Source: Eutreptiella sp. 'Long Island Sound 2002'
Taxonomy: Eukaryota; Protista; Euglenida
Direction of reading: 5' to 3'
Length of the DNA stretch: 64,000 nucleotides
Assembly (NCBI GenBank): GCA_964036045.1
Contig: OZ038378.1
Coordinates: forward strand, 187,860,001-187,924,000
Shown here: piece after piece, positions 1-64,000 of the stretch
Numbering within the stretch: the first letter of the stretch is position 1
Layout: every line of letters begins with the position of its first letter
The notes under the pieces: generated by a model
Seen by the model: the letters and a program-made list of their open reading frames with translations, nothing else
What the model was told of the DNA's origin: nothing
The model's database searches: none
Translations under genes and position numbers: made by a program

Positions 1-525
1 AAACCAACTGTTCCAAAGATTCGCACCACTGTGCAATAAATACGCAACAAGCGCCCCCCCGCCCGGAAGTGCAAAGGACCGCGCGTTGCAGCCGCCCGCT
101 GAGGTGGGCACCCGCAAGAACGTGGGACAAAAGCCCAAAAGTCGACGCAAAACGCCCAAGGCTCTCAGTGACGACGTCTTTGCGCATGAAATGCAGCAAG
201 AAGGCCACCAATCTTCATTCCGGGGAATATACGGGGGGTGGTTGTTCGTATCCATCTCAAATGATGGATACGATGTTCCATGGTTGAGTACATGTGGGTT
301 GGATCTTGCACAAACCGTGCGACGAATATGGAACGAGACCGAACCGGCGAAAATTGCCGACTACTGAGGATCCGACGCGATTCGTTTGGTGATCTCCGGC
401 CTGGAATCCACGATGTTCGGTGGTGAACAACGTTCGGTGGTGAACCGATAGTGTGTGGAGGGCACTAGACACGGTGGGAGGTGCAGTGGCCCAACTACGA
501 CACACATGAACGAGGGGGCGTCCAC

Positions 526-678
526 CTTTTCCGCGGGATCCATATCGAGGAGAGGCGGCGTACCCCGCAACCCGAGTTCGTTGGCCAAGAGGACGTACAA
601 AGAACCGGCATTCAAATCGTTTCCACAAAAGGAATGGTGGCATCGCTGGCCAACCGTCCGTATCGCTGGCGTGGAATA
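526..678 (-). CDS. Exon 2 of transglutaminase-elicitor-like gene (further 3' exons unresolved)
   Basis: Acceptor TGCAG ends at 679, phase 0. Translation YSTPAIRTVGQRC..NDLNAGSLYVLLANELGLRGTPPLLDMDPAEK matches the family pattern G-x-RC...DLNP(A/G)-x-FHxxLAN-x-LG...D. Putative donor AAG|GTGGAC at 525. Confidence 0.75.
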
Positions 679-1049
679 CTGCACATGGGGTGGGTGTGCA
701 TATGTCTCGGTTCATGTTCTCTGTGAATGTGACGCTCGAGGGGGATCAAAAAAGAGGAGGTGTATGCTTCCCCTTTTGCATTGACTACTTCCCGTTCACT
801 CTTTCTTTGTGTGACTGGTCATTTGGCTTGCTTTGGTCTTGAGTTCACACCATATCCCTTCGTTAGTGCATCGTGGTGCAGATATGCTCTCCGGGATGCC
901 CGCCTTTGGCTCGTGCGGTGAACGCGGCAAGTTTGCTTTGCAATTGAGTTGGACCTCCGTTGACGCAAAGATGGATAAGATAAACCCACGACGGAACGAT
1001 ACACGGCAAAATCGAACATCCTACCAACACTGCTAATGCGTTTTCATAC

Positions 1050-1580
1050 CACTCCCAAAAGGTATGTGAGCAACGCCTTCACGTCGCTGCTGCCGAAGGG
1101 GATTCGAAGCCCGTTGGAGGCGGTAAGAGTGACCGGGCCGGGCTCACGAAATAACATGGACGCTGGGGCCCAACCATGGCAAAGACCGAACCAATCCGGC
1201 ATGAATCGGGATGTGCGACGCCACTCGCTCTTAACCGTTGGGTAATCAAGGCGGTTATTGTAGATGTCAAACTTCTCGGCCGGCGACAATGTTCTCAAAC
1301 CACGAGGACCCATACGTCTCAGTTGGGACAACGAATGGAGGCGGTACCCGAAAGATTGTCCGACTTGCCAACGGTTGGCGATACCACCCTTGTTGCTCGG
1401 CCAATAGTCATCGGACCATGTTGCTCTCCTGGTTCTACCGGAGGACGGCAGAGCTGATAGCGTTTTGACAGGTGCATACCACCATTTGTTCGGATTGTTA
1501 AGCATATCCCACCGAGCACCGCTCACGTAGGCAATCCAAACGACGATGATAAGGAGGAAATGAGGGTGTAAATTCACCAT
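1050..1580 (-). CDS. Exon 1 of secreted transglutaminase-elicitor (GP42/TGase_elicitor-like) protein
   Basis: ATG at 1580 gives MVNLHPHFLLIIVVWIAYVSG (signal-peptide-like). It is followed by WSDDYWP..GGIANRW, LSPAEKFDI, WFGLCHGWAPAS and DVKALL, motifs I recognise from oomycete/bacterial GP42-type transglutaminases. Canonical donor GTATGA starts at 1049 (phase 0). Confidence 0.85.
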
Positions 1581-1605
1581 GGTTCTAGACACGAAAAGTT
1601 GCAAA
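1581..1605 (-). promoter_or_regulatory. Putative SL trans-splice acceptor, 4 nt upstream of the TGase ATG
   Basis: Minus strand reads TTTGCAACTTTTCGTGTCTAG|AACC-ATG: a pyrimidine tract, AG at 1586-1585, then 4 nt before the ATG. Confidence 0.55.
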
Positions 1606-2620
1606 GAATGCCACCCGCACACCTTGGAATTTTAGCACCATGTAGTGAGTGTGGTGCCTTGCACGCACGTTTGCTTTTGTCTTTCAACTTTTGCCGCAAA
1701 TCTCAATGCTTTGAAAAGCCACCACCAGAGAAACGTCCACCCCGACGCTCAGCAGCATGGCATGTGCATGACACCTACAACTCGCCAAAATCCCATGCCC
1801 ATATTGTATCACCACAAGGCCACTCGTGAGTCAGCGCTCATTTGCACGGTGTGCTCAGTAGGACCACTATTCATTGCGATTGAGTTTCCATTCCTTTAAA
1901 GGTGGTGCCATGGAACTTTTGGAGCGTACCTCAATGGCTCTTGGTTGTAGGTTCCACTTGCGTGGTGTTTGCCACACCGAGAATGATATGTTTATCTCCT
2001 TGGTCGTCTCACTTGAAGTGGTGTGCGCCAGTTTTGAAGCCTATGCCGCAAGTCCTTAGATGCTGTGAACGTGGCCATTTTTTCGAGACCATCGTTCGTC
2101 ACATTCCTAAAGGCACAAAAGTTTGCAATCGCAATGGCAAAATTACGCAATGGCAAAATTACGCATTGCGAGTTGGTTGTAGCCCGGAATTGCGGAAGCT
2201 TCTTTGGGAATCAACAACCGGTGCCCGTGCACTAAACATGGTTTGCTTGAAAAAAGGCCACAAATTGTGCCCGAACGGCTTCTCAAAAAAAAAAAAAAAC
2301 ACACACTTTGCAATCGCACTTTATAAAGTATACTTTGCAACTTGTTGCAAATTTTGTTGTCAAACAAAAGGCCAAAATTCGCTCATTGCCCCTAAAAACA
2401 CCCAAAAGATAGAAAAACGCCTTTTCTTTAAAGGCAACAAAGTTTTCAATCTCAATTGCAAAATTACACTTGCAAATTGGTTGTCTTTATCCCAGAATTG
2501 TGGAAGATTCATTGGGGATCAACGTTTGGTGGAACAGAACACGCAAGAGGTGAGATAAGGATACCACGATCACGAAAATGTCATTGTTCATTTGTGAGTT
2601 GGTGAGTCTCATAAGGGGAT

Positions 2621-4460
2621 TTACTCTAGTGTATAAAATACAAGACCGGTGGCTGATAAGAGACCGGGGTGGGTTTTGGAAGCCTTGCACGAACACTTCC
2701 TATTGCAACCGGGTTCATATTAAGAGACCGGGTTGTCAGCGGTGGAGAGGGCGGGCAACCACTGTGCAATACAGCCTCCAGGCGCTCTCTGAGCTACTGC
2801 TTCTTCTTGCCTGTCACCTTCAGTTTGCCTCCATAGGCATTGTACTGCTTGATAGCCTGTGTTAGAACTGCTTTGGTTACCTTCCCTTGGACCTGGGGCA
2901 CCAAACCCACCATTTGCAAGTGCTGCAGGAGGTGTTGGTCCTTGGCAAGTTTTTCAAGTTTTGCCCTCTTATTGGCATTCTCGTGGAGCAGCTTGCCTCA
3001 CATTACCTCAAAGAATCACCTCACATTGTGCTCAGGGTGCCCCAGCCTTTCTCTACCTCTCTTCCTGTGTGTCACCAGGTCCTCACGAGCTACTTCGTCA
3101 TGGTAAGGGGACCTGTGGCACTGAACCCAGGCTGCAATCAGTTGCATTCGCATGTGAGGGCATCTGTCCAGGAGCCTTCTCATGTAATGAAACACAGACT
3201 CTCCCCAACGATTGGTGCCACAGATTGAGGTTGGTACCTTCACTTCAAGCAATGGCACGAGGTGTGTTTTTAACGTCTGCTTGAGTGAGTCTACAAGAAT
3301 GCGACAGATGGTCAGCTGAGTGAAATCTAACACAACGCTGCCATAAACAAGATTCCTGCTGACTACGAGTTCAGGGCGTGCATCCCATTGGTTGACCAGA
3401 ACCAGTAGGTTTTTTTTTGCATTGCACAGCAATGTCCGGACAGGGACAATACTAGAACCAGTAGGTTGCGAAGCCAGGCGTGACACCTGATACCCTGTTG
3501 ACGAAACATTACCAAGCTGATATGAAGCTTTTAGGACCTGACTCATACACCAGTGTAAAATGCACATAAAGGCGAACAAGTGCTGACCTACCGTCGAAAG
3601 CAACAGCGATAGTTCAAACGACCTCCAGAACGGGCGAAATACACGTCAAAATCGACATCGCGTTACAGCCTATATAGGACACAGTCTCGAAATCTTCACA
3701 TCAAAGGGCATTCATCCATCGTCTCGGCAGGTCTAAAGGCGAAAAGTTCCAAATCCCAATTTAAGCCCTCAAAATGGCGCGTCGCACGCGATTTCACGAT
3801 CTGGTGGTGACACTGGTGTCCACAACATTTGCAATTCTGCGGATAACACTTGCGGCCTGTAAGCATGCTGCACCACATTGCGGCTTGCAATCATCATTTG
3901 TCGCACACACCGGCACACATGCAATCCGGATCCGCATCCGGATTTGTGCCCAAACACATCTTAATTCTAGTGAGCTCAAGAGTACGGTCAAGACTACGGA
4001 TGGAGAGCAACCCGACGTGAGTGCCCGAATGCGCCCACAATCACAATGGAAACAATCGGTATTCCTAGCTACACCAACACACATGGTTCTTCAACAACCT
4101 CACAAATCGCATTAAGTTCATATTTGTTTGGTGTGATGGGTTGCTTCAAGTGTAGGTCAGCGTTTTCGAAGGGCTGTACTCCAATCACTGGCGCCTGCTC
4201 TCTGCCAGAAGGCACTGTTTTATGCTTCCACAGTGCAGGGAGTTGCCAGTAATCTGTGCAATATTGTCCAGGAACTTTCCTATAAGGGCTACCCCACTTC
4301 CTGGTGGGTCCCTCAATTATACCGCGTATTACACATGGCCCCAGGGCGACTTCAGGACCTGGGTGTGGATGACGCGGTCATGGAGGGGATGCCAGCCATT
4401 CGGGCCTCCCTGTCCGGCCTGCTGAAAGGCCCATGTGCACATTCCATGGGGCGTGACACA
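2621..4460 (-). mobile_element. Degenerate pogo/Tc1-mariner-like DNA transposon relic
   Basis: Minus-strand frames near 4440-4140 give broken HTH-like text (REARMAGIP / LHDRVIH / LIGKFLDNIAQI). Frames near 3000-2760 give a stop-riddled C-terminus ending in a SAP-like motif (TKAVLTQAIKQYNAYGGKLKVTGKKKQ*LRERLEAVL). A TA followed by three AAGA(GA)CCGG subterminal repeats lies at 2623-2731. No DDE core and no second TIR were found. Confidence 0.4.
3398..3467 (-). mobile_element. 42-bp poly(A)-tailed insertion flanked by a 14-bp target-site duplication
   Basis: AGAACCAGTAGGTT occurs at 3398-3411 and 3454-3467. The insert between them starts with a T-run (A-tail on the minus strand). Confidence 0.75.
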
Positions 4461-5321
4461 CAGGTATTTGGGTATTCATGATGAGCCCCTCTCATGGCCT
4501 CCTCGCCGTGCCAGTTGCGCTGCGCGCTGCCACGGCACGGCTCAAAGTCCATGAGTACTTGTGTATTGCATGCAACATGGTGTGTGGCTCAAATGAGCAA
4601 TTTTCTGGTTCCCGAAAGCATGTGTCACATTGTACTTCACAGAGTGCTATGGGCGCAAGCCATTATTGCTTTGTTGCTTTCAACATCCTGCTTGCTTAAG
4701 TCCTGCTGACGAGGGTACCCAGAAATAGTATTGCAAATATTGGGAAGACGCCACGCATTACAACAACGGGCACAAGCGAAACAGAGAATCTCAAATGGCC
4801 ATAAGCCCGTTCAAAGTAGCATTCTAGTTTGTAGGCTCAACGCACGGTTGGTTGAAAGATCAAGCGAAAGATGAAGCATGACCCTCGTTCGGTAATGTGT
4901 TAACGGCTGGCTCATGCTTTTTGTGCACCCATCCTTACCAAAGGGTTCAACACGTAAACTTAGAAGGATGTTTTCGGAAAAGCTGTGACTTGCATTCTTA
5001 CTTCGGCCATGGCAATGCGTTGTCTTGGTATTATGCGCGATGGAATTTTAAAACCGGCGCAAGAGAATGCGTCATAGTTGCATCGTGACGGAAAACAACC
5101 CCATCCTACATTGCCCCATGGAGACGCGAATGTAGTATCCACTTGGAGGCAAATCACTTCTGACCCACGTGTGTGTTTGGCACTTGTGTTGAACGTGCCC
5201 TTGCAAATTGCAAATGCAAATGCACCTTCGTTTGCATTTGCTTATCCAATCGCATGTCTGACTTGACACAAAACTTCGTACGAAGTGCAACACACGACTT
5301 GATGTGCATGCAATCCTTTCG

Positions 5322-5955
5322 AAAAGGTCTCGATGACAAAAGTGCTGTTCCGTGAACACATTCTCGCATCATGTCTCCCTAAAACGTGCCATCGAACGGC
5401 CACAGAGAGCTATGATAGGTTGCTCGCTCTAACTCAAATTGTCTTTGACGGGCTAGCGGCTTCGACCTCGTGATGACCAAATGGCACAGCCATTTAACAC
5501 TTTCGCTGTGTGCCCTTGCAAACTGTAGGGTTACCGGAACCGGGCGTATCAGGCCACTATCATCGTTGCGGCGCGGTGGACGGAGTTAGACAGCTCTAGC
5601 TACACTCAATTTTTAATGTCCACGTGGGTTTAAGACACATATTTGTACATCACACGTACACACAAGGCATACGGTTGCATAATAGATTGCACGAGCCTTA
5701 ATTTAGCAAGCCCATGACCACGTGCACAATCACCCCTAGTGGAGTGTTCTCGAGGTCGCAATCCTTTCCACCACGTCTCGATGACAAAAATTGCCGTCCG
5801 TGAACGGCATCATGTCTCCCTAACCCGTGCTCCTTGTGTTGTTCCATCAAACGAAAATCAAAAAGTGCCATCAAACGGCCACGAAGAGGCATGTTTATCG
5901 GTCCATCTCACTTTGTTCGTGTTGCGGGCTAGCGGTTTCGATGTGGTGATGACTG
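5322..5955 (+). repeat. Diverged direct repeat pair (5322-5478 and 5773-5955)
   Basis: Shared colinear blocks GTCTCGATGACAAAA, CCGTGAAC, GCATCATGTCTCCCTAA, GTGCCATCxAACGGCCAC and CGGGCTAGCGGxTTCGA. Confidence 0.75.
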
Positions 5956-6033
5956 AGGTGATGAATGCAAACCTTGGGGTGCACTTGTGTGCCTTTGCCG
6001 CCATTTGTCTGATAGACACCTTGATCTCTACTC

Positions 6034-6642
6034 ATGATTTCCATGTACGACCGGGTTGGCTTCCAGGGGTGGACATTGGCTGACGGCAAGGCCCTTCAAG
6101 TCACGGAGCTCGTCCCCGAAGGCCCTGCCCAGAAAGCGGGCATTCTAGCGAAGGACTTGGTCATCGACGTGAAGGGCCACGAGTCGCCCTCCGAGGCATT
6201 CGCTGGCGCTGAAGTTGGCACTGTGCTCTTCCTTGAGGTGATTCGGGTGGATGCGGGGGAGTCCCAAACTGTCGTCATCCCGGTTGTGGCAGGGCGTAGC
6301 GACGGGCTTGAAATCCGCACCGTGGACGATATTGACCGCATCCTCCGTGCTCCTCAGCTCCTACAAGGACTGTCCAAGGAGGTCCGGGCGCTGGCCGTCC
6401 ACGACGGGTCATTGCGTCGCGGAGATGCGGCAACGCCAGCGCAGCTGCAAGCGGCTCTTTGGCAGTTCATCCCGGATGAGCTAACCCACGCGGTTGCCGA
6501 TGACGCCGTTACCAAGGTTTTGCAACACCACGCCGCGTATTTCGGTGTTGAAAGTCCGCTACCGCACTTGATTGAAGAGCTGATGCGGCTTGTCCAGGAC
6601 TGCAACGCCCCGCACGTGCCGCGAGCTGCCGACAACACTTTG
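6034..6642 (+). CDS. PDZ-domain protein, exon 1 (start at ATG 6034 or 6043)
   Basis: RVGFQG..LQVTELVPEGPAQKAGILAKDLVIDVKG..VGTVLFLEVIR fits the PDZ signature (GF..V..V..GGPA..AG+..GD.I..V.G). It is followed by a helical region. Donor TTG|GTGTGA at 6643 sits just before the in-frame stop. Confidence 0.75.
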
Positions 6643-6694
6643 GTGTGACTCCCGTGTGACTCTCATATCGACCTAATACCGCGACTCGAGATAG

Positions 6695-6786
6695 CAACAA
6701 CGACTTGACCGCGTCTCCATACTGCGGCGATTTACGGCGTCGAGGACAGGGGTAGATGCCCCTTTCCGGATCGTGATCGAGGAGAC
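6695..6786 (+). CDS. PDZ protein, putative exon 2
   Basis: A 52-nt intron 6643-6694 has a CTAAT branch-like motif and a TAG acceptor. The open phase-0 reading QQRLDRVSILRRFTASRTGVDAPFRIVIEE ends at a perfect GTAAGT donor at 6787. Confidence 0.55.
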
Positions 6787-7409
6787 GTAAGTTAAAAAAA
6801 AAGTTGGAGCCCTCCGGGCTGCAGCCAAACGCATTTGAATGGTTGGTGGGATGCCTGAGAAGTCGCTAGATTTTATTTTCCTCATTATTGTTTTTTGGCG
6901 GTCACCGGAAACAGTGAACGGTGAAACGAAACATGCCCTGAACTCTTGTGCACCACCATCAGCGTTCTGCACCACACATGTTTATGTATGCCTTCAACAC
7001 AGCATAATTGTTGGTTTTTGATCGTTGATTGCAAGCCCATCGCCAACAAGTCCATAACGACATGACACCATAAACCACCTTCCCTAGTTCTTGTGATTTG
7101 AATGGCTCTGTCCCTCCTGGCCTTCAACACAACGGGACACGACGCGACACGACACAACACAAGAACACGGAACAATGGATGCGAGACCGTTTTTGCACGA
7201 TTTTGATATACCAACGGGAACGTGAAACCTCATTTTCGCGACCCCCAACCAAGTGAGCAGCTGTCATTCCATGTGACCCACGAACCAAATGTCATGTGGT
7301 CTGAACGGGGCCGGAATAGGGCACGTACGTGGCGTAGAGGGGGCAATTACGAGGTGGTCCAGCATGGCCAGAGGTGTTCATATGTGAATTGGACGCTGGT
7401 GCGCCCCAG

Positions 7410-7609
7410 TGTCCAATCCCGCTTTTGTTACTGGACGCTGGGGTGCATCATTCACCAGGCCCTCATCCCCTATGCAGGATCTACCTGCTTGCTATGTGCC
7501 CGCCTGTCGTTGCACGCCGAGGTCGCAAATGGATCCGTCCGATACAATTGTGGTTGTTGAAATCGGAAACATGCCCCTTGGATATGTCACAAGAAAGCGG
7601 TCCATTTGA
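7410..7609 (+). CDS. Possible exon with a HIRAN-like motif
   Basis: A CCCCAG acceptor ends at 7409. The reading frame contains TPRSQMDPSDTIVVVEIGNMPLGYVTRK, resembling the HIRAN EPxNxxDxxAVxV...LGYVxR motif. There is an in-frame TGA at 7607-7609 and the link to other exons is unresolved. Confidence 0.3.
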
Positions 7610-7849
7610 CCGCGAAATGAGGCACGTGGCCCACGATCACCTCTGTTTGAAGTTTTTGATTCTGGTTCTGCAGTTCTTGAGTGTGGCCTGCTGCGTGCTC
7701 CGTGTGGGGTCCTGATCCATAGCCAGAGGGCGAAATCACCCTGGCCCCGGCGCACGCCATTGCTTCGTCGGACCTCCCAGGGGGTGAAGAGGTGGGTGGG
7801 TGGGTTCAACCCAATTTTGGGCCATTCCCAGTCATGCCTCCCCCCAGCG

Positions 7850-8150
7850 CCCTCCGTTTCCGTTGGCACAACCTACCAAGGGAGAGGAAATGGAAGTAGA
7901 GAGGGAATCAAAGGGCAATGAAGGCAAGGAAGGACACAGGATGGTGAGAGGCCTACGGAGGTAAAGACCAAGGGAAAGGAAAGGGAAGTAGAGAGGGTGA
8001 GATAGGGCAAGGAGGAAGAGGAAGGATACAAGGTGGTGAGAGGCGCACCACCGCCTATGGACGGAATGGGTCCAAGGGAAGGGCAGCGAATTATGATTGG
8101 CCAGTAGGCGCCACCAGCCGCAGACGAGAACAATACACCATGGCGTCACC
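7850..8150 (-). repeat. Dispersed purine/pyrimidine-skewed repeat, homologous to 46760-47050 (opposite orientation)
   Basis: Shared blocks TGACGCCATGGTG, GGCGCCTACTGGCC, GCTGCCCTTCCCTTGGACCC and GTTGTGCCAACGGA. ORFs 7832..8149(-) and 46753..47229(+) translate alike (MTPWC..WRLLA..SLPFPWT). Confidence 0.85.
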
Positions 8151-8620
8151 CCCCCCCCCCCCCCAGGAGTGGGGTCCGCTTATTTTGGATCGTGGGCGGT
8201 GGACGATTGGGAATGGTTACCACGGAAGCTCCGGCGTTGGAGGTAGCCCTTGCGGAGGATGCAGAGGATATATGGGTCTGCCTTTGCTTTTGGGCTGGGC
8301 TGACCTGAGCAGACCCCACCCCCTGTCCGGGTGGGCGGGAGCTGACTAGGGGCCAAAACCACCCCTACCCCGGGGGTCCGTCAGCAATGGCCTGCCCCGG
8401 CGACGGCATGAGGGACCCGAGGGACAGCAGCTGCTCAAGGGAATCCACAAAGCTCGGGCTGTGTGCCCTTTCCTCCAACTGACAACAGGGTTTCCCCCAG
8501 GGTCCACCTCTGATTCCCTGCCCCCAGGCATGGGGATGTCTGTAATGCCTGAGGTATGTACCAGCTGCTTCCTGGTGGTTTGGGTCTGCGACTCGACCTC
8601 GGAGCCTTCAACCACCGCAG

Positions 8621-9130
8621 GTGGCCATACATGACCTCGAAGCCGCCGACAAGGCGGATCGGCTGCGGCTCGCCAAACGGAAGAAGAGGCTGATGGCCGT
8701 GCTCGCCGTGGGTCGCTGCATTCAGATTGTGCTCACTGCGCTCGTCGCCGTCGTGTTCATCGTGCAGTACGCGTACGCGCACGACGAGCCATGCGCGCGT
8801 CCCCTGCCGGAATGGCTGCTCGTGTGGGGCGTGTCCATGCTCCTGCTCATGCCACTGGGGTGGGTCGTCAGGGCGGACACGGCGCAGAATCGTAGGCCGG
8901 GCATGGCCTTCCTGAGCCTCGTCAGCTGCTTGGGGGGCGTGTTCCTGTTCGCGTGGTTCATCGTGGGGAACGTGTGGGTGTTCAGCACGCACCCCGACCC
9001 CGCACAGCCGATGTATTGCAACCGCATGGTCTGGCTGTGGAGCCTGTACTGGGTCGTCTTCTGCTACATTATTATTGTGGTCCCTTGCTGTTGCATGTGC
9101 GCGGCGTTCTACGTTGCGCGCCTGCGCTAA
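8621..9130 (+). CDS. TMEM272-like four-transmembrane protein, terminal exon (5' exon unresolved)
   Basis: Acceptor CCGCAG|G at 8620/8621, GC-rich codon third positions, four hydrophobic segments, and the motifs C..PLPEWLLVWG and F.FAWFIVGNVWVF...C typical of the TMEM272/RING-associated TM family. Stop TAA at 9128-9130. Confidence 0.8.
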   Translation: MAIHDLEAADKADRLRLAKRKKRLMAVLAVGRCIQIVLTALVAVVFIVQYAYAHDEPCARPLPEWLLVWGVSMLLLMPLGWVVRADTAQNRRPGMAFLSLVSCLGGVFLFAWFIVGNVWVFSTHPDPAQPMYCNRMVWLWSLYWVVFCYIIIVVPCCCMCAAFYVARLR

Positions 9131-11139
9131 GGTTCTGTGCGAGTGCGAGCTCTGACACGGCCAGGCCGCTGCTTCCGCGCAGCAGTCTGTGTTGCATGTC
9201 TGCAGGACTGTTCTTTGAGGGCGGGATCTTTTTTCATCTTATTCTCACTCATGGTGATAGACTTCAAATGGATGTATTAGCGGATGTTTTGAAAGGCGTG
9301 CGTGTTCTCGAGGTCACGCCGTTGCCGACATGAGGGCTAGCCAGTGGACACACGCTTGGCCAAAAAGGCGAGCTGTGGCTTTGGGTGGATGAGAATTTGT
9401 CAAGGCCTCACCTGTGTTGCTTTGACGCCGAGGGCCCAGGGATCTTTTGACCCAGAAGTAGCAGACGTAGGGGAATGGTGAAAGGCTGGTCTGCAGGCCA
9501 TAGGAGCCCCTTCTTGTTTGGTTTGGTCCTCACCCGAAAGAACAAAAAAGTGAGGGAGGACGAGGTGTGGTGGGCTTGTAGTACTGTGTAGTTGTGGGAT
9601 TGTGTCGCTAGAGGCGTGTGCAGGCGTGCGTGCGTGCGTGCGTGCACGCGCGTCGCGTAGGTCTCCTGTCCGAAAAGCCCACGGTGTATTTGAAGCGTCT
9701 GCGCACGCATGGCGCACGTGTGGACATGCACGATGATGCCCACACACCAACGCAAATACAGTGCCCGCAGAAAGGGAAGGAGTGTGGGCGCAGCCCTTCA
9801 GGTGCGGCTGACAGCACTAAGTGCGGGCGAGATTGGAAAGACTCAGCCCTCAGCCTCGCTGGTTTGGTTTTTGCCCCCAAATTTTTGTTGGGTAATGCGT
9901 CATATTTTGAACTTGAAGCCCACAAACTTTGGGCGAATGATCGTAGTGGTGACGGCCCGTGGTATGTGTGTGGCAAAAGCTGAGGTGCTGAGTTCCGAAG
10001 AGTGGCAAAATAGCCATTGCCATCCTTTGCATTGGCTGCATTTGGCTCCCACCACGAACATTTTTTTAAACAACACCGTGTACCACCTTTTGGTGCTCTG
10101 TTGCCTAGCCATCACAACCATAGACGTTCTAATCAAGGTGATGGAAGGGATGGCCCCAGGCAGCCGCTGGTGCCTCACCGATAAGCTTGACCCCTTGAAC
10201 CCAGTTCTTTTCGCTGACTCCAAGCGGTTTCCCTCAAATATGATCTTTCTATGCCCCCCCTATCGAGCTGTGTTCCAAGGAGATGACCTCGGAGGTTGCT
10301 GGGCAGCTACCCCTTGCAAAACAGCAAGCTGGACTGGAATACGCCTAGGCTCTCCTTGGTATGAAGGTTCTTTGCACCTCGCGGCAAGGGGACTGCAGGG
10401 AAGGGTCTCCCTTCTCTTACCCTGCAACACCCTTGAAGGGCTAGCGTCCTTCTTGCTATGATGCCCACACCCATGCTGCACACAGGTGCATTATTACTTT
10501 TTCCTTTTTTGCAATGTGTTCCCCAAAAGGAAAGTTAATGGCCCTCTTTGCCCATGGGAACACGTGGCGCTGGCCAACAGCTCTGCCACCACGCGCATCC
10601 ACCCCCCCGGCCAATCCCTCCAGCGCACCCTCCTGCCTGGCAGCCCCAAAGCAGTGGCCCCCATGTGTCTGGCCTTGGGAATTCTGGCGTTTGGACCACT
10701 GATGAGGATTCCTGACCCTCAAAACCAGGGACCTGTTTACCGACAGCCGCAGGGGAGATCCTCCCAAACGATGTGTCCTGAGTGCCGGGCGTCCGTATTG
10801 GACCACCGCACACCACGTGCCAAAATACCTTGCCATCCGTGCCCCTATCCGAGCCCCACTCTTGCCCTTCTCGAGGATGATCGTCAGTACCAGGCTCTTG
10901 CGATGGCCAGAGAGGGATGGCACAGTCAACAAGGCTTCACGCCCTCGGGGACCCTCCCATATTCCGATGCTTGTGTGGATTGTTGTACATAGTAAAACCC
11001 ATGAATCCTGCTGCAGATCATCGCATACGGCGTACTGTTGTATAACGCTACCGCAATTTGGATGTCTCATTGTTGTTTACAATGCCAGCCCACACAAGTA
11101 ATCCAGGATTTTCCTGTTTTACTCTCGCACTTGCCGTTT

Positions 11140-11270
11140 GACAGGAGTTCCACTGCCCGCTGCCCCTGAGCAGTGCAGCAATTTACCGCTGGAGTGTCAC
11201 TGCCCACTGCCCCCAGGCAGTGCGGCAGTGTACCGCAGGACTTCCACTGCCCACTGCCCCAAGGCTGATG
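11140..11270 (+). repeat. Short patch of the 47-bp CCACTGCCC hairpin satellite
   Basis: GGAGTTCCACTGCCC...GCAGTG units, same family as the 14.6-19.3 kb arrays. Confidence 0.75.
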
Positions 11271-11499
11271 ACCTGGCACCAGTCTAAAAACCCTCAGGAT
11301 GGTAGCTGTGGGACGGATTGCCCACACGCACTGCCACGCTCGAAGCCAGTTGTGATACGTCTCGATTTCTCGTGTGTCTTCCCTGTGTCAGGCCGGGCCC
11401 ACCCCGCCCGCCAACCGTCCAGGACCCCTCCCTGGGCCAGACATGCAGTCCTGTGGGGGACAGATGCACATACGTGGCCTCCCCCCGACCGCTAGACGC

Positions 11500-12030
11500 C
11501 AACGTGGCGCCTGCCCCGACAGCTCTCCGCCGACATGGCGTGGGCTCAGTGGCAGGGCACCATCGTGGTGCCGCGAACGTACCCGTGCGCCGTCGTGGTG
11601 CGGCATTCAGGGCAGAGCGCCGTCGTGGCGCGGCCTTCTCGGCAGAGCGCCGCCACGGCGCCGCCCAAACAATCCAGCGCCAACGTGGCGCCACTTCAGT
11701 GGCAGCACACCACCGGGGTGCAGCCAACGTGCACGTGTGCCGCCGTGGCGCAGTGTTCGGGGCACGGCGCCGTCGTGGCACTGCCCAGACACCCCTATGC
11801 CTCCGTGGCGCCAGTTCAGTGGCAGAGCGCCATCGTGGTGCCGCCAACGTACACGTGCGCCATCGTGGCGCAATCCTCAGGGCAGAACGTCACCGCGGCG
11901 CTGCCCAGACAGCCCTGCGCCGACGTGGCGCCAGTTCAGTGACGTGGCACCACCGTGGTGCAGTCAACGTACACGTGCGCCGTCGTGGCGCAACCTTCAG
12001 GGCAGAGCGCAACCGTGGCGCAACCGTGGC
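11500..12030. repeat. GC-rich 30-bp tandem repeat (about 120-bp higher-order period), frame-preserving
   Basis: About 17 units with core CGCCGTCGTGGCGC. They translate as xxRRGAxxxx (+) or xAPRRRxxxx (-). An 11-nt tandem duplication GCAACCGTGGC at 12009-12030 ends the register. Confidence 0.85.
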
Positions 12031-12839
12031 CCAAACGTTCTTCGTGCGCCAGCCTGGCCATGGTGTGTCCTCCAGGCCAATACTCGAGGCACCATGGCGG
12101 GGTCTGCACCTGGCGCTCCGCCACCCTCCGTGACACCCCGTGCAGAGGTGACGAGTCATCGGCGGTACTCACCGCCTCACGGGCCATCGGCGAACGTCGC
12201 CGTCTCGCTCGGGCACCATCGTGGTGCCACTTTCTCGGTCACGTACCGTCTCGGTGCACGTATCGTAGGGCTCGTCGTTTGGGCTCGGCCTTTGCGGCCG
12301 GGCGTCGTCGGTGACCTCCACAGCGGTGCACCACCGTGGTGCTATGGCTGTGACGCACGTCCTGCACTCACAGAACCCGGGGGTACCCAGGCCACCGGCG
12401 GTGCGCGTGATCGTGTAGCGTGACCGTACTCGCGACGCCGGCGGTACTCAGCCCGCCGGCAGTGCGCATAGTCGTGCTGGGCCGCGTTCTATTTAGCCCG
12501 GCGACGTTTGCAAGTCGGGGGTGATGCCCCGGGAGACCCACACCTTCCGTGCCCGTTGATCCTGGGACGCTACCTCGGGTGGACCCAGGACAGTTCGGAG
12601 CGGTCGGTGGCCGGGACCGGAGAGCAGATCGGACCGTAGCGTTGTCGTACACCGGCGCTTTGACCCAGACGGCCTGCTGGGAGGGGCGTCCTCAGGTGTG
12701 CGACGAGATTCGTCTTACTCTAGCGGAGGTAAGACGGAGGACTCCCTCGGCTGTGCCTGCGTGGGGCCCCCGGGGGACGACGCCAAGGCTCACCGTACGT
12801 GGGACCGCGGCAGGCGCTCCTCCTCCTCCTCCTCCTCCT

Positions 12840-13125
12840 CCTGCCCCAAGGCAGTGCAGCGGTGTGCCACCGGAGTTCCACTGCCCACTGCCCCACACAG
12901 TGCGGTAGTGTACCGCAGGAGTTCCACCGCCCACTGCCCCAGGGCGGTGGGGCAGTGTGTAGGAGGGGTTCCTCGGCCCGCAGCCTGCTGCAGTGTGGCT
13001 GTGTACAGAAGGCCCCCCCACTACCCACTGACCACTGACCACTGACCACTGCAATGTGGCAGTGAACAGAAGGATCCCTGCCGCAGTATGCCCACCGCAG
13101 TGTGGCAGTGGGAAGTATGGAAGGA
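12840..13125 (+). repeat. 47-bp hairpin satellite patch (forward orientation)
   Basis: Repeated GGAGTTCCACTGCCCACTGCCCC..GCAGTGTGGCAGTG, ending at AAGGATCTCAGCTGCC. Confidence 0.8.
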
Positions 13126-14122
13126 TCTCAGCTGCCTAGGTGCCAGCCCCACCAATGCCTGGCCAGGGCATGGAGGCACATAGGCTTGGGCCCAGCGAGA
13201 GCTTCGGTAGCAGGGCATCCCCAGGGCAGCCTGGGGCGGAAGCCGCCCAGCATCCAAGAGAGCAATGGCCCTCGTATTCTGGCCATGAATCGCTTGGAGG
13301 CAAGCCAGACCAAGGTCTACACAGCCTCTTGGAGGTGGAGGTGCGGAATTTCGAACAAATTTTTTTTCCAACAGAAACATATTTTCAACAGAAAGGTTTT
13401 CCCAATTAAAAAAGTTTTCCAAGAAAACTATGTCTTCAACAGAAAATTCTCCAACGTTTGTTTGTTGGAAAAACCAGTTTTTGGTCAGGACAACTCAATT
13501 TTTCTTGGTACAACCCACCACCGTCACTGCCCCCATTTACTGTGCTGCCTGTAGATAGTGGTGGACTAGGTGGGCTTGCTGATATGGCTCCTGGGCCGTT
13601 GTACGTACAAGCACGACCCCCATCCTCATGCCCGCCCTTAAGGAGGGCAGGCAAGGCTGAACATCCCCCAGCGGTGACCATCCACCAGACCGCAAACGGT
13701 GACATCACCCACGTCTAACTACCCCTAGCGGTCCATTCGGCCACCTTGGGGGGTTCTGCTCCCCAAATGGGGCCCTACGTAGTGAGCAGGACCTGTGTGC
13801 ACGTGTACCTTGGGGGCGCACAGTATGCACGAGTGGGGACTGGCTCCACAAACATCGAGGGGCCTTATAGCCCCTTCTGGCAGCGCCAACCCCCCGCTAG
13901 CAACAAGCCCCCAAAGACTGGACGCTAGGCCCAATACGCCCCTGCCTGTGCACCGCAGTCATCGGGGGCTGAGATGCAAACACAACCTAGGAGCGGGTGG
14001 TCTATTAGCGGGGTTGCGCGATCCAGCTCACCACGGCCATGGAGGACATCATGGCCACGATGGGATGCGGTGGTGCTCCCGATGTGCGGCTACAAGTGCA
14101 CCACACATTGCACACAACACAA

Positions 14123-14223
14123 GTTTAGACACACAACCCTCCCGTTTCGCATTATCCGCATGCAAGGGATCCCAGCCATTGCCATTTGGTAACAATGCCT
14201 TTGGCGCACGACACCACACCACT
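14123..14223 (+). mobile_element. Putative 3' end of a non-LTR element family (copy 1; copy 2 at 19519-19601)
   Basis: GTTTAGACACACAxCCCTCCCGTTTxGCATTxTCC..TGCAAG..GCCAT..TTTGGTA.CAATGCCTTTGGC is shared with 19519-19601. Both copies run into CAxCA-type repeats. Confidence 0.65.
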
Positions 14224-14639
14224 TAGTACTCCCTAGCCCTACCCACAGGTTGGGTGTTGGGTGCCAAGCCCACCCGACACGGCCTGAGCACTACCCTCAG
14301 GCGGTGTACTAACAGTGTCGGGTGTATGCGTGCTCCAGTGCTAAGCACCAGCCCCAGCATCCTGCGGCCCCTTAGTACCAGCTGCCTAGGCCTCACGAAC
14401 ATGTCAGCGACCCCCTAGGGACGCCGACCCTACCGGCCTTCCCCTCCCCCCACCGCACACAACCCCCACGCTTGAGCAGCCCCCCCCCCCCCGGCCCCCT
14501 TTGCCCCCTCTCCCATGCCCACCCACCCTCACCTGTTGCAAGTGAGACAACCGGCAATGTGGAGGCCCCCATTCAGGGCTTCAATAGCAGCGTGGCAACC
14601 CAAGTCTGAGAGAGGGTAGGAAGCAAAGGGGGCCGGTTC

Positions 14640-15850
14640 ATCGCCCACCGCTCCCTAGCCACACTGCTAGGGAGCAGTGGGCAATGGAACTCCTTCAGTA
14701 CACTGCCACACTGCTGGGCGATGGGCAGTGGATCTCCTTGCATGCACTGCCACACTACTGGGGAGCAGTGGGCAGTGGAACTCCTTCTGCACACTACCAC
14801 ACTGCTAGGGAGCACTGGGTAGTGGATCTCCTTAAGCAGGGTGCCACACTGCTGGGGAGTAGTGGGTAGTGGAACTCCTTATGCAGAGTGCCACACTGCT
14901 GGGGAGCAACGGGTAGCAGAGCTCCTTTGGTAAACCGCCACATTGTTGGGGAGCACTGGGCAATGGATGTGCTGGCACATCGCCACATTGCTGGGGAGGA
15001 GTGGGAAGTGGATGTCCTGCAGTTCACCGCCACATTGCTAGGAGCTGTGGGTAGTCGATCTCATTTGGTACACAGCCCCGCCGCTATGGAGCAGTGGGCA
15101 GTGGATCTCGTTAAGTACCCTGCCAAACCGCTAGGAAGTAGTGGCCGGTGGATCTTCTTCAACACGCAGCCACAGTGCTGGGAAGCAGTGGATAGTGAAA
15201 CTCCCTTTTGTACGCTACCACACTGCTAGGGAGTAGTGGGCAGTGGATCTCTTATAGTACACTGCGACATTGCTGCGGAGCACTGGGCAAGGGATCTGCC
15301 GCAGTACACCACTACATTGCTGGGCCACACTGTTGGGAAGCAGCGGGCAAGGGATCTTTGTTAGTACACCGCCACACTACCAGGGAGTAGTGGGGAGTGG
15401 ATCTCCTGCAATACACTGGATCTCGTTAAGTACCCTGCCACACCGCTTGGAAGTAGTGGCCAATGGATCTCCTTTTGCACCCTGCCACATTGCTGGGGGG
15501 CAGTGGGCAGTGGGCAGTAGATCTTGTGCAGCACATTGCCACACTGTTGGGGGGCAGTAGACCGTGTATCTCCCTTAGTACACTACCACACCGTTGCGGA
15601 GCAGTGGGAGTGGTTCTCCTTCAGTATGCTGCCACATCGCTAGGGAGCAGTGGGCAGTGGATCTCTTTCAGCACACTGCCATACTTCCAGTGAGCAGTGG
15701 GCAGTGGAACTCCTTCGGTACAGTGCGACACTGCCGGGGACCAATGGGCAATGGATCTCCTGCAGTATACTACCACACTGCTAGAGAGTAGTGGATAGTG
15801 GATTTCCTTCAGCACACTACCACACTATCCACTGCTCTCCTGCAGTGTGG
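14640..15850 (-). repeat. 47-bp hairpin satellite array, reverse orientation (left arm)
   Basis: About 25 degenerate units of GGAGCAGTGGGCAGTGGATCTCCTT, the reverse complement of the 16.2-19.3 kb units. Confidence 0.9.
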
Positions 15851-16195
15851 CATCCCTCAAATGGAGCCGGATCGCGGGCCAGGGAGACTGAGTGTCCCAC
15901 CGTGCCCGTGGTCGCAGCTTTTGGGACCCCCAGGGGGGATGATATCCCTCAATAGGAGCAGGATCACGGGCCGGGGGGACGGAGTGTCCCGCCGTGCAGG
16001 TGGTCGTAGCTTTCGGGGCGTTTGCAAGGGATGATAGCCACCCAAAGCAAAGGGAGAAGGATCGCGGGCTGGGGGGATGGTCCCACCATTCCGGTGGTTG
16101 CAGCTTTCGCGGTGCCTATGGGAGATGGCATCCCTCAAAAAGAGCGGGATCACGGGCCGGGGGGTCCCATTGTGCCACTGGTTGCAGCTTCTTGG
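15849..16195 (+). repeat. Four tandem copies of a 92-94-bp unit between the inverted satellite arms
   Basis: Units begin at 15849, 15941, 16033 and 16127 with (G)ATxxCATCCCTCAA..GGATCxCGGGCCGGGGG..GTCCCACC..GTGGTxGCAGCTTT. Confidence 0.85.
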
Positions 16196-19100
16196 CACCC
16201 ATTGCCCACCGCCCGCAGGTAGTGAGCCAATGTTCAAAAGGAGTTCCATTGCCCAGTTGCCCAAGGCGGCCAGGCATTGCACAGAAGAAGTTCCACCGCC
16301 CAATGCCCATAGGTGGTGTGGCGGTGTGTAGGAGTTCTGCTTACTGCCCCGAGGCAGTGAGGCATTGCACAGAAGGACTTCTACCGCCCACTACTCCTGG
16401 GCAGTGAGGTAGTCATCGGTGTGGCAGTGTGCACAAGGACTTCCACTTCCCACTGCACCCCAATAAAGTGGCTGTGCAAAATAAGTCCCACTGCCTAGTG
16501 CTCCTCATCAGTGTGGCGGTGTAGTGAAGGACTTCCACTGCCCACTACACCCCAGCAATGTGGCAAGCTACTTAAGTAGATCCACTGCCCACTGCTCCCT
16601 AGAAATTTGGCAGTGTGCTGAAGGAGGTCCACTGCACATTGCTCCCCAACAGTGTGACAATGTACTAAATGAGATCCACTCCCCAGTGCTCCCGAGCATT
16701 GTGGCACTATGCTTAAGGAATCCTGCTGCCCACTGCTCCGTGCAAAAGTCCAAGTCAATGCAACAAAAACAGAGATCTACAAGTGGAGCCCCCACACAGT
16801 GCACGAACGCGTGCAGCGGAACGGCGTCTCGAATGCAGTGCGGCCCCCATGTCTGCAATACTTGGGCCACTTTATCTGCCACCACTCCTGGGCGCACCGT
16901 GCGCGGGCAATACATAAACGTAATCAAGGCCGACCTTGCAAGGCACTGGACCCTGCCGATGGATAGTTGGGAGAGGACTAAACTGATAAATGTTGTGCTA
17001 TTGCCCAAGTGGCTGCACTGTGTCATCCTTATGCCACCTAACAAGTACTCCCACAACATTGACGCCCCGTGCTCTCACTCCGTTTGTGAGCCAACACGAT
17101 CTGAACCGCCTTGCCTGGCCCGCTGTGTCTCCACCCCGCCCAAACAAGGAGGCCTTGGCCTCCACCAGATCTTTTGGGTGTACCGGCAGCGGTTTGTGAC
17201 ATCCTTCCCACACCTGCTACGCACTCACAACGATCGATTGCCGGTACCACTGTCCTCGCCCCCTATTAGCTTGTAACGACCGCTCTTCTACTGGGCCACG
17301 ATACCGAGTAGATGTGGCAAGAAATGGAAGACATTGAAGAATGCATACAGGCGTTTGGGACATCGATTGAGCCTGTGGCTCATGTCCACCATCATTACGT
17401 GCAGCTTTATTGAAATGTGGAAGCTAGATACGTGTCTTACAACCGTCGGAGATGGTCATGGCTGCATCACCCCGCGATCTAAGGAGCGGTACGTGCTCAC
17501 AGAGCCCTCGCGCAGCAATTGCTATAGGCACATCAGGGATGGTACACCATTAACCAGTCCTTTGCGACTTGCTACGAGACCATTTCCTTGCTACAGGGAG
17601 CTACCGGTGCATGCAAATACGGCGTCATAACCACATCGCCAGGTGCTACTTTGCACAATATTGCCCACCATAGGTCACAGGCCCTATTGCGAGCACAAGA
17701 CACACCTCACCCGTGTGAAACGACAGGTCCCAAGATGGGCGTCGTACATGGTTCTGGACCCAATGTCCTTGCGCCCTTGTGGCTGTGGACCCTTTTAGGG
17801 GCTGTTGCACACACCTAGCACCAAAACACAAAAGAAAAAAAGTGTTGATGTGTGCAAAAGGAGTTCCACTACCCAATGCTCCTCAGCAATAAGGCAATGT
17901 GCCGAAGGAGATCCACTGCCCATTGCTCCCCAGCAGTGTTGGAGAGTAGGAAATAAGATCCACTGCCCACTGCTCCTTGCAGTGTGGCAGTGTGCTAAAG
18001 GAGTTCTAGTGCCCATTGCCCCTCTGCAGTGTGGCAGGCTACTTAAGGAGATCCACCCCCCCCCCCCCATTGCTCCCTAGCAGTGTGGCAGTGTGTACAA
18101 GGAGATCCACTGCCCACTACTCCCCAATAGTAAGGCAGTGTGCTGAAGGAGATCCACTGCCGATTGCTCCCCAACAATGTGGCGGTGTACAGAAGGAGTT
18201 TCACTGCCAATCTTGAGCAATGTAGCAGGCTACTTCAGGAGATCCACTACCCACTGCTGCCCAACAGTGTGACAATGTCTAGAAGGAGATCCATTGCCCA
18301 CTGCTCCCCAGCAGTGTGGCGGTGCATTAAAAGATTTCCACTACCCGCTGTGCCACTACTCCCGAGAAATGTGGCAGTGTACTGAAGGAGTTGCACTGCC
18401 CAATGCTCCCTAGCAGTGTGGTGGTGCAGTGAAGGAGTTCCACAGCCCGTTGCTGCCCGCCCTTGTGGTACTGTTCGGAAGTATGCTAAAGGAGATCCAC
18501 TGCCCACTGCTCCCCAGCAGTGCTGAAGAGTAGTAAAGGAGATCCACTGCCCACTACTCCCCTCTAAGGTGGCACTGTATTGAAGGAGTCCCAATGCCCA
18601 GTTCTCCATAGCAGCGAGGCGGTGCATTGAAGGAGTCCCACTACCCATTGCCCAGTGCCCCAAGGCCATGTGGTGGTGTGCAAAAGGAGTTCCATTGCCC
18701 ATTGCCCTCCAAGTAGTGAGTGACAAAAGGAGTTCCACTGCCCACTGCCCCAAGGCGGTGTGGCAGTGTGCGGCTTGAGTTCCACTTCCCATTGCCCCAA
18801 GGCAGTGTGGGAGTGTGCTAAAAGAGTTCCACTACCCACTCACTACCACATGCAGTGTGGCAACGTACTGAAGGATCACTGCTGCACACTACCCACTGCC
18901 CTGTGCACTGTGGCAGTAAACACAACATTCTCCACTGCCCACTGCCCGTCATAGTGAGGCCATTTACTGACGGATCCATACTACCAACTGCCTACTGCAG
19001 TGTGGCGGTATATTGAAGGATCCCCATTGCCCACTTCCCCTCGCAGTGAGGCAATGTGCAGAAGGGTCTACACTCCCCACTATCCACTCTAGTGTGGTAG

Positions 19101-19350
19101 TATACTAAAGGGTCCCCACTGCCCACTGCCCCTTGCAGCGAGGCAGTGTGCTAGAGGGTCCACACTGCCCAATGCCCACTCTAGTGTGGCGGCATACTGA
19201 AGGGTCCCCACTGCCCACTGTTCGACGCACAGAGGCAACGTACCAAAGGATCCACAGTGCCCACTGCCCACAACAGTGTGGCAGAAGACTAAGGGTTCCC
19301 CATTGCCCACTGCCGGCACAGTGTGGCAGTGTACTGAAGGATCTCAGCTG
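16195..19350 (+). repeat. 47-bp hairpin satellite array, forward orientation (right arm), interrupted by a LINE fragment at about 16790-17840
   Basis: Consensus AAGGAGATCCACTGCCCACTGCTCCCCAGCAGTGTGGCAGTGTACTG. The period was checked directly: AAGGAGATCC at 18489 and 18536. Confidence 0.9.
16790..17840 (+). mobile_element. 5'-truncated L1/Tx1-like LINE fragment
   Basis: Frameshifted LQYLGH, then WTLPMDSWERTKLINVVLLPKWLH and TPPKQGGLGL (post-RT region of L1/Tx1 ORF2). It ends in an A-rich tract at about 17823-17841. Confidence 0.8.
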
Positions 19351-19601
19351 CCCAAATGATAGCCTCATAAAGGCCCCACTAGGGCCCGGAGACACAAAGG
19401 CTTGGTGACCACCATCGGGCAGAGCACCAGGGTGTCCCCCGGACAACCGTGGACAGCAGCCGCCCGGCGCCAGAGAGGGAGACAGCCCTCTGCCACAGGT
19501 GCGCAACGCACAGCATGCGTTTAGACACACAGCCCTCCCGTTTTGCATTTTCCCGTGTGCAAGACAGCCCGGCCATCGCCTTTTGGTATCAATGCCTTTG
19601 G

Positions 19602-20101
19602 CACAACACAACACAACACAACACAACACAACACAACACAACACAACACAACACAACACAACACAACACAACACAACACAACACAACACAACACAACACA
19701 ACACAACACAACACAACACAACACAACACAACACAACACAACACAACACAACACAACACAACACAACACAACACAACACAACACAACACAACACAACACA
19801 ACACAACACAACACAACACAACACAACACAACACAACACAACACAACACAACACAACACAACACAACACAACACAACACAACACAACACAACACAACACA
19901 ACACAACATAAGACAAAACAACACAACACAACACAACATGACACAACACAACACAACGCAACGCAACGCAACGCAACACAACACAACACAATACAATACA
20001 ATACAATGCAATACAATACAATACAATACAACACAGCACAACACAACACAATACAATCCAATCCAACACAACACAACACAACGCCAAAACAACACAACAA
20101 C
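19602..20101 (+). repeat. (CAACA)n pentanucleotide microsatellite
   Basis: Perfect from 19602 to about 19908 (about 61 units), then CAATA/CAACG/CAATC variants to about 20100. Confidence 0.98.
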
Positions 20102-21797
20102 AGATCCCCTTTCAAAAAAGGCCAGAAGTAGGTGTCAAAACTAGACACCCGAGTGAGGTGCACGGTGTTCCTTTGGGGAGCAGAAGGGTCATGACTGAGG
20201 GGGCACTTCTGCACGCAGTGCACACACAGTGAAATTTTTTTGTGCCACCTGCAGTGCCAAGATCGTAATTCAAGCCCCACTCTGCTGTGAGTATCAACCA
20301 GTATCAAGAAGTATGAGGAGATGAGGATGCCTCCAGAGAAGATGATGACAAGGATGAATTTGTGTTTTGGTACCTTTTTTGCATGCTCCCAGGAGGTCAT
20401 GGTTGTCATGGGTATACCGCGTGGGTTGCAGCAACAAATGTGAATGCAATACGCATGCAGTACACACGTGGTGCTTGGTTGTCTCCTGTGTCACCAATGT
20501 GGGCAAAAGATGTTTTTAGGACATCTGTTCAGTTCATTTGCCATCGTGCAGAGGTGCCCCGTGGCAAGGCTGGGCCACACATGCACCAATCGATGAACAT
20601 TAAAAGGCAAAAAACCCAAGTGAGGGTGCGCGGATCACCTGCCAGTCGACGATTCGAATGGACCTGCCCCCTTGACCAGTAGCCCCCTCTGGGGGGTCGG
20701 GAACCCCTTTATTTGTTGGGAACAAGAAGGGTGTGTGTTGTGTCCGTAGTGGTTGTCCCTGCCACTAGGAATGGGGCATGGTCATATGTATATCATGCAT
20801 AGATCCCAAGCGATGCATTCCCCTTCTGACACCAGCCAGAGCAGTCAGTTGATGATCCTGTCTTGAATGCTACGCCATTGTGTTGCTAGTATCTTCATGT
20901 GTGCCATGAGCTGTAGATTATCCCTCAAAGGGGGAGGGGAACGCCACTTCAGCCATGTTCCTTCGAGGGTGGGAGGGAAATGTCACGTGCGGCCGCTGTT
21001 CAGGGGGGGGGTTACTATAACACATGGCCCGTAAAACTGGTTTAATTACCATCTCATGTTCACACTTGCAGAACATTGTATGTTGTATAAGATCGGACAT
21101 GGAGATCACACCACCACCACCACCACCACCAACAACAAGACACCCTGCGGCTATTCAGGACCCAATATTGTCAACTACCCGTCAAAACACACCGCATATC
21201 ACAGGAGATCTCTATTAGTTGCCCATGCAGACCAGAGTTCCACCAGAAGATCCCCACAGCCCACAGCAGTCCTGCATGAGTTTCATTCCCGAGGGCTGTT
21301 AAAGGTTGGTCAGAGACTGAACAACAAAAGCCCTATCAACAAACCCACCCCCCCCAACCCACCACAACCCCCCCCCAACCCCCCACAAGCCCAAAACCCT
21401 CCACAGCCGTCCACAACACTCCACAACTCTCCACAACCATACAACGCTCAGCAGCCTTTATGAAACCTTGTGAACCCTTAAGAACATTTAGCAGCTTTCT
21501 TCAACGCCCATGAAGTCTCAAGGCGCCCCAATGAACTGCGACAGTTGGTTGTTAGGTTGTTCGGTTGTTGAGAGTTGTTGGGTTGTTGAGGGTTCAGCGC
21601 GCATGCGGGGCGCGCAGTGCACAAGAAAAGTTTCAGCCAGTGGCCAGAACCACAGCCGCTAACAAACCACAGCTGCCGCAAACGACAGCAAGTAGCTTCT
21701 TTTTCCACCTTTTTCTGAAACCCATGGACCCCACACATTCTCATTGGCCCCGCTCACTAGTCAGCCCTTCCGTCGCGTTGCATCAGGTCTCAGCACA

Positions 21798-22393
21798 ATG
21801 TCGGGCCTCGATCTCGACGAAATGCGCCGGCAGCGCGAGGAGCGGCAGCGGAGGATCAAAGAGTCCCAAGAGAAGGCCGCGGCGTTGAAGGAGAAACGGT
21901 TGGCGCTGCAGGACAAACCGACCGCCACGATCTCTCTAAGCGATTTACTAAAGGACGACGGCAGCGACTCCGAATCCAGTGAAGCCTCCGCGAAGCAAGA
22001 CGCTGGTACTGCAGCCCCTGTACCCGTGGCTGCCGCTACCACGGCAGCCGATGCATCCCCTGGACCGGCTGCTGACGCGTCCCCTCGACCCGCCGCTGGG
22101 GCCAGTGTCTCGAGCGCCCCACCAGCCGCCCAGCCCGCGCTCAGTACCTCCTCCGCCAGTGCAAGGGTGGCCTCGACGCCCGCCACGACGGTCCAAGCGA
22201 GCCCGATCTCGCCCATCGTGGCGCCGGAAATGCTGCCGCTGAGCGACGCGGGGGGGCAGCCCTCCCCCGTCAATGCGCAGGGGCCGGGCCCGGCCCGGCG
22301 CGGCAGCAACGCCAGCGTGGCCTCCATTGAGTACGAAATCCCGTGTGTGGACCGTGCGACCCAGACCATCTGCGAAGCGTCGACGCAGACTGA
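21798..22393 (+). CDS. Exon 1 of low-complexity protein with N-terminal charged helix and tandem TQT motifs
   Basis: A pyrimidine tract and CAG (21791-21793) lie 4 nt before ATG 21798. The exon encodes MSGLDLDEMRRQREERQRRIKE, an Ala/Pro/Ser-rich linker, then RATQTICEASTQT. Donor GA|GTCGGT at 22394 (phase 2). Confidence 0.8.
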
Positions 22394-23181
22394 GTCGGTT
22401 GTTGCTTGTCCCCTGAACTGCTGTGTTTGTACGCCATGATTAGTCAAGCGGACCCCCCGCCCCTCCCGCTGAAGCACTTTGTAGTGTGTGCTCCTTTGCT
22501 AAACATCCCAGTAATGGGCCTCCCAAAGTAAGGTTCTGTGTCGACACAGGAGTGGGCAGAGATTACTTGGGGCGATGGACCAGATTACCCCCCTTACAAA
22601 AAAGATACCCCCAAAAGAACAAGAACTAGTTCTCTAGTTCTTGAATTTGGTACAACCGGTGGCGGTCTTGGTTGGGGTTCCTATTTTTGGGGGTGGATCC
22701 GAATTTCTTGCCCCTTGCTCTCTCCTTGCACCCAAAGTGTAAGAAGATGCAGGCAACAGCACATTTGTTCCTCATCTTGGCCTGTTGCTTGTCGGGCCCA
22801 AGGTGCTTGTAGGGAATAGGGAATAGGGAAGCGTAAGCTGGTTTCAACAACACCGCAGGTGATTCTTATTTTGGGGTGGTTCTTAGTTTGTGCCCGGTTC
22901 TTGTTTTTTTTTGGGGGGGGGTTGCAGCATGCGGCATACTACTGGGGAAGCACAGGGCTGATTGAAGCGCAGTAGTACCAGGAACTGTGCGTCCAAGACA
23001 CAGGCGGGTGTCTGTTCTGAGCCTGCGAGCCGGCCCCTGGAACGACCCTTCAGCCGCTCCCAATGATCAACGACGAACAATACCACCTTTATCCCCCCCC
23101 CCCCCCCCAGGGCTTTCTCGCCATTTGTGAGCCTAGACTGCAGTGGGGCTGGCATGCCCGTGAGTCAGCGGTTGGCGGTAG

Positions 23182-23931
23182 GTGATTGCGTTCCACGGAC
23201 AGCAGTTGGTAGGTATGTGGCCCCCATTTCAAGCCTCACTCTGCTCTGGGTATAAACCAGTGTCATGTCGACCCCCCCCCCCTGTTAGTTTGGCCTTGGG
23301 GTCCGCCTGCACATTGTCAACCATTTCCAGCAGCACTGCAACTCCCGGTGCTGTTCGCAATGCACTAGCTTTGTGGGGCCGTGTGTTTGACCTCTGGGGT
23401 ATTGTGCCAGGCCACATGATCCTTTTTCATTACTTAGATGACTTCCTGATTTTGGGAGGGAGCCCTCAGGAATTGACACAGGTGACCCGCAAGGTGGTTG
23501 ATGCGTTGCGGAGGGCAGGATTTTTGGTGTCACCCAAGTCGGTTCTGGAGCCTGTTATCAGGATTCTCTTTTTGGGCAAGTTCATCGATACGTGTGAGCG
23601 GAAAATATGGTCTCATCCTAGGGCATTTCTTCAGATTTTTGCCCAGTGGATTCGGCTAGCTACGGCAGCGCACCCGCACCCGAGGCACCGGAATAAAGTG
23701 CTTGGGTTCATTCAGTGGCATGTGCGACCGTGGAGGGGTATGAGGCCGTTTCTGGTGGGTGCGTATTGCTGCCAGCGGTGGGGTGCAGATGGACAACAGA
23801 TTCCCCCTCAAGGTCCTTCATGGATTGCCGATGGCCATTATTTATGCTATGGAACCATGGTTAACCCCTCCACAGCCACGGTTGTCGGGTGTTGCCCCCT
23901 CCCCGTGCCCCCTCCCCAGCTCACCCCATGA
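23182..23931 (+). mobile_element. Degenerate DIRS/Ngaro-type (tyrosine-recombinase retrotransposon) reverse transcriptase, inside intron 1 of the TQT gene
   Basis: FHYLDDFLILG (YLDD at 23431-23442) followed by LRRAGFLVSPKSVLEPV..ILFLGKFIDT, the RT_DIRS1-type palm/thumb pattern. The upstream region is degraded. Confidence 0.8.
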
Positions 23932-24867
23932 ATGAGATCCTGTTGCAAATCTGCTTTCGGTCAATGTGCGTGGAGGGTCATCAGCGTGGAGTGGCGTTGC
24001 GTTTGGGGGGGGGGGGTCTGCTTGATTCTGGAGGCTGATAGCATTAGCAATGACCGGGACAGGCACTGATGATTGCAATGAGACTGTGCTTGCACCAGCA
24101 GGGAAACACCGTAAATACCGTAAACAATGGACGGCTATCGGTCTTATGGCCCAGCTACACCACCTGCAGGGATCGCGTTTGAGAGGCAGAAAATTATTTT
24201 GGGACCAATTTCAGTGTCACCTCAGACACCATTTTCTTTTATGGAATCTTCCTAATTGGCGAATTAGAATGTCATGTCAAGTCAGTTGTGGTTACTTCCT
24301 GTTTCCACCCATGCCAAGTTGCACATCAAGCAGCAGGATTAGTGAAGACACAGAGCTGTCAGGTGTGACCCTCATCAGAGTGCATATGGAGAGGTTGGAT
24401 ATTTTAGGTGGAGGGACCCCCACCCCCCCCTCAGGTCAGAGGGAGCATACTCAGCCTGTGCGGCTGACCTATTATACCGTCTACACTGACCCCTGACCGG
24501 ATTGGACACCCTGAAGCGCTACCTTGGACACAAGGTTTGCGAGATCGTCAAAGAGACCGTCAAGGGTGTACTCGTCTAATTGATATCCCCTTCGGGATTG
24601 TAATATATTGGCCCCTGGGCGTCGCGTTGACAAGGAGTGTCTAGAGGCCTCACACTGTATTCATCCCGCATCCTGACCGGACCATGCGCTTTCTGTGTCC
24701 TACCCCTGCGGCCGCTTGCCTCCCTCAACCCACTTCCTCACACGCGCACATGGGTGTTGGCGCTCTGTTCAGGTTGTGTGCGAGAATCGGAGGTGCAAGG
24801 GGCTGCATCTGCGGTCCTCGGGGGATGATGCGGGCTTGCATGGAGGCATGGGGCATGACACCTGCAG

Positions 24868-24945
24868 TTCCAGCACCTCGTCGCAGGGCTCGAATGCACC
24901 GCAGAGTCCGTCTGCCAGCAAAAGGCGAGCCCGTGACATGGAAGC

Positions 24946-24985
<40 letters not shown>

Positions 24986-25061
24986 CTAGAACACTTGCAG
25001 CAGTGGAACTTGTGGTGGCAGCAAGTAGCCACATTCTTGGCCAACCGACAAGCGCCCAAAG
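24868..25061 (+). CDS. Exon 2 of TQT-motif protein (polyQ exon)
   Basis: The CTGCAG| acceptor is phase 2 and completes GAT (giving TQTD). It encodes SSTSSQGSNAP..Q12..WNLWWQQVATFLANRQAPK. Donor G|GTTGTG at 25062 (phase 1). Confidence 0.65.
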
Positions 25062-25493
25062 GTTGTGCATTGAGGGTGTTCTACTCGCGAGGCTGGAGGG
25101 TAATGGGTACCTCCAGGAGTGTGCGATGGGAGGGTGCTCATTTGACAACACCTTTAGGTCACCGTGCGCAGACAAGACTGGGCTGGCGCAAGGAGGAGGG
25201 AGGGCAGGTGTGTGTAGTCACACTGCGCAGAAGTCAACGGAGAATTTGATGCAACAAACATCAGAGCCCCCCCGAACGATTCCGTAGGTCTATGCGTCCC
25301 TTCGTAGTCGTCCATTGGTTTGTGTCGTGTCGAAGCCCTCGGTGTGCCCTCCCCTGCAGGTGTATTTTCTGTTAACAAAATATGCTACAAACAGACCTCC
25401 AAAAGGAGGATTTTTTTTTCGAATGTGCGAAAGTTTTCAAAAAAGAAATCACTTTTGAATTTTTGGGGAAATTTGCGGGCGCTACGGACATAC

Positions 25494-25736
25494 CAGGGCT
25501 GTCTTTAGTGCCAAAAAAAAAAAAAAGCTGCCAACCTCCGGAACCCCTGGACCTCATCCATGCGCCGGCTGGCCCATATCAGCTGTCGGTGACAGGGCAA
25601 GCGGCGTTGGTTGACCATCAACCTCCGGTTAAGCTCCAACCGCCGTCGGCCAAGTGCAATCCTGCTACCCAAGACCTCAGGCCGTCCATCGTGGGGAAAC
25701 ACAAGAAAGAAATATCTCATTCCTAAAGTAGCCATG
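25494..25736. mobile_element. MITE-like element, CAGGGCTGTC(C)TTTAG terminal family (hAT-like ends)
   Basis: Left end CAGGGCTGTCTTTAG, right end CTAAAGTAGCCATG (degenerate inverse). The internal CAAGCGGCGTTGGTTGACCATCAACC is shared in inverse with 44184-44364. No TSD could be seen. Confidence 0.6.
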
Positions 25737-26416
25737 TACTCCTGCCCCCTCCCCAACCCCGGACGAAGGTTGTGGGCGGCCCCGCCGCCTTGCTGAACGT
25801 GACCAGGGGGACAAGACTCTTGTGGTGGCGTAATGGCGCCTTGCCTGGAGAGTGCAAAGATTGCTCCCAAACTGCCGAAGTTCTGGATGACGACCATCGT
25901 CAGGTTATGGCTCGGCTCGGCGACGCCGTGACCACAGTTGTTGCGGTTAAGAGGGTACCGTGACGTCGTGGTGTGAGGATTGTTGTGGGAAACGACTGAC
26001 TTGGTGGTGGAACCAAACTGTGGGCGACATGGGGCCTTTAGATTGTGCAGATGGTGCTCCCTCAGTCTGCACGCTGATGCGGAAGGAGGGGGCGTACTTT
26101 GTCGTATTATAGGACGCGCCCTTGTCTAAGCGCCACCACCGCGTGGCACTGTCTTTTTCCTGCTTTCTGCCGTGCTTCGGGAAGGGGGAGGAGGCCAATA
26201 GTTATGGGGTAAAGTTTGGGCCACCTTTTTTAAAATCCTCAAAAGTTCATTGTATGGCGACAAACTGGTGTTCCCCTTGGCGTAAGTTCGGGGGTCTGGA
26301 GGGGGCGGGGGGGGATACCCTTAAACACCCTCGTGGCCGACAGATTCCCCATTAAGAACCCCCTCCCTCCAGCAGAGCCGGCCCCACTTCGCGCGGACCT
26401 GCCTCGTCTCTTGCAG

Positions 26417-26941
26417 ACCACAGCCAGAGCGACAGCGGCAGCGGCCGAGTCTCGCGCCCCCCTCTGCCCAGTCCCGCCGCCGACCTCGTGCGCAACATGA
26501 TCACGCAGAAGCAGCAGGCGGCCGATGCCCTGCGCAACCCCGTGACCGCCGCCACCTACGCGGCGTTCCAGCAGCAGCTCTCCGGCATCCGCCGCACCCA
26601 CGAGGCCCTGAAGACCTCGCGCCTCACGCCCCACGAGCGTCTGGAGGCGTATCTGGCGGGGGCAGGGGCCTCGGTCCTGGGGCCTCTGTCGGACTTGGAG
26701 ACGGCCAGTCCTGTGGCAGTACCGCCATCGGGGGCGGCCGGTCCCGTGGCGGCCCCGGCGGTGGGGGCGGCCACTCCCCCAGCAGCACCGGGGCCAGGGG
26801 CGGCCAGTCCCAGCCCCTCTGACACCGCAGTGCCAGAGCAAGGCCTGGGCTCGACTGCCGCCACCGCGGGCAGCACCGCTGCCGCGTTTTCGGACGTGGG
26901 GGAGGAGGCTCCGGGAGAGCCCCGGGAGGAGGCGGCAAAAG
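26417..26941 (+). CDS. Exon 3 of TQT-motif protein
   Basis: CTCTTGCAG| acceptor (phase 1), high GC3, encoding DLVRNMITQKQQAADALRNP..HERLEAYL and an Ala/Pro-rich tail. Donor AAAG|GTGCGT at 26942 (phase 1). Confidence 0.75.
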
Positions 26942-27609
26942 GTGCGTTGTGCAGTTTTGAGGCGTGTTTTTCTGTTGCGGACCCTTCAATGGACGAGAGA
27001 GATTGCTCTCCAACTGCAGGTCCTGTTTAACTGCCATCGCTTGCTCTTCAACTGCCGGCGATCCCTCTTCCATTGCCTTCGGTTACGCCTCTGCCAACAG
27101 TTTACCCTTTTGGCCGTTGTTGTTCTGCAACTCCGTCGTTGCTGTCTATTGACTGCGGTTGGCTGCTGTCTGTTACTTCTGCATGCTAAGGGGTAGCAGT
27201 TACTGGAAATGAGGTAGGGCCTGAGTGAGATCCTGCTTCGGTTGGTGCTGCATTGGGCTGTGGGTGAGCCCCCTAGCTGGTCAAATGTGGAGGCTGCATG
27301 TGTCTGATGCCTACCAATTGCTTTTCTTTTTTTTCTCTTTCTTGTTCTTGTTCTCTTTCTTTTTCTTTTCCTTTTTTCTCCCCCCAAGAAACAAGGCTGT
27401 GTCAGTCGCTTATTTTTTGTTGGTGTAGGTCGCGTGCACTTTTTTTTTTGGCGTCGCATGTGGAAAAAAAAGACTTGAAAATGCTGTGGCACGCGATGTA
27501 CACTTTTTTTGTTACGCGACCTACATCCCAAAAAAAGTGCATGCGGCCTACATCCACAAAAAAAAGTGCATGCGACCTACTGTCCCCGGCTTTGCAGCGT
27601 TGGCCTGTC

Positions 27610-28820
27610 GCTCGCGGCAAGGCCTGCATGAGTGACTTGTGTGAGCCAGAGGACATCTATTACCATCAACAGCACCATCCTAGAGGGGGGGCCTTGCCGC
27701 AGCCTAGGGGCTTAAAAGCGGACGCAAGCCCCTTCCCCTCCCTTTTGGTTGCAACAGTGCCCCTTAGAGCTGATGGGCGGCGTTTGTTTTCGAAAGTTAC
27801 AGTCCAATCTTTGGTGTAACCGCTTGACCTTAAGCACTCTGTGAGTGATTTTGGGACCTGTAGTGCTGAGACTCTTGTGCACAAGACCCCCCCCCCCCCC
27901 TATGGTGACAGCAGTGCCCCTTTGGGCCGATGGGGAGGGGGCTTTTTCAAAAGTTACAGTCCAATCTTTGGTGTAACCGCTTGACCCTCCACAATACATG
28001 GGACTCTCCCCATCTACTGATGGCTTCATAGTATGAAGCAGAGAATGATGCAAAATGTGTTCGGTCTTGTTCACATGAGTCCCAAAATCACCCACGGAGT
28101 GCTTATTTTGGCCCTTGGAGGGTCAAGCGGTCACACCAAAGATTGGACTGTAACCTCGGAAAACGGACCCTCCCCATCGGCTCTAAGAGGCACTGCGGCA
28201 AGGCCTGCATGAGTGACTTGTGTGAGCTAGAGGACATCTGTTGCCATGAACCGCACCATCCCAGAGGGGGGGCCTTGCCGCAGCCTAAGGGGGTGCTTAA
28301 AAGCGGACACAAGCCCCCCCTCCTACGGTAGCAACGGTGCCCCTTAGAGCAGATGGGGAGGGTCCGTTTTCCAAAGTTATAGTCCAATCTTTGGTGTGAC
28401 TGCTTGACCCTCCAAGGGGCAAAATAAGCACTCTGTGGGTGATTTTGGGAGGTATAGTGTGGAGAGTCTTGTGCACAAGACCGAATGCATTTGGCACCAT
28501 TCTCTGCTCAATACAGCCCTCAATAGATGGCAAGACTCCCATGTTTTGTGGAGACACTAGGCCCCATAAAGGGGGATAACAAGTCGGGTGTCTCGCGGCA
28601 AGGCCTGCATGAGTAACTTGTGTGAGCCATAGGACATTTGCTACCATCAACAACACATTCCTAGAGCTGGAGCCTTGCCGTAGCCCAAGGCGGGGCTTAA
28701 AAGTGGACGCAAGCCCCCCCCCCCCCTACGGTTGCAACGGTGCCCCTTAGAGCTGATGGGGAGGGTTCGTGTTTCCAACGTTATAGTCCAATCTTTGGTG
28801 TGACCGCGTGATCCTCTAGT
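27610..28820. repeat. Composite tandem array of an about 215-bp unit with an internal inversion
   Basis: GCGGCAAGGCCTGCATGAGT... starts at about 27614, 28195 and 28595. 28098-28193 is the reverse complement of 28337-28432 (about 96 bp). Confidence 0.85.
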
Positions 28821-31800
28821 GGCTAGGATAAGCAAGAGCATTGGGGGAAATGAGTCCAAAATAGCCTTTTTGCACATCGCACGGTGCGCCCCCTATGTGT
28901 GTGACGCCCAAGATCGCAGAAAAAACATCATTGCGGTCGCTATCAACATCACCTCCGTACCGCTCTGCCCACACTGCTGAAAACGTGTGGTTGGTTTGCA
29001 CACCTCACTATTATTTTGGTGCTTGATAATAAAAGGGAGGGCTAGGGGGTTGTTAGGCATTCCAAACCACTTGTTTGGGCATCCCAAGTGGTCCGGGATT
29101 TTTGGAAAAAACCATCGTTTTGGTCCCGTTGGACTTGGTGGACCCATAAGAGCGCGAACCGGTTTGGGGTTGAGCTCGCAGCCTGTGAGGCAAATGGGGA
29201 CCGGTACGGGTCCCTCCTGCCCCCCCCCCCCCCAAAAAAAGGTCTTGACCCATTTTACTTTTTGGCGGTTGGGAAAGTCAACTTTGACCCGGTGGCCCTC
29301 TCACGTGACCCACCCAGACCCCCGCCCTCAAGAAACAAACCCCCCACTATTTGTTGATTGCCCCCTTCAAAATGGCCCAAACGGAGGCCTAGACCAAACC
29401 CCCTGGACCAGTACCTTGTGAAGGATTTCCGTGACGCTTGTGCGCGGAACACCAATCCGCGTGCAAAGCCTAAGTCATTAGACACGAAGTCTGATTTGAT
29501 GTACAAGTGTGTGTCTGTCGACTTCTTATAGTTGGACCCATGCCATGATGGTCGCATGGGAAGAATGTAGTTGGCCCGAGGTGACCGGACCCAAGTGGTA
29601 TCACTGAGTTGAGCTTCACACCGGCAGCGCCTGCAGCAATATAGTCCTTTGATACCGCTTGCAAAAGGCCGAAGGGCAAATTGCATTTTTTGTGTGCAAT
29701 CATGATGAGCACCTCATATGGGTGTGCTCAAACATTATTTCTCAATGTAGTTGGCCCGAGGTGACCGAACTCAAGTGGAATCACTGACTTGAGCTTCACA
29801 AAAAGGTTTTTTTTCCACACGTGACCTACCCACCCCCCCCAAAAAAAAGTGCACATGATTTACGCTTGAAAATTTTTTTTCGCCGAAAAAAAACGCAACA
29901 TATGCCAAAAAAAAAGTGCATACGACGGATGCCGAAAAAAAAAAAAGATGCGACTTACACTTTTTCCCGCAATTGACCTACGCTTTCCTCAACAAGGCCC
30001 CTATGTACCCGGTTTTTCAAGGACCCATGGATATTTTGTTTGCCCCCCCATTTTCCGGCACGGGTTTCGGGGGACCTAGGGTTAGGAAGATTTCTTGCCA
30101 TTTTCCATGCACATTTTGCCATGACAGAATTCCATTTTGCCTTGTCATTCTCTACTTACAAACCATTGTGTGCATGCTTTTGTCACAGATTTCCTCTTCT
30201 CCATGTTCTTGGTTGCACATTATTTGGTGACTGTTGTTTGTATGAGGAAGACGTGTTTCTGTTGCGCACCTTGCCACTCAGCTGATTCCACACACAAATG
30301 GACCCTCCTGTGGCATTTTTGCCGCATGAGGGCAACTTGTTTATGTTGAAACGCAAAGTTGTTCGGCGTGGCAGCAACAACCCTGTGTATAGTGACCAAA
30401 CCAGCCATAAGACATCAAACATCATACGTCAGACCTTTGTGGACCGCCATTACCCAACAACAACCCCACCTCCCCCACCCATCCCCCCTAATGATTGTAC
30501 TACATCAGCCCCCCCCCCCCCCCAAAACAAGGACCCCCCTTATCACCACATCAGGTATCCCCCGGGGCCCCAATGGATGGTGAGACCCCCCCCCCCCCCC
30601 ATGAACAGTGGTCCCCGCCCCCTTACATTGGCTTGACCCCCCCCAACTTGGTGGGCCCCCCCCCCAAAAAAAACAAGTGAAGCGGAAAATATTGAACAGG
30701 ACCCCCCTCACCCCTTCTCTTTGTGGTTAGATTAGTGCATCTTTGCCCAGGCAACCGACGTGATCCTTTGTCCAAAAGTTCTGTGACTTGGAGCAAACAT
30801 GGAAAAGCCCATGCAAACTGCAAATGCCATGGAAAATGTGGGAAAACATCATGGAAAATATGTTAATTTGCCTCTCTGCCCTTGCTCTCCACCCTCTTGT
30901 ACAAGCAACCAATGTCGAACAATATTGATGCACTCTGCCCAAAGGATCATTGCGTGGAGAACATGGGAGGGGTCACATAACATGGTAACATGCAAATTAG
31001 CCAACGGTGAGGGGTAGGGTCGTGGAGGTGGCTGCAGGTAGCTGTTATGTGCACACCAGGGGAGCGTGGTCTGTTTTCTTTCACTCTACAGCTACCAGGA
31101 CATGTGTTTCGCTGCCACGGCGAATCACATGTCTTGAAAGAACCTACTTCTCCCCATTGCCCCCCCCCCCCCCCCGGTTTTCCCCCAGCCCCCCCAATTC
31201 CCCCATTTCTTGCCCCTTTCCCAGCCTTTCCCCCCATTTTTCCATTTCCCCCCATTTTCCACAGGTCATTTGGGTATTTGGGGCTTCCGGATTTGGGTAC
31301 ATAGGAGGCTTGGAGAAAGGTTAAGGTAGGAAGCCGTGCTGCAAGGGGTGCATCAAGGAACAGTTTTGCGATAGGATAGCCACACATGCGAGGAGGGACT
31401 GGGTGCATAGCGAGGTATGTTGTGCTGCTCTGCTCCAACCCAATCAGAAACAGCCATCCTCATTTTTGTACCCAACTACGGCATACCTTGAGGCGGCCCT
31501 CCCTCATGACCACAGCACAGGCCCCAGTCACGGCTCGCCTCCCCAATTGCCCTTTGTCAAGCGACCAGCGGACAGCCCAGCATCACCCCTAAATTGGGGG
31601 GTTTCCTCAGGGCAGTCACTGGGAGTAGGCACATGTGGAGGCTTGTGGAGGTTTCGGTCAGTCGGTTTGGTCAAACACAGAGCACAACCAGCCCCCTCAC
31701 GAATCCGGCCACCGGACTCACTGTGGGAGCCCGTCTGCCCTCCTGGCCTCCAGAACTCATCCAGAGGCAACCAAAGTGGGCCATGAGCAGGCCTTGTGTC

Positions 31801-32006
31801 GAGCCTGTGCTGGCTGTCACTAGTTTTCTGCGGCCAATCGACACTGGGATGTTCAAGCGCTCCTGGCCTCTTCCGCCTGTTGGCTGTCCTGCCCTTCTTT
31901 TATGCGAGGGTTGTGGATGGAGAAGCAGAGTTTCCTATGCTTTTGGAGGGCTGCAGAGGGTTGTGGAGGGTTGTGGAGGCACGCCGCCTGTCCCCATCCT
32001 CTGCAG

Positions 32007-32356
32007 ATCCTTCAGCGGCCCCTACTGCAGCTGTTGGCCCTTCGGTGGGCGCCCCCCCACCCTCATCCCCATGCTCCTCCGCCGGCGCGTCCCCCCACCT
32101 GCCCCCCGTGGCCCCGCCCTACGGGGCCGGCCTGCCGCCCCCATGGGCGTATGCCCCGTACCCGTCGCCCTACGCCCCGCAGCCCATGTACATGTGGGGC
32201 CCCGAGCCTGCGAGCCCTGCTCCAGGGGCGTACGGGTACTACCCATACGCCCCGGCCTGGCCTCCGCCATCCCCGCATCCGTTGCATCCGATGGGCTTCG
32301 AAGGGCACATGTGGGCACAGCCCCGGAGGACAAGCCAACTCGCCCCGACCTCATGA
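32007..32356 (+). CDS. Exon 4 (probably terminal) of TQT-motif protein, Pro/Tyr-rich
   Basis: The CTCTGCAG| acceptor is phase 1 and compatible with exon 3. It encodes PPYGAG..YAPYPSPYAPQPMY..YGYYPYAPAW, with TGA at 32354-32356. The four exons total 1665 nt (555 codons). Confidence 0.6.
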
Positions 32357-35300
32357 CTCCCACCAAAGTGGATTTGAGTGATTATGGGCCGGTGGCACTG
32401 GAGCACCACCTTGGACGCAACCGGATGATAGAAAGTGCGCCTACGCTCGGTTTGGGAGACAAGTCCACCAAGCTCATTGATTACAGGAGTTGCTTGCATG
32501 CGTTTTTTGGGGGAGGGGTAAATGGCGGTTGGGGCGGGATCAAAAAATGGTCTGGCTAGGGCCCACTACTCTGGGCGGGGAACAGGCACGCTGGGGTTCT
32601 GCAGAGGTTGCACTGGGAAATGGGTGGTGGCCAGGCTGGTGCACGTGCCATTCCCCGACACCGTCTTTTCTGAGTCCACAATCTCCTCGGTTTTTGCGTT
32701 TCGATGCACCGCTGGACGTGGCACCCCGCAGGACGGCAGGATAGCCTCAGACTGCTGACGTCCGACCCAGACTGGAAGCCAGTGCATATCCCAAACACCC
32801 CAGTACGTGTGTCCTGCACGTCACGTGTGCATTTTGCGCCCCAAAAAGAATATTGGATCTGAAGCCCGGTTTCGTTTCTCTGCTGTGCCTGCGCTCCATC
32901 ACAGGCACCCAAAAGGCAAAACCTACCCCCCCCGCCCCCCCAAAAGCGCACACCTGCACCATTTTCTTGAGGCCGTGCTATGTGCAGACCGCTCTGAAAT
33001 GCATAAATGCAGTAGGTTCTCGCTCTGACAGTGCATTTCGGTTTCTCACACCAATTTGCATCATCCTTCATTCCTGCTCCTTGCTGAAGTTATGTGCCTG
33101 TCAGTGGTTGCAATCCAGCAGCTCTTGGGAGGTGGCCGTGTTAAACAAGGTGTCTACCAAAGGTTCCACCAACACCTTCGCTTTGCTCACCTCAATTCCC
33201 CTCCAAAACACACACATGCGCGAGCCATTTAAGCCGCATGAGGTGCGTTCTCCGCATTTCTTTTTAAGCCTTGGCATTGGCAGTTTGGCAGACCCATATC
33301 TTTGTTGGGTCGTTGCGCATGTTCAGGGGGGTGGGGGGCATTGCCAGGGGAAACCATGTCTTTAGAGGGATGCTGCTGTGATCTGGTGCATTGTGGTGTA
33401 TTGTGGTGTATTTCCCTGTGTGGCATTTTGCACATTGGGATTTTCGAGGATGGCTCCACAAACTTGTCCCTGGGCCAGTCGTTGCCCACCCCCTGTCTGT
33501 CCATCACGTCCATTTTTGCACGAATAGCACTCATCTGACTCTTGAGTGCTGGATTGTTGGCTGGCATGTCTCTCCCTTGGGCTTGCCACCGCTGGTTGTT
33601 GTCCATTTTTGCTCCGTGGCTTCTCTACGCCGCATGAGGTGCAGGTTCCGCAACTTTCCGTCTTTATACTGCGGTCTGGGCCTGGGGGAGGCGGGGCTCC
33701 TACATAGAGGCTCATAACCACTGCTGCCTCCTGCGGCACACCTTGACAACGTGTGCCCAGTGTGTGCCTTCTGACAGCCGCAAATTGCATAAAGTGTGTG
33801 TCTTGAAATGTGGTTTTGCGTATGCCGCCCTTTTACTCACACGCATTAGCTTGCAGTATGGCCCAGTCGCAGACCAAGGGGAGGCACACAAAAATGGGGC
33901 GGTGGGGATGGGGGAGCGTTGTGTTGCTGAATGCCAGCACAGGAATGAATGGACGGTATCGAGTGACAGTCTTGAAGGATAGAATGGACAATGTCCAATG
34001 CAGGGCCCGAGTCTTTCACTGTGCGCTTTCACACGGGGGGTATTTGGGGGCAACCGTTTGTTGCTGCATTGCACAAACCAGGAATCCTCTGTGCACGTTT
34101 TACAGCCGTGACTCTTGCATATATGTAGAATAATAGCAGGTCTCCTGAAGATCTCATGACCAGTCTTCTCCAGAGAGCATGCCCGGGGGTAATCGCCCGT
34201 CTTGTGGCCAATGACCTGCCTGTCAACCGGCGAGGACCCTGCAGGACTGCGCTTTTCAGCGCCGGGGTTTTCGCAATGCTGGTGCAATGCAAGGCTGGGC
34301 CCGCCCCCCAACGACTGTGGACACTAGCTTTTGAATCCCATTTCCCGATCTTGGTCTGCTACTGCCTGGACTCCAGGGCGGACTGGAAGCCTGCCAAGCA
34401 TACGCCTCATGTGCCTTGCTTCCATCCCTCAATGTTACTGCCTCTGACTCGTATGACCTATCTGACCATAGATTTTAGAGGCCCCTTTCGCCTGAAGACC
34501 GTTGGGCGGGGCTGACAGTGTCCTTACACTGACCCTCCACCCTCAGCACACCATAGTTTGCGTCTGCACGGGACACACTGGGACGTAACATAACGGGCGT
34601 TACTTCCCCCCCAATTCACTGGAAAACCCACCCCTGACGCACCCACTCCCCTCGGGCGTTGGAGATCTGCCACACCAAGTAACGAGGTGCTGCAGTCCGA
34701 TGACCACCACCTGGCGTCGTGCCATCGGCCCTTAGAGACACAAAATAACAGAAATGCCTCATTCCTAAACAAGACCGTGGACCTGCATCTCATACCAGTG
34801 CTGGATTGGCTGACTCAGGACCACATGTCCCTGTTGCAACCCTCTTTGATGATCACTGGCTCACAAAAGTACCATGATCCCCCCATTAGACCTTCTCGCT
34901 GCGAGCCAACACTTGCAGCAGGAGTGACAGTGCCCTCCTCACTGACCTTTAGCCATCAATCTGACCGGAGATTCACATTTGAACATACCTTAACCTGGGC
35001 ACACATGTTGGCGCTGCAGTTTGAACCTGCAGACCCTGCATCTATGTTTCCTGTAGAATGGGGCAGTGGCGAGTCATAACCACTCCAGCTCCGAATTGAG
35101 GCTATTTGCCTGCGATAATATCCCACACTTGCACAGAGCCTGTTGCAAAGTACACAACTGCAACTGCAAAGGTGCGCGAAGCTGCCCCTGTTCCATTATT
35201 GAAAGGATTTTGGCAGGACAACCTGTTGCGCAGGCCAGGAAATTCACTCAGACCCCCCGTATTTGCTCACAGTTTCTTTCTTGGATTTTCTTAACGGAAC

Positions 35301-37101
35301 AGGATGACTCTCCAGCAGTAGTTTCGTTTAGTTCGATCCTGCGCCAGGCTTGAAACATCGCACGCTGATTTTCGGGATTTGCGAAGTAAGGAATGAGCAG
35401 CAAGCATCCACAAGGCATCAAGAAATAACAGCAACCATGAAGAAGCCACCAAGAATTAGCAGTAATCATCCAAAAGCCACCAAAAATTAATAGCAACCAA
35501 GTAGCAAGCATCAAAAAGTTTTTGAGAATGAACAGCAAGCATCCAGGAGCGTCCAAGCATTTTCAACAAGCATCCACAAACATGTAGAAAGTAATAACAA
35601 GCAGCCCAGAAGCCTCCGCGGTGCTCCATTTTTGGGGGTCCTTAGGAATGACTTTCTCCCCACAGTTTGTTCCAACACGTTGAGCGGTGCGCGTGTGGTG
35701 CAGGTTATCCCCTGAACAATCTGATCCTGCGCTTAGATACGGTGATGCACACATATCCATAGACAACGCAACAAGACACTGCTGAAAAAAATTTAGACAG
35801 CGATTTGTGCTTGTGCAAGAGGGAAGTAATTCACAAGGGCTCTGCACACCTGGCACAATTCAAGTTCAAAGACATGCCTTGCTAACCTGTGAACAGAACC
35901 TCCGGAAGACTGAACAAAACCATCTGCCAAGATCTTCGTGAACCATTGAAGCGGTGTTGTTGAGACACTAAGGCACTCATTGGGAGCCTTGTAGTCCAAA
36001 AAGCAGAGCAAATCCCATACATCCAAGTTTTTCAAGTCCCTCAATATGGCACAGCACATGCACAAAATACTAGGGCATAATAGGAGGTTTGCCGGGGCAT
36101 GTCCGGTTCTAGTCATTGGATAAGCAGTGGTTAGACAATGAGGAGGACCTGCCAGACCTGTCCTTCATAGCTTGCCTTTCTCCCCATATGCTTGTATTGG
36201 AACCAATCTTAGCACCGCAACCAAAGGGGGTAAGATGCCACATGTGGAATCATGGCTGTTGCGGTTCCATACGTTGTGGGGACTCAAGACGACCAAGGAT
36301 GTGAATATTTCATATTTACAAGAAGAAAAGCGAGAGAAGATGGCAGTGGAGGGCACACGTTTGAGATTACCTTACAAGCGTAACTGCAGATTCTGCAGAC
36401 TCAAGCACCTGCCACCACAAGAGGCAGCAAAATATGGGACCACAACTGCCACAGTCAGTAGGTCCCGGGCAAATATGATGCAGTAGGTGGCACTGGAGAG
36501 TTCTGATTGCACTGAACCATGCTGATGTTGCCCTCCTGCTTGTGGAAGGGGAATAGGGGTTGTCGGAGGCAAGGGCATGTGCACAGTAGGTGCACAATCA
36601 TTCAACCATTCACGGGGCTAATCATGCCCCAAACTTGTTTTGCGGAGGTACATTTGGCGCCCTTTCAGAGGCAGGGTTGTGAGGTGCTCGTTGTTGGAGG
36701 CTTCACTTCATATCTTCTGGTGACTTGTGTTATGTGGTTAGCGAGTTGGTAGGTTTGTGCTTCCCCTAGTCACTCTCAAGGGGGTGGGCCTGCCTGTGGC
36801 CAATTGTCGTAGTCCTGGTGAGCCCCGCCCCCCTGCATGCGTGCCTACAAGAGCACCTACAGGTGGCCACATAGGTAGCCACAATTCAGCAGCTCAATGC
36901 TAGCGATACACAGGGACGCCGCCGGGACAACAATATTGGGAGTGGGTGTCCCAAGCATGGCACACGGTGCTTACCATCATGGACGCCCAGCCGCTAGAGG
37001 CATGGATAGAGCTCCAAGCGGCGGCGGTGGCACTTTTCAGGTACCCAGCCCGGTGCTTGATCCACAAGTGCACGGGGCAACCCAACAAGGGGCCCCTATA
37101 T

Positions 37102-37682
37102 CCCCCCCCCCCTTTGCGCAAGCACCAACCAGGTCAGGAAAGTGACGGTCAGACCAGGTCCTGATGCTTAGACAAGGCAGTGCAACCGCGCGACGCGCGG
37201 TACCAAAGAAAGCATGTCCCGAAAACGTGCCCATACCTCACCCTAAGCACAACAGTCGCAACAGGGCGGTTTTGGTGGGGCTGTGGGGTATGGGGGCAAT
37301 TCTGGGCGCTCCCAAGTTGTAATTCCTCGGTTGTGGAATCTTCCCCACGAGTAGAACGAGTAGAATGATAGTGGCCGGTGCATGCTCACCGGTGGACCGG
37401 ACGTACGTGACAGCCAAGCCAGGGGTAACGACATTAGTCATGGCTGAAAATCACACCAAAACAAAGAGCAGTGGGGTGCGGTACCAAGCAAAATGTTGTT
37501 ATGAGCAGGAGGACTCGTCACAAGCATGAAACAGCCCCTCTTTCCCTCTACAATCGGCACACAACCACGCTTTGCCTACTTTCTGACCGTAAAAGCCGAG
37601 GTCAGAAAATTCGGTAAAAGTGACGGTCAGACCGGGTCCTGGTGCTTAGACAAGGCGGTGCTTGCGCAAGGGGGGGGGGGGG
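37102..37682. mobile_element. MITE with poly(C)-TTTGCGCAAGCAC terminal inverted repeats
   Basis: Left end C(n)TTTGCGCAAGCAC, right end GTGCTTGCGCAAG(n) followed by TA. An inverse homologue lies at 57385-57915 and another end at 58088-58140; both are preceded by TA (Tc1/mariner-like TSD). Confidence 0.7.
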
Positions 37683-40600
37683 TACATGGCCCTCCATGCC
37701 CTGCATGTGTTGCCGTGTAGACGCACTTGCGGGAGCATTTGGGAGGCAACGCAACACTACATCCCCACTGGACCCCCACAACGGCGCCGGACCCCCACAA
37801 CGGCGCCCTAGTACATCCCGCCCGAGATGGAACAGGGCATTTGGTTCCATGAATTACCGCTGATGGGGACCATGAGTGGGGCCATCATAGCAACCGATGC
37901 AGGCACCACCCTAGCAGGGATGGTCATGGCACTCGCGTGCGAGCGCACATCAACGGAGTATAGCACCAGGGTGGACCATGCCCCAGAGCATTGCTGGGGC
38001 ATCGGCACAAAGCTTCTTACCCCTTAAAGCTTGCCCAAACAAGCGCCTAGAATCGGCTGCGACCCCCTCTTCTAGTCCTCGATTTCTTGGGCTCTGCACA
38101 AGAGCCCGACCTCCTGATCACGTCGTGCTGAAAGTGCCAACAGTGGAAGTACACTACCTTCACCAGGGTATAGACGTTGGCTATTGCCATTAAAACCCGA
38201 TCTTGCTGAAGGCTGTGTGGGTTTCACATGTCATCCCTGCACCAGCTGAGGCTTACACCCCCCCTGCTCAAGAGCCAGCGCACGCCACATTGAGCTGGTC
38301 ACCGCTCGCTATCCACCACCCTCAGGTATGTCCACCAGCAGCACGAATCAACCAATTGAGATCGTCCCTCTTCTTGACCTCTCCACAACACATTTATTAT
38401 TGCAAACCTCAAAACACGAAGATCCATAAGACTCTACACTAGCCCTACAATGAGAACAATCATTTTACGGCGCTTCTAAACCCTTAGGACAAGGAACGAC
38501 TCCAAGCATTCTTCGACAAGGTGCTTGAGCGGACATCAGGAGCACACAACAACACCATCATGGAGGAAGTCGCCAAGTAGACGTTTGGAGATGACTAGAT
38601 CATGTGCGTTATAATTGTCCGCAGCACAAAGCATAATTGATCTAAAGAACAAATTCGCAGCCCTCAATACCCATTTGGAACTACGGAAGGCATCAGGACC
38701 AGCCCAAGATTCACAAGCAGCTGAATATCGGGCTCCCCGCAGGCCACAACCGAGGACCTCGGAGCACCCATACGCCTCTCCTTACAACAACACACCTTAG
38801 ATGAACAGTCACCACTCTTTGCAGCTAGAAACACATTCTTCCCCCTCATTGAGCAAAGGGAAGAGTGTGAGTGTGATTGAAGTGAAATAACGAGCAAGCT
38901 CGCAAGAAACTCCAAGACCAATGGTCCCATGTGAACTAGCAGATTGCACAAACTGAGCTGACAATGTGTTGCACAATCCTGATGATCAACTCGGTGACGC
39001 TTTTAAGACCTAACAAACTGAGGTATTAAAAAAGCAAATCCTTGTGGAACGATGCGCTCCCATGGACCGCCAATTGGCTATTGCAGTGGGAGTCTCCCCA
39101 GCCAAGAAGAAGGCGTGCTCCTTCTACCCGGACACTGCCCCCATGTCGATTCCTGACCCCCCCCCCAGACTCCCAACAATCCCATGAATTGTGATCCGTA
39201 GCTATGGCCATATGCCTATAACATGGGGGTATATGCAAGCTCAGTATCCGTTACTCATGGCCCAGACTCCCAACAATCATCCCCGATTCCAGGTCTTTCA
39301 TAGGCCAATATGAAAGCTATCTAGCTGATGCGTGAAAAAATGGCACAATTGCCAAACTTGCAGACCAATAGACTTGTGCTACTCTGAATAGCAGCAATTG
39401 ATGCTACAATTCCACTGGGAAAAGGATTTCATTGCCCAAATTCACATCAATACTTCTCCACGGAACGCACTGCCAGACCATGGCAAGGACTTGACAAGCT
39501 CACCGCCGACAAACTCTGCACCATTTTTCCGTGCAACGAACCTAGCATTATCCTCATGCTGAAAGACATAGAGCTATCTCAGGCCACATCCGTGCACAAC
39601 AAGCTGATGAATGAGCCCCCGCCGAACAGAATGGGCTTCTTGATTAAAGTCAGCTCTCAACAGCCTTTCAATCACTGGTGCGACCAAGCACTGCAGAAAA
39701 TGTCTGCCACCCGCCTGACCATGTAGGTGACACTCTCCTCAATGGAACCTGCTGATTTCTGGATTGTATGTTTCTGGATTGTATGTTTCTTTGCTGTCTC
39801 CATCTCTCAAAAGTTAAAACCAGACCACACCAGTGTAGGCCTGCAGTCACAGGGGTCCACCCTTGAAAGCAAGAACACTTCACTACTCCCAGCCCCAACT
39901 TCATCTTTCGCCGTACTATCTGAAGGGTCGACACACGTTATGACTGTGTGTTGCTCGGATGTCAAGTCCGCCAAGTTTCTGGGTGCACCCGTACTGTACA
40001 TAAATGGACCTTCCACTTTCTGCGGTTCTCCCGAGTACACTCAATGACACCTTGAGCACAAGAACTCAAAAAAAAAAAAGAAAAGAATACTCTTTCTACT
40101 ATTTCCTGCTTCCAGAAGTGAATGAAAAAGCAGCAATTGTCTCCACATGAGGCATGTTTCATAGGAAAAGCTACTTTTTCTACCCCATTCCAATTGGCTA
40201 TTGGAAACAACATCACCCAATGGGATATTTCTCTGTGCCTTGCATTCTTGAGATGAACTATGAGTTTGGAGGAACTCAAAAAGATGAGCATGCAACAAAG
40301 CTCAAAGAAGAATGGTCTTGGTATTGTCAAATAGGGAGGCACAATTCTCAATGTTCGGATGCTCTATGCGCGATCTACATGCCACTTTCAATGCAATTTT
40401 GTGGAAAAGCCCTCGAAAGGGTAAATCCAATGAAGGCAGCCAACATTATGCAGAATGCATATGCTTTTTCATGGTAGACCCACGGCTACATAACCCTTGC
40501 CATATCTTTTTTTTTTGGCCAACTCCAGGGTACACAGGCATCGCACTCACAACATACACTGGATCCCTAAACGAAATTGGGGCGCAAAGGCATAGACCGA

Positions 40601-40719
40601 TAGCTCACGTGATGCTTCACAACACTCTCTCGATTGCCGTAGGCAACTGCCACACCAAACGCTGCCGAATCTGTATTGAGTGGTTTGGGAAGGGCTGAAA
40701 CAGGGGGGGGGGTGGAAAA

Positions 40720-41670
40720 AAAATTCGTGTGAATTTTTTTTTTCGTACCCCCCTCCCCCTTCGGGGGTACCCCCCGAAAAAAAAGCTGGCACCCCATGTA
40801 GGAATTTTTTTTCGCCGGGAGGAATTTTTTTACTGTGTGCTACTTGAATTTGCATGGCACCTTCACTTTGCCACATTGTATGACATTGGCACATGAACTA
40901 TTGCTAAGATAAAAGTAAGTGGGTTTTTTTTTGCATGGCGCCATTGATTTCTCTCCAGTAGGGGGGGACACTTGTTAAATGCAATCGTCAGCCCAGGTTG
41001 CAACGTGACATTCTCGCCAATGCAAACAGAGCAGTAGTAGTAGCAACACATGGGCCGAGAAGCGGAAGAAGAAGCAGATTCCGAAGAAGAAGCACACGAA
41101 AGCGAACATACTAACACACCAACACACAAACCGTACCCTCACCGAGAACCAATCTTTGTTGGCAAGCCATTGTGGTGTAGCGGCCATCAACCAGCATGCG
41201 AGAAGGCAATGGGGCCATGACATTGTGGGGTCCACTGTAGGCTTGGGCAACCTTGGGCAACCTGCAGAACGGCTAGAATGGACATCAATCACCCTTGTCC
41301 TTCAATGCTGGTGGTTCGGTTTCTCGCCCCAGATAGCGTGGATTGCCTTATCTGGGGACTCTTTCCTGCCGATAAGAGGCCACGGTGGGGCGCTGCACTG
41401 CAGCCGGAACAGACCGCAGGTCTTTGTGCCCTTAAACACAAATACCCCCCATATCAGCTGAAATATCCATGGTTACCTTGAAAAATACCCTCCTTGCACC
41501 TTCCAAACCCAAACACGTGTGGTAGACTTAAGGAAATTTCAGGTTTTGGGGTCCGGAAAAAATTTTCGCGCGAATTTTTTTTTTCGTACCCCCCTCCCCC
41601 TCCGGGGGTACCCCCCGAAAAAAAAGCTGTACGCCAGTACCAGGAATTTTTTTTCTACCCCCCCCCCCCT
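40720..41670 (+). repeat. Direct repeat pair of about 110 bp (40720-40830 and 41560-41670)
   Basis: GAATTTTTTTTTCGTACCCCCCTCCCC..GGGGGTACCCCCCGAAAAAAAAGCTG..AGGAATTTTTTT occurs in both. Confidence 0.8.
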
Positions 41671-42486
41671 GGGCTGAAAAAGCAGAGCATGACACAGAAA
41701 GCAAGGGAAACTCATCTACAGCCATCCAGGCCCTGCACAAAACAACACACACAGCCCAACATAAAAACAATCCAAACCCTTCAAGGGCCCAGACTTCAGA
41801 TTTTGGGGAATCTTCAGATTCATTGTGTAGTGCTTTAACAACTGAAGCGTATTGCAGATGTTATGTGGTGTCATTTTGTGTCTGAGCCTTTTTCTGCTTT
41901 TCTGTGATTTTTGGAGTACCTAAAAGTCCTTTCATTTTTACACAAAAACACATCAAAACTGAAAGCGAGCAATGCAAAGCGAGAGAACATTGTATTCCAG
42001 CCACAAGTCATCATTGTTAGACACTTTGCTGATGTTTCGCATCAATCAAACCAGCTAGGTTGCAGGACCTCTCAATGGTAGCAGCCATTACAGGCCACCA
42101 AAGGTACAGCATGACAGCTTTACTCAACATGCCTTCACAGTCCTTCCACAAAAGCTGCCATATCAGACATTCCCTGATAATATCGCTTCCTAATTATCAG
42201 AGAAGGGCAGGGAGGGGCACCCAGGGGGCACCAACGTAACATTCAGTACAAAGACCGCCTTCTCCGAGTCATTAGGGGGACAGCCACTGTCCCCCTAATG
42301 ACTGGCAGATTCCAATTGAACTCCAGCATTTCAGTGATGTAATTGCCGGCCTGGGGCTTAATCTTGTGGGACTGGGCGCAGCTTCAACAAGGGGGGGCAG
42401 GGGTTGCTTTGGCCTATGCATAGGTCATGTGCCGGGTGTGGGATGCATATGTCCATCTCCACAGAGCCATTCACATCCGCAACGCG

Positions 42487-42850
42487 ATGTTTTCCATCGA
42501 GTCCAGCCCTCAGCATCCATTCACTTTGCCCTCCGAAGGGCCTTTCACTCCCAATTCGTCCGTCAATGAAATGAGCTTTGAGAACAGCTCTGTGGACAAC
42601 GACGACGCCTACCAATGTCGCCCTTGCACCCCAACGCAGCACACCATCAAGAGCTTTGCAAAGCAGAGGCCCGCCGCTACCAGACCGCCAAACCAGAAGG
42701 TCCGCAGCGGCACCAAAAAGCCCGCAGCAAACCCACCCCTTTGCCTGGATTTTCTCAATGGCAAATGCACCCGGTGCGGCTGCAAGTATTATCACCCCAA
42801 GCCCGATGAGATCTTCGAGCACGCAGCAGTAACGACGAAGAAGGGTGCAG
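42487..42850 (+). CDS. CCCH zinc-finger RNA-binding protein, exon 1
   Basis: Acceptor CTCCACAG ends at 42464, ATG at 42487. Contains CLDFLNGKCTRCGCKYYH (C-x7-C-x4-C-x3-H). The phase-1 donor is at 42851 (GTCTGT) or alternatively 42845. Confidence 0.8.
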
Positions 42851-43113
42851 GTCTGTTGGGCTATGTTGTACGGCCGTTGGGTTTTGCTGTGCTGGTTCAT
42901 CGCGCTTCCGCTGGACGTAGGGTGCCAGGGACTGCCGCATCGCCCCCACGTCCTCATGTTGGCTCGTGTGGGGCTGCGCTGTTTGGCTGTGCTGTAGTCA
43001 TGGTGTTGTAGGTGCGGTGTAGGTCTGTCAGTGTGTGTGCTGCAGGGCTTACTGTGTCGTGTATCTGTGTCGTGCTGTGGATGCGTTGGGGTGTGCAAAG
43101 GATGTGTTGCGCT

Positions 43114-43356
43114 CAGGGCTGTCCTTTAGGAATGAGATATGAGGACTGTCTGAGGTCATCGGTGGCAGGATTTGGTTTATCCATGGCGGTTGACACTCAA
43201 CCGACGGAGGGTGGCGCGTAACCCACGGCGGTTGACGGTCAGCTGACGCCGGTTGGCCGATGGTCGAGAGCACTTACTCGTCGGCTGGCGCTACACTGAG
43301 GTCCGAGGGTACCGGGGCGGGTAGGTTTTTCTGCATTGGCGTTAAGGGCAGCCCTG
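43114..43356. mobile_element. MITE-like element (CAGGGCTG family) in intron 1 of the CCCH gene
   Basis: CAGGGCTGTCCTTTAG at 43114 and TTAAGGGCAGCCCTG ending at 43356 form imperfect TIRs. Internal GGCGGTTGAC motifs. Confidence 0.6.
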
Positions 43357-43495
43357 GGCGCTGTTGTGTTCGTCTGTTGGTTTGCACTGCAGGGGCGTCA
43401 GACCACAGTGTCGGTGTGTTTTTGTCTGTCGGCCTGTCTTGGGGTGGGCTGTAGGTCTGTTGGGCTGCGCAGTAGGTCTGTTGGGGCTGCTGCAG

Positions 43496-44055
43496 GTAAG
43501 GGGAGCGGAGGAGCCGCGCCGATGGCCATTATGGCCAACATCTGCGAGGTGTGGCTCCTCACTGGCTTCTGCAAGTTCGGGGACGCCTGCTGGAAGCAGC
43601 ACTTGCCGCGCTGGCAGGCCACCCCTAAGGTCGCTGAGCCGCTCACCAAGAAGTTCCAGGGGTGGATGGAGGGCCGCCCGAGACCTGCAGGCGGCAGAGA
43701 GCCTGCGTTGCCGCTCCCGGTTGAAGTCGGGCTTCCCACGCCACTCCCATTCACTCCGGAGTCCGCGCCGCCGGCTCCCGAAAGCGTTATTTCCCGGAAA
43801 CCGGTCCCGCCGGCTGCAGCCCCCAAAAGGCCCGACCTCAATTCTGCTGCGGCATTCCCCAAGGGCCGCACCCACCATGACAAGCGGGGCCATGCCTTCG
43901 CCGCCCTGGCGCACCTGAAGGCCAGCCACGAACTCTCGCAGACGCGGCTGCTCGAGTCCGCGCAGAAAAGCAGCGGCCCGCCCATCTCAGAGCTGCTGCC
44001 GCTGTCCCATGACAAGGCGCTGACGGAGCAGCACACTGCGCAGGCTTTTGTGCAG
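43496..44055 (+). CDS. CCCH protein, exon 2 (second zinc finger)
   Basis: CAG acceptor at 43493-43495 (phase 1). Contains CEVWLLTGFCKFGDACWKQH (C-x8-C-x5-C-x3-H). Donor CAG|GTTAGC at 44056 (phase 0). Confidence 0.8.
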
Positions 44056-44183
44056 GTTAGCGTGCCCACTGGAGGCTGCTCTGTTTTCGCTCAATATATT
44101 AGGGCTCTCTTCTGCATCTTTTCTTCATCACTTCTTTCTTCCTTCTTTCATCCTCTTCCCACTCCCTCTGTCCCGTTCCTCCT

Positions 44184-44364
44184 CGGGGCTGTCCTTTAGG
44201 AATAGGAATGAGATTCCCCCCCCTTCCCCCTTTTTTCCTCGACGAATGATGAGGTCTTGGACAGCAGGATCGCGGTTCGGCGGCGGCGGTTGTAGCTTGA
44301 GGGGTGGTTGATGGTCAACCAACGCTGCTTGCCCTGCGTGCCCTGCGTGATGGCTGCAGCCCTG
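44184..44364. mobile_element. MITE-like element (CAGGGCTG family) in intron 2 of the CCCH gene
   Basis: GGGGCTGTCCTTTAGGAATAGGAATGAGA at the left end and GCAGCCCTG at the right end. Inverse homology to 25494-25736. Confidence 0.6.
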
Positions 44365-44708
44365 GGGCACGGGCAAAAAGCCTAGAACTGCAGTGCGAAA
44401 CTGCCTTTTTTTACCCCTCTCCCCGCTCTTGAGGGACAAACCCAACAAAAGACATAGCACTGCACATGGGTTGTACTACACATAGCCCTCTAGCCTCAGA
44501 AAACAATGAATTCTGTAGTGCAGGTGCAGGCTGTATTGGTACATATCAAAACTAAAACTCGTTGGGGCGGAACCACCGTTTACGGCAACCAGTAAAACGA
44601 CAGTTCCAAAAAGGCTGATTGGATACCGTGACCTGGCCTTCCTATTGCAGTATTTGACATGTGTTCGTGCATGTGTCGAGGTGAAACCTCTCCCCCTTCC
44701 CGCCCCAG

Positions 44709-44927
44709 TCTGAGACTCGGGGAAGCACAGGCTGCCCTGCTGAACGCCCCCCTCCCCTTCTCCATGCTCAGATGCGCGAGGCAGCATTGCCCCAGACACA
44801 AACCGAAGCCTTTCAAGGCAACACCTACGCGGAGGCCTCGAATCATGTCCAGGCACAGGGCGTTTGGGACTATGGACTGCAGACGGACGCAGCCTCCCCA
44901 TACACGCACAACCCCTACGCATTCTGA
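44709..44927 (+). CDS. CCCH protein, terminal exon ending in YTHNPYAF*
   Basis: A long pyrimidine tract ends CCCCAG| (phase 0), followed by 73 codons that end SPYTHNPYAF-TGA. This frame is not in the ORF track because it has no upstream start. The three exons total 1143 nt (381 codons). Confidence 0.8.
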   Translation, partial: SETRGSTGCPAERPPPLLHAQMREAALPQTQTEAFQGNTYAEASNHVQAQGVWDYGLQTDAASPYTHNPYAF

Positions 44928-45401
44928 TGGATCGCCCAGTCCGGGGAATCCCGCAGCGCCCGCCTCTCTGGAGTGCCCCCCGTGTGCCCTCAAACGCGGG
45001 GTGCAGGCCAGAAGGAGGTGAGGTTGAGATCAACCGCCTGCCAACCCCCCATGGCCGGCCCGGATGGAGGGCTGCACCAGGCACCACCCCCGTAGCGGAC
45101 GTGCCAAGGCCTGCACCTGCACCACGCCCTGCACGGACCTGCTCGCACCCTCAGACCCACGAAGCAGTTTGTCCCACAGGAGCCCATGCTGCAGGGTGGA
45201 TGTGCGCAGGAGCAGGCAGTGTGCGCGTGAAGCCCTGGCCAGTGCACCAGGGGTTTGATGTTTTCAAGGGCGGCAAGGGTTGGCACCCGTGCGGCATGCA
45301 GCTCATGCGACACTTCAACTCCAAACAGGCCACTACCGCACATGTGCCGAAGACCCCAGCTCAACTCTATCTACGTTCCATGTGAGGGAGTGGCCTCTGC
45401 C

Positions 45402-46690
45402 CACACGCCTGCCCAAGCAACTGAGTATTCGAAGCGGAGCATGCGACCTTGGCACCCCCTGCATTTCTGTCCCCTGGGAGAATGCTGCAGTGGCCTGTTC
45501 GCAACCAACCGAAATTCGGCCGCTACCGCCTACTCGGATGATCCCCTCCCTTTCTTTTGCGGCGCTTTCTTACAGGTTGGCTGAGCCAGGATTCCCAGGG
45601 GAAACCCCGCGGAGGGATAGTGTTCTGGATCCCAAGAGCAACCATCCGCACCGGCTGTAGCCGAGTGGCCTGTGAGCCGCAGGCTTTGGCACGCATCAAC
45701 CAACCAGAAAACCGCGTATTAAACATAACAACACGAAGCAGGGCATTGCGGAAGACACGCATGACATGCACGGGCACCAAGCCGTACATGCACGCGCAGC
45801 CCACGCAGGACCTGCGTGCACAGCATCCCCCACCCATTTTCCCATCTTTTCTGCACTACCCCATTATATTATTGAATGTTACCATTTATATTACTGAGGA
45901 AATGATACTGCCTTCAGCTGCAGCACGATTTTCTGTGTCCTACATTGGCCTTACCCCGGCCTCGAATCCGACCACACGGCGTGGCGGCCGCAAGTGCAGA
46001 CATTAACTTGCAAGTATTGAGGGGCAAAGGCAACATTGGGTTGAACACCGAGAAAGCGCCCGAAAAGAATGGCGTTGGCGCCAACACTTAACAAGCACCA
46101 TGACCGCTAACACGTTGGGGGCATTTGGGCATTTGGGGGCCACACACCTGCGCAAGCAATTGAGTATTCGAAGCGGAGCATGCGACCTTGGCATCCCCTG
46201 CATTTCTGTCTCCTGGGAGAATGCTGCAGTGGCCCCTTCGCAACCAACCGAAATTCGGCCGCTACCGCCTACTCGGATGATCCCCCCCCTGTCTTTTGCG
46301 GCGCTTTCTTACAGGTTGGCTGAGCCAGGATTCCCAGGGGAAACCCCGCGGAGGGATAGTGTTCTGGATCCCAAGAGCAACCATCCGCACCGGCTGTAGC
46401 CGAGTGGCCTGTGAGCCGCAGGCTTTGGCACGCATCAACCAACCAGAAAACCGCGTATTAAACATAACAACACGAAGCAGGGCATTGCGGAAGACACGCA
46501 TGACATGCACGGGCACCAAGCCGTACATGCACGCGCAGCCCACGCAGGACCTGCGTGCACAGCATCCCCCACCCATTTTCCCATCTTTTCTGCACTACCC
46601 CATTATATTATTGAATGTTACCATTTATATTACTGAGGAAATGATACTGCCTTCAGCTGCAGCACGATTTTCTGTGTCCTACATTGGCCT
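45402..46690 (+). repeat. Two near-identical 550-bp direct repeats (45402-45951, 46141-46690) around a 189-bp spacer
   Basis: Constant 739-bp offset; the duplicated ORFs 45523..45837 and 46262..46576 are almost identical. The spacer 45954-46125 recurs almost exactly at 54375-54546. Confidence 0.95.
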
Positions 46691-46759
46691 CAGACCAGGA
46701 CATCCCAGTGCGACCGGGGCCGGCAGTAGACGCGTTAAAATGACCACCGCCAGTGGGGG

Positions 46760-47050
46760 GGGGTTTTGGCATGACGCCATGGTGTGATGATCTCGTCTGC
46801 AGCTGGCGGCGCCTACTGGCCGATCGCCATTCGCTGCCCTTCCCTTGGACCCTTTCCCTCCATAGGCGGTGGTGCCCATCAGCTTCTCACCACCCTTTGA
46901 CCTTCCTCTTCCTCCTTGCCCTAACCTTCCCTCTCCCCTCCCCTTTCCCTTCCCTTGGCCTTTCCCTCTGTAGGCCACCGTGCCCATCGGCCTCACCACA
47001 CTCCTTCCCTTCCCTTTCCCTTGGTCGGTTGTGCCAACGGAGCCCCCGGA
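46760..47050 (+). repeat. Dispersed repeat, homologue of 7850-8150
   Basis: Same conserved blocks as the 7850-8150 copy, in opposite orientation. Confidence 0.85.
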
Positions 47051-47588
47051 CTTGCCCTGTTTCACTTCTCTGCGTCGAGTCCACACAGAGGAAGGCAAAT
47101 GCCTTCGCCGTTGGCCAGGTGCGTCCAAGCGGCCATCCCAAGCCGGCGGTGAGGTACCTCTCCCCAACGGCGGCTGGTGGGCCCTGGGATGGCCACTTGC
47201 GGGGTCGTTTCCCCGACGGGGGCACATAACAACCTTTCTCCTCCAAGTTCCCGCGCTCAGTCCATCCTTTGGCGAGCGCAACACAAACCCCCTACCCTCT
47301 CCTTCATGCCTTTGCTGCGCGGACGGGGGTTGTGGGGGATGCGTGGGTGCACGGGGGAGTAGGATGTAGCGGGTGACGTGGGGTGGGCCTCTTACCGTCG
47401 CTGGCCGCCCCCTTCGTTGCGCGACTCCCCGGTGGGGGGGGGGGGGGGTTGACCCTGGACCCCCACGTGGTGTGCCCAATGAAATGGGACAAAGCAGGAC
47501 AGAAAAGGGCACAGGCAGCACAAGCACAGTTGTAGGATGGCCCGCTGCAGTACATCCCACCAGTATTTTACTGCAGTACATCGCACAA

Positions 47589-47964
47589 GTATTTACTGAT
47601 GGCTCCTTTTGTGAGGAGGCGGCGGGTGTTGGGTTTGCAAGGTATGGGGTATGGTTCAGTCTGCTACCCACGAAATGTGGCCCTCCCATGGGAGGGCCCG
47701 GAAAAAACAAACAACCGGGCTGAGCCGATGGCCTGCATTTCTGCCCTGCGAGTAGCGCCATCCTCACAGCCATTGCAGGTAGCTACCGACAGCAAATATG
47801 TCCATGATGGGGTCATCCTGTACATTGATAGATGGTTCCTTTTAGGCCAATGCATTGCTACTCAGGACCTATGGGGGGAGCTGCGGCAGGCCCTGTCTAC
47901 GCGGCGCGCACGTGGCGCGCAGTCACATCATGGAAGCATGTCTTCAGTCACATCGGTGTCCTAG
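47589..47964 (+). pseudogene. RNase H1-like domain fragment, frameshifted (probably retroelement-borne)
   Basis: VFTDGS..AGVG...YGVWF in one frame, then KTNNRAE...ALR...LQVATDSKYVHDG...RW..QDLW in the next. These are the RNase HI catalytic D, E and D motifs. Confidence 0.8.
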
Positions 47965-48794
47965 CTAGCGAGAGAGCGGACGCCTAGCCAACCAGGGGCA
48001 GCTAAGATATCCGGGACACATGCTGTTGCTGAGGGAACACGCGGCCCGATAGGGCCTGCACCCTGTAGTGCTGTCAGCATGACACATTGACCCACCTGCA
48101 ATACAAGTCTCTCCACCACGGTTGTTTGTTTGTTTGTTATTGTTGCTCTCCTCCTTTTGTTAGTGTGCAGGTTAAAAGCTGCACTGACTTTGTGCACACT
48201 CCTTCTATGGTTGGATGGCCGGCGAGTCCTGGGCACAGGGTTGCAAGGCATACATGAATGGACACTCATGTTTGCCCTCCATTAGGAATGAGGATTGTTT
48301 CTCTTACCTTTCAGACTGCCGCGGGCGATCTCCCAACCCCAAGCCCTGTACCCCCTTGTGCAGGGATGCATGGGCTGGGCTATGGGGAGCGGTAGGGCAA
48401 ACACGCATGCAATACGTTTCTTGGTGCCTCATGGTGGTTTAAACAAGGGAACGAGCCGTGGTGTGTTGTCGGCGATGTGCACATATTGGGTAACTGAGAG
48501 CCCACAAGGCTGCCCAACTACAAGGCACAAACACAGAACACAAGGTTTGCAGAGATCTAGGAATGTAGGGATGTTGGACCTCGCAGTTTGAGCATGTCCG
48601 GAATATGTCCCTTGGCACACACACACACAATAGGCTTGTACATATGGGACAGGATGCAGGAAGCTGTGAATCAATGTGCTAGTTGACAAGTGCCTACCAG
48701 CAAGGCAACAAAACTCGTGGTTTCGCTGATGGGAATAGGAATCACACTTGTTGAACTTCGTAGTTTGAGCACGATTTGAACAATTTGGATGTCA

Positions 48795-48832
<38 letters not shown>

Positions 48833-49788
48833 TGCAGTGCGTGCTCCTCTATGGAGGTGTTTCACATGCTGCACTTCTTTCTTTCTATACGGGTGGTGCG
48901 GCAGTGGAACCACATTTCAGCATGGGCAACATGTCCCTTTCCGCGTTGCAGTGCATTTTTATTCATGGTTACAGGACAAACAGCAAGCCGCAGAGTGGGA
49001 ACATGTCAAGGAGGAGTCTTCTTCGGTGGAAATGCACAGGCTCTCGGGGCAGCTGGCAGTGTGTGGTCAGCTCTACCAATTGCCACCGCAGATACAGGTC
49101 GGGTCGTCTGCGGGGGGATGCTCGCCGGCCCCCCTAGCATCACCAATGTGACAAGACAAGCATTCGTTAGAACCCATTGGGAGTCCGGCGTCATCACTGT
49201 ACTCACGTGCAGCCAGAGCGCTGACGCGTAGCTCAGCGTCGTTGGTGTACTCATGTGCGGCCAGGTCCCTCACACGTCGCCGGCGTCTTATGTATGCAGC
49301 AGCGTAGCGCCGTCTATGACGCCCAGCTCAGCGTCCACGGTGTACTCAAGAGTACAGCGGTCCTTAACCCCCACTCTAGCCGTGGCACTCCGCGTCGAAA
49401 CGGCTCTCAGTAGTGGAACATGTAGTTACAAACCCCGCGGAATGGGGATTACCAACACCATCCGAGGAAATCATTCCGACAAAAAGAAGTAAACAAGCCA
49501 GAAGGCTATTTGTCTAATCTGCGGCCCAGTACAGTTTGTTTGTTGCGGCAATCCTGTGTTACCTTGGTTCGCTATAGTTTGACGTGGGGGGTGGACAACG
49601 AATGCCAGGGCCTGCTTTCCATGCTGCTCCCACAGCCTTTCCCACATCCCGAAGCTATGAATCGGTGCGCTAGTGGATGGTCTGCCAGCAAGGCCGGAAT
49701 AACTTGGACTCATAGTTTCGCTGATGACAAGTAGGATGTAGGTAATACTTGGGCGTCACACACACACACACGATTTAAGGGAGGGGAG

Positions 49789-50724
49789 ATGTCGCTGCAA
49801 GAGAAGGGAAGAGTCCTACGGCTGGCGGTCAGTCTGCTGGGGAAGGCGGCGGGCAGGGAGTCCATACTCCCGGCGGGCTTCACCAACAGATGCCGCTCTC
49901 TGGTCCCGCTGGGGGCGGGCACCACGGCGGGGGTAAAAGGCAGGCCTATATTCACACGCCCAGCGGCGGTCTGGCACCACCTGCGCCGTATGCAGCAGTA
50001 CAGCGCGAAGAGATGGGCCCAACAGCAGCAGGCAAAGGTGGCGCGACAGCAGAGCAAACGCCGACGAGCACAGGGCGTGAAGGTGAAGTCGGCACTGGCG
50101 CAGCAGCCCCAGGAAGTGAAGTGCCCGGGCAAGGGAGGAGCGAAGCGCTCGGCGGGGGCGTACGCCAGCGACTTCTACGCGGGCCCGGTGCTCCCACCGG
50201 GGACGAGGCGAGGCCCACAGTACTGTGTCACCGAGGAGCCGGACCTTCCGGCAGGAGCGGCGCGCTGTGGCAGAACGGCGCTTTTCACCCCGCCGCAAAA
50301 GTGCGCGGTGGCGAGACGCCCTGAGCAGGGGCCGCGGCTGCCACGCCTCTGGGTCTGCGTGGCACACCAACACAGACAATGCGCATCCTGTGCAGCTGTG
50401 GGTCGGGGGGTGCGGCACTGCTGCGCCAGGGGACATGCCGGGCATCCGCGACCGACTATGCGGGGCCAACAGCCGGGGACACGAAGAGCGGAGGCCCACC
50501 CCCCAGGGGCGGGGGGCACACCGTCGGCGAAGAGACGCAAACGACAGCGGGGCCTAGACACGGCACCGGGCCGGGTGCGGGCACACAAGCGAGGAAGGGT
50601 GGATGCGACCCCCCCCCCCCCCTGCCAAGAGGAGGCGCTGTACGCCGCCGGGCGCTGCCAAGCACGGGAGAGCAGGGACCGAGGTGACATAACCCCCACG
50701 CCCCAGAGGTTCTGGCTCAGGTGA
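49789..50724 (+). other. 311-aa open frame, Lys/Arg- and Cys-rich, probably a retroelement ORF C-terminal remnant
   Basis: Long GC-rich frame with CxxC-like and KR-rich segments. It resembles 55040-55405 in character. No diagnostic domain was recognised. Confidence 0.3.
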
Positions 50725-53639
50725 GGCCCCCTACCGCGACCCGAGCAGGCACCAGAGGCAGCTCCACAGCCCGTCAGGGCTGTAGTTTTTGTCTTCTTCA
50801 AGCGGGCGCCTCAGGCGACCGCTGGGGGCCCTGGACCCATGCGGGCCTCCCTCTTTAATATTGTTCTACCCCGCGTCACACACACACACACACACACCCA
50901 GCTGGCGCAGCCCCCGCCCCAGCAGACCTACGCGTTGACGGTACAATTCCAGTCGGGTTTCAAGTTAGGACAGACAGTGGATAGTAACCTGTGTTTTGCA
51001 GTACGCACCTGTGTACCTCTTTACTTACCCCTTGCTACGCTACCGAGTCATGTGTGCAACCCTGCTCTGATGGTGTTATCTTAGCGCCCCCATTATGGAT
51101 GGGCGGGCTACAGTTGGAGGGAGTGTTCCCCCTTTTTTACTGCACGTCGGATATCATACAGGTGCAGATGGTACAATGTACGAGCATGCTCTGTGCATGC
51201 ATAATCTATAGACAGACTTCTCTGGTTGTACTCTCTTGAAAGCGTTTTTCGTTTCCACAGGTAACTACACACGACCAGACGCGAGGCCGCTGGCGTTGTT
51301 TGGTTCCCATGCGTCAAGGGTAGAAGACCAGAGCCTAACCCCCTTTTCTTTGCACAGGTCACTCCGTGCCTTCTGTCTTAGCGTAGTGCTTTTGAGTGAG
51401 AGTCTGCTCTGGACAGTACTTCGCAATTGCAGTATTGCACTTCGATAGTTATGACATACTGTAGCTGTGTATTAGGACAAGGGGTGTTCACAGTCATTTT
51501 GAAGCTTTCCAAGATTGGCGTACTTGCCTGGATGCACCCTTGAGGTAATGACAGCGTGCTTGCGTACATTCAGCAATGCTGCGAATGGGGGGGGGGGTTT
51601 ACTAAGAGGGGATTACACTTACTTAGGCTGTGTTTAGGCGATATAGTCCTCTTTCTCTGAGGCCATTATCCCCAGAGGGCTTTACCCCTCTCCTATGTTT
51701 TTAGGTTCTTTTGCCCGATGTCTCATTCGTCTTTGGGACACGGCCTTCCAGCGATGTTTGGCTTGTGCGCCAGACTTCGTTTTCACATTTTTTTGTTTGT
51801 CAGTGAGCTGGGGGTAATGTTGCTGTAAACTGAGACTGCATGTCAGTAACCTGGGGTAATGCCACTGTGAGCTGGGACTGCAAAACACGCAGTGGAAAAA
51901 TTGTTACTCAGCACCCCGGTTGGAAGCGGCATTTCGCCCAGTTTTAATCTGTCCTATACACCTGCAACCTTCGTCTCAAGCGGAGGGTGTCACTGTAGTG
52001 TAGTTATGGAAATTCTGAGTACTCGAGTGCCTCGCATAGTAGTGAGAGTGTACTAGCCTGCTGTGATTTGGCAGGTTTAACACATATGGAAGACTACGGA
52101 GAGCACAGCAGCATGACCATCCGCTTCGGGTGTACCTCTGGGCAGTATTGCCGACAGGGAAGCACGTCACCCCGCATGCGTGCACCTTTAACTGGGGGGA
52201 CGCTTACTGTGCTGTGTAACTATGTTGCCTCACAGGATATGGAATTCCTCAGCACAACGTTTCGAGCATTGCATCACTCCATGCCCATGAGAAGGTGCAA
52301 CGCGTCCCAAGTTGCTGAGATGCAGCTGATGAACGGCGCACCTAACACTGAGGGGTCAGACCGTATCACACTGAGACCTAGTGGATATAGGACTGGTATT
52401 GGGGTATGCTAAACAGCATTGCACGTGTTTTTCAGACAGTTGACGCTGGCTGAAAAGCCTGAGGATTGTTGGAGTCGAAGCGACAGTCCACACACGGACA
52501 CAGGCTGGCTTTTTAGTACATCCTGTGCAGGAGGGGCCCATTGAGATGCCCAGTCAAAACCAGCTATGTATCGGAGCTGTCCTGTGTACTGAAACCGACT
52601 CGCTGGTGAATGCTCCTGGTTGGGCTACACTAGGTTACACTTGGAGTGCTGCAATCCAGGGAGCTATGGCAACAACATATTTGCTGCGACAGGGTGCTGC
52701 AGACACCTGTTTGCACGAGGAATGCAGTCCTCCTGAGTTAGAGAAAACCGCAGATGGTTAGTCAATTGTTCTTTTTTCTTTTTTGCAAGGTCCCACTGAT
52801 TGGATTTGCTCCTGATGTATCGCTAGTAATAGGCCTGCGTCAAGCGTTGAGGAATGACAGAGAAATGCCTCAGGTGCAATCTTTTTATGTCCCTACATAA
52901 GCATCTACCAGGACGATTCAGAGACATGTCTCTGGAGTTGCACCCTGCGGCCTAAGGGCCCTTGCTTCTGTCTTAAGGCATGCACCCTCTTGCTCAGTAG
53001 TTTTGTCAAAGGACGTCAGACAGCTATCCCTGTACAGTACATTTGAAGTTCAGTCAGAGGCGCACACAGAACATATGAGTGAGGTTTACTCTGTTTTCCA
53101 CTTCCCCTCTCTGTTCAGGTTAAACAGTGTGTTTGACACAGTCAGTCATCAGACTCAGAACTGTACACCTCAACCTCCAGCAATGCTGAGGTTTACTTAC
53201 CACTTCCCAAGTTAAATGTTCACCTCTGGGATGATACAAGCAAGACGTGATTTGTCTTGCGTGGTATCAAGCAAGGTATACCTCTCCCAAGCCGTACTAA
53301 GAGGGTCAGCCACTGACAGCCGCAACCACTACAAGTCCCCCTGCAGCAGCTGGTTCGTCAAGCGGTAGTACCGGACTGCCCTGGAGGGCCTGAAGTCACT
53401 GGTATGGACAGCTAGAGCCTTTATGCCAGCCATTGGCAGGACCCCTAGCACAGTGCAAAAAAAGCCATTGGCAGGCGAGTGCAACCAGCAGCCCGCCACG
53501 GCCGCCATCTGGTTGTATGAAGGCTGAGGTAGGTAGGTAGGTGCACTTGGTCGTGGAGAGGCGCCCCATGGTTCCCCCTGGCGTCGCCCCTGTGACGAAC
53601 AGGAAGAGGCTCCGCGCATGAAGAGGGGAGGCGGCTTAC

Positions 53640-54546
53640 ATACCGCTAGACCTGACTGTTGGCCCCCAACAAAGCGGCCCCGGGCAACACCGGGAGGGCT
53701 GATCGCCGCCGGCGTGACGTGCTTGTCTCGCCGGGAGGGTGTGCCCCCGTGCTTGCGCACGTCCCCTCCTTTGGGCGGAACCCTAGAGGTTCACCGGACT
53801 TCCTGGCGTATCCCGTTCCCAAGGCATGCATGCACGTTCTTGGTACTAGGGTTCCGAGGCGCTCGGGTGTCGCACGCTCCGCCTCGAGTCCCAAAGCAGC
53901 GCAGGCCTTAGGATGCAGCCTTACCCCCGGGCTCCGGATCTCGTTTGGCCGGGTCAGCTGCATGGCACGGGCTGCCTCAGTGCCCGGGCTTTGGACACTG
54001 GGTTTCCTACTGTTGGGTGGTGCTTGTGTTTGGGTCCGGGTTGCGGTTGGGTGTGGGTTTCGGTAACCCCGCCAGTCCTGGCTGGGGTCTTGGGCGGGTG
54101 TGTTTGGGTACGGTTTGTGGTGTCGTCCCTCTTTTGCGGGCTGGGGTTTGTGGTGTTCGTGGTTGGGCTTGGGTTTCGGCCTGCACCCCACCTTTCGTGG
54201 TTGGGGATATGGGACGCGCGTGGTTGCGTGCGCGCTCCGCCTGCACCCCGCCGTTTCCGGTTCCGGTGTGCGGTGTGGGCGTGCGTGCTGGGGTCTGGGT
54301 TTCGGCTGCGCCCCGCCACTCCTTGGGGGGGTGTTGGGGTGTGTGTGTGCTCGTGCGCCCGTCCCGCGTGGTCTCCCCGGCCTCGAATCCGACCACACGG
54401 CGTGGCGGCCGCAAGTGCAGACATTAACTCGCAAGTATTGAGGGGCAAACGCAACATTGGGTTGAACACCGAGAAAGCGCCCGAAAAGAATGGCGTTGGC
54501 GCCAACACTTAACAAGCACCATGACCGCTAACACGTTGGGGGCATT
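53640..54546. repeat. GC/GT-rich interspersed element ending in the 172-bp segment shared with 45954-46125
   Basis: Near-identity of 54375-54546 with 45954-46125. The upstream part is GT-rich, with open frames on both strands and no domain motif. Confidence 0.6.
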
Positions 54547-55536
54547 GGCTGAGGAAGCTGGCCTGCCCCGAGGACCCAGCCCCCCCCCCCCCCCCTGGAG
54601 GGCCATGACAGTGCCGCCAGCACCACCAGCTGTGAAAGCCCCAATACGCACACAACACACGGGGCAACATGGCGATGACGGGCTCGCTGAATTAATACCG
54701 TGGAGCTGGCCCGGCGGAAGCCATGGAGCTACCACCCCACTTCTAGGGTGGTCCTGGGGCAGCGAGCCAGGTTCTGGTCTAAGTGCATATCGCATTGGTC
54801 GAGGGGCAATACAGGGATGCACCCCTGGCCTGCACTGTGGGCCTGCTATAATGGGGAGCGACCCGACCCGAGGACGCCAGTGTGGCCATACAGGCTCAAC
54901 CGGGAGACCTGGTAAAAATGGTTAAACCCCCTCCACACGCACACACACACACACACACACAGCTGAAGCATGCTGTGCGCTGGGACATCACGCTGATGAC
55001 CACATAGCACGCAGACCGCAACTGCAACTGTGCCCACTGCATGGCCTGCCACCGTGCCCGAGGTGCACACTCAAGCAAAGGGGAGTGCGCCACTGCTGTC
55101 AGCGGGGACACCATAAAGTGTGCACCCCAGTGCCTGCGCGCCGGAAGCGCCCACTTGCTGCACATGCACAACTGCCCAACAAGCGACCACGCCTGCAAGG
55201 GCCTGCACGTATCTCTACGGGTCTGCTGAGGTCCCCACACCAACCCCCCACCCCTCCAGCCCCCAAACGCAGGAGGCCGAAAACACCCCCCCCTCCGTCC
55301 CCACCAGCCCCAGTTCCACGGGGGCTGGAGGAGACCGTGGCCGAGGATGTCGCCCGCCCGCTTTTCGTGACGAGGCACGGGAGAGCAAACACTCTGGATA
55401 CCTAGCCAGCAAAATACAGAGGTTCTGATTCCGCAGAAGGGAGGGAAACAACGTCACAAAGAGGCCTCAGCAGACCTGAGCCGAATGAGGCGTCCAGCCC
55501 AACGCTGCACAAGGATCCACCTCTAAAAGTACAGAT

Positions 55537-55568
<32 letters not shown>

Positions 55569-55649
55569 CTCTCTCTCTCTTTCTTGCTGCCTCCCCCCCC
55601 TCCCCTCCCCTCCATCTGCATCTTCTCTGCCGTATGTCAATTTTTTTCA

Positions 55650-56031
55650 TCACGCTGCTGGCACTGCAGTCGTCGGCAATTTTGACTGTCCAAGTCTCTG
55701 GCCGCATTCGAATCCATTCTTCCGTGTTCTATTCTTCCATGAGAACCGGAACAATGTTGTTTCTACGACCCGGGCGTTGTTGTTGGCTTTGCACTCGTCG
55801 CCATTGGCATCTGCAGGCTGTTGACGCCACCTCTCGGTGCCATGCACCTGGGGGTCATGGCAGACGGAGACATGAGGTCTCAAGATGGAATTGCATCGCG
55901 CTCAGACGATGCCTGCAGAGACGCGGTGCGCATAATGGCCGGGGCAAAGAATAGATCTCAAATGCGTACTGGTCTTGTTCCATAAAGTTGGGTCCTACAA
56001 CGGTTGGTGATGGGGATGCATCTGTGTCCAT
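55650..56031 (-). CDS. Possible small host gene (5' exon MDTDASPSPTVVGPNFMEQDQYAFEIY...)
   Basis: Minus strand has a strong pyrimidine tract TTTGTTTCAATTTTGTCCTGCACTCGCAG|CAGC-ATG at 56031. A second open segment follows a CCCCAG. No domain was recognised and the splice path is uncertain. Confidence 0.35.
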
Positions 56032-57384
56032 GCTGCTGCGAGTGCAGGACAAAATTGAAACAAATGATTTTAGCTATTAAAGGCCCGACCCCGTGATCTG
56101 AAGCCCCGGCGAGCTCAGATGTGTGAGTCACAGAGAGCTGAGACCATTTTGGATCGGACAGAATGGGAGGAGATTGTACTTCTTAAGTAAGTCAGTCTTT
56201 GTACCCTGCTTTTCAGAAGGTGGACAATTTGACAGTCACCGAAAATTTGATATTTTGTTTATTTTATTTTTGCACCTACATGGCTGATATTGGCAAGGAT
56301 TGGTGGGGCAAAGCGGGGGAAAAGGTGGGTGGCACGGAAAAGGGGTTATGACAGAACCCACATAACAGCACGTCTCTGTGTGTCAGCCTCCGGCTACGGG
56401 CCAGAGTGTGGCACCCACTCTGCTCTGGACTGGTCAAACGGTCCCGGACAGGCTGTTTGGCAGGCAAGCCTGTCCAGTGATCATCAGACCTGAACAAGGC
56501 AGCCCACCACCCCAACGGACACCCCAACACCCAAACAAGATGGAACAGTAACAATCTTCATGGAGTGGGTTGAACAGGTACGTACGTACCGGGGTAATGG
56601 TACCTGAGGCCTTGGACAAACACCCGAGGGGCGGGCTGCTACATCCGTTTGTGCTCGGACGCAAAAATGGATTCGTAGTACGTGGCGGCGAGAGAGAGGC
56701 CTGTGTCCCAAATTTCACGAAAGTGGCAAGGGACCAGCAGCTACTGTTGGCCACATGGGGTGTGACCATCGATGGCAAACCATCAATGCTTTGCCTCTGG
56801 CCTGTGGTGTTACCACCGACCGTCCTCAGTATCGCTATCAACCATCGTCTTTCAACCGCGTGCCTTCGCTCCAGGCTACCACGACCCCTGACAACAGAGA
56901 AGGGTGCACATTCTCCTCTGTGCTACAGGGCCTGTGCACCGGGTTTCAGACCATATCTGCACATTATTATGGAACATTATTATGGAGGCCAATCCCAAGT
57001 CATCCCTTCTGGTCTTTCCCATGGGCCTCTGCATTCCGCAGGTCCTGATAATCCATGCACATTGCCTTCGGAGGGTGCCGAAGGAGGCAAGCGGGACCGG
57101 ATAATTTGGGGTCCTGGTATGGCCCGATTTGCATTGGGGGGCGGCATTGGGCTGGGCGCAATCAGTAATTTGGATGCCACTTGCAGCGGGGAACTATGTG
57201 GACCTAAGCAAACTACACCCTCATCACACCTTTTCCTCAAGTGGGGTCCCCCTCAGTAAGGAGAGCTGACCTTAGGTCTTGCCTTTCACCATGGAAAAGT
57301 AGGGCGCAATTTTTCCCATCACTTTTCAAGGATTGTGGCGGCATTTTCCCGCACGAATTTTTTCCGGACAAACATTTTCCTGTA

Positions 57385-57915
57385 CCCCCCCCCCCCCCTC
57401 CTTGCGCAAGCACGGCCTTGTCTAAGCACGAAGACCCCGTGTGACCGTTGTTTTGATGGGTTTTTCTGACCACGATCTCTATGGTCAGAAATTTATTGTT
57501 TCGTGATTGTGCGCTGATTGTACAGGGAAAGAAGGGCTGGGTCATGTTTGTGATGGTTCCTCTTGCTCACAACAACATTCTGATTGGTACTGCAACCCAA
57601 TGGTACCTGTTTTGCTGTGGTTTTTAGCCATGAAAAATGTTGCTATCGCTGGCTTGGGTGTCACATACATCCGATCCACTGGTGAGCATGCACCTGCCAC
57701 CATCGTTGGTCCTTCTACGCGGTTGGAAAGGGTTTCTATTCCGTACCCGTTGATGGGCAGTAAGGACATGAGGACCATGCTGAATTTTGCCTACACGTTG
57801 TGTTGTAGTGCCATGTTTGTGAGTGATGTGCTTGGTGTGGGGTACCCGCAGGTTTTCTGTGTGCATTGTCTCTTTGCGTTGCGCGTCGCGCGCAAGCACG
57901 GGCTTGTCTAAGCAT
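57385..57915. mobile_element. Inverse homologue of the 37102-37682 MITE
   Basis: TA|C(n)..CTTGCGCAAGCACGGCCTTGTCTAAGCAC at the start. The internal GGTGAGCATGCACC..GTCACATACATCCGATCCACTGG matches the reverse complement of about 37375-37420. Confidence 0.7.
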
Positions 57916-58750
57916 GCCTGTGTGCGTCGCCGCCATCAACTGAAATCGGCAGTGGACACCATGTACATAAGGAGGGATAGGGTACTCCTCCATGAGTACA
58001 GTCAGCACGCTAATGAATGGTGTGTATGGACGGCGATATACTAAAGAGTTGTTTTTTAATTTTAGGTACAGGGGGGGGGATTTAGTACCCCCCCCCTTTG
58101 CGCAAGCACGGCCAAGGTCAGAAAAACAACGGTCACACGGGGCAAAGCACGGGCCAGGTCCCCTGGCGTGATCATGCCCAGACAAGACCATGTTTGTACG
58201 CAGCCTGGCGTGGGACATGGCACAGCGAACACACAACCCTATGGTTTGCGTGGCTGCACATGCTGCACTACCATGCATCGGGTTCGAAAGTATGCCCTGA
58301 CCGCATGGTAATGGACGTTTTCATATGCAGAGAGTATTTCAGACAACACTGCTGACGTTGGCATCTCCCAACCGCCTCGCATGCCCACCCCTGGGCTTGT
58401 ACATAGGCCGGACTAAAAAGCATTATATGTTACTTCGTGTATGAGTTTTCGTTGGCTTCTGGCAGGGCACTGACGAGTCTGGACCGAATATTACAAGCAT
58501 TTTGTCTGAGCTTGCCTTAAACCTGTCAACACCAACCTCCCGGGCCAAAATGGCTGTGCAGCATGCGTGTTAGGCAATGCCCACACGACCCCTCTGTTCC
58601 CATACGTAACCCCCCCCAACCCCATCCCCTGGCTTTGGCGACACTCAGCCGCCCAACATAGCTGGGCTTGGGGCTAACATGACCATTGGTGTCAAAGACG
58701 CTGTAAGGAAATTTTTTGTCCACACAGGCCGACCACAAACTGTCAATGGC

Positions 58751-58776
58751 ACTTTGTGTGTGTCTATTTTTTTTTC
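58751..58776 (+). other. Degenerate euglenid spliced-leader-like sequence
   Basis: ACTTTGTGTGTGTCTATTTTTTTTTC versus the recalled euglenid SL ACTTTCTGAGTGTCTATTTTTTTTCG: two substitutions and one extra T, without the terminal G or a GT donor. Confidence 0.45.
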
Positions 58777-59514
58777 TTGGTGCCATAATTGACTGACCTC
58801 ACTGGGGCGTGCTGCAGGCCTCGTTAGAAGTTGGTTCTATATAATCAATCAGTGTCAGGTGTGTCTCCAAGCCAGGTACCCCCCCCCCCCCATGTCCATC
58901 TGCTGAAGAACAATGGCTGGAAGTGTCTATGGCGGGGACATCCAGCTCAGCCTACCGACCAATTGAAGCCCCATGTCCATCCCCCCCCCGTGTCCATCCC
59001 CCCCCCCCCCCAGGGGGAACCGTCACTTGGCCCATGAACAATAAGAAATCAATAGGAAATCACAGGCGCCGAAGGCGCCGAAGAAAATTTTTAGTTGGGT
59101 TATACTAGAATTGGCTGGTCGGGAGTGGTGTACGGTTCCCCCCCCCCAGGGGGGGAACCGTCACTTGGTGACGGTTCCCCCCGGGGTGGGGGGGAACCGT
59201 GTACCCTGGGGGGGGGCTGGACATGGGGGGGGCGGGGTATGAGCAACATGCTCTGACTGGAATGTATCAGAGCTTTTACTGAAGTCTCCTGCACCACTGT
59301 ACCCTGTGCCCGCGGTGGACACACTGGGGGGCTGGGCTGAGCAGCTACAAACAGCGATGCCACAAACACTACGAGGCTGCCTGCAGCACCACCCACCGAT
59401 TGTACACACAAGCGAAACACACTGTACTGCATGCGCACCACACCTCTGTCGAAGACATGCCGTTCAGCCACACTGTCTGCACGCGATGAATCGTGTGACT
59501 CATGTGCAGAACAT

Positions 59515-59855
59515 GGACCTGTGCCTGCAGGTTCCTCTGGTGCATGGTAGTGCAGTGGGTACTGCCACGCCGAGGCAACCCAAGATTTATCTGTTGCATA
59601 TATAGTCGAGAAAACTAGATATCACAGTTGTAGTGGAAATGTTACGTCAGATCTAGCGCAAACGGATTCGCAAAGTCGACTGCACTGCCTGCAGCACTGG
59701 TGTGGAGACCGGGCAGTCAGCCCGAGTGCCCGAGTGAAAGTAAGAACTTCAATGCATACCTGTTGAATCCATGAACCCCCGAACTTTTGGGTTGCTTCGG
59801 CGTGGCAGTACCCACTGCACTACCATGCATTAGTATTCTCTGCAGGCACAGATCC
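59515..59855. repeat. Inverted repeat pair (59515-59583 and 59787-59855)
   Basis: The 43-bp core TGCATGGTAGTGCAGTGGGTACTGCCACGCCGAGGCAACCCAA matches its inverse with one mismatch. The spacer is about 200 bp. Confidence 0.9.
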
Positions 59856-60942
59856 AGGTTTGCCTTTTGGCCACACGATGAATCGGGTGACTGTACTGCG
59901 CCCTGCAGCACCGATGCAGAGACCGGGTTGTGAACCCGAGAGCCTTATCGCTACTCAGCGCAGGCCTGTTGCAAAAAAAAAAAAGCAGTCAGCCCGAGTG
60001 CCTTACTGCTACTCAGCACAGGCCCGATGTTTAAAAACAGACACGAAAGTTAATGTTGTGCAAATTACCCCACAGCTAATTACCCTTACCCTGCAGCGCC
60101 TACGGCGCGCAGGAAGCATTCCCTTTCCTGAAGTCTCCTGCACCACTGTACCCTGTGTACTACAATACCCCAAGGTCACCATAAAGTGTCTTCTACACAG
60201 TATTGGTATCAGCAGACTATTCCGCACCCGCACAAGTGTATGCTCTGAACCTTGTTCCTGATGTTCTCATGATTCATGCTGTTACTGCTGTGTGGCCTGG
60301 CAGTATTGACTGCACTACTTTGTTGATGGATCACAGGAACAGCATGACAGCATCAGGTAAGGGACTATGTACTTATTTGTCCTATAAACATTTCTTTCGT
60401 TGCATTGTTCTGACAGCATACATCCTTGTTACCAGTACCAGCAACCCTCATTGTTGGTGATTCTTGGCCGCAGCCTACTCTTGGGGCTCCCCACTCGCCA
60501 CAAAGCTTAATGGTTGGGGGATAATAGCTTGAAAAGGACTCAGATAAATGGTGTCCAAGGTGATGCTTTTGGTTGGGTTGCACTGTGCATTGATTTCCAA
60601 CTTTAGCACATCTTATGCAATTGCTATAGAGGGTGCCAGCTTCGCAGTGCACACAGGGCACCAGGGCATGTGCGTTTGGCTGCGTACATGGGCCCCAGTG
60701 CACATGTGCCGCTGCAAGTCACCATGTCACTCCTTTTTAAGTCCTTGGGCTATGATCTTATGCATGGCATAAAACCCAGGATACTTGATTGATGCAGTGT
60801 GCACAGTGCGCGGGCGGCACCCTCATAGCCTGCAGCCCATTGACACTTTGGGTGCTTACGACACATGTCACCAACCAAGCGCTACTCTGTGGTGATATAA
60901 AGCATTCCACGTAAAAAGACGTGTCGCTGGTGCACTCTAAGT

Positions 60943-61200
60943 ATGCCCACAGCGCTCAAGAAGTTTTGGGGCGTGGGCAGACTAGGTGGCTATGGTGTTT
61001 ACAGTGACCAGGGAATCTCTCTCTCCTCTCATATGCCAATTGGCATGAAACAAACGAACAATGCAGCGGAGCTGATGGCGGCGCTCTGTGCCCTCCAGAC
61101 TCACCCAGTGGGGACAATCGCTATCTGCTCCGATCCGCAGTACGTTTTGCTTGGTGTTGGAGGGGCAGCGAGACGCTGGAAAATCAAAGGGTGGGCAGGG
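60943..61200 (+). pseudogene. RNase H1-like domain fragment (5' truncated)
   Basis: GGYGVY...KQTNNAAELMAALCALQ...IAICSDPQYVLLG...RRWKIKGW. Confidence 0.8.
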
Positions 61201-61329
61201 TCGCCGACGGGCTTGGCAGTCTCCCGCATAATGTTGTTTCAGACTCAACTAATCCCCACTGGGTGTCAGATCTGCTACCATAGTGATTTGTGGGATCATT
61301 GTAGCACCGGACAGCTCTGAACCTTGATT

Positions 61330-61900
61330 CTGCGAGGTTACCATATGATGAGCAGGGTGCGCCAGCTCACCTTGGTCTAGACCAAAAAGAATGTTGCAAA
61401 ACCCTCAGGGTTTCCAAAAGTCGGGAGTAATCACATGGCTACAAAACCACTTTGGCATTTGGGTCCCCAAGGCGTGGAATTCTTGGAGCGCTTGTGATTG
61501 TGTTGGTCGGAGCTATTTGTGCCTAAAGTATGCATGCCTATTGGGGGAGCGTCGGCACACCGGGCATCTTTTTGGGCCTTTTTTGATACAAAGCTCTAAC
61601 CCATGCTTTTTGCATGGCCGGCCCCTTTCTAGTTGGGGATATGGACTGGTCGGTGGATGCCTCCAACTCTGCTACCAACTTTCTCCTGGAACCCTGGTCT
61701 AGCAGTTCCCCTAGGTACCCCCTCCGCCCCTTGCATAGTAATTGCTTGCGCGTGATGGTATCCTCGCACCTCCGAGGGGACATACCCCAAGTGACACTTC
61801 CCTCGCCCCGCACATTACGAGGAAAAGGACGCGCAACACGGAACAAGTCATACAGACACAAGGGCATATGAACAACAAAATGAGGTAGGAACTGCCTGTT
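61330..61900 (-). mobile_element. Degenerate LINE 3' fragment (zf-RVT-like)
   Basis: A minus frame gives RCPVC...HAYF.. with stops, consistent with the C-terminal Cys/His finger of L1/Tx1 ORF2. Confidence 0.4.
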
Positions 61901-61983
61901 GGGATGCATGTGTGCGTGGTGCTGAATCGACATTATGGCCCGATCCCGGCACAGTATGTGGGACTGACAGTCACCGAGAGAGA

Positions 61984-63950
61984 GAGAGGTATCTAGGGGT
62001 ACAAATTGGTCACGTCAATGCAGAACAAGCCTGTGTAGCACCAATGGCCAAAATGAAGGTACGTGCTGCCTTCCTGAAAACTCTACCGTTAGACCTGCAG
62101 GAGAAGGCTGAAATCTTAAAAATTTGGATCCAGCCGGTGGTGCAGCTAACGGGGGAACGTTAGCGCGCCGGGTGCACGCAGGGCATCTTTCGTGACCCGT
62201 GCCCCACCGGTGAACTGTTGCCGTTGATATGTTGGGCAACATTATATGGATTTGCCCCTTGGCCCCCCGGACATCACTAGATGTTTTGATTTGGGATGGG
62301 TATGGACCTTCTCGTACCCAAGGTGATTTCTTTGATTTCGAAGTTGGGGGCCATGATGGTGCTTACAAAGGACGGATTCATGTCATTGTGCCATTCATTG
62401 AAAGAAAGAATGGCACTTTGACAGCCCGCCAACAATGTTACAATGACGTGCACGGGTGGTATAGGGCACGCATGGAGCAGCCGTTTGCTCGGTTGTGGCA
62501 CGATGATGAGGCAGAGGCAGAGGCAGAAGTGTGTGATCCCGACTTCAGCCCCAGATTTACCCTCTCATGGAGAAGCCCCCCAAGTAGACCACGTTGCACT
62601 GCACATCCTCCCTACAAAGCAAGTTGCATAATAAAGCAATATCTGTGAATTCAGTAAAGCCAAATGTCATGTGTATTGTACTTAACAACATTGATCCCAC
62701 AAGTGTGGGTGTCAATACATTACATTCAGTACAATAGTGCTCCTTACTTTCATCACAAACGGCGACAGTGGAGCGCTTCTAGCAAAGTTAATAGAAAAGT
62801 AGCGCGCCGGGCACGCGCCGGGCAAACATTCCCCCAACAGCCAAGATCTGGGAGCCCTCGCAAAAAGTGCTCTCAGCTCTGAATGTCATTTTCAAGATGG
62901 CCCTAGACCTCTCATCATGGGACCTTAGCCCGGCCATGGTCGCGGAGCCGGTGGATCATGGTGGGGTAGCAACATTCCCGTTCGCAGTGTGGGTGAAATA
63001 CCAATTTGGCCCACTTTTTCAAATGGTGCTCAAGGAGAAATTACAGTTCACGGGGGTCTGGGTAGAGCAATTTCAGTCTTGGGTGCAGAACATTGGTTTA
63101 TCGTTGAATCCGAACTTCTTTCCATACTTGCAGCTGGTGGTGCGTCCTCGAGCATGGAGCAGGCGACACACATCCTGTGAGATGTTTTCACGGTTGCGGG
63201 AAAAAGCGCTTGCGCCACCGTTGGTGGGTCAACCAGACAATATGCCACTTTTGCACAATGTTCTTTTTCGCAATTCAAAATTCAATGAACCACACGTATT
63301 TTTCACCCAAATTGGTGCGTACAGGAATATTTAAGTTGGTTGATGTGACGGAGGGGGGGGGGGGGGGCTGAAGGACATAGTCTCCCTACCTCCCACGCGG
63401 CTGCCAGTGTAGCAGACAACAGTCCCCTTTGTCATGTCACTACCCATCCAGGATCTCCCAAGGGCCTAGGGGGGCGCCTTAAGCGCAGTGTGCGCGCAGT
63501 GCGGGCGCAGTGCAACTATTTGGGCGTCTAGCCGTACTGGAGACCCATACTTTGTGATATTGGGGGGCATCATTGTTGCCCCTAGCGTAGGTTTTGATGC
63601 TTCTTCCGCATTGGGGATATGGCATTTTTGGATTTTCACCCACTTTCACCCATTTCCGCCCCTTTTCACACTTTTTTGCTCATCCCCACCATGGACTCCC
63701 ACACTTTGGTGTGGGCCCTTGAGTTCGGGTGACGGACTCCCCGGTTTTTGCCTGACCACAGCCGAATGCCCAATCTGAGGCCGCATCACTGCGGATAAGG
63801 ATGCGTGGTTGTACCACAAGTGGAAGCCGGAGTTTGACGTGGATTCCCTCCTATAACCCACTTTGCCCCCCGGTCCAGTTGAGGATGAGGTGGACACATA
63901 TGAGGCCTTGGCACTAGCTGGTAGGGTGAGTGAGCTTTCAAATGCCGCCA
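61984..63950 (+). mobile_element. L1/Tx1-like LINE fragment split by a DNA transposon at 62151-62835
   Basis: RYLGVQIG..FLKTLPLDLQEKAEILKIWIQPVVQL. Removing 62151-62838 restores the frame: QLT-AKIWEPSQKVLSALNVIFKMAL...PVDHGGV, joining ORF 62867..63334. Confidence 0.85.
62151..62835 (+). mobile_element. Internally deleted PIF/Harbinger (ISL2EU-like) DNA transposon with a DDE_Tnp_4 fragment
   Basis: TIRs GGGGGAACGTT / AACATTCCCCC (10/11 match) and a 3-bp duplication AAC (62148-62150, 62836-62838). The internal frame HDGAYKG..VIVPF..RKNGTLTARQQCYNDVHGWYRARMEQPFARL is the D-x-G-Y...P...N..H...R..E..F motif of DDE_Tnp_4. Confidence 0.85.
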
Positions 63951-64000
63951 CTCCGAAGCATTCTGATTTTGTATTTAGTTGACAATTGAACAGAAAAGAG

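Follow-up and report, generated by a model that had tools for sequence, protein, structure and literature searches.

The GP42 protein of Phytophthora sojae is the source of Pep-13. Outside oomycetes, homologs of GP42 have been said to exist in some marine Vibrio alone (PMC4915311). Its active site contains a 'CH' motif of adjacent Cys and His residues, and the partner of this His is either an Asp located on a non-core helix close by or a 'catalytically important asparagine' of a β-strand (PMC10318531). CHS triads are found in other active papain-like enzymes, where the Ser may act as the third polar residue (PMC10318531). Transglutaminase activity within the family is documented, in the literature consulted, only for oomycete GP42, and the papers naming the TGase_elicitor family that were found in a literature search all concern oomycetes, with none linking the family to Euglena.

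Here we describe a member of this family from Eutreptiella sp. 'Long Island Sound 2002', encoded at one end of an analysed stretch of 64,000 nucleotides (hereafter the window). We consider it likely that the window holds two of the seven exons of a euglenid nuclear gene for a secreted, GP42-fold, CUB-like and probable transglutaminase, belonging to a family of at least eleven loci placed within a protist clan. The window is located on a 201-Mb scaffold of a 2.28 Gb genome assembly comprising 2,317 contigs. The host is a Euglena-type euglenid, as the preliminary description had supposed, since a 24-nt query for the euglenid spliced leader, modelled on that of E. gracilis, gives 5,458 matches in the genome at ≤1 mismatch, compared to none for the reversed control.

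The ATG of the window gene is found at position 1580 on the minus strand, with MVNLHPH as the first encoded residues. The reading frame of exon 1 meets a stop directly past ...LLGV, at a donor (GTATGA) starting at 1049, while an acceptor AG at 680-679 opens the frame of exon 2 (YSTPAIRTVGQRCHHSFCGNDLNAGSLYVLLANELGLRGTPPLLDMDPAEK), after which comes GTGGAC at 525. To find the remaining exons, the 10-kb stretch adjoining the window start (L004; G000:C1:187850001-187860000) was taken, and exons 3 to 7 were located with natural proteins as guides, namely a single-frame paralog from the same genome (L001), a Euglena longa transcript product (P0003; EukProt EP00668) and P0001. The modelled gene leaves the window at its start and consists of seven exons totalling 1,566 nt (521 codons and a stop), separated by six introns, all GT-AG, in phases 0, 0, 1, 2, 0 and 1 (Table 1). 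The 521 residues of the predicted product compare with 522 in the complete E. longa product P0122, and include 12 Cys residues and, across exons 5 to 7, five N-X-S/T sequons. All tests on the window gene were run exon by exon, or on the naturally uninterrupted paralog L001. Each of the elements first read from the window, the signal-peptide-like start, WFGLCHGWAP, DVKALL and a second in-phase GT-AG exon with DMDPAEK, was recovered on the minus strand in its original place, and both the span of 526-1580 and the 228 amino acid length of the peptide (177 and 51 codons) are exact, although as a protein this peptide does not stand, as it amounts to less than half of the 521-residue product. The preliminary description had further placed the exon 2 donor precisely where the segment equivalent to Pep-13 should begin, and rightly so, because exon 3 opens with VWSYPITSY. 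It was likewise correct that VWNQP is missing from the window, the equivalent segment being VWSYP and lying beyond the window start.

Table 1. Features of the predicted GP42-type gene. Positions are those of the window, except for exons 3 to 7, which are given in scaffold coordinates (and in those of the adjoining stretch L004).
Feature	Position	Strand	Description
Candidate spliced-leader acceptor	1584..1600	minus	Pyrimidine-rich tract and AG (1585-1584), 4 nt 5′ of the ATG
Predicted signal peptide	1515..1580	minus	22 codons: MVNLHPH, 12-residue hydrophobic core FLLIIVVWIAYV, SGA; judged by eye
Exon 1	1050..1580	minus	531 nt, 177 codons; signal-peptide-like start, N-terminal domain, Cys-His active-site helix up to DVKALL
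Catalytic Cys and His of WFGLCHGWAP	Cys 1181-1179, His 1178-1176	minus	99% and 87% conserved over 191 relatives
Asp of FGSSD-VKALL	1083..1085	minus	First candidate third catalytic residue; 100% conserved; helix N-terminus in L001 model
Intron 1	679..1049	minus	371 nt, GT...AG, phase 0; in-frame stops inside
Exon 2	526..678	minus	153 nt, 51 codons; RC...C disulfide-type pair, NDLNAG helix, DMDPAEK at end
Asp of NDLNAG	616..618	minus	Second candidate third catalytic residue; 94% conserved; precedes helix H207-220 in L001 model
Intron 2, first 525 nt	1..525	minus	Donor GTGGAC at 525; whole intron 1,549 nt
Exon 3	G000:C1 187858976-187858823 (L004 8976-8823)		Opens with VWSYPITSY, ~1.5 kb past the window start
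Exon 4	G000:C1 187857550-187857304 (L004 7550-7304)		GGSYLPS...NPDFAW and arginine-rich linker
Exon 5	G000:C1 187856518-187856329 (L004 6518-6329)		Cys-rich; three N-X-S/T sequons
Exon 6	G000:C1 187855911-187855755 (L004 5911-5755)		
Exon 7	G000:C1 187855013-187854880 (L004 5013-4880)		TGA at end

The pyrimidine tract, the AG and the AACC-ATG context upstream of the window gene are also present in the copies of this gene designated C21 and C20, and as such a trans-splice acceptor in front of the ATG is plausible. No remnant of the spliced leader, which would have marked a retrocopy, was observed within 3 mismatches at the 5′ end of the intron-less paralog L001. Judged by the spliced leader-bearing genome in which it is found, its six predicted GT-AG introns and its paralogs in the host, the window gene truly belongs to a euglenid nuclear genome.

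The proposed membership of the GP42/TGase_elicitor family is upheld by exon 1 alone, which passes the Pfam profile PF16683 (Bitscore: 43.9; cut-off: 25; e-value: 1.8e-11) and matches the GP42 crystal chain 3TW5 (e-value: 1.7e-7), while a six-frame scan of the genome with the same profile gives 27.9 bits at the window locus. Exons 2 to 7 yielded nothing significant against Pfam when taken singly, as the pieces are too short, and exons 1 and 2 gave no match in a scan of NCBIfam. An AlphaFold2 model of L001 (mean pLDDT: 70.6; 11-row alignment) matches a single PDB entry at an e-value of ≤0.001, which is 3TW5 (e-value: 6.5e-14; probability: 1.00; TM: 0.50/0.58; identity: 18%), and the predicted structure of this intron-less paralog shows for the family the GP42 fold, which combines an elongated N-terminal domain with a papain-like core. 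The window gene resembles GP42 in its Pfam family, predicted fold, adjacent Cys-His motif, SSD and D-x-N segments, the Trp and Pro of the Pep-13 segment and a predicted secreted, cell-surface context. It differs in its low identity (~18%), in the Pep-13 segment itself, which reads VWSYPITSYSCSG as opposed to VWNQPVRGFKVYE in GP42, in a Ser in place of an otherwise invariant Asn and the lack of the His of 'FH', and in the addition of an arginine-rich linker, a Cys-rich segment, a CUB-like domain and six introns.

A secretory-type N-terminus, with a hydrophobic core between MVNLHPH and SGA, was recognized from the outset and is retained in the present model. The conserved domain begins two residues past the predicted signal peptide, with the first family-wide Trp (98% conserved) right after, so that a plastid transit peptide would not fit in between. 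At the other end of the protein, exons 6 and 7 match the C-terminal domain of euglenid and Acrasis proteins (e-values: 3e-6 to 5e-6), with exon 6 matching the C-terminal segment of P0122 and P0003 (e-value: 5e-6). The CUB profile (PF00431; threshold: 21.4 bits) finds no match in exons 5 to 7, nor in the euglenid proteins P0122 and P0001, but is passed by P0045 of Acrasis (23 bits) and by P0020 (41.6 bits), with which P0122 is collinear through the CUB domain. The domain is labelled 'CUB-like' because its homology is transitive, running from window exon 6 through P0122/P0003 to P0020. To our knowledge, CUB domains occur almost exclusively in extracellular proteins. The signal peptide, paired cysteines, sequons and CUB-like domain point to an extracellular protein, and we infer that the window product is secreted.

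The preliminary description had envisaged a lone acquisition, but the window gene is one of at least eleven loci on nine scaffolds identified through protein searches, where a Pfam scan of the genome had picked up three loci. One member of the family, at C22:16454141-16454935, is 100% identical to P0054 of an ENA assembly, which must therefore derive from the same species. The copies vary in their active sites. Canonical centers, in which C-H is combined with WNQP, are found in C15 and C6, while C-H is combined with WS(Y/F)P in the window gene (C1), C21 and C22, with WSYL in C20 and with WSHP in C14a. The Cys-His pair is replaced by C-D with WNFP in C4, which is the intron-less L001 and whose frame enters a ~60-bp satellite past the catalytic domain, by C-R with WSHP in C14b, and by S-S with VQHRP in C12, where both the Trp and Asn are also lost.

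By comparison against 191 full-length relatives, the window exons retain nearly all columns of the catalytic region that are conserved at ≥85%, including W, RW, SPAEK-D, W-G-C-H-G-W, EP, FGSSD-K-LL, RC...C, D-N-A-G, N, D, VW-P, GG and PDF-W. The Cys-His position is occupied by S-H in 3TW5. The preliminary description had left the catalytic Asp unassigned, and two candidates for the third catalytic residue are now listed in Table 1. In the Pep-13-equivalent VWSYPITSY, the Trp (99%) and Pro (97%) are kept. The Asn of VWNQP, present in 100% of the 191 aligned relatives, is, however, a Ser in the window copy. Furthermore, the His of NAGxFH (97% conserved) is a Tyr in the window copy and has been lost from each of the four full-length euglenid sequences under comparison, while Acrasis retains both this His and the Asn of VWNQP. 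The invariant Asn lies beside the first long strand and is probably the one meant in the description of the GP42 active site (PMC10318531); if so, the window subfamily would have a Cys-His-Ser-type arrangement. As Ser replaces the invariant Asn, the transglutaminase activity of the window copy is uncertain.

As such, the product may be secreted and folded without being a classical transglutaminase, acting instead, with a catalytic environment altered by this Ser and by the Tyr at the conserved His position, as a hydrolase or isopeptidase with a Cys-His-Ser-type center, or as a non-catalytic binding protein. We regard this as the less likely reading, but as one that deserves serious consideration, given that the Asn conserved in all 191 relatives is a Ser in five copies (C1, C21, C22, C20 and C14a), that the centers of C4 (C-D), C14b (C-R) and C12 (S-S) are degenerate, suggesting that the family is diversifying its active site, and that a catalytic Asn has been described in GP42 and CHS triads in papain-like enzymes (PMC10318531). 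Against this, the Cys, the His and both candidate Asp residues are retained in the window copy, dN/dS ratios of 0.22-0.44 point to constraint, and a Ser is itself an acceptable third polar residue in enzymes of the papain-like type.

Under the favored reading of a probable transglutaminase, the predicted 521-residue product would consist of a cleavable signal peptide and a GP42-fold papain-like domain with the adjacent Cys-His, followed by the arginine-rich linker, a Cys-rich glycosylation-type segment and the C-terminal CUB-like domain. It would catalyze an extracellular, probably Ca2+-dependent acyl transfer, in which a thioester is formed on Cys134 with the aid of His135 and is then attacked by the amine of a Lys. 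The resulting Gln-Lys bonds would tie together proteins that are secreted or at the surface, such as those of the mucilage, cyst or palmella envelope, with the CUB-like domain holding the substrate or matrix. This mechanism and role are drawn by analogy from GP42 alone.

The exon structure of the window gene finds its support in comparisons with related genes. The E. longa transcript product and L001 run uninterrupted and collinear across the exon 1/2 junction and the later junctions, and the continuity of the former across the splice junctions of the window gene supports the model, while exon 2 was matched by tblastn in L001, L002, P0001 and P0003. In the closest copies, C21, C22 and C20, all seven exons recur in unchanged order, with 80-95% nucleotide identity to the window gene (exon 1: 85-90%; exon 2: 84-89%). 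Their exons are open and GT/AG is kept at all six introns, including intron 4 within the linker, except that 1 nt may be deleted close to where exon 4 (linker) ends in C20. Between the window gene and C21, the exons are 84-95% identical and their lengths are equal or differ by multiples of three, while the introns differ 1.1- to 6-fold in length, with 3-52% of the longer intron matched. Intron 1 measures 426 nt in C21 and about 205 nt in C22 and C20, and the match between the window gene and C21 covers only 3% of the longer version, compared to 90% of the flanking exon. Introns 1 to 3 are furthermore found at identical positions in paralogs that are only 55-60% identical (C15, C6, C14a, C14b and C12), and are therefore older than the expansion of the family. 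Nei-Gojobori counts over the equal-length exons give dN/dS estimates of 0.22 (C22), 0.28 (C20) and 0.44 (C21), showing the window copy to be under purifying selection. The modelled splicing is a prediction with comparative support.

A search with exon 1 for transcript-derived proteins of this species that would span the exon 1/2 junction returned only genomic ORF calls, including P0131 of the window itself, and other members of the family are broken, with C20:981287 carrying two TAG stops and C21:23171476-23172000 being fragmented and stop-bearing. Together with the possible deletion in the linker of C20, this could suggest that the window copy is a pseudogene as well, a duplicate fallen silent or in decay within a large genome rich in repeats. 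We consider this improbable, as the seven exons of the window copy are open, all six of its introns are bounded by GT-AG, its indels relative to the paralogs are multiples of three and its dN/dS is below 0.5 against each of the three closest copies.

A word search with L001 identified 268 relatives, the best of which are the euglenid-like environmental sequences P0001 and P0002, P0003 of E. longa and the Acrasis kona protein 'Csmd3' (P0045). These are followed by many proteins of 440-530 amino acids encoded on mRNA-length contigs, several of them with a Pfam CUB domain, and subsequently by bacterial proteins of ~360 amino acids. The family had been presented as one of Phytophthora and of marine bacteria such as Vibrio, which is outdated: besides these protist relatives, a scan of prokaryotes, with each species represented by one genome, yielded at least 559 matching stretches, the best 80 loci of which belong mostly to Bdellovibrionota (Silvanigrellaceae, Oligoflexales, Bacteriovoracaceae and Peredibacter), with no Vibrio among these 80. 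A maximum likelihood tree (97 rows; 361 columns; LG+C20+F+G4 PMSF; support given as ultrafast bootstrap/SH-aLRT) was constructed after omission of three bacterial loci with an odd composition or extremely long branches, and of every other bacterial locus. The tree is unrooted and comprises no oomycete or Vibrio rows, and as such no direction of transfer between the protist clan and the Bdellovibrionota can be read from it. The ten euglenid rows are monophyletic (100/99) and fall within a 38-row clan (96/96) together with 28 long-form TGase+CUB rows, including that of Acrasis kona, with no named bacterial sequence inside the clan. The mRNA-length contigs, the CUB domain and the position in the tree suggest that this TGase+CUB clan is probably derived from protists.

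Among the known proteins close to that of the window gene are the E. longa products EP00668_P040447 and P041332 (P0122 and P0003), which share the 100/99 clade, the domain order, the length and a euglenid signature consisting of YSC after the VWNxP segment and a shortened loop. They differ in their moderate identity to exon 1 (about 54-60%) and in keeping the canonical IWNQP, and the best matches of the E. longa proteins in the genome, at 49-58%, include no close ortholog. 'Csmd3' of Acrasis kona (A0AAW2YTT7) and the other long proteins share the 96/96 clan, the order of TGase_elicitor and C-terminal CUB domains and a signal-peptide-like start with the euglenid proteins, but show only 38-44% identity, retain the conserved His and Asn, have a longer loop as in bacteria, and carry a CUB domain that passes Pfam where the euglenid ones do not. 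The Bdellovibrionota proteins are 35-40% identical across the whole catalytic domain, with all of the conserved motifs present, but they are ~360 amino acids long, have lipoprotein-type signals, lack a CUB-like domain and introns and are separated from the euglenid genes by the 96/96 branch.

Of the independent or shared acquisition contemplated in the preliminary description, neither a recent transfer from bacteria nor one shared with oomycetes is favored by these data. A single acquisition of GP42 shared by euglenids and oomycetes would account for the Pfam family, fold and CH motif they have in common, but is highly unlikely, as GP42 gives just 31-34 bits and 18% identity to these proteins, where the Bdellovibrionota and protist relatives give about 190-300 bits, and as no oomycete sequence occurs among the 120 best matches to L001, although the latter does not constitute a rooted test. 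The idea of a recent capture of the gene from bacteria by euglenids alone, or of a bacterial contaminant, has in its favor that the closest named non-protist relatives are bacterial (mostly Bdellovibrionota, at 35-40% identity), but can scarcely be entertained for a gene on a 201-Mb scaffold of a spliced leader-bearing genome, with six spliceosomal-type introns, the first three at positions common to paralogs of 55-60% identity, and a place in a 38-row clan (96/96) that is free of named bacterial sequences, with a CUB-type architecture shared with Acrasis kona. In the phylogeny, which covers bacterial but no oomycete homologs, the euglenid genes are not nested within a bacterial lineage but group with the Acrasis kona clan. 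The placement of the clan and the distance of GP42 thus render recent bacterial transfer, contamination and an acquisition shared with oomycetes unlikely, while the old shared introns, the expansion of the family, the architecture common with a heterolobosean and the support for the clan favor a long residence in euglenids and the protist clan.

The advance made here is one of annotation, in that the window gene belongs, on sequence grounds, to a lineage-specific family within the known GP42 protein family. The statement that GP42 homologs are restricted to oomycetes and some marine Vibrio (PMC4915311) can nevertheless be corrected, as the family is abundant in Bdellovibrionota, forms an intron-bearing multigene family in euglenids and has a relative in the heterolobosean Acrasis. 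This wider distribution also weakens a simple story of transfer from Vibrio to oomycetes. For euglenid biology, a candidate is gained for an enzyme predicted to cross-link proteins of the mucilage, cyst or surface, while the active-site variants among the paralogs may be used to dissect the adjacent Cys-His center. We tentatively suggest, as a possibility that falls somewhat short of being probable, that euglenids and other protists, Discoba included, possess an old, intron-bearing and expanding family of secreted TGase+CUB proteins with a varying catalytic center, which forms a eukaryotic clan beside a large radiation of the family in the predatory Bdellovibrionota. If true, the copies would provide a natural series (C-H with Asn, C-H with Ser, C-D, C-R and S-S) with which to probe the 'CH' site, and would offer a handle on whether cross-linking enzymes take part in the construction or remodelling of the euglenid extracellular coat.

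At alignment column 758, all four of the full-length euglenid sequences compared have Y, F, L or M instead of the histidine of the NAGxFH helix, a residue that is 97% conserved across the TGase_elicitor family (191 full-length relatives) and is also found in GP42 and Acrasis kona. Other euglenid paralogues that were read likewise carry F or Y at this position, and the loss of this histidine looks like a lineage-wide change in euglenids.

Changes at the catalytic centre are found in two paralogues. The C12 scaffold paralogue encodes GLSSGW, with serine at both the Cys and His positions, and VQHRP in place of VWNQP, while the C14b paralogue encodes GLCRGW. As their exons remain open despite the degenerate catalytic centre, both are candidate pseudoenzymes on the basis of their sequences. 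A Cys-Asp pair replaces Cys-His in the C4 scaffold paralogue (L001), the catalytic domain of which lacks introns at all three intron positions. Its reading frame continues directly into a tandem satellite, which stands in the place of the missing linker and CUB-like exons, and no spliced leader remnant was found upstream of the ORF within three mismatches. Two family fragments, the second located upstream of the intact copy on C21 at a distance of ~15 kb, are probably dead copies, judging by their interrupted frames.

Features in the Eutreptiella genome (G000) and the window
Feature	Coordinates	Strand	Remark
C20 fragment	G000:C20:981287-981661		In-frame TAG/TGA stops or split frames
C21 fragment	G000:C21:23171476-23172000		In-frame TAG/TGA stops or split frames
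C12 paralogue (L114)	G000:C12:3735125-3741400		
C14b paralogue (L115)	G000:C14:57297664-57298188		
C4 paralogue (L001)	G000:C4:23509878-23513258	minus	ORF 1060-2520
Satellite	L001, about 60 to 1330		Tandem, ~60-bp unit
Arginine-rich linker, window's gene	L004 (G000:C1:187850001-187860000) 7420-7304 and 6518-6440		Exons 4 and 5
Direct repeat copies	Window 2090-2235 and 2440-2535		~110-bp unit, diverged

Among bacteria, the family is very abundant in the predatory Bdellovibrionota (most of the 80 best loci, from at least 559 matching stretches), often with several copies in a single genome bin, such as the five loci of one Silvanigrellaceae bin among these 80. No mention of this abundance was found in the literature searched on the family.

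Upstream of the window's gene, at a distance of approximately 500 bp, an A-rich stretch separates the two copies of a unit (…ttgcaatcgcaat…aaaattacgca…ggttgt…gaattgcggaag…ggaatcaac…) that is probably a dispersed repeat. The gene itself encodes an arginine-rich linker, an unusual feature in a secreted protein. Arginine and lysine make up 30% of exon 4, and the linker, which contains PRR(T/V)VR-like repeats, is kept across four close copies with indels in multiples of three. One possible role for the linker is to offer several dibasic sites for processing.

Follow-up and report, generated by a model that had tools for sequence, protein, structure and literature searches.

Gene control in kinetoplastids is almost wholly post-transcriptional, and the link between HNPY motifs and MKT1, described so far in trypanosomatids only, is one of its central activator mechanisms. 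A gene of the euglenid Eutreptiella sp. 'Long Island Sound 2002', the product of which carries two CCCH zinc fingers and ends in YTHNPY, raises the question whether this recruitment code is in use outside kinetoplastids. In Trypanosoma brucei the motif obtained with MEME reads (Y/W/T)(R/T/Q)H(N/D)PY (PMC3985637), and MKT1 binding requires H(E/D/N/Q)PY, which is also sufficient for it (PMC6597758). Here we present the structure of the euglenid gene, its family and a comparison of its terminal motif with that of the trypanosomes.

The window, i.e. the whole stretch of DNA that was analysed, comprises 64,000 nucleotides of contig OZ038378.1 (assembly GCA_964036045.1), and positions are counted from its first letter. 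A preliminary description made from the sequence had assumed an intron-containing euglenid as host, and the window indeed matches an assembly with proteins 97-99% identical to those of Eutreptiella gymnastica. The gene is real and expressed, has three exons and belongs to a Eutreptiella-like euglenid. Its features are as follows:

42487..42850, plus strand: exon 1, with the start codon, an N-terminal stretch that is acidic and rich in serine, a linker of basic character and CCCH finger 1, from the open reading frame and its translation
42742..42795, plus strand: CCCH finger 1, C-x7-C-x4-C-x3-H
42851..43495, plus strand: intron 1 as first proposed, GT..AG, with stops in the exon frame; its borders are one choice among 113 that keep the frame
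43496..44055, plus strand: exon 2, with CCCH finger 2, the AEPLTKKFQGW box, a proline-rich linker and the beginning (some 55 aa) of a MIF4G-like domain
43543..43602, plus strand: CCCH finger 2, C-x8-C-x5-C-x3-H
43633-43665, plus strand: conserved AEPLTKKFQGW box, inside exon 2
44056..44771, plus strand: intron 2, GT..AG, RNA-defined, 716 nt skipped
44772..44927, plus strand: coding part of exon 3, 51 codons and the stop
44901..44918, plus strand: YTHNPY, predicted terminal docking motif, two residues before the C-terminus, read directly

RNA library X1, an estuary metatranscriptome, delivered contigs for all three exons with 0 mismatches: 42511-42672 on exon 1, 43629-43791 and 43926-44052 on exon 2, and 44769-44824 (joined to exon 2) and 44850-45033 on exon 3, the transcript running on in a 3' UTR to at least 45033. 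The last junction is given by one low-depth metatranscriptome contig of 183 nt, which splices exon 2 in frame to exon 3 and has 0 mismatches. Its joint (X1 record 5) lies at 44052/44769, and the cut can be shifted by 3 to 44055/44772. The preliminary description had correctly spliced the last exon to the CCCH exon and had placed the junction at 44055/44709; the acceptor 44709 was replaced by 44772, 63 nt away, on the basis of this contig. No X1 contig was found on 44709-44768. While the compatible phases and the GT-AG borders of the three exons stand, the protein of about 380 aa originally proposed is 21 aa shorter with the RNA-based acceptor, i.e. about 359 aa. The frame is unaltered and the protein ends, as first reported, in SPYTHNPYAF*, direct reading giving A and F after the motif and the stop codon at 44925-27.

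The first junction, 42850/43496, is crossed by no contig among the listed joints, and an enumeration of in-frame GT-AG pairs that could join finger to finger gave 113. Both fingers lie in one transcript in all paralogues, so that exons 1 and 2 are joined somewhere in this interval. The AG at 42463-64 is the probable acceptor of a spliced leader. Homology to the transcript-derived N-terminus of paralogue P0157 backs the start codon at 42487, the N-terminus encoded by exon 1 can be aligned with transcript-derived paralogues, and exon 2 is homologous to P0002, P0003 and P0157. Intron 1, which is absent at the corresponding site of paralogues P0002 and P0019, includes a repeat of high copy number (about 43114-43259); DNA contigs span the intron, and RNA contigs, otherwise confined to exons, cover only the repeat there. 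An origin of the intron by wholesale transposon insertion was considered and found no support, the high-copy part being limited to this repeat.

The two fingers were located at the places and with the spacings of the preliminary description. Membership in the CCCH (C3H1) class was defined by the pattern C-x(4-10)-C-x(4-6)-C-x3-H and a curated profile that is passed, and the window protein belongs to this class of RNA-binding zinc fingers, with finger 1 passing the profile. Finger 1 reaches 32.8 bits with Pfam PF22628 (zf-CCCH_10, gathering cut-off 27), a match that likens it to the ZAP-like zf-CCCH_10 fingers, and shows a 2-aa deletion in the family alignment relative to the consensus C-x7-C-x6-C-x3-H. 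Finger 2 reaches 17.6 bits with PF00642 (zf-CCCH), which is below the cut-off of 20.5, and its ligand pattern is canonical; within the family it is conserved more strongly than any other block and has invariant columns. Of solved structures, the tandem CCCH fingers of MBNL1/2 are most closely related to the finger pair (A3 profile against the MBNL1 tandem fingers, E 1.6e-13), a similarity at the domain level only, with differing linker length and flanks. We infer that the window protein binds RNA.

Among matches with a nameable source the family of the window protein is known solely from euglenids. It is marked by three blocks defined here, PLCLD[FY]LNG in finger 1, CEVWxLTGFCKFG in finger 2 and the box AEPLTKKFQ[GE]W, all of which are present in the window protein; exon 2 matches P0002, P0003 and P0004 at E 1e-12 to 2e-8. 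Long forms of the family consist of two MBNL-like CCCH fingers and an eIF4G-type MIF4G domain, the same domain as in the MIF4G/HEAT1 proteins eIF4G1/2, DAP5, PAIP1, SLIP1 and trypanosomatid EIF4G5. Pfam MIF4G reaches 63 bits in P0015, and the A3 profile matches the MIF4G domain of eIF4G2 at E 4e-33, EIF4G5 at 2e-11 and PAIP1 at 2e-6. The domain is modelled with a pLDDT of 89-98 in the AF2 model of P0157, for which Foldseek lists eIF4G HEAT1 and Paip1 on top; these E-values being weak (8e-3), the assignment is based on the profile-to-PDB match at E 4e-33. In contrast to the eIF4G-type proteins the window protein retains only some 55 residues from the start of the domain, and short remnants follow the RNA-defined junction. 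It is a short form, like P0006 and P0008 of E. longa and P0027, P0029, P0032 and P0037 of E. gracilis.

No kinetoplastid member of the family was found in word searches or among the species-named matches (about 30 of the 150 listed were looked up). Literature searches delivered no prior description of a MIF4G domain fused directly to tandem CCCH fingers and no paper on a euglenid family of HNPY-tailed CCCH proteins; the architecture of tandem CCCH fingers, eIF4G-type MIF4G domain and terminal tag is undescribed. A sibling CCCH family ends in a helix of the type LxxLxxLxL that resembles an export signal.

The 153 relatives contain 38 copies of H-x-P-Y against 4.7±2.1 in shuffles (maximum 11 in 500 shuffles), an 8-fold enrichment within one homologous family, in which the counts are not independent events. 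As many as 33 of the 38 copies (87%) lie 35 aa or less from a terminus, where 17.5% are expected (p=2e-20). The motif is C-terminal in Euglena and Eutreptiella, with tails such as FVHQPYAL, LIHNPYSF, VVHNPYAA, YVHNPYSW and FAHQPYAP, and N-terminal in Entosiphon, Ploeotia, Keelungia and Lentomonas, with heads such as MQYQHNPYAF (Entosiphon), YQHQPY and YRHEPY (Ploeotia) and FVHSPY (Keelungia). The occurrence of an HNPY-type motif outside kinetoplastids, proposed from this one gene, is thus borne out by a terminal motif conserved across Euglenida; the enrichment over shuffles anticipated for C-termini is present in the relatives of this one family, but in some genera the motif is N-terminal. The family consensus is [YFL][VQIT]H[NQST]PY[AS]. 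Position -1 is mostly V, and position +1 is N, Q, D or E in 23 and S, T or C in 13 of the 38 copies. Two paralogues of the same genome, P0010 and P0011, have no such motif, and a search of the 3 kb downstream of P0011 revealed no hidden last exon with H.PY. The tail of P0157 that carries the motif (431-453) is modelled by AF2 with a pLDDT below 50.

A truncated, possibly decaying paralogue with a chance match and no function would account for the loss of most of the MIF4G domain of the closest paralogues, the 2-aa deletion in finger 1 and the low RNA depth, but the reading frame of the window protein is intact, all zinc ligands are present, finger 1 still passes its Pfam cut-off and splicing is in frame in environmental RNA. 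E. gracilis and E. longa likewise possess forms with the tail and without MIF4G, and the motif recurs at the ends of dozens of euglenid relatives although the surrounding tails cannot be aligned. This explanation is highly improbable and is largely refuted by the family statistics. Judged from the sequences, the terminal H-x-P-Y is a selected, predicted docking motif and not a chance match, and its retention at the termini of relatives throughout the euglenids shows it to be functional.

Every position of YTHNPY in the window protein fits the trypanosome consensus for MKT1 binding, YQHNPY of Entosiphon is likewise an exact fit, and YRHEPY of Ploeotia fits the broader form H(E/D/N/Q)PY; the euglenid consensus overlaps both (Y/W/T)(R/T/Q)H(N/D)PY and H(E/D/N/Q)PY. 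An accessible, disordered and conserved site, as demanded of the class of MKT1-binding motifs, is found in the tail of the P0157 model and in the conservation within the family. The core H-[NDEQ]-P-Y, with Y/W/T and R/T/Q ahead of it, is common to the window protein, ZC3H11 and other MKT1 partners such as CFB1/2, PUF5/9, DRBD6 and eIF4G1. The trypanosome motif has R, T or Q at position -1 whereas the euglenid family has mostly V, and S, T and C at position +1 are outside the trypanosome set. The trypanosome motif class comprises many unrelated protein families, whereas the euglenid set examined is one family.

Preference for V at -1 and tolerance of S, T or C at +1, unlike the trypanosome logo, would suit a terminal H-x-P-Y that docks a partner other than MKT1 and resembles the trypanosome motif by convergence; such a partner could be a protein peculiar to euglenids, a factor of translation or decay, or, in cis or in trans, the MIF4G domain of the family itself. 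Conservation and terminal placement of the motif are demonstrated, MKT1 being a putative ligand, and no kinetoplastid family member was identified among the species-named matches. Against such a partner, four to six positions match a motif proven necessary and sufficient for MKT1 binding in the sister lineage, YTHNPY and YQHNPY fit even the strict trypanosome consensus and YRHEPY fits H(E/D/N/Q)PY, and among the short motifs described elsewhere we are aware of none with the form aromatic-x-H-polar-P-Y. An intramolecular MIF4G ligand is further opposed by the short forms, which retain the motif without the domain. We regard a partner other than MKT1 as rather unlikely.

A terminal, disordered, PY-bearing tail on an RNA-binding protein also recalls the PY-type nuclear import signals of cargo of transportin or Kap104-like karyopherins (Kap-beta2/Kap104), such as yeast Nab2 and Hrp1 and human FUS, and the export-like LxxLxxLxL end of the sibling family suggests that termini may carry transport signals. 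Import signals of this type follow the rule R/K/H-x(2-5)-P-Y and have a basic or hydrophobic patch upstream. In the euglenid tails, however, the spacing is fixed at H-x1-P-Y and departs from the rule, and H is hardly exchanged for R or K: position -2 of the terminal PY is occupied by H in 33, by R in 3 and by K in 0 of 58 cases, and that of internal PY by H in 5 of 83. Also conserved are the aromatic residue two positions before H and the A or S that follows Y, neither of which the rule demands. A nuclear import signal is therefore disfavoured and appears improbable from the sequences. Ligands of WW (PPxY) and PTB (NPxY) domains were rejected; P stands immediately before Y, and the sequence contains no PPxY or NPxY.

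ZC3H20 and ZC3H21 of T. brucei are a closer parallel to the window protein than ZC3H11. They possess two fingers and a C-terminal motif, in which a change of PY to AA kills activation (bioRxiv 646547), and share with the window protein two CCCH fingers in the N-terminal half and a disordered C-terminal half. ZC3H21 ends in WQHNPY and ZC3H20 in WHYNPY, an end that recruits MKT1, and the window protein ends in a similar aromatic-x-H-N-P-Y. No homology between them was detected past the generic CCCH fold, and the finger spacing differs, being C7C5C3H twice in ZC3H20/21 and C7C4(6)C3H plus C8C5C3H in the euglenids; a MIF4G domain, present in the euglenid long forms, is not described for ZC3H20/21. 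ZC3H11, the motif of which had been cited as C-terminal, carries it in the centre (residues 196-199 of 364) and has one finger, whereas the window protein has two fingers and a terminal motif.

Homologues of MKT1 are known from fungi, an amoeba, Apicomplexa and trypanosomes, so that a euglenid MKT1 is to be expected. Yeast Mkt1p is not bound by trypanosome HNPY proteins, and hence the pocket is not universal among MKT1s. XAC1 is missing even in Bodo, so its absence from a euglenid would refute nothing. MKT1, PBP1, ataxin and LSM12 are not mentioned in the supplements of Ebenezer 2019, no description of MKT1 was found in the literature on true euglenids, and publications on the HNPY protein motif concern trypanosomatids only, among the matches listed. 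What the ZC3H32 paper calls 'Euglenids' are Bodo and monogenetic kinetoplastids and not true euglenids.

The window protein is a short member of the euglenid tandem-CCCH family; its fingers would bind mRNA, and its end, YTHNPYAF, carries a predicted docking motif that selection retains at an exposed, disordered terminus throughout the family. Its likeliest ligand would be a euglenid MKT1, and the bound mRNAs would be stabilised or their translation promoted, as by ZC3H20/21 and ZC3H11 of T. brucei; ligand and activating outcome are what we infer from the parallel. For this explanation as a whole, from mRNA-binding tandem fingers and selected tag to MKT1 and mRNA activation, we see even chances. 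A wider proposal, to which we give somewhat less than even chances, is that MKT1 recruitment by a terminal aromatic-x-H-polar-P-Y is ancestral to Euglenozoa and was not invented by kinetoplastids, and that the euglenid-specific family, with its sequence-specific CCCH fingers fused to MIF4G, acts as mRNA-specific 'private eIF4Gs'. These would deliver both eIF4A and the MKT1-PBP1-PABP complex to selected transcripts, and the window gene, reduced to fingers and tag, would be the minimal version.

If this is true, the recruitment code dates to the euglenozoan ancestor and precedes parasitism as well as the time when most introns and transcriptional control were lost. If the ligand is a different one, the family represents a clean case of a docking motif switching the protein terminus in evolution. 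Concrete peptides and proteins are now in hand for a simple binding test with a euglenid MKT1.

MKT1 also binds the MIF4G protein EIF4G5 (bioRxiv 2020.03.02.973057), and eIF4G1 of trypanosomes carries HNPY; both observations echo the MIF4G domain of the euglenid long forms.

The CCCH gene on the forward strand of the window has the following parts.

42487-42850, +, exon 1, preliminary model with GT-AG border
43496-44055, +, exon 2, preliminary model; 3' end in agreement with an RNA contig
44056-44771, +, intron 2, GT..AG, from a contig of X1 (estuary metatranscriptome)
44772-44927, +, coding part of exon 3, acceptor from the X1 RNA contig; start formerly placed at 44709

Sequencing runs sharing words with the window comprise three estuary metatranscriptomes (X1-X3, about a fifth of the words), DNA runs of 'organism A', which contain all words, and low-coverage runs of 'organism B'. 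X1, X4, X7 and X8 were compared with 42000-45600, which lies in a single contig of the DNA run X4. X1 contains exon sequence only, save a repeat in intron 1 and trace depth in intron 2, with no mismatches at 42511-42672, 43629-43791, 43926-44052 and 44850-45033. One 183-nt X1 contig matches 43926-44052 and then 44769-44824; three letters (CAG) match either side of the joint, giving the canonical cut 44055/44772, and X1 contigs do not cover 44709-44768. The preliminary description, with compatible phases, GT-AG borders and a 380-aa translation, was thus correct in its donor at 44055 and in joining the last exon in frame to the finger exon, but its last acceptor lay 63 nt too far upstream; the protein is 21 residues shorter, about 359 aa, with an unchanged end. 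No contig from 42000-45600 spans the junction 42850/43496, and 113 GT-AG pairs allow an in-frame join between the fingers, so that these intron 1 borders stay a reasonable guess; the choice alters the inter-finger linker only. The start of a transcript-derived paralogue matches the ATG at 42487.

Intron 1 contains a very high-copy repeat (43089-43330, core about 43114-43259; DNA word depth 833-1726 vs 55 elsewhere) with sub-repeats of 21-nt period at 43181-43257. Contigs often break in it at 43114/43185 and 43217/43234/43259, and RNA contigs cover it as well. A second copy of its 18-nt head, GGGCTGTCCTTTAGGAAT, lies in intron 2 (44186-44203), and the window has no further one. The 5' splice-site context GCAG/GTCTGTTGGGCT (42843-42881) has two more copies directly before the proposed 3' splice site (43447-43485), and these direct repeats might be traces of the intron's origin. 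Since the paralogues P0002 and P0019 lack an intron between the fingers, intron 1 is specific to the window paralogue.

The translated product contains both fingers as described, C-x7-C-x4-C-x3-H and C-x8-C-x5-C-x3-H, and ends in SPYTHNPYAF*. Finger 1 is zf-CCCH_10 in Pfam (32.8 bits, cut-off 27), finger 2 is a sub-threshold zf-CCCH match, and the last exon has no Pfam match. An acidic, serine-rich N-terminal box, NEMSFENSSVDNDD (42560-42610, aa about 25-40), is conserved and common to Euglenophyceae members (SDGMSSEGxSSENSD in paralogues; N-termini of P0002, P0157, P0018, P0006, P0004, P0158); a role as phosphorylation cluster or further docking site is possible.

The first query for relatives was the ORF surrounding exon 2, which lets full-length relatives pass the length filter; the relative P0003 and an alignment followed as queries, and a small set was obtained. 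The exon 2 ORF (P0001) lies on ctg10947 (2.96 Mb) of ENA assembly ERZ25074135, which also holds the paralogues P0002, P0010/P0011 and P0019 with P0049. P0019 and P0049 (ctg10643; L005:4001-5230, L005:5413-5826) are two exons of one gene, with the Eutreptiella gymnastica protein UniRef A0A7S4LCX4 (P0157; 97% and 99% identity, respectively) as transcript product; prokaryote-style gene calling detached the H-x-P-Y last exon, as at the window locus. These identities assign the genome to E. gymnastica or a very close relative, so that Eutreptiella is the probable genus. E. gymnastica is a marine member of the Euglenophyceae, consistent with the estuarine RNA.

Searching 1.84 billion representatives with a profile produced 1120 matches at E<1e-3; 280 of these had E<1e-10, and 43 had E<1e-30. 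The sources of 30 of the matches listed were looked up, and all those with a species name are euglenid: Entosiphon sulcatum, Ploeotia vitrea, Lentomonas, Keelungia, Dinema validum, Anisonema acinus, Heteronema vittatum, Eutreptiella gymnastica and Euglena gracilis. GGOE transcripts, which we take to be those of Euglena longa, are also among the matches. Family blocks are PLCLD[FY]LNG...C[RK]YYHP in finger 1, CEVWxLTGFCKFGxxCWKQH in finger 2 and an AEPLTKKFQ[GE]W box. Long forms carry an additional helical domain of about 200 aa, matched by Pfam MIF4G in P0015 (63 bits) and P0005 (34 bits). A 30-sequence profile matches the MIF4G of eIF4G2/DAP5 (4e-33), eIF4G1, yeast eIF4G, EIF4G5 (2e-11) and PAIP1, and its fingers match MBNL1 (1.6e-13). 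In the AF2 model of P0157 the domain has pLDDT 89-98; top Foldseek matches, with weak E-values, are eIF4G HEAT1, Paip1 and SLIP1. The window protein retains about the first 55 residues of MIF4G, plus brief remnants where exon 3 begins, and is a short form; short forms also occur in E. longa and E. gracilis.

Family tails are unalignable apart from one element of H-x-P-Y type (logo [YFL][VQIT]H[NQST]PY[AS]); 7 of the 11 first members end in H-[NQS]-P-Y plus 2-5 further residues. Of the 153 retrieved relatives, 36 carry a total of 38 copies, vs 4.7±2.1 in shuffles that preserve composition (at most 11 in any of 500 shuffles), the proteins being homologous and the copies not independent events. 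Within 35 residues of a terminus lie 33 of the 38 copies (17.5% expected; binomial p=2e-20). These family statistics exclude a chance match of the YTHNPY end. The motif is almost absent from generic multi-finger matches of the same list. Entosiphon (MQYQHNPYAF...), Ploeotia, Keelungia and Lentomonas carry it at the extreme N-terminus, Euglena and Eutreptiella at the C-terminus, while in Dinema, Anisonema and Heteronema it is internal or close to the C-terminus; this change of terminus argues for its repeated retention or re-creation. The motif-bearing tail of the P0157 model has pLDDT below 50. Being terminal, disordered, conserved among unalignable flanks and movable between termini, the element has the hallmarks of a selected short linear docking motif.

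PY-type import signals have R, K or H at variable spacing before the PY. At -2 of the terminal PY dipeptides there are 33 H, 3 R and 0 K (internal ones: H in 5 of 83). The near-absence of R and K and the fixed H-x-P-Y spacing make an import signal quite improbable.

For a docking motif, MKT1 is about an even prospect as ligand. The Trypanosoma brucei consensus (Y/W/T)(R/T/Q)H(N/D)PY was derived by MEME from MKT1 two-hybrid partners, and ZC3H11 no longer binds MKT1 once its PY is changed to AA (PMC3985637). In T. brucei, H(E/D/N/Q)PY is both required and sufficient for this binding (PMC6597758). The motif of ZC3H11 is central, not C-terminal as had been stated; the closest known analogues of the window protein are ZC3H20 and ZC3H21, with two fingers, C-terminal WHYNPY and WQHNPY, and PY needed for activation (bioRxiv 646547). 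The strict consensus is matched by YTHNPY of the window and YQHNPY of Entosiphon, the broader H(E/D/N/Q)PY form by YRHEPY of Ploeotia, whereas the commoner euglenid FVHQPY agrees at the core only. MKT1 binds the MIF4G protein EIF4G5 (bioRxiv 2020.03.02.973057) and T. brucei eIF4G1 contains HNPY (PMC3985637), which resonates with the MIF4G domain of euglenid long forms. Against MKT1, yeast Mkt1p is not bound by trypanosome partners, so the binding pocket is lineage-limited. A different ligand is a less likely, though plausible, alternative. XAC1 is missing even in Bodo and is thus no useful criterion.

Judged by the family statistics, the motif is functional and euglenid-wide, with MKT1 as a putative partner, so that the first interpretation is partly supported. 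Full-text literature searches for HNPY and for MKT1 in euglenids gave trypanosomatid work only among the matches listed. The recruitment mechanism is already known from kinetoplastids; what is new is how widely the motif extends among lineages, its change of terminus, and the combination of CCCH fingers, MIF4G domain and tag.

A sibling tandem-CCCH group without H-x-P-Y (P0012, E. gracilis EG_transcript_15341; P0065, P0068, P0085, P0086, P0090, P0092, P0093, P0096, P0109, P0110, P0117, P0128, P0142, P0145, P0147) ends in a conserved [IF][FL]LD[IM]LxDL... helix with nuclear-export-signal-like LxxLxxLxL spacing. The sequences suggest that tandem-CCCH proteins may exchange differing terminal effector or transport tags. 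In the paralogue P0010 (ERZ25074135, 601 aa), also without an H-x-P-Y tail, an insertion of about seven tandem copies of a unit (AKKTAKEHADQCGQPNRDS...) some 40 aa long separates the fingers from the MIF4G domain.
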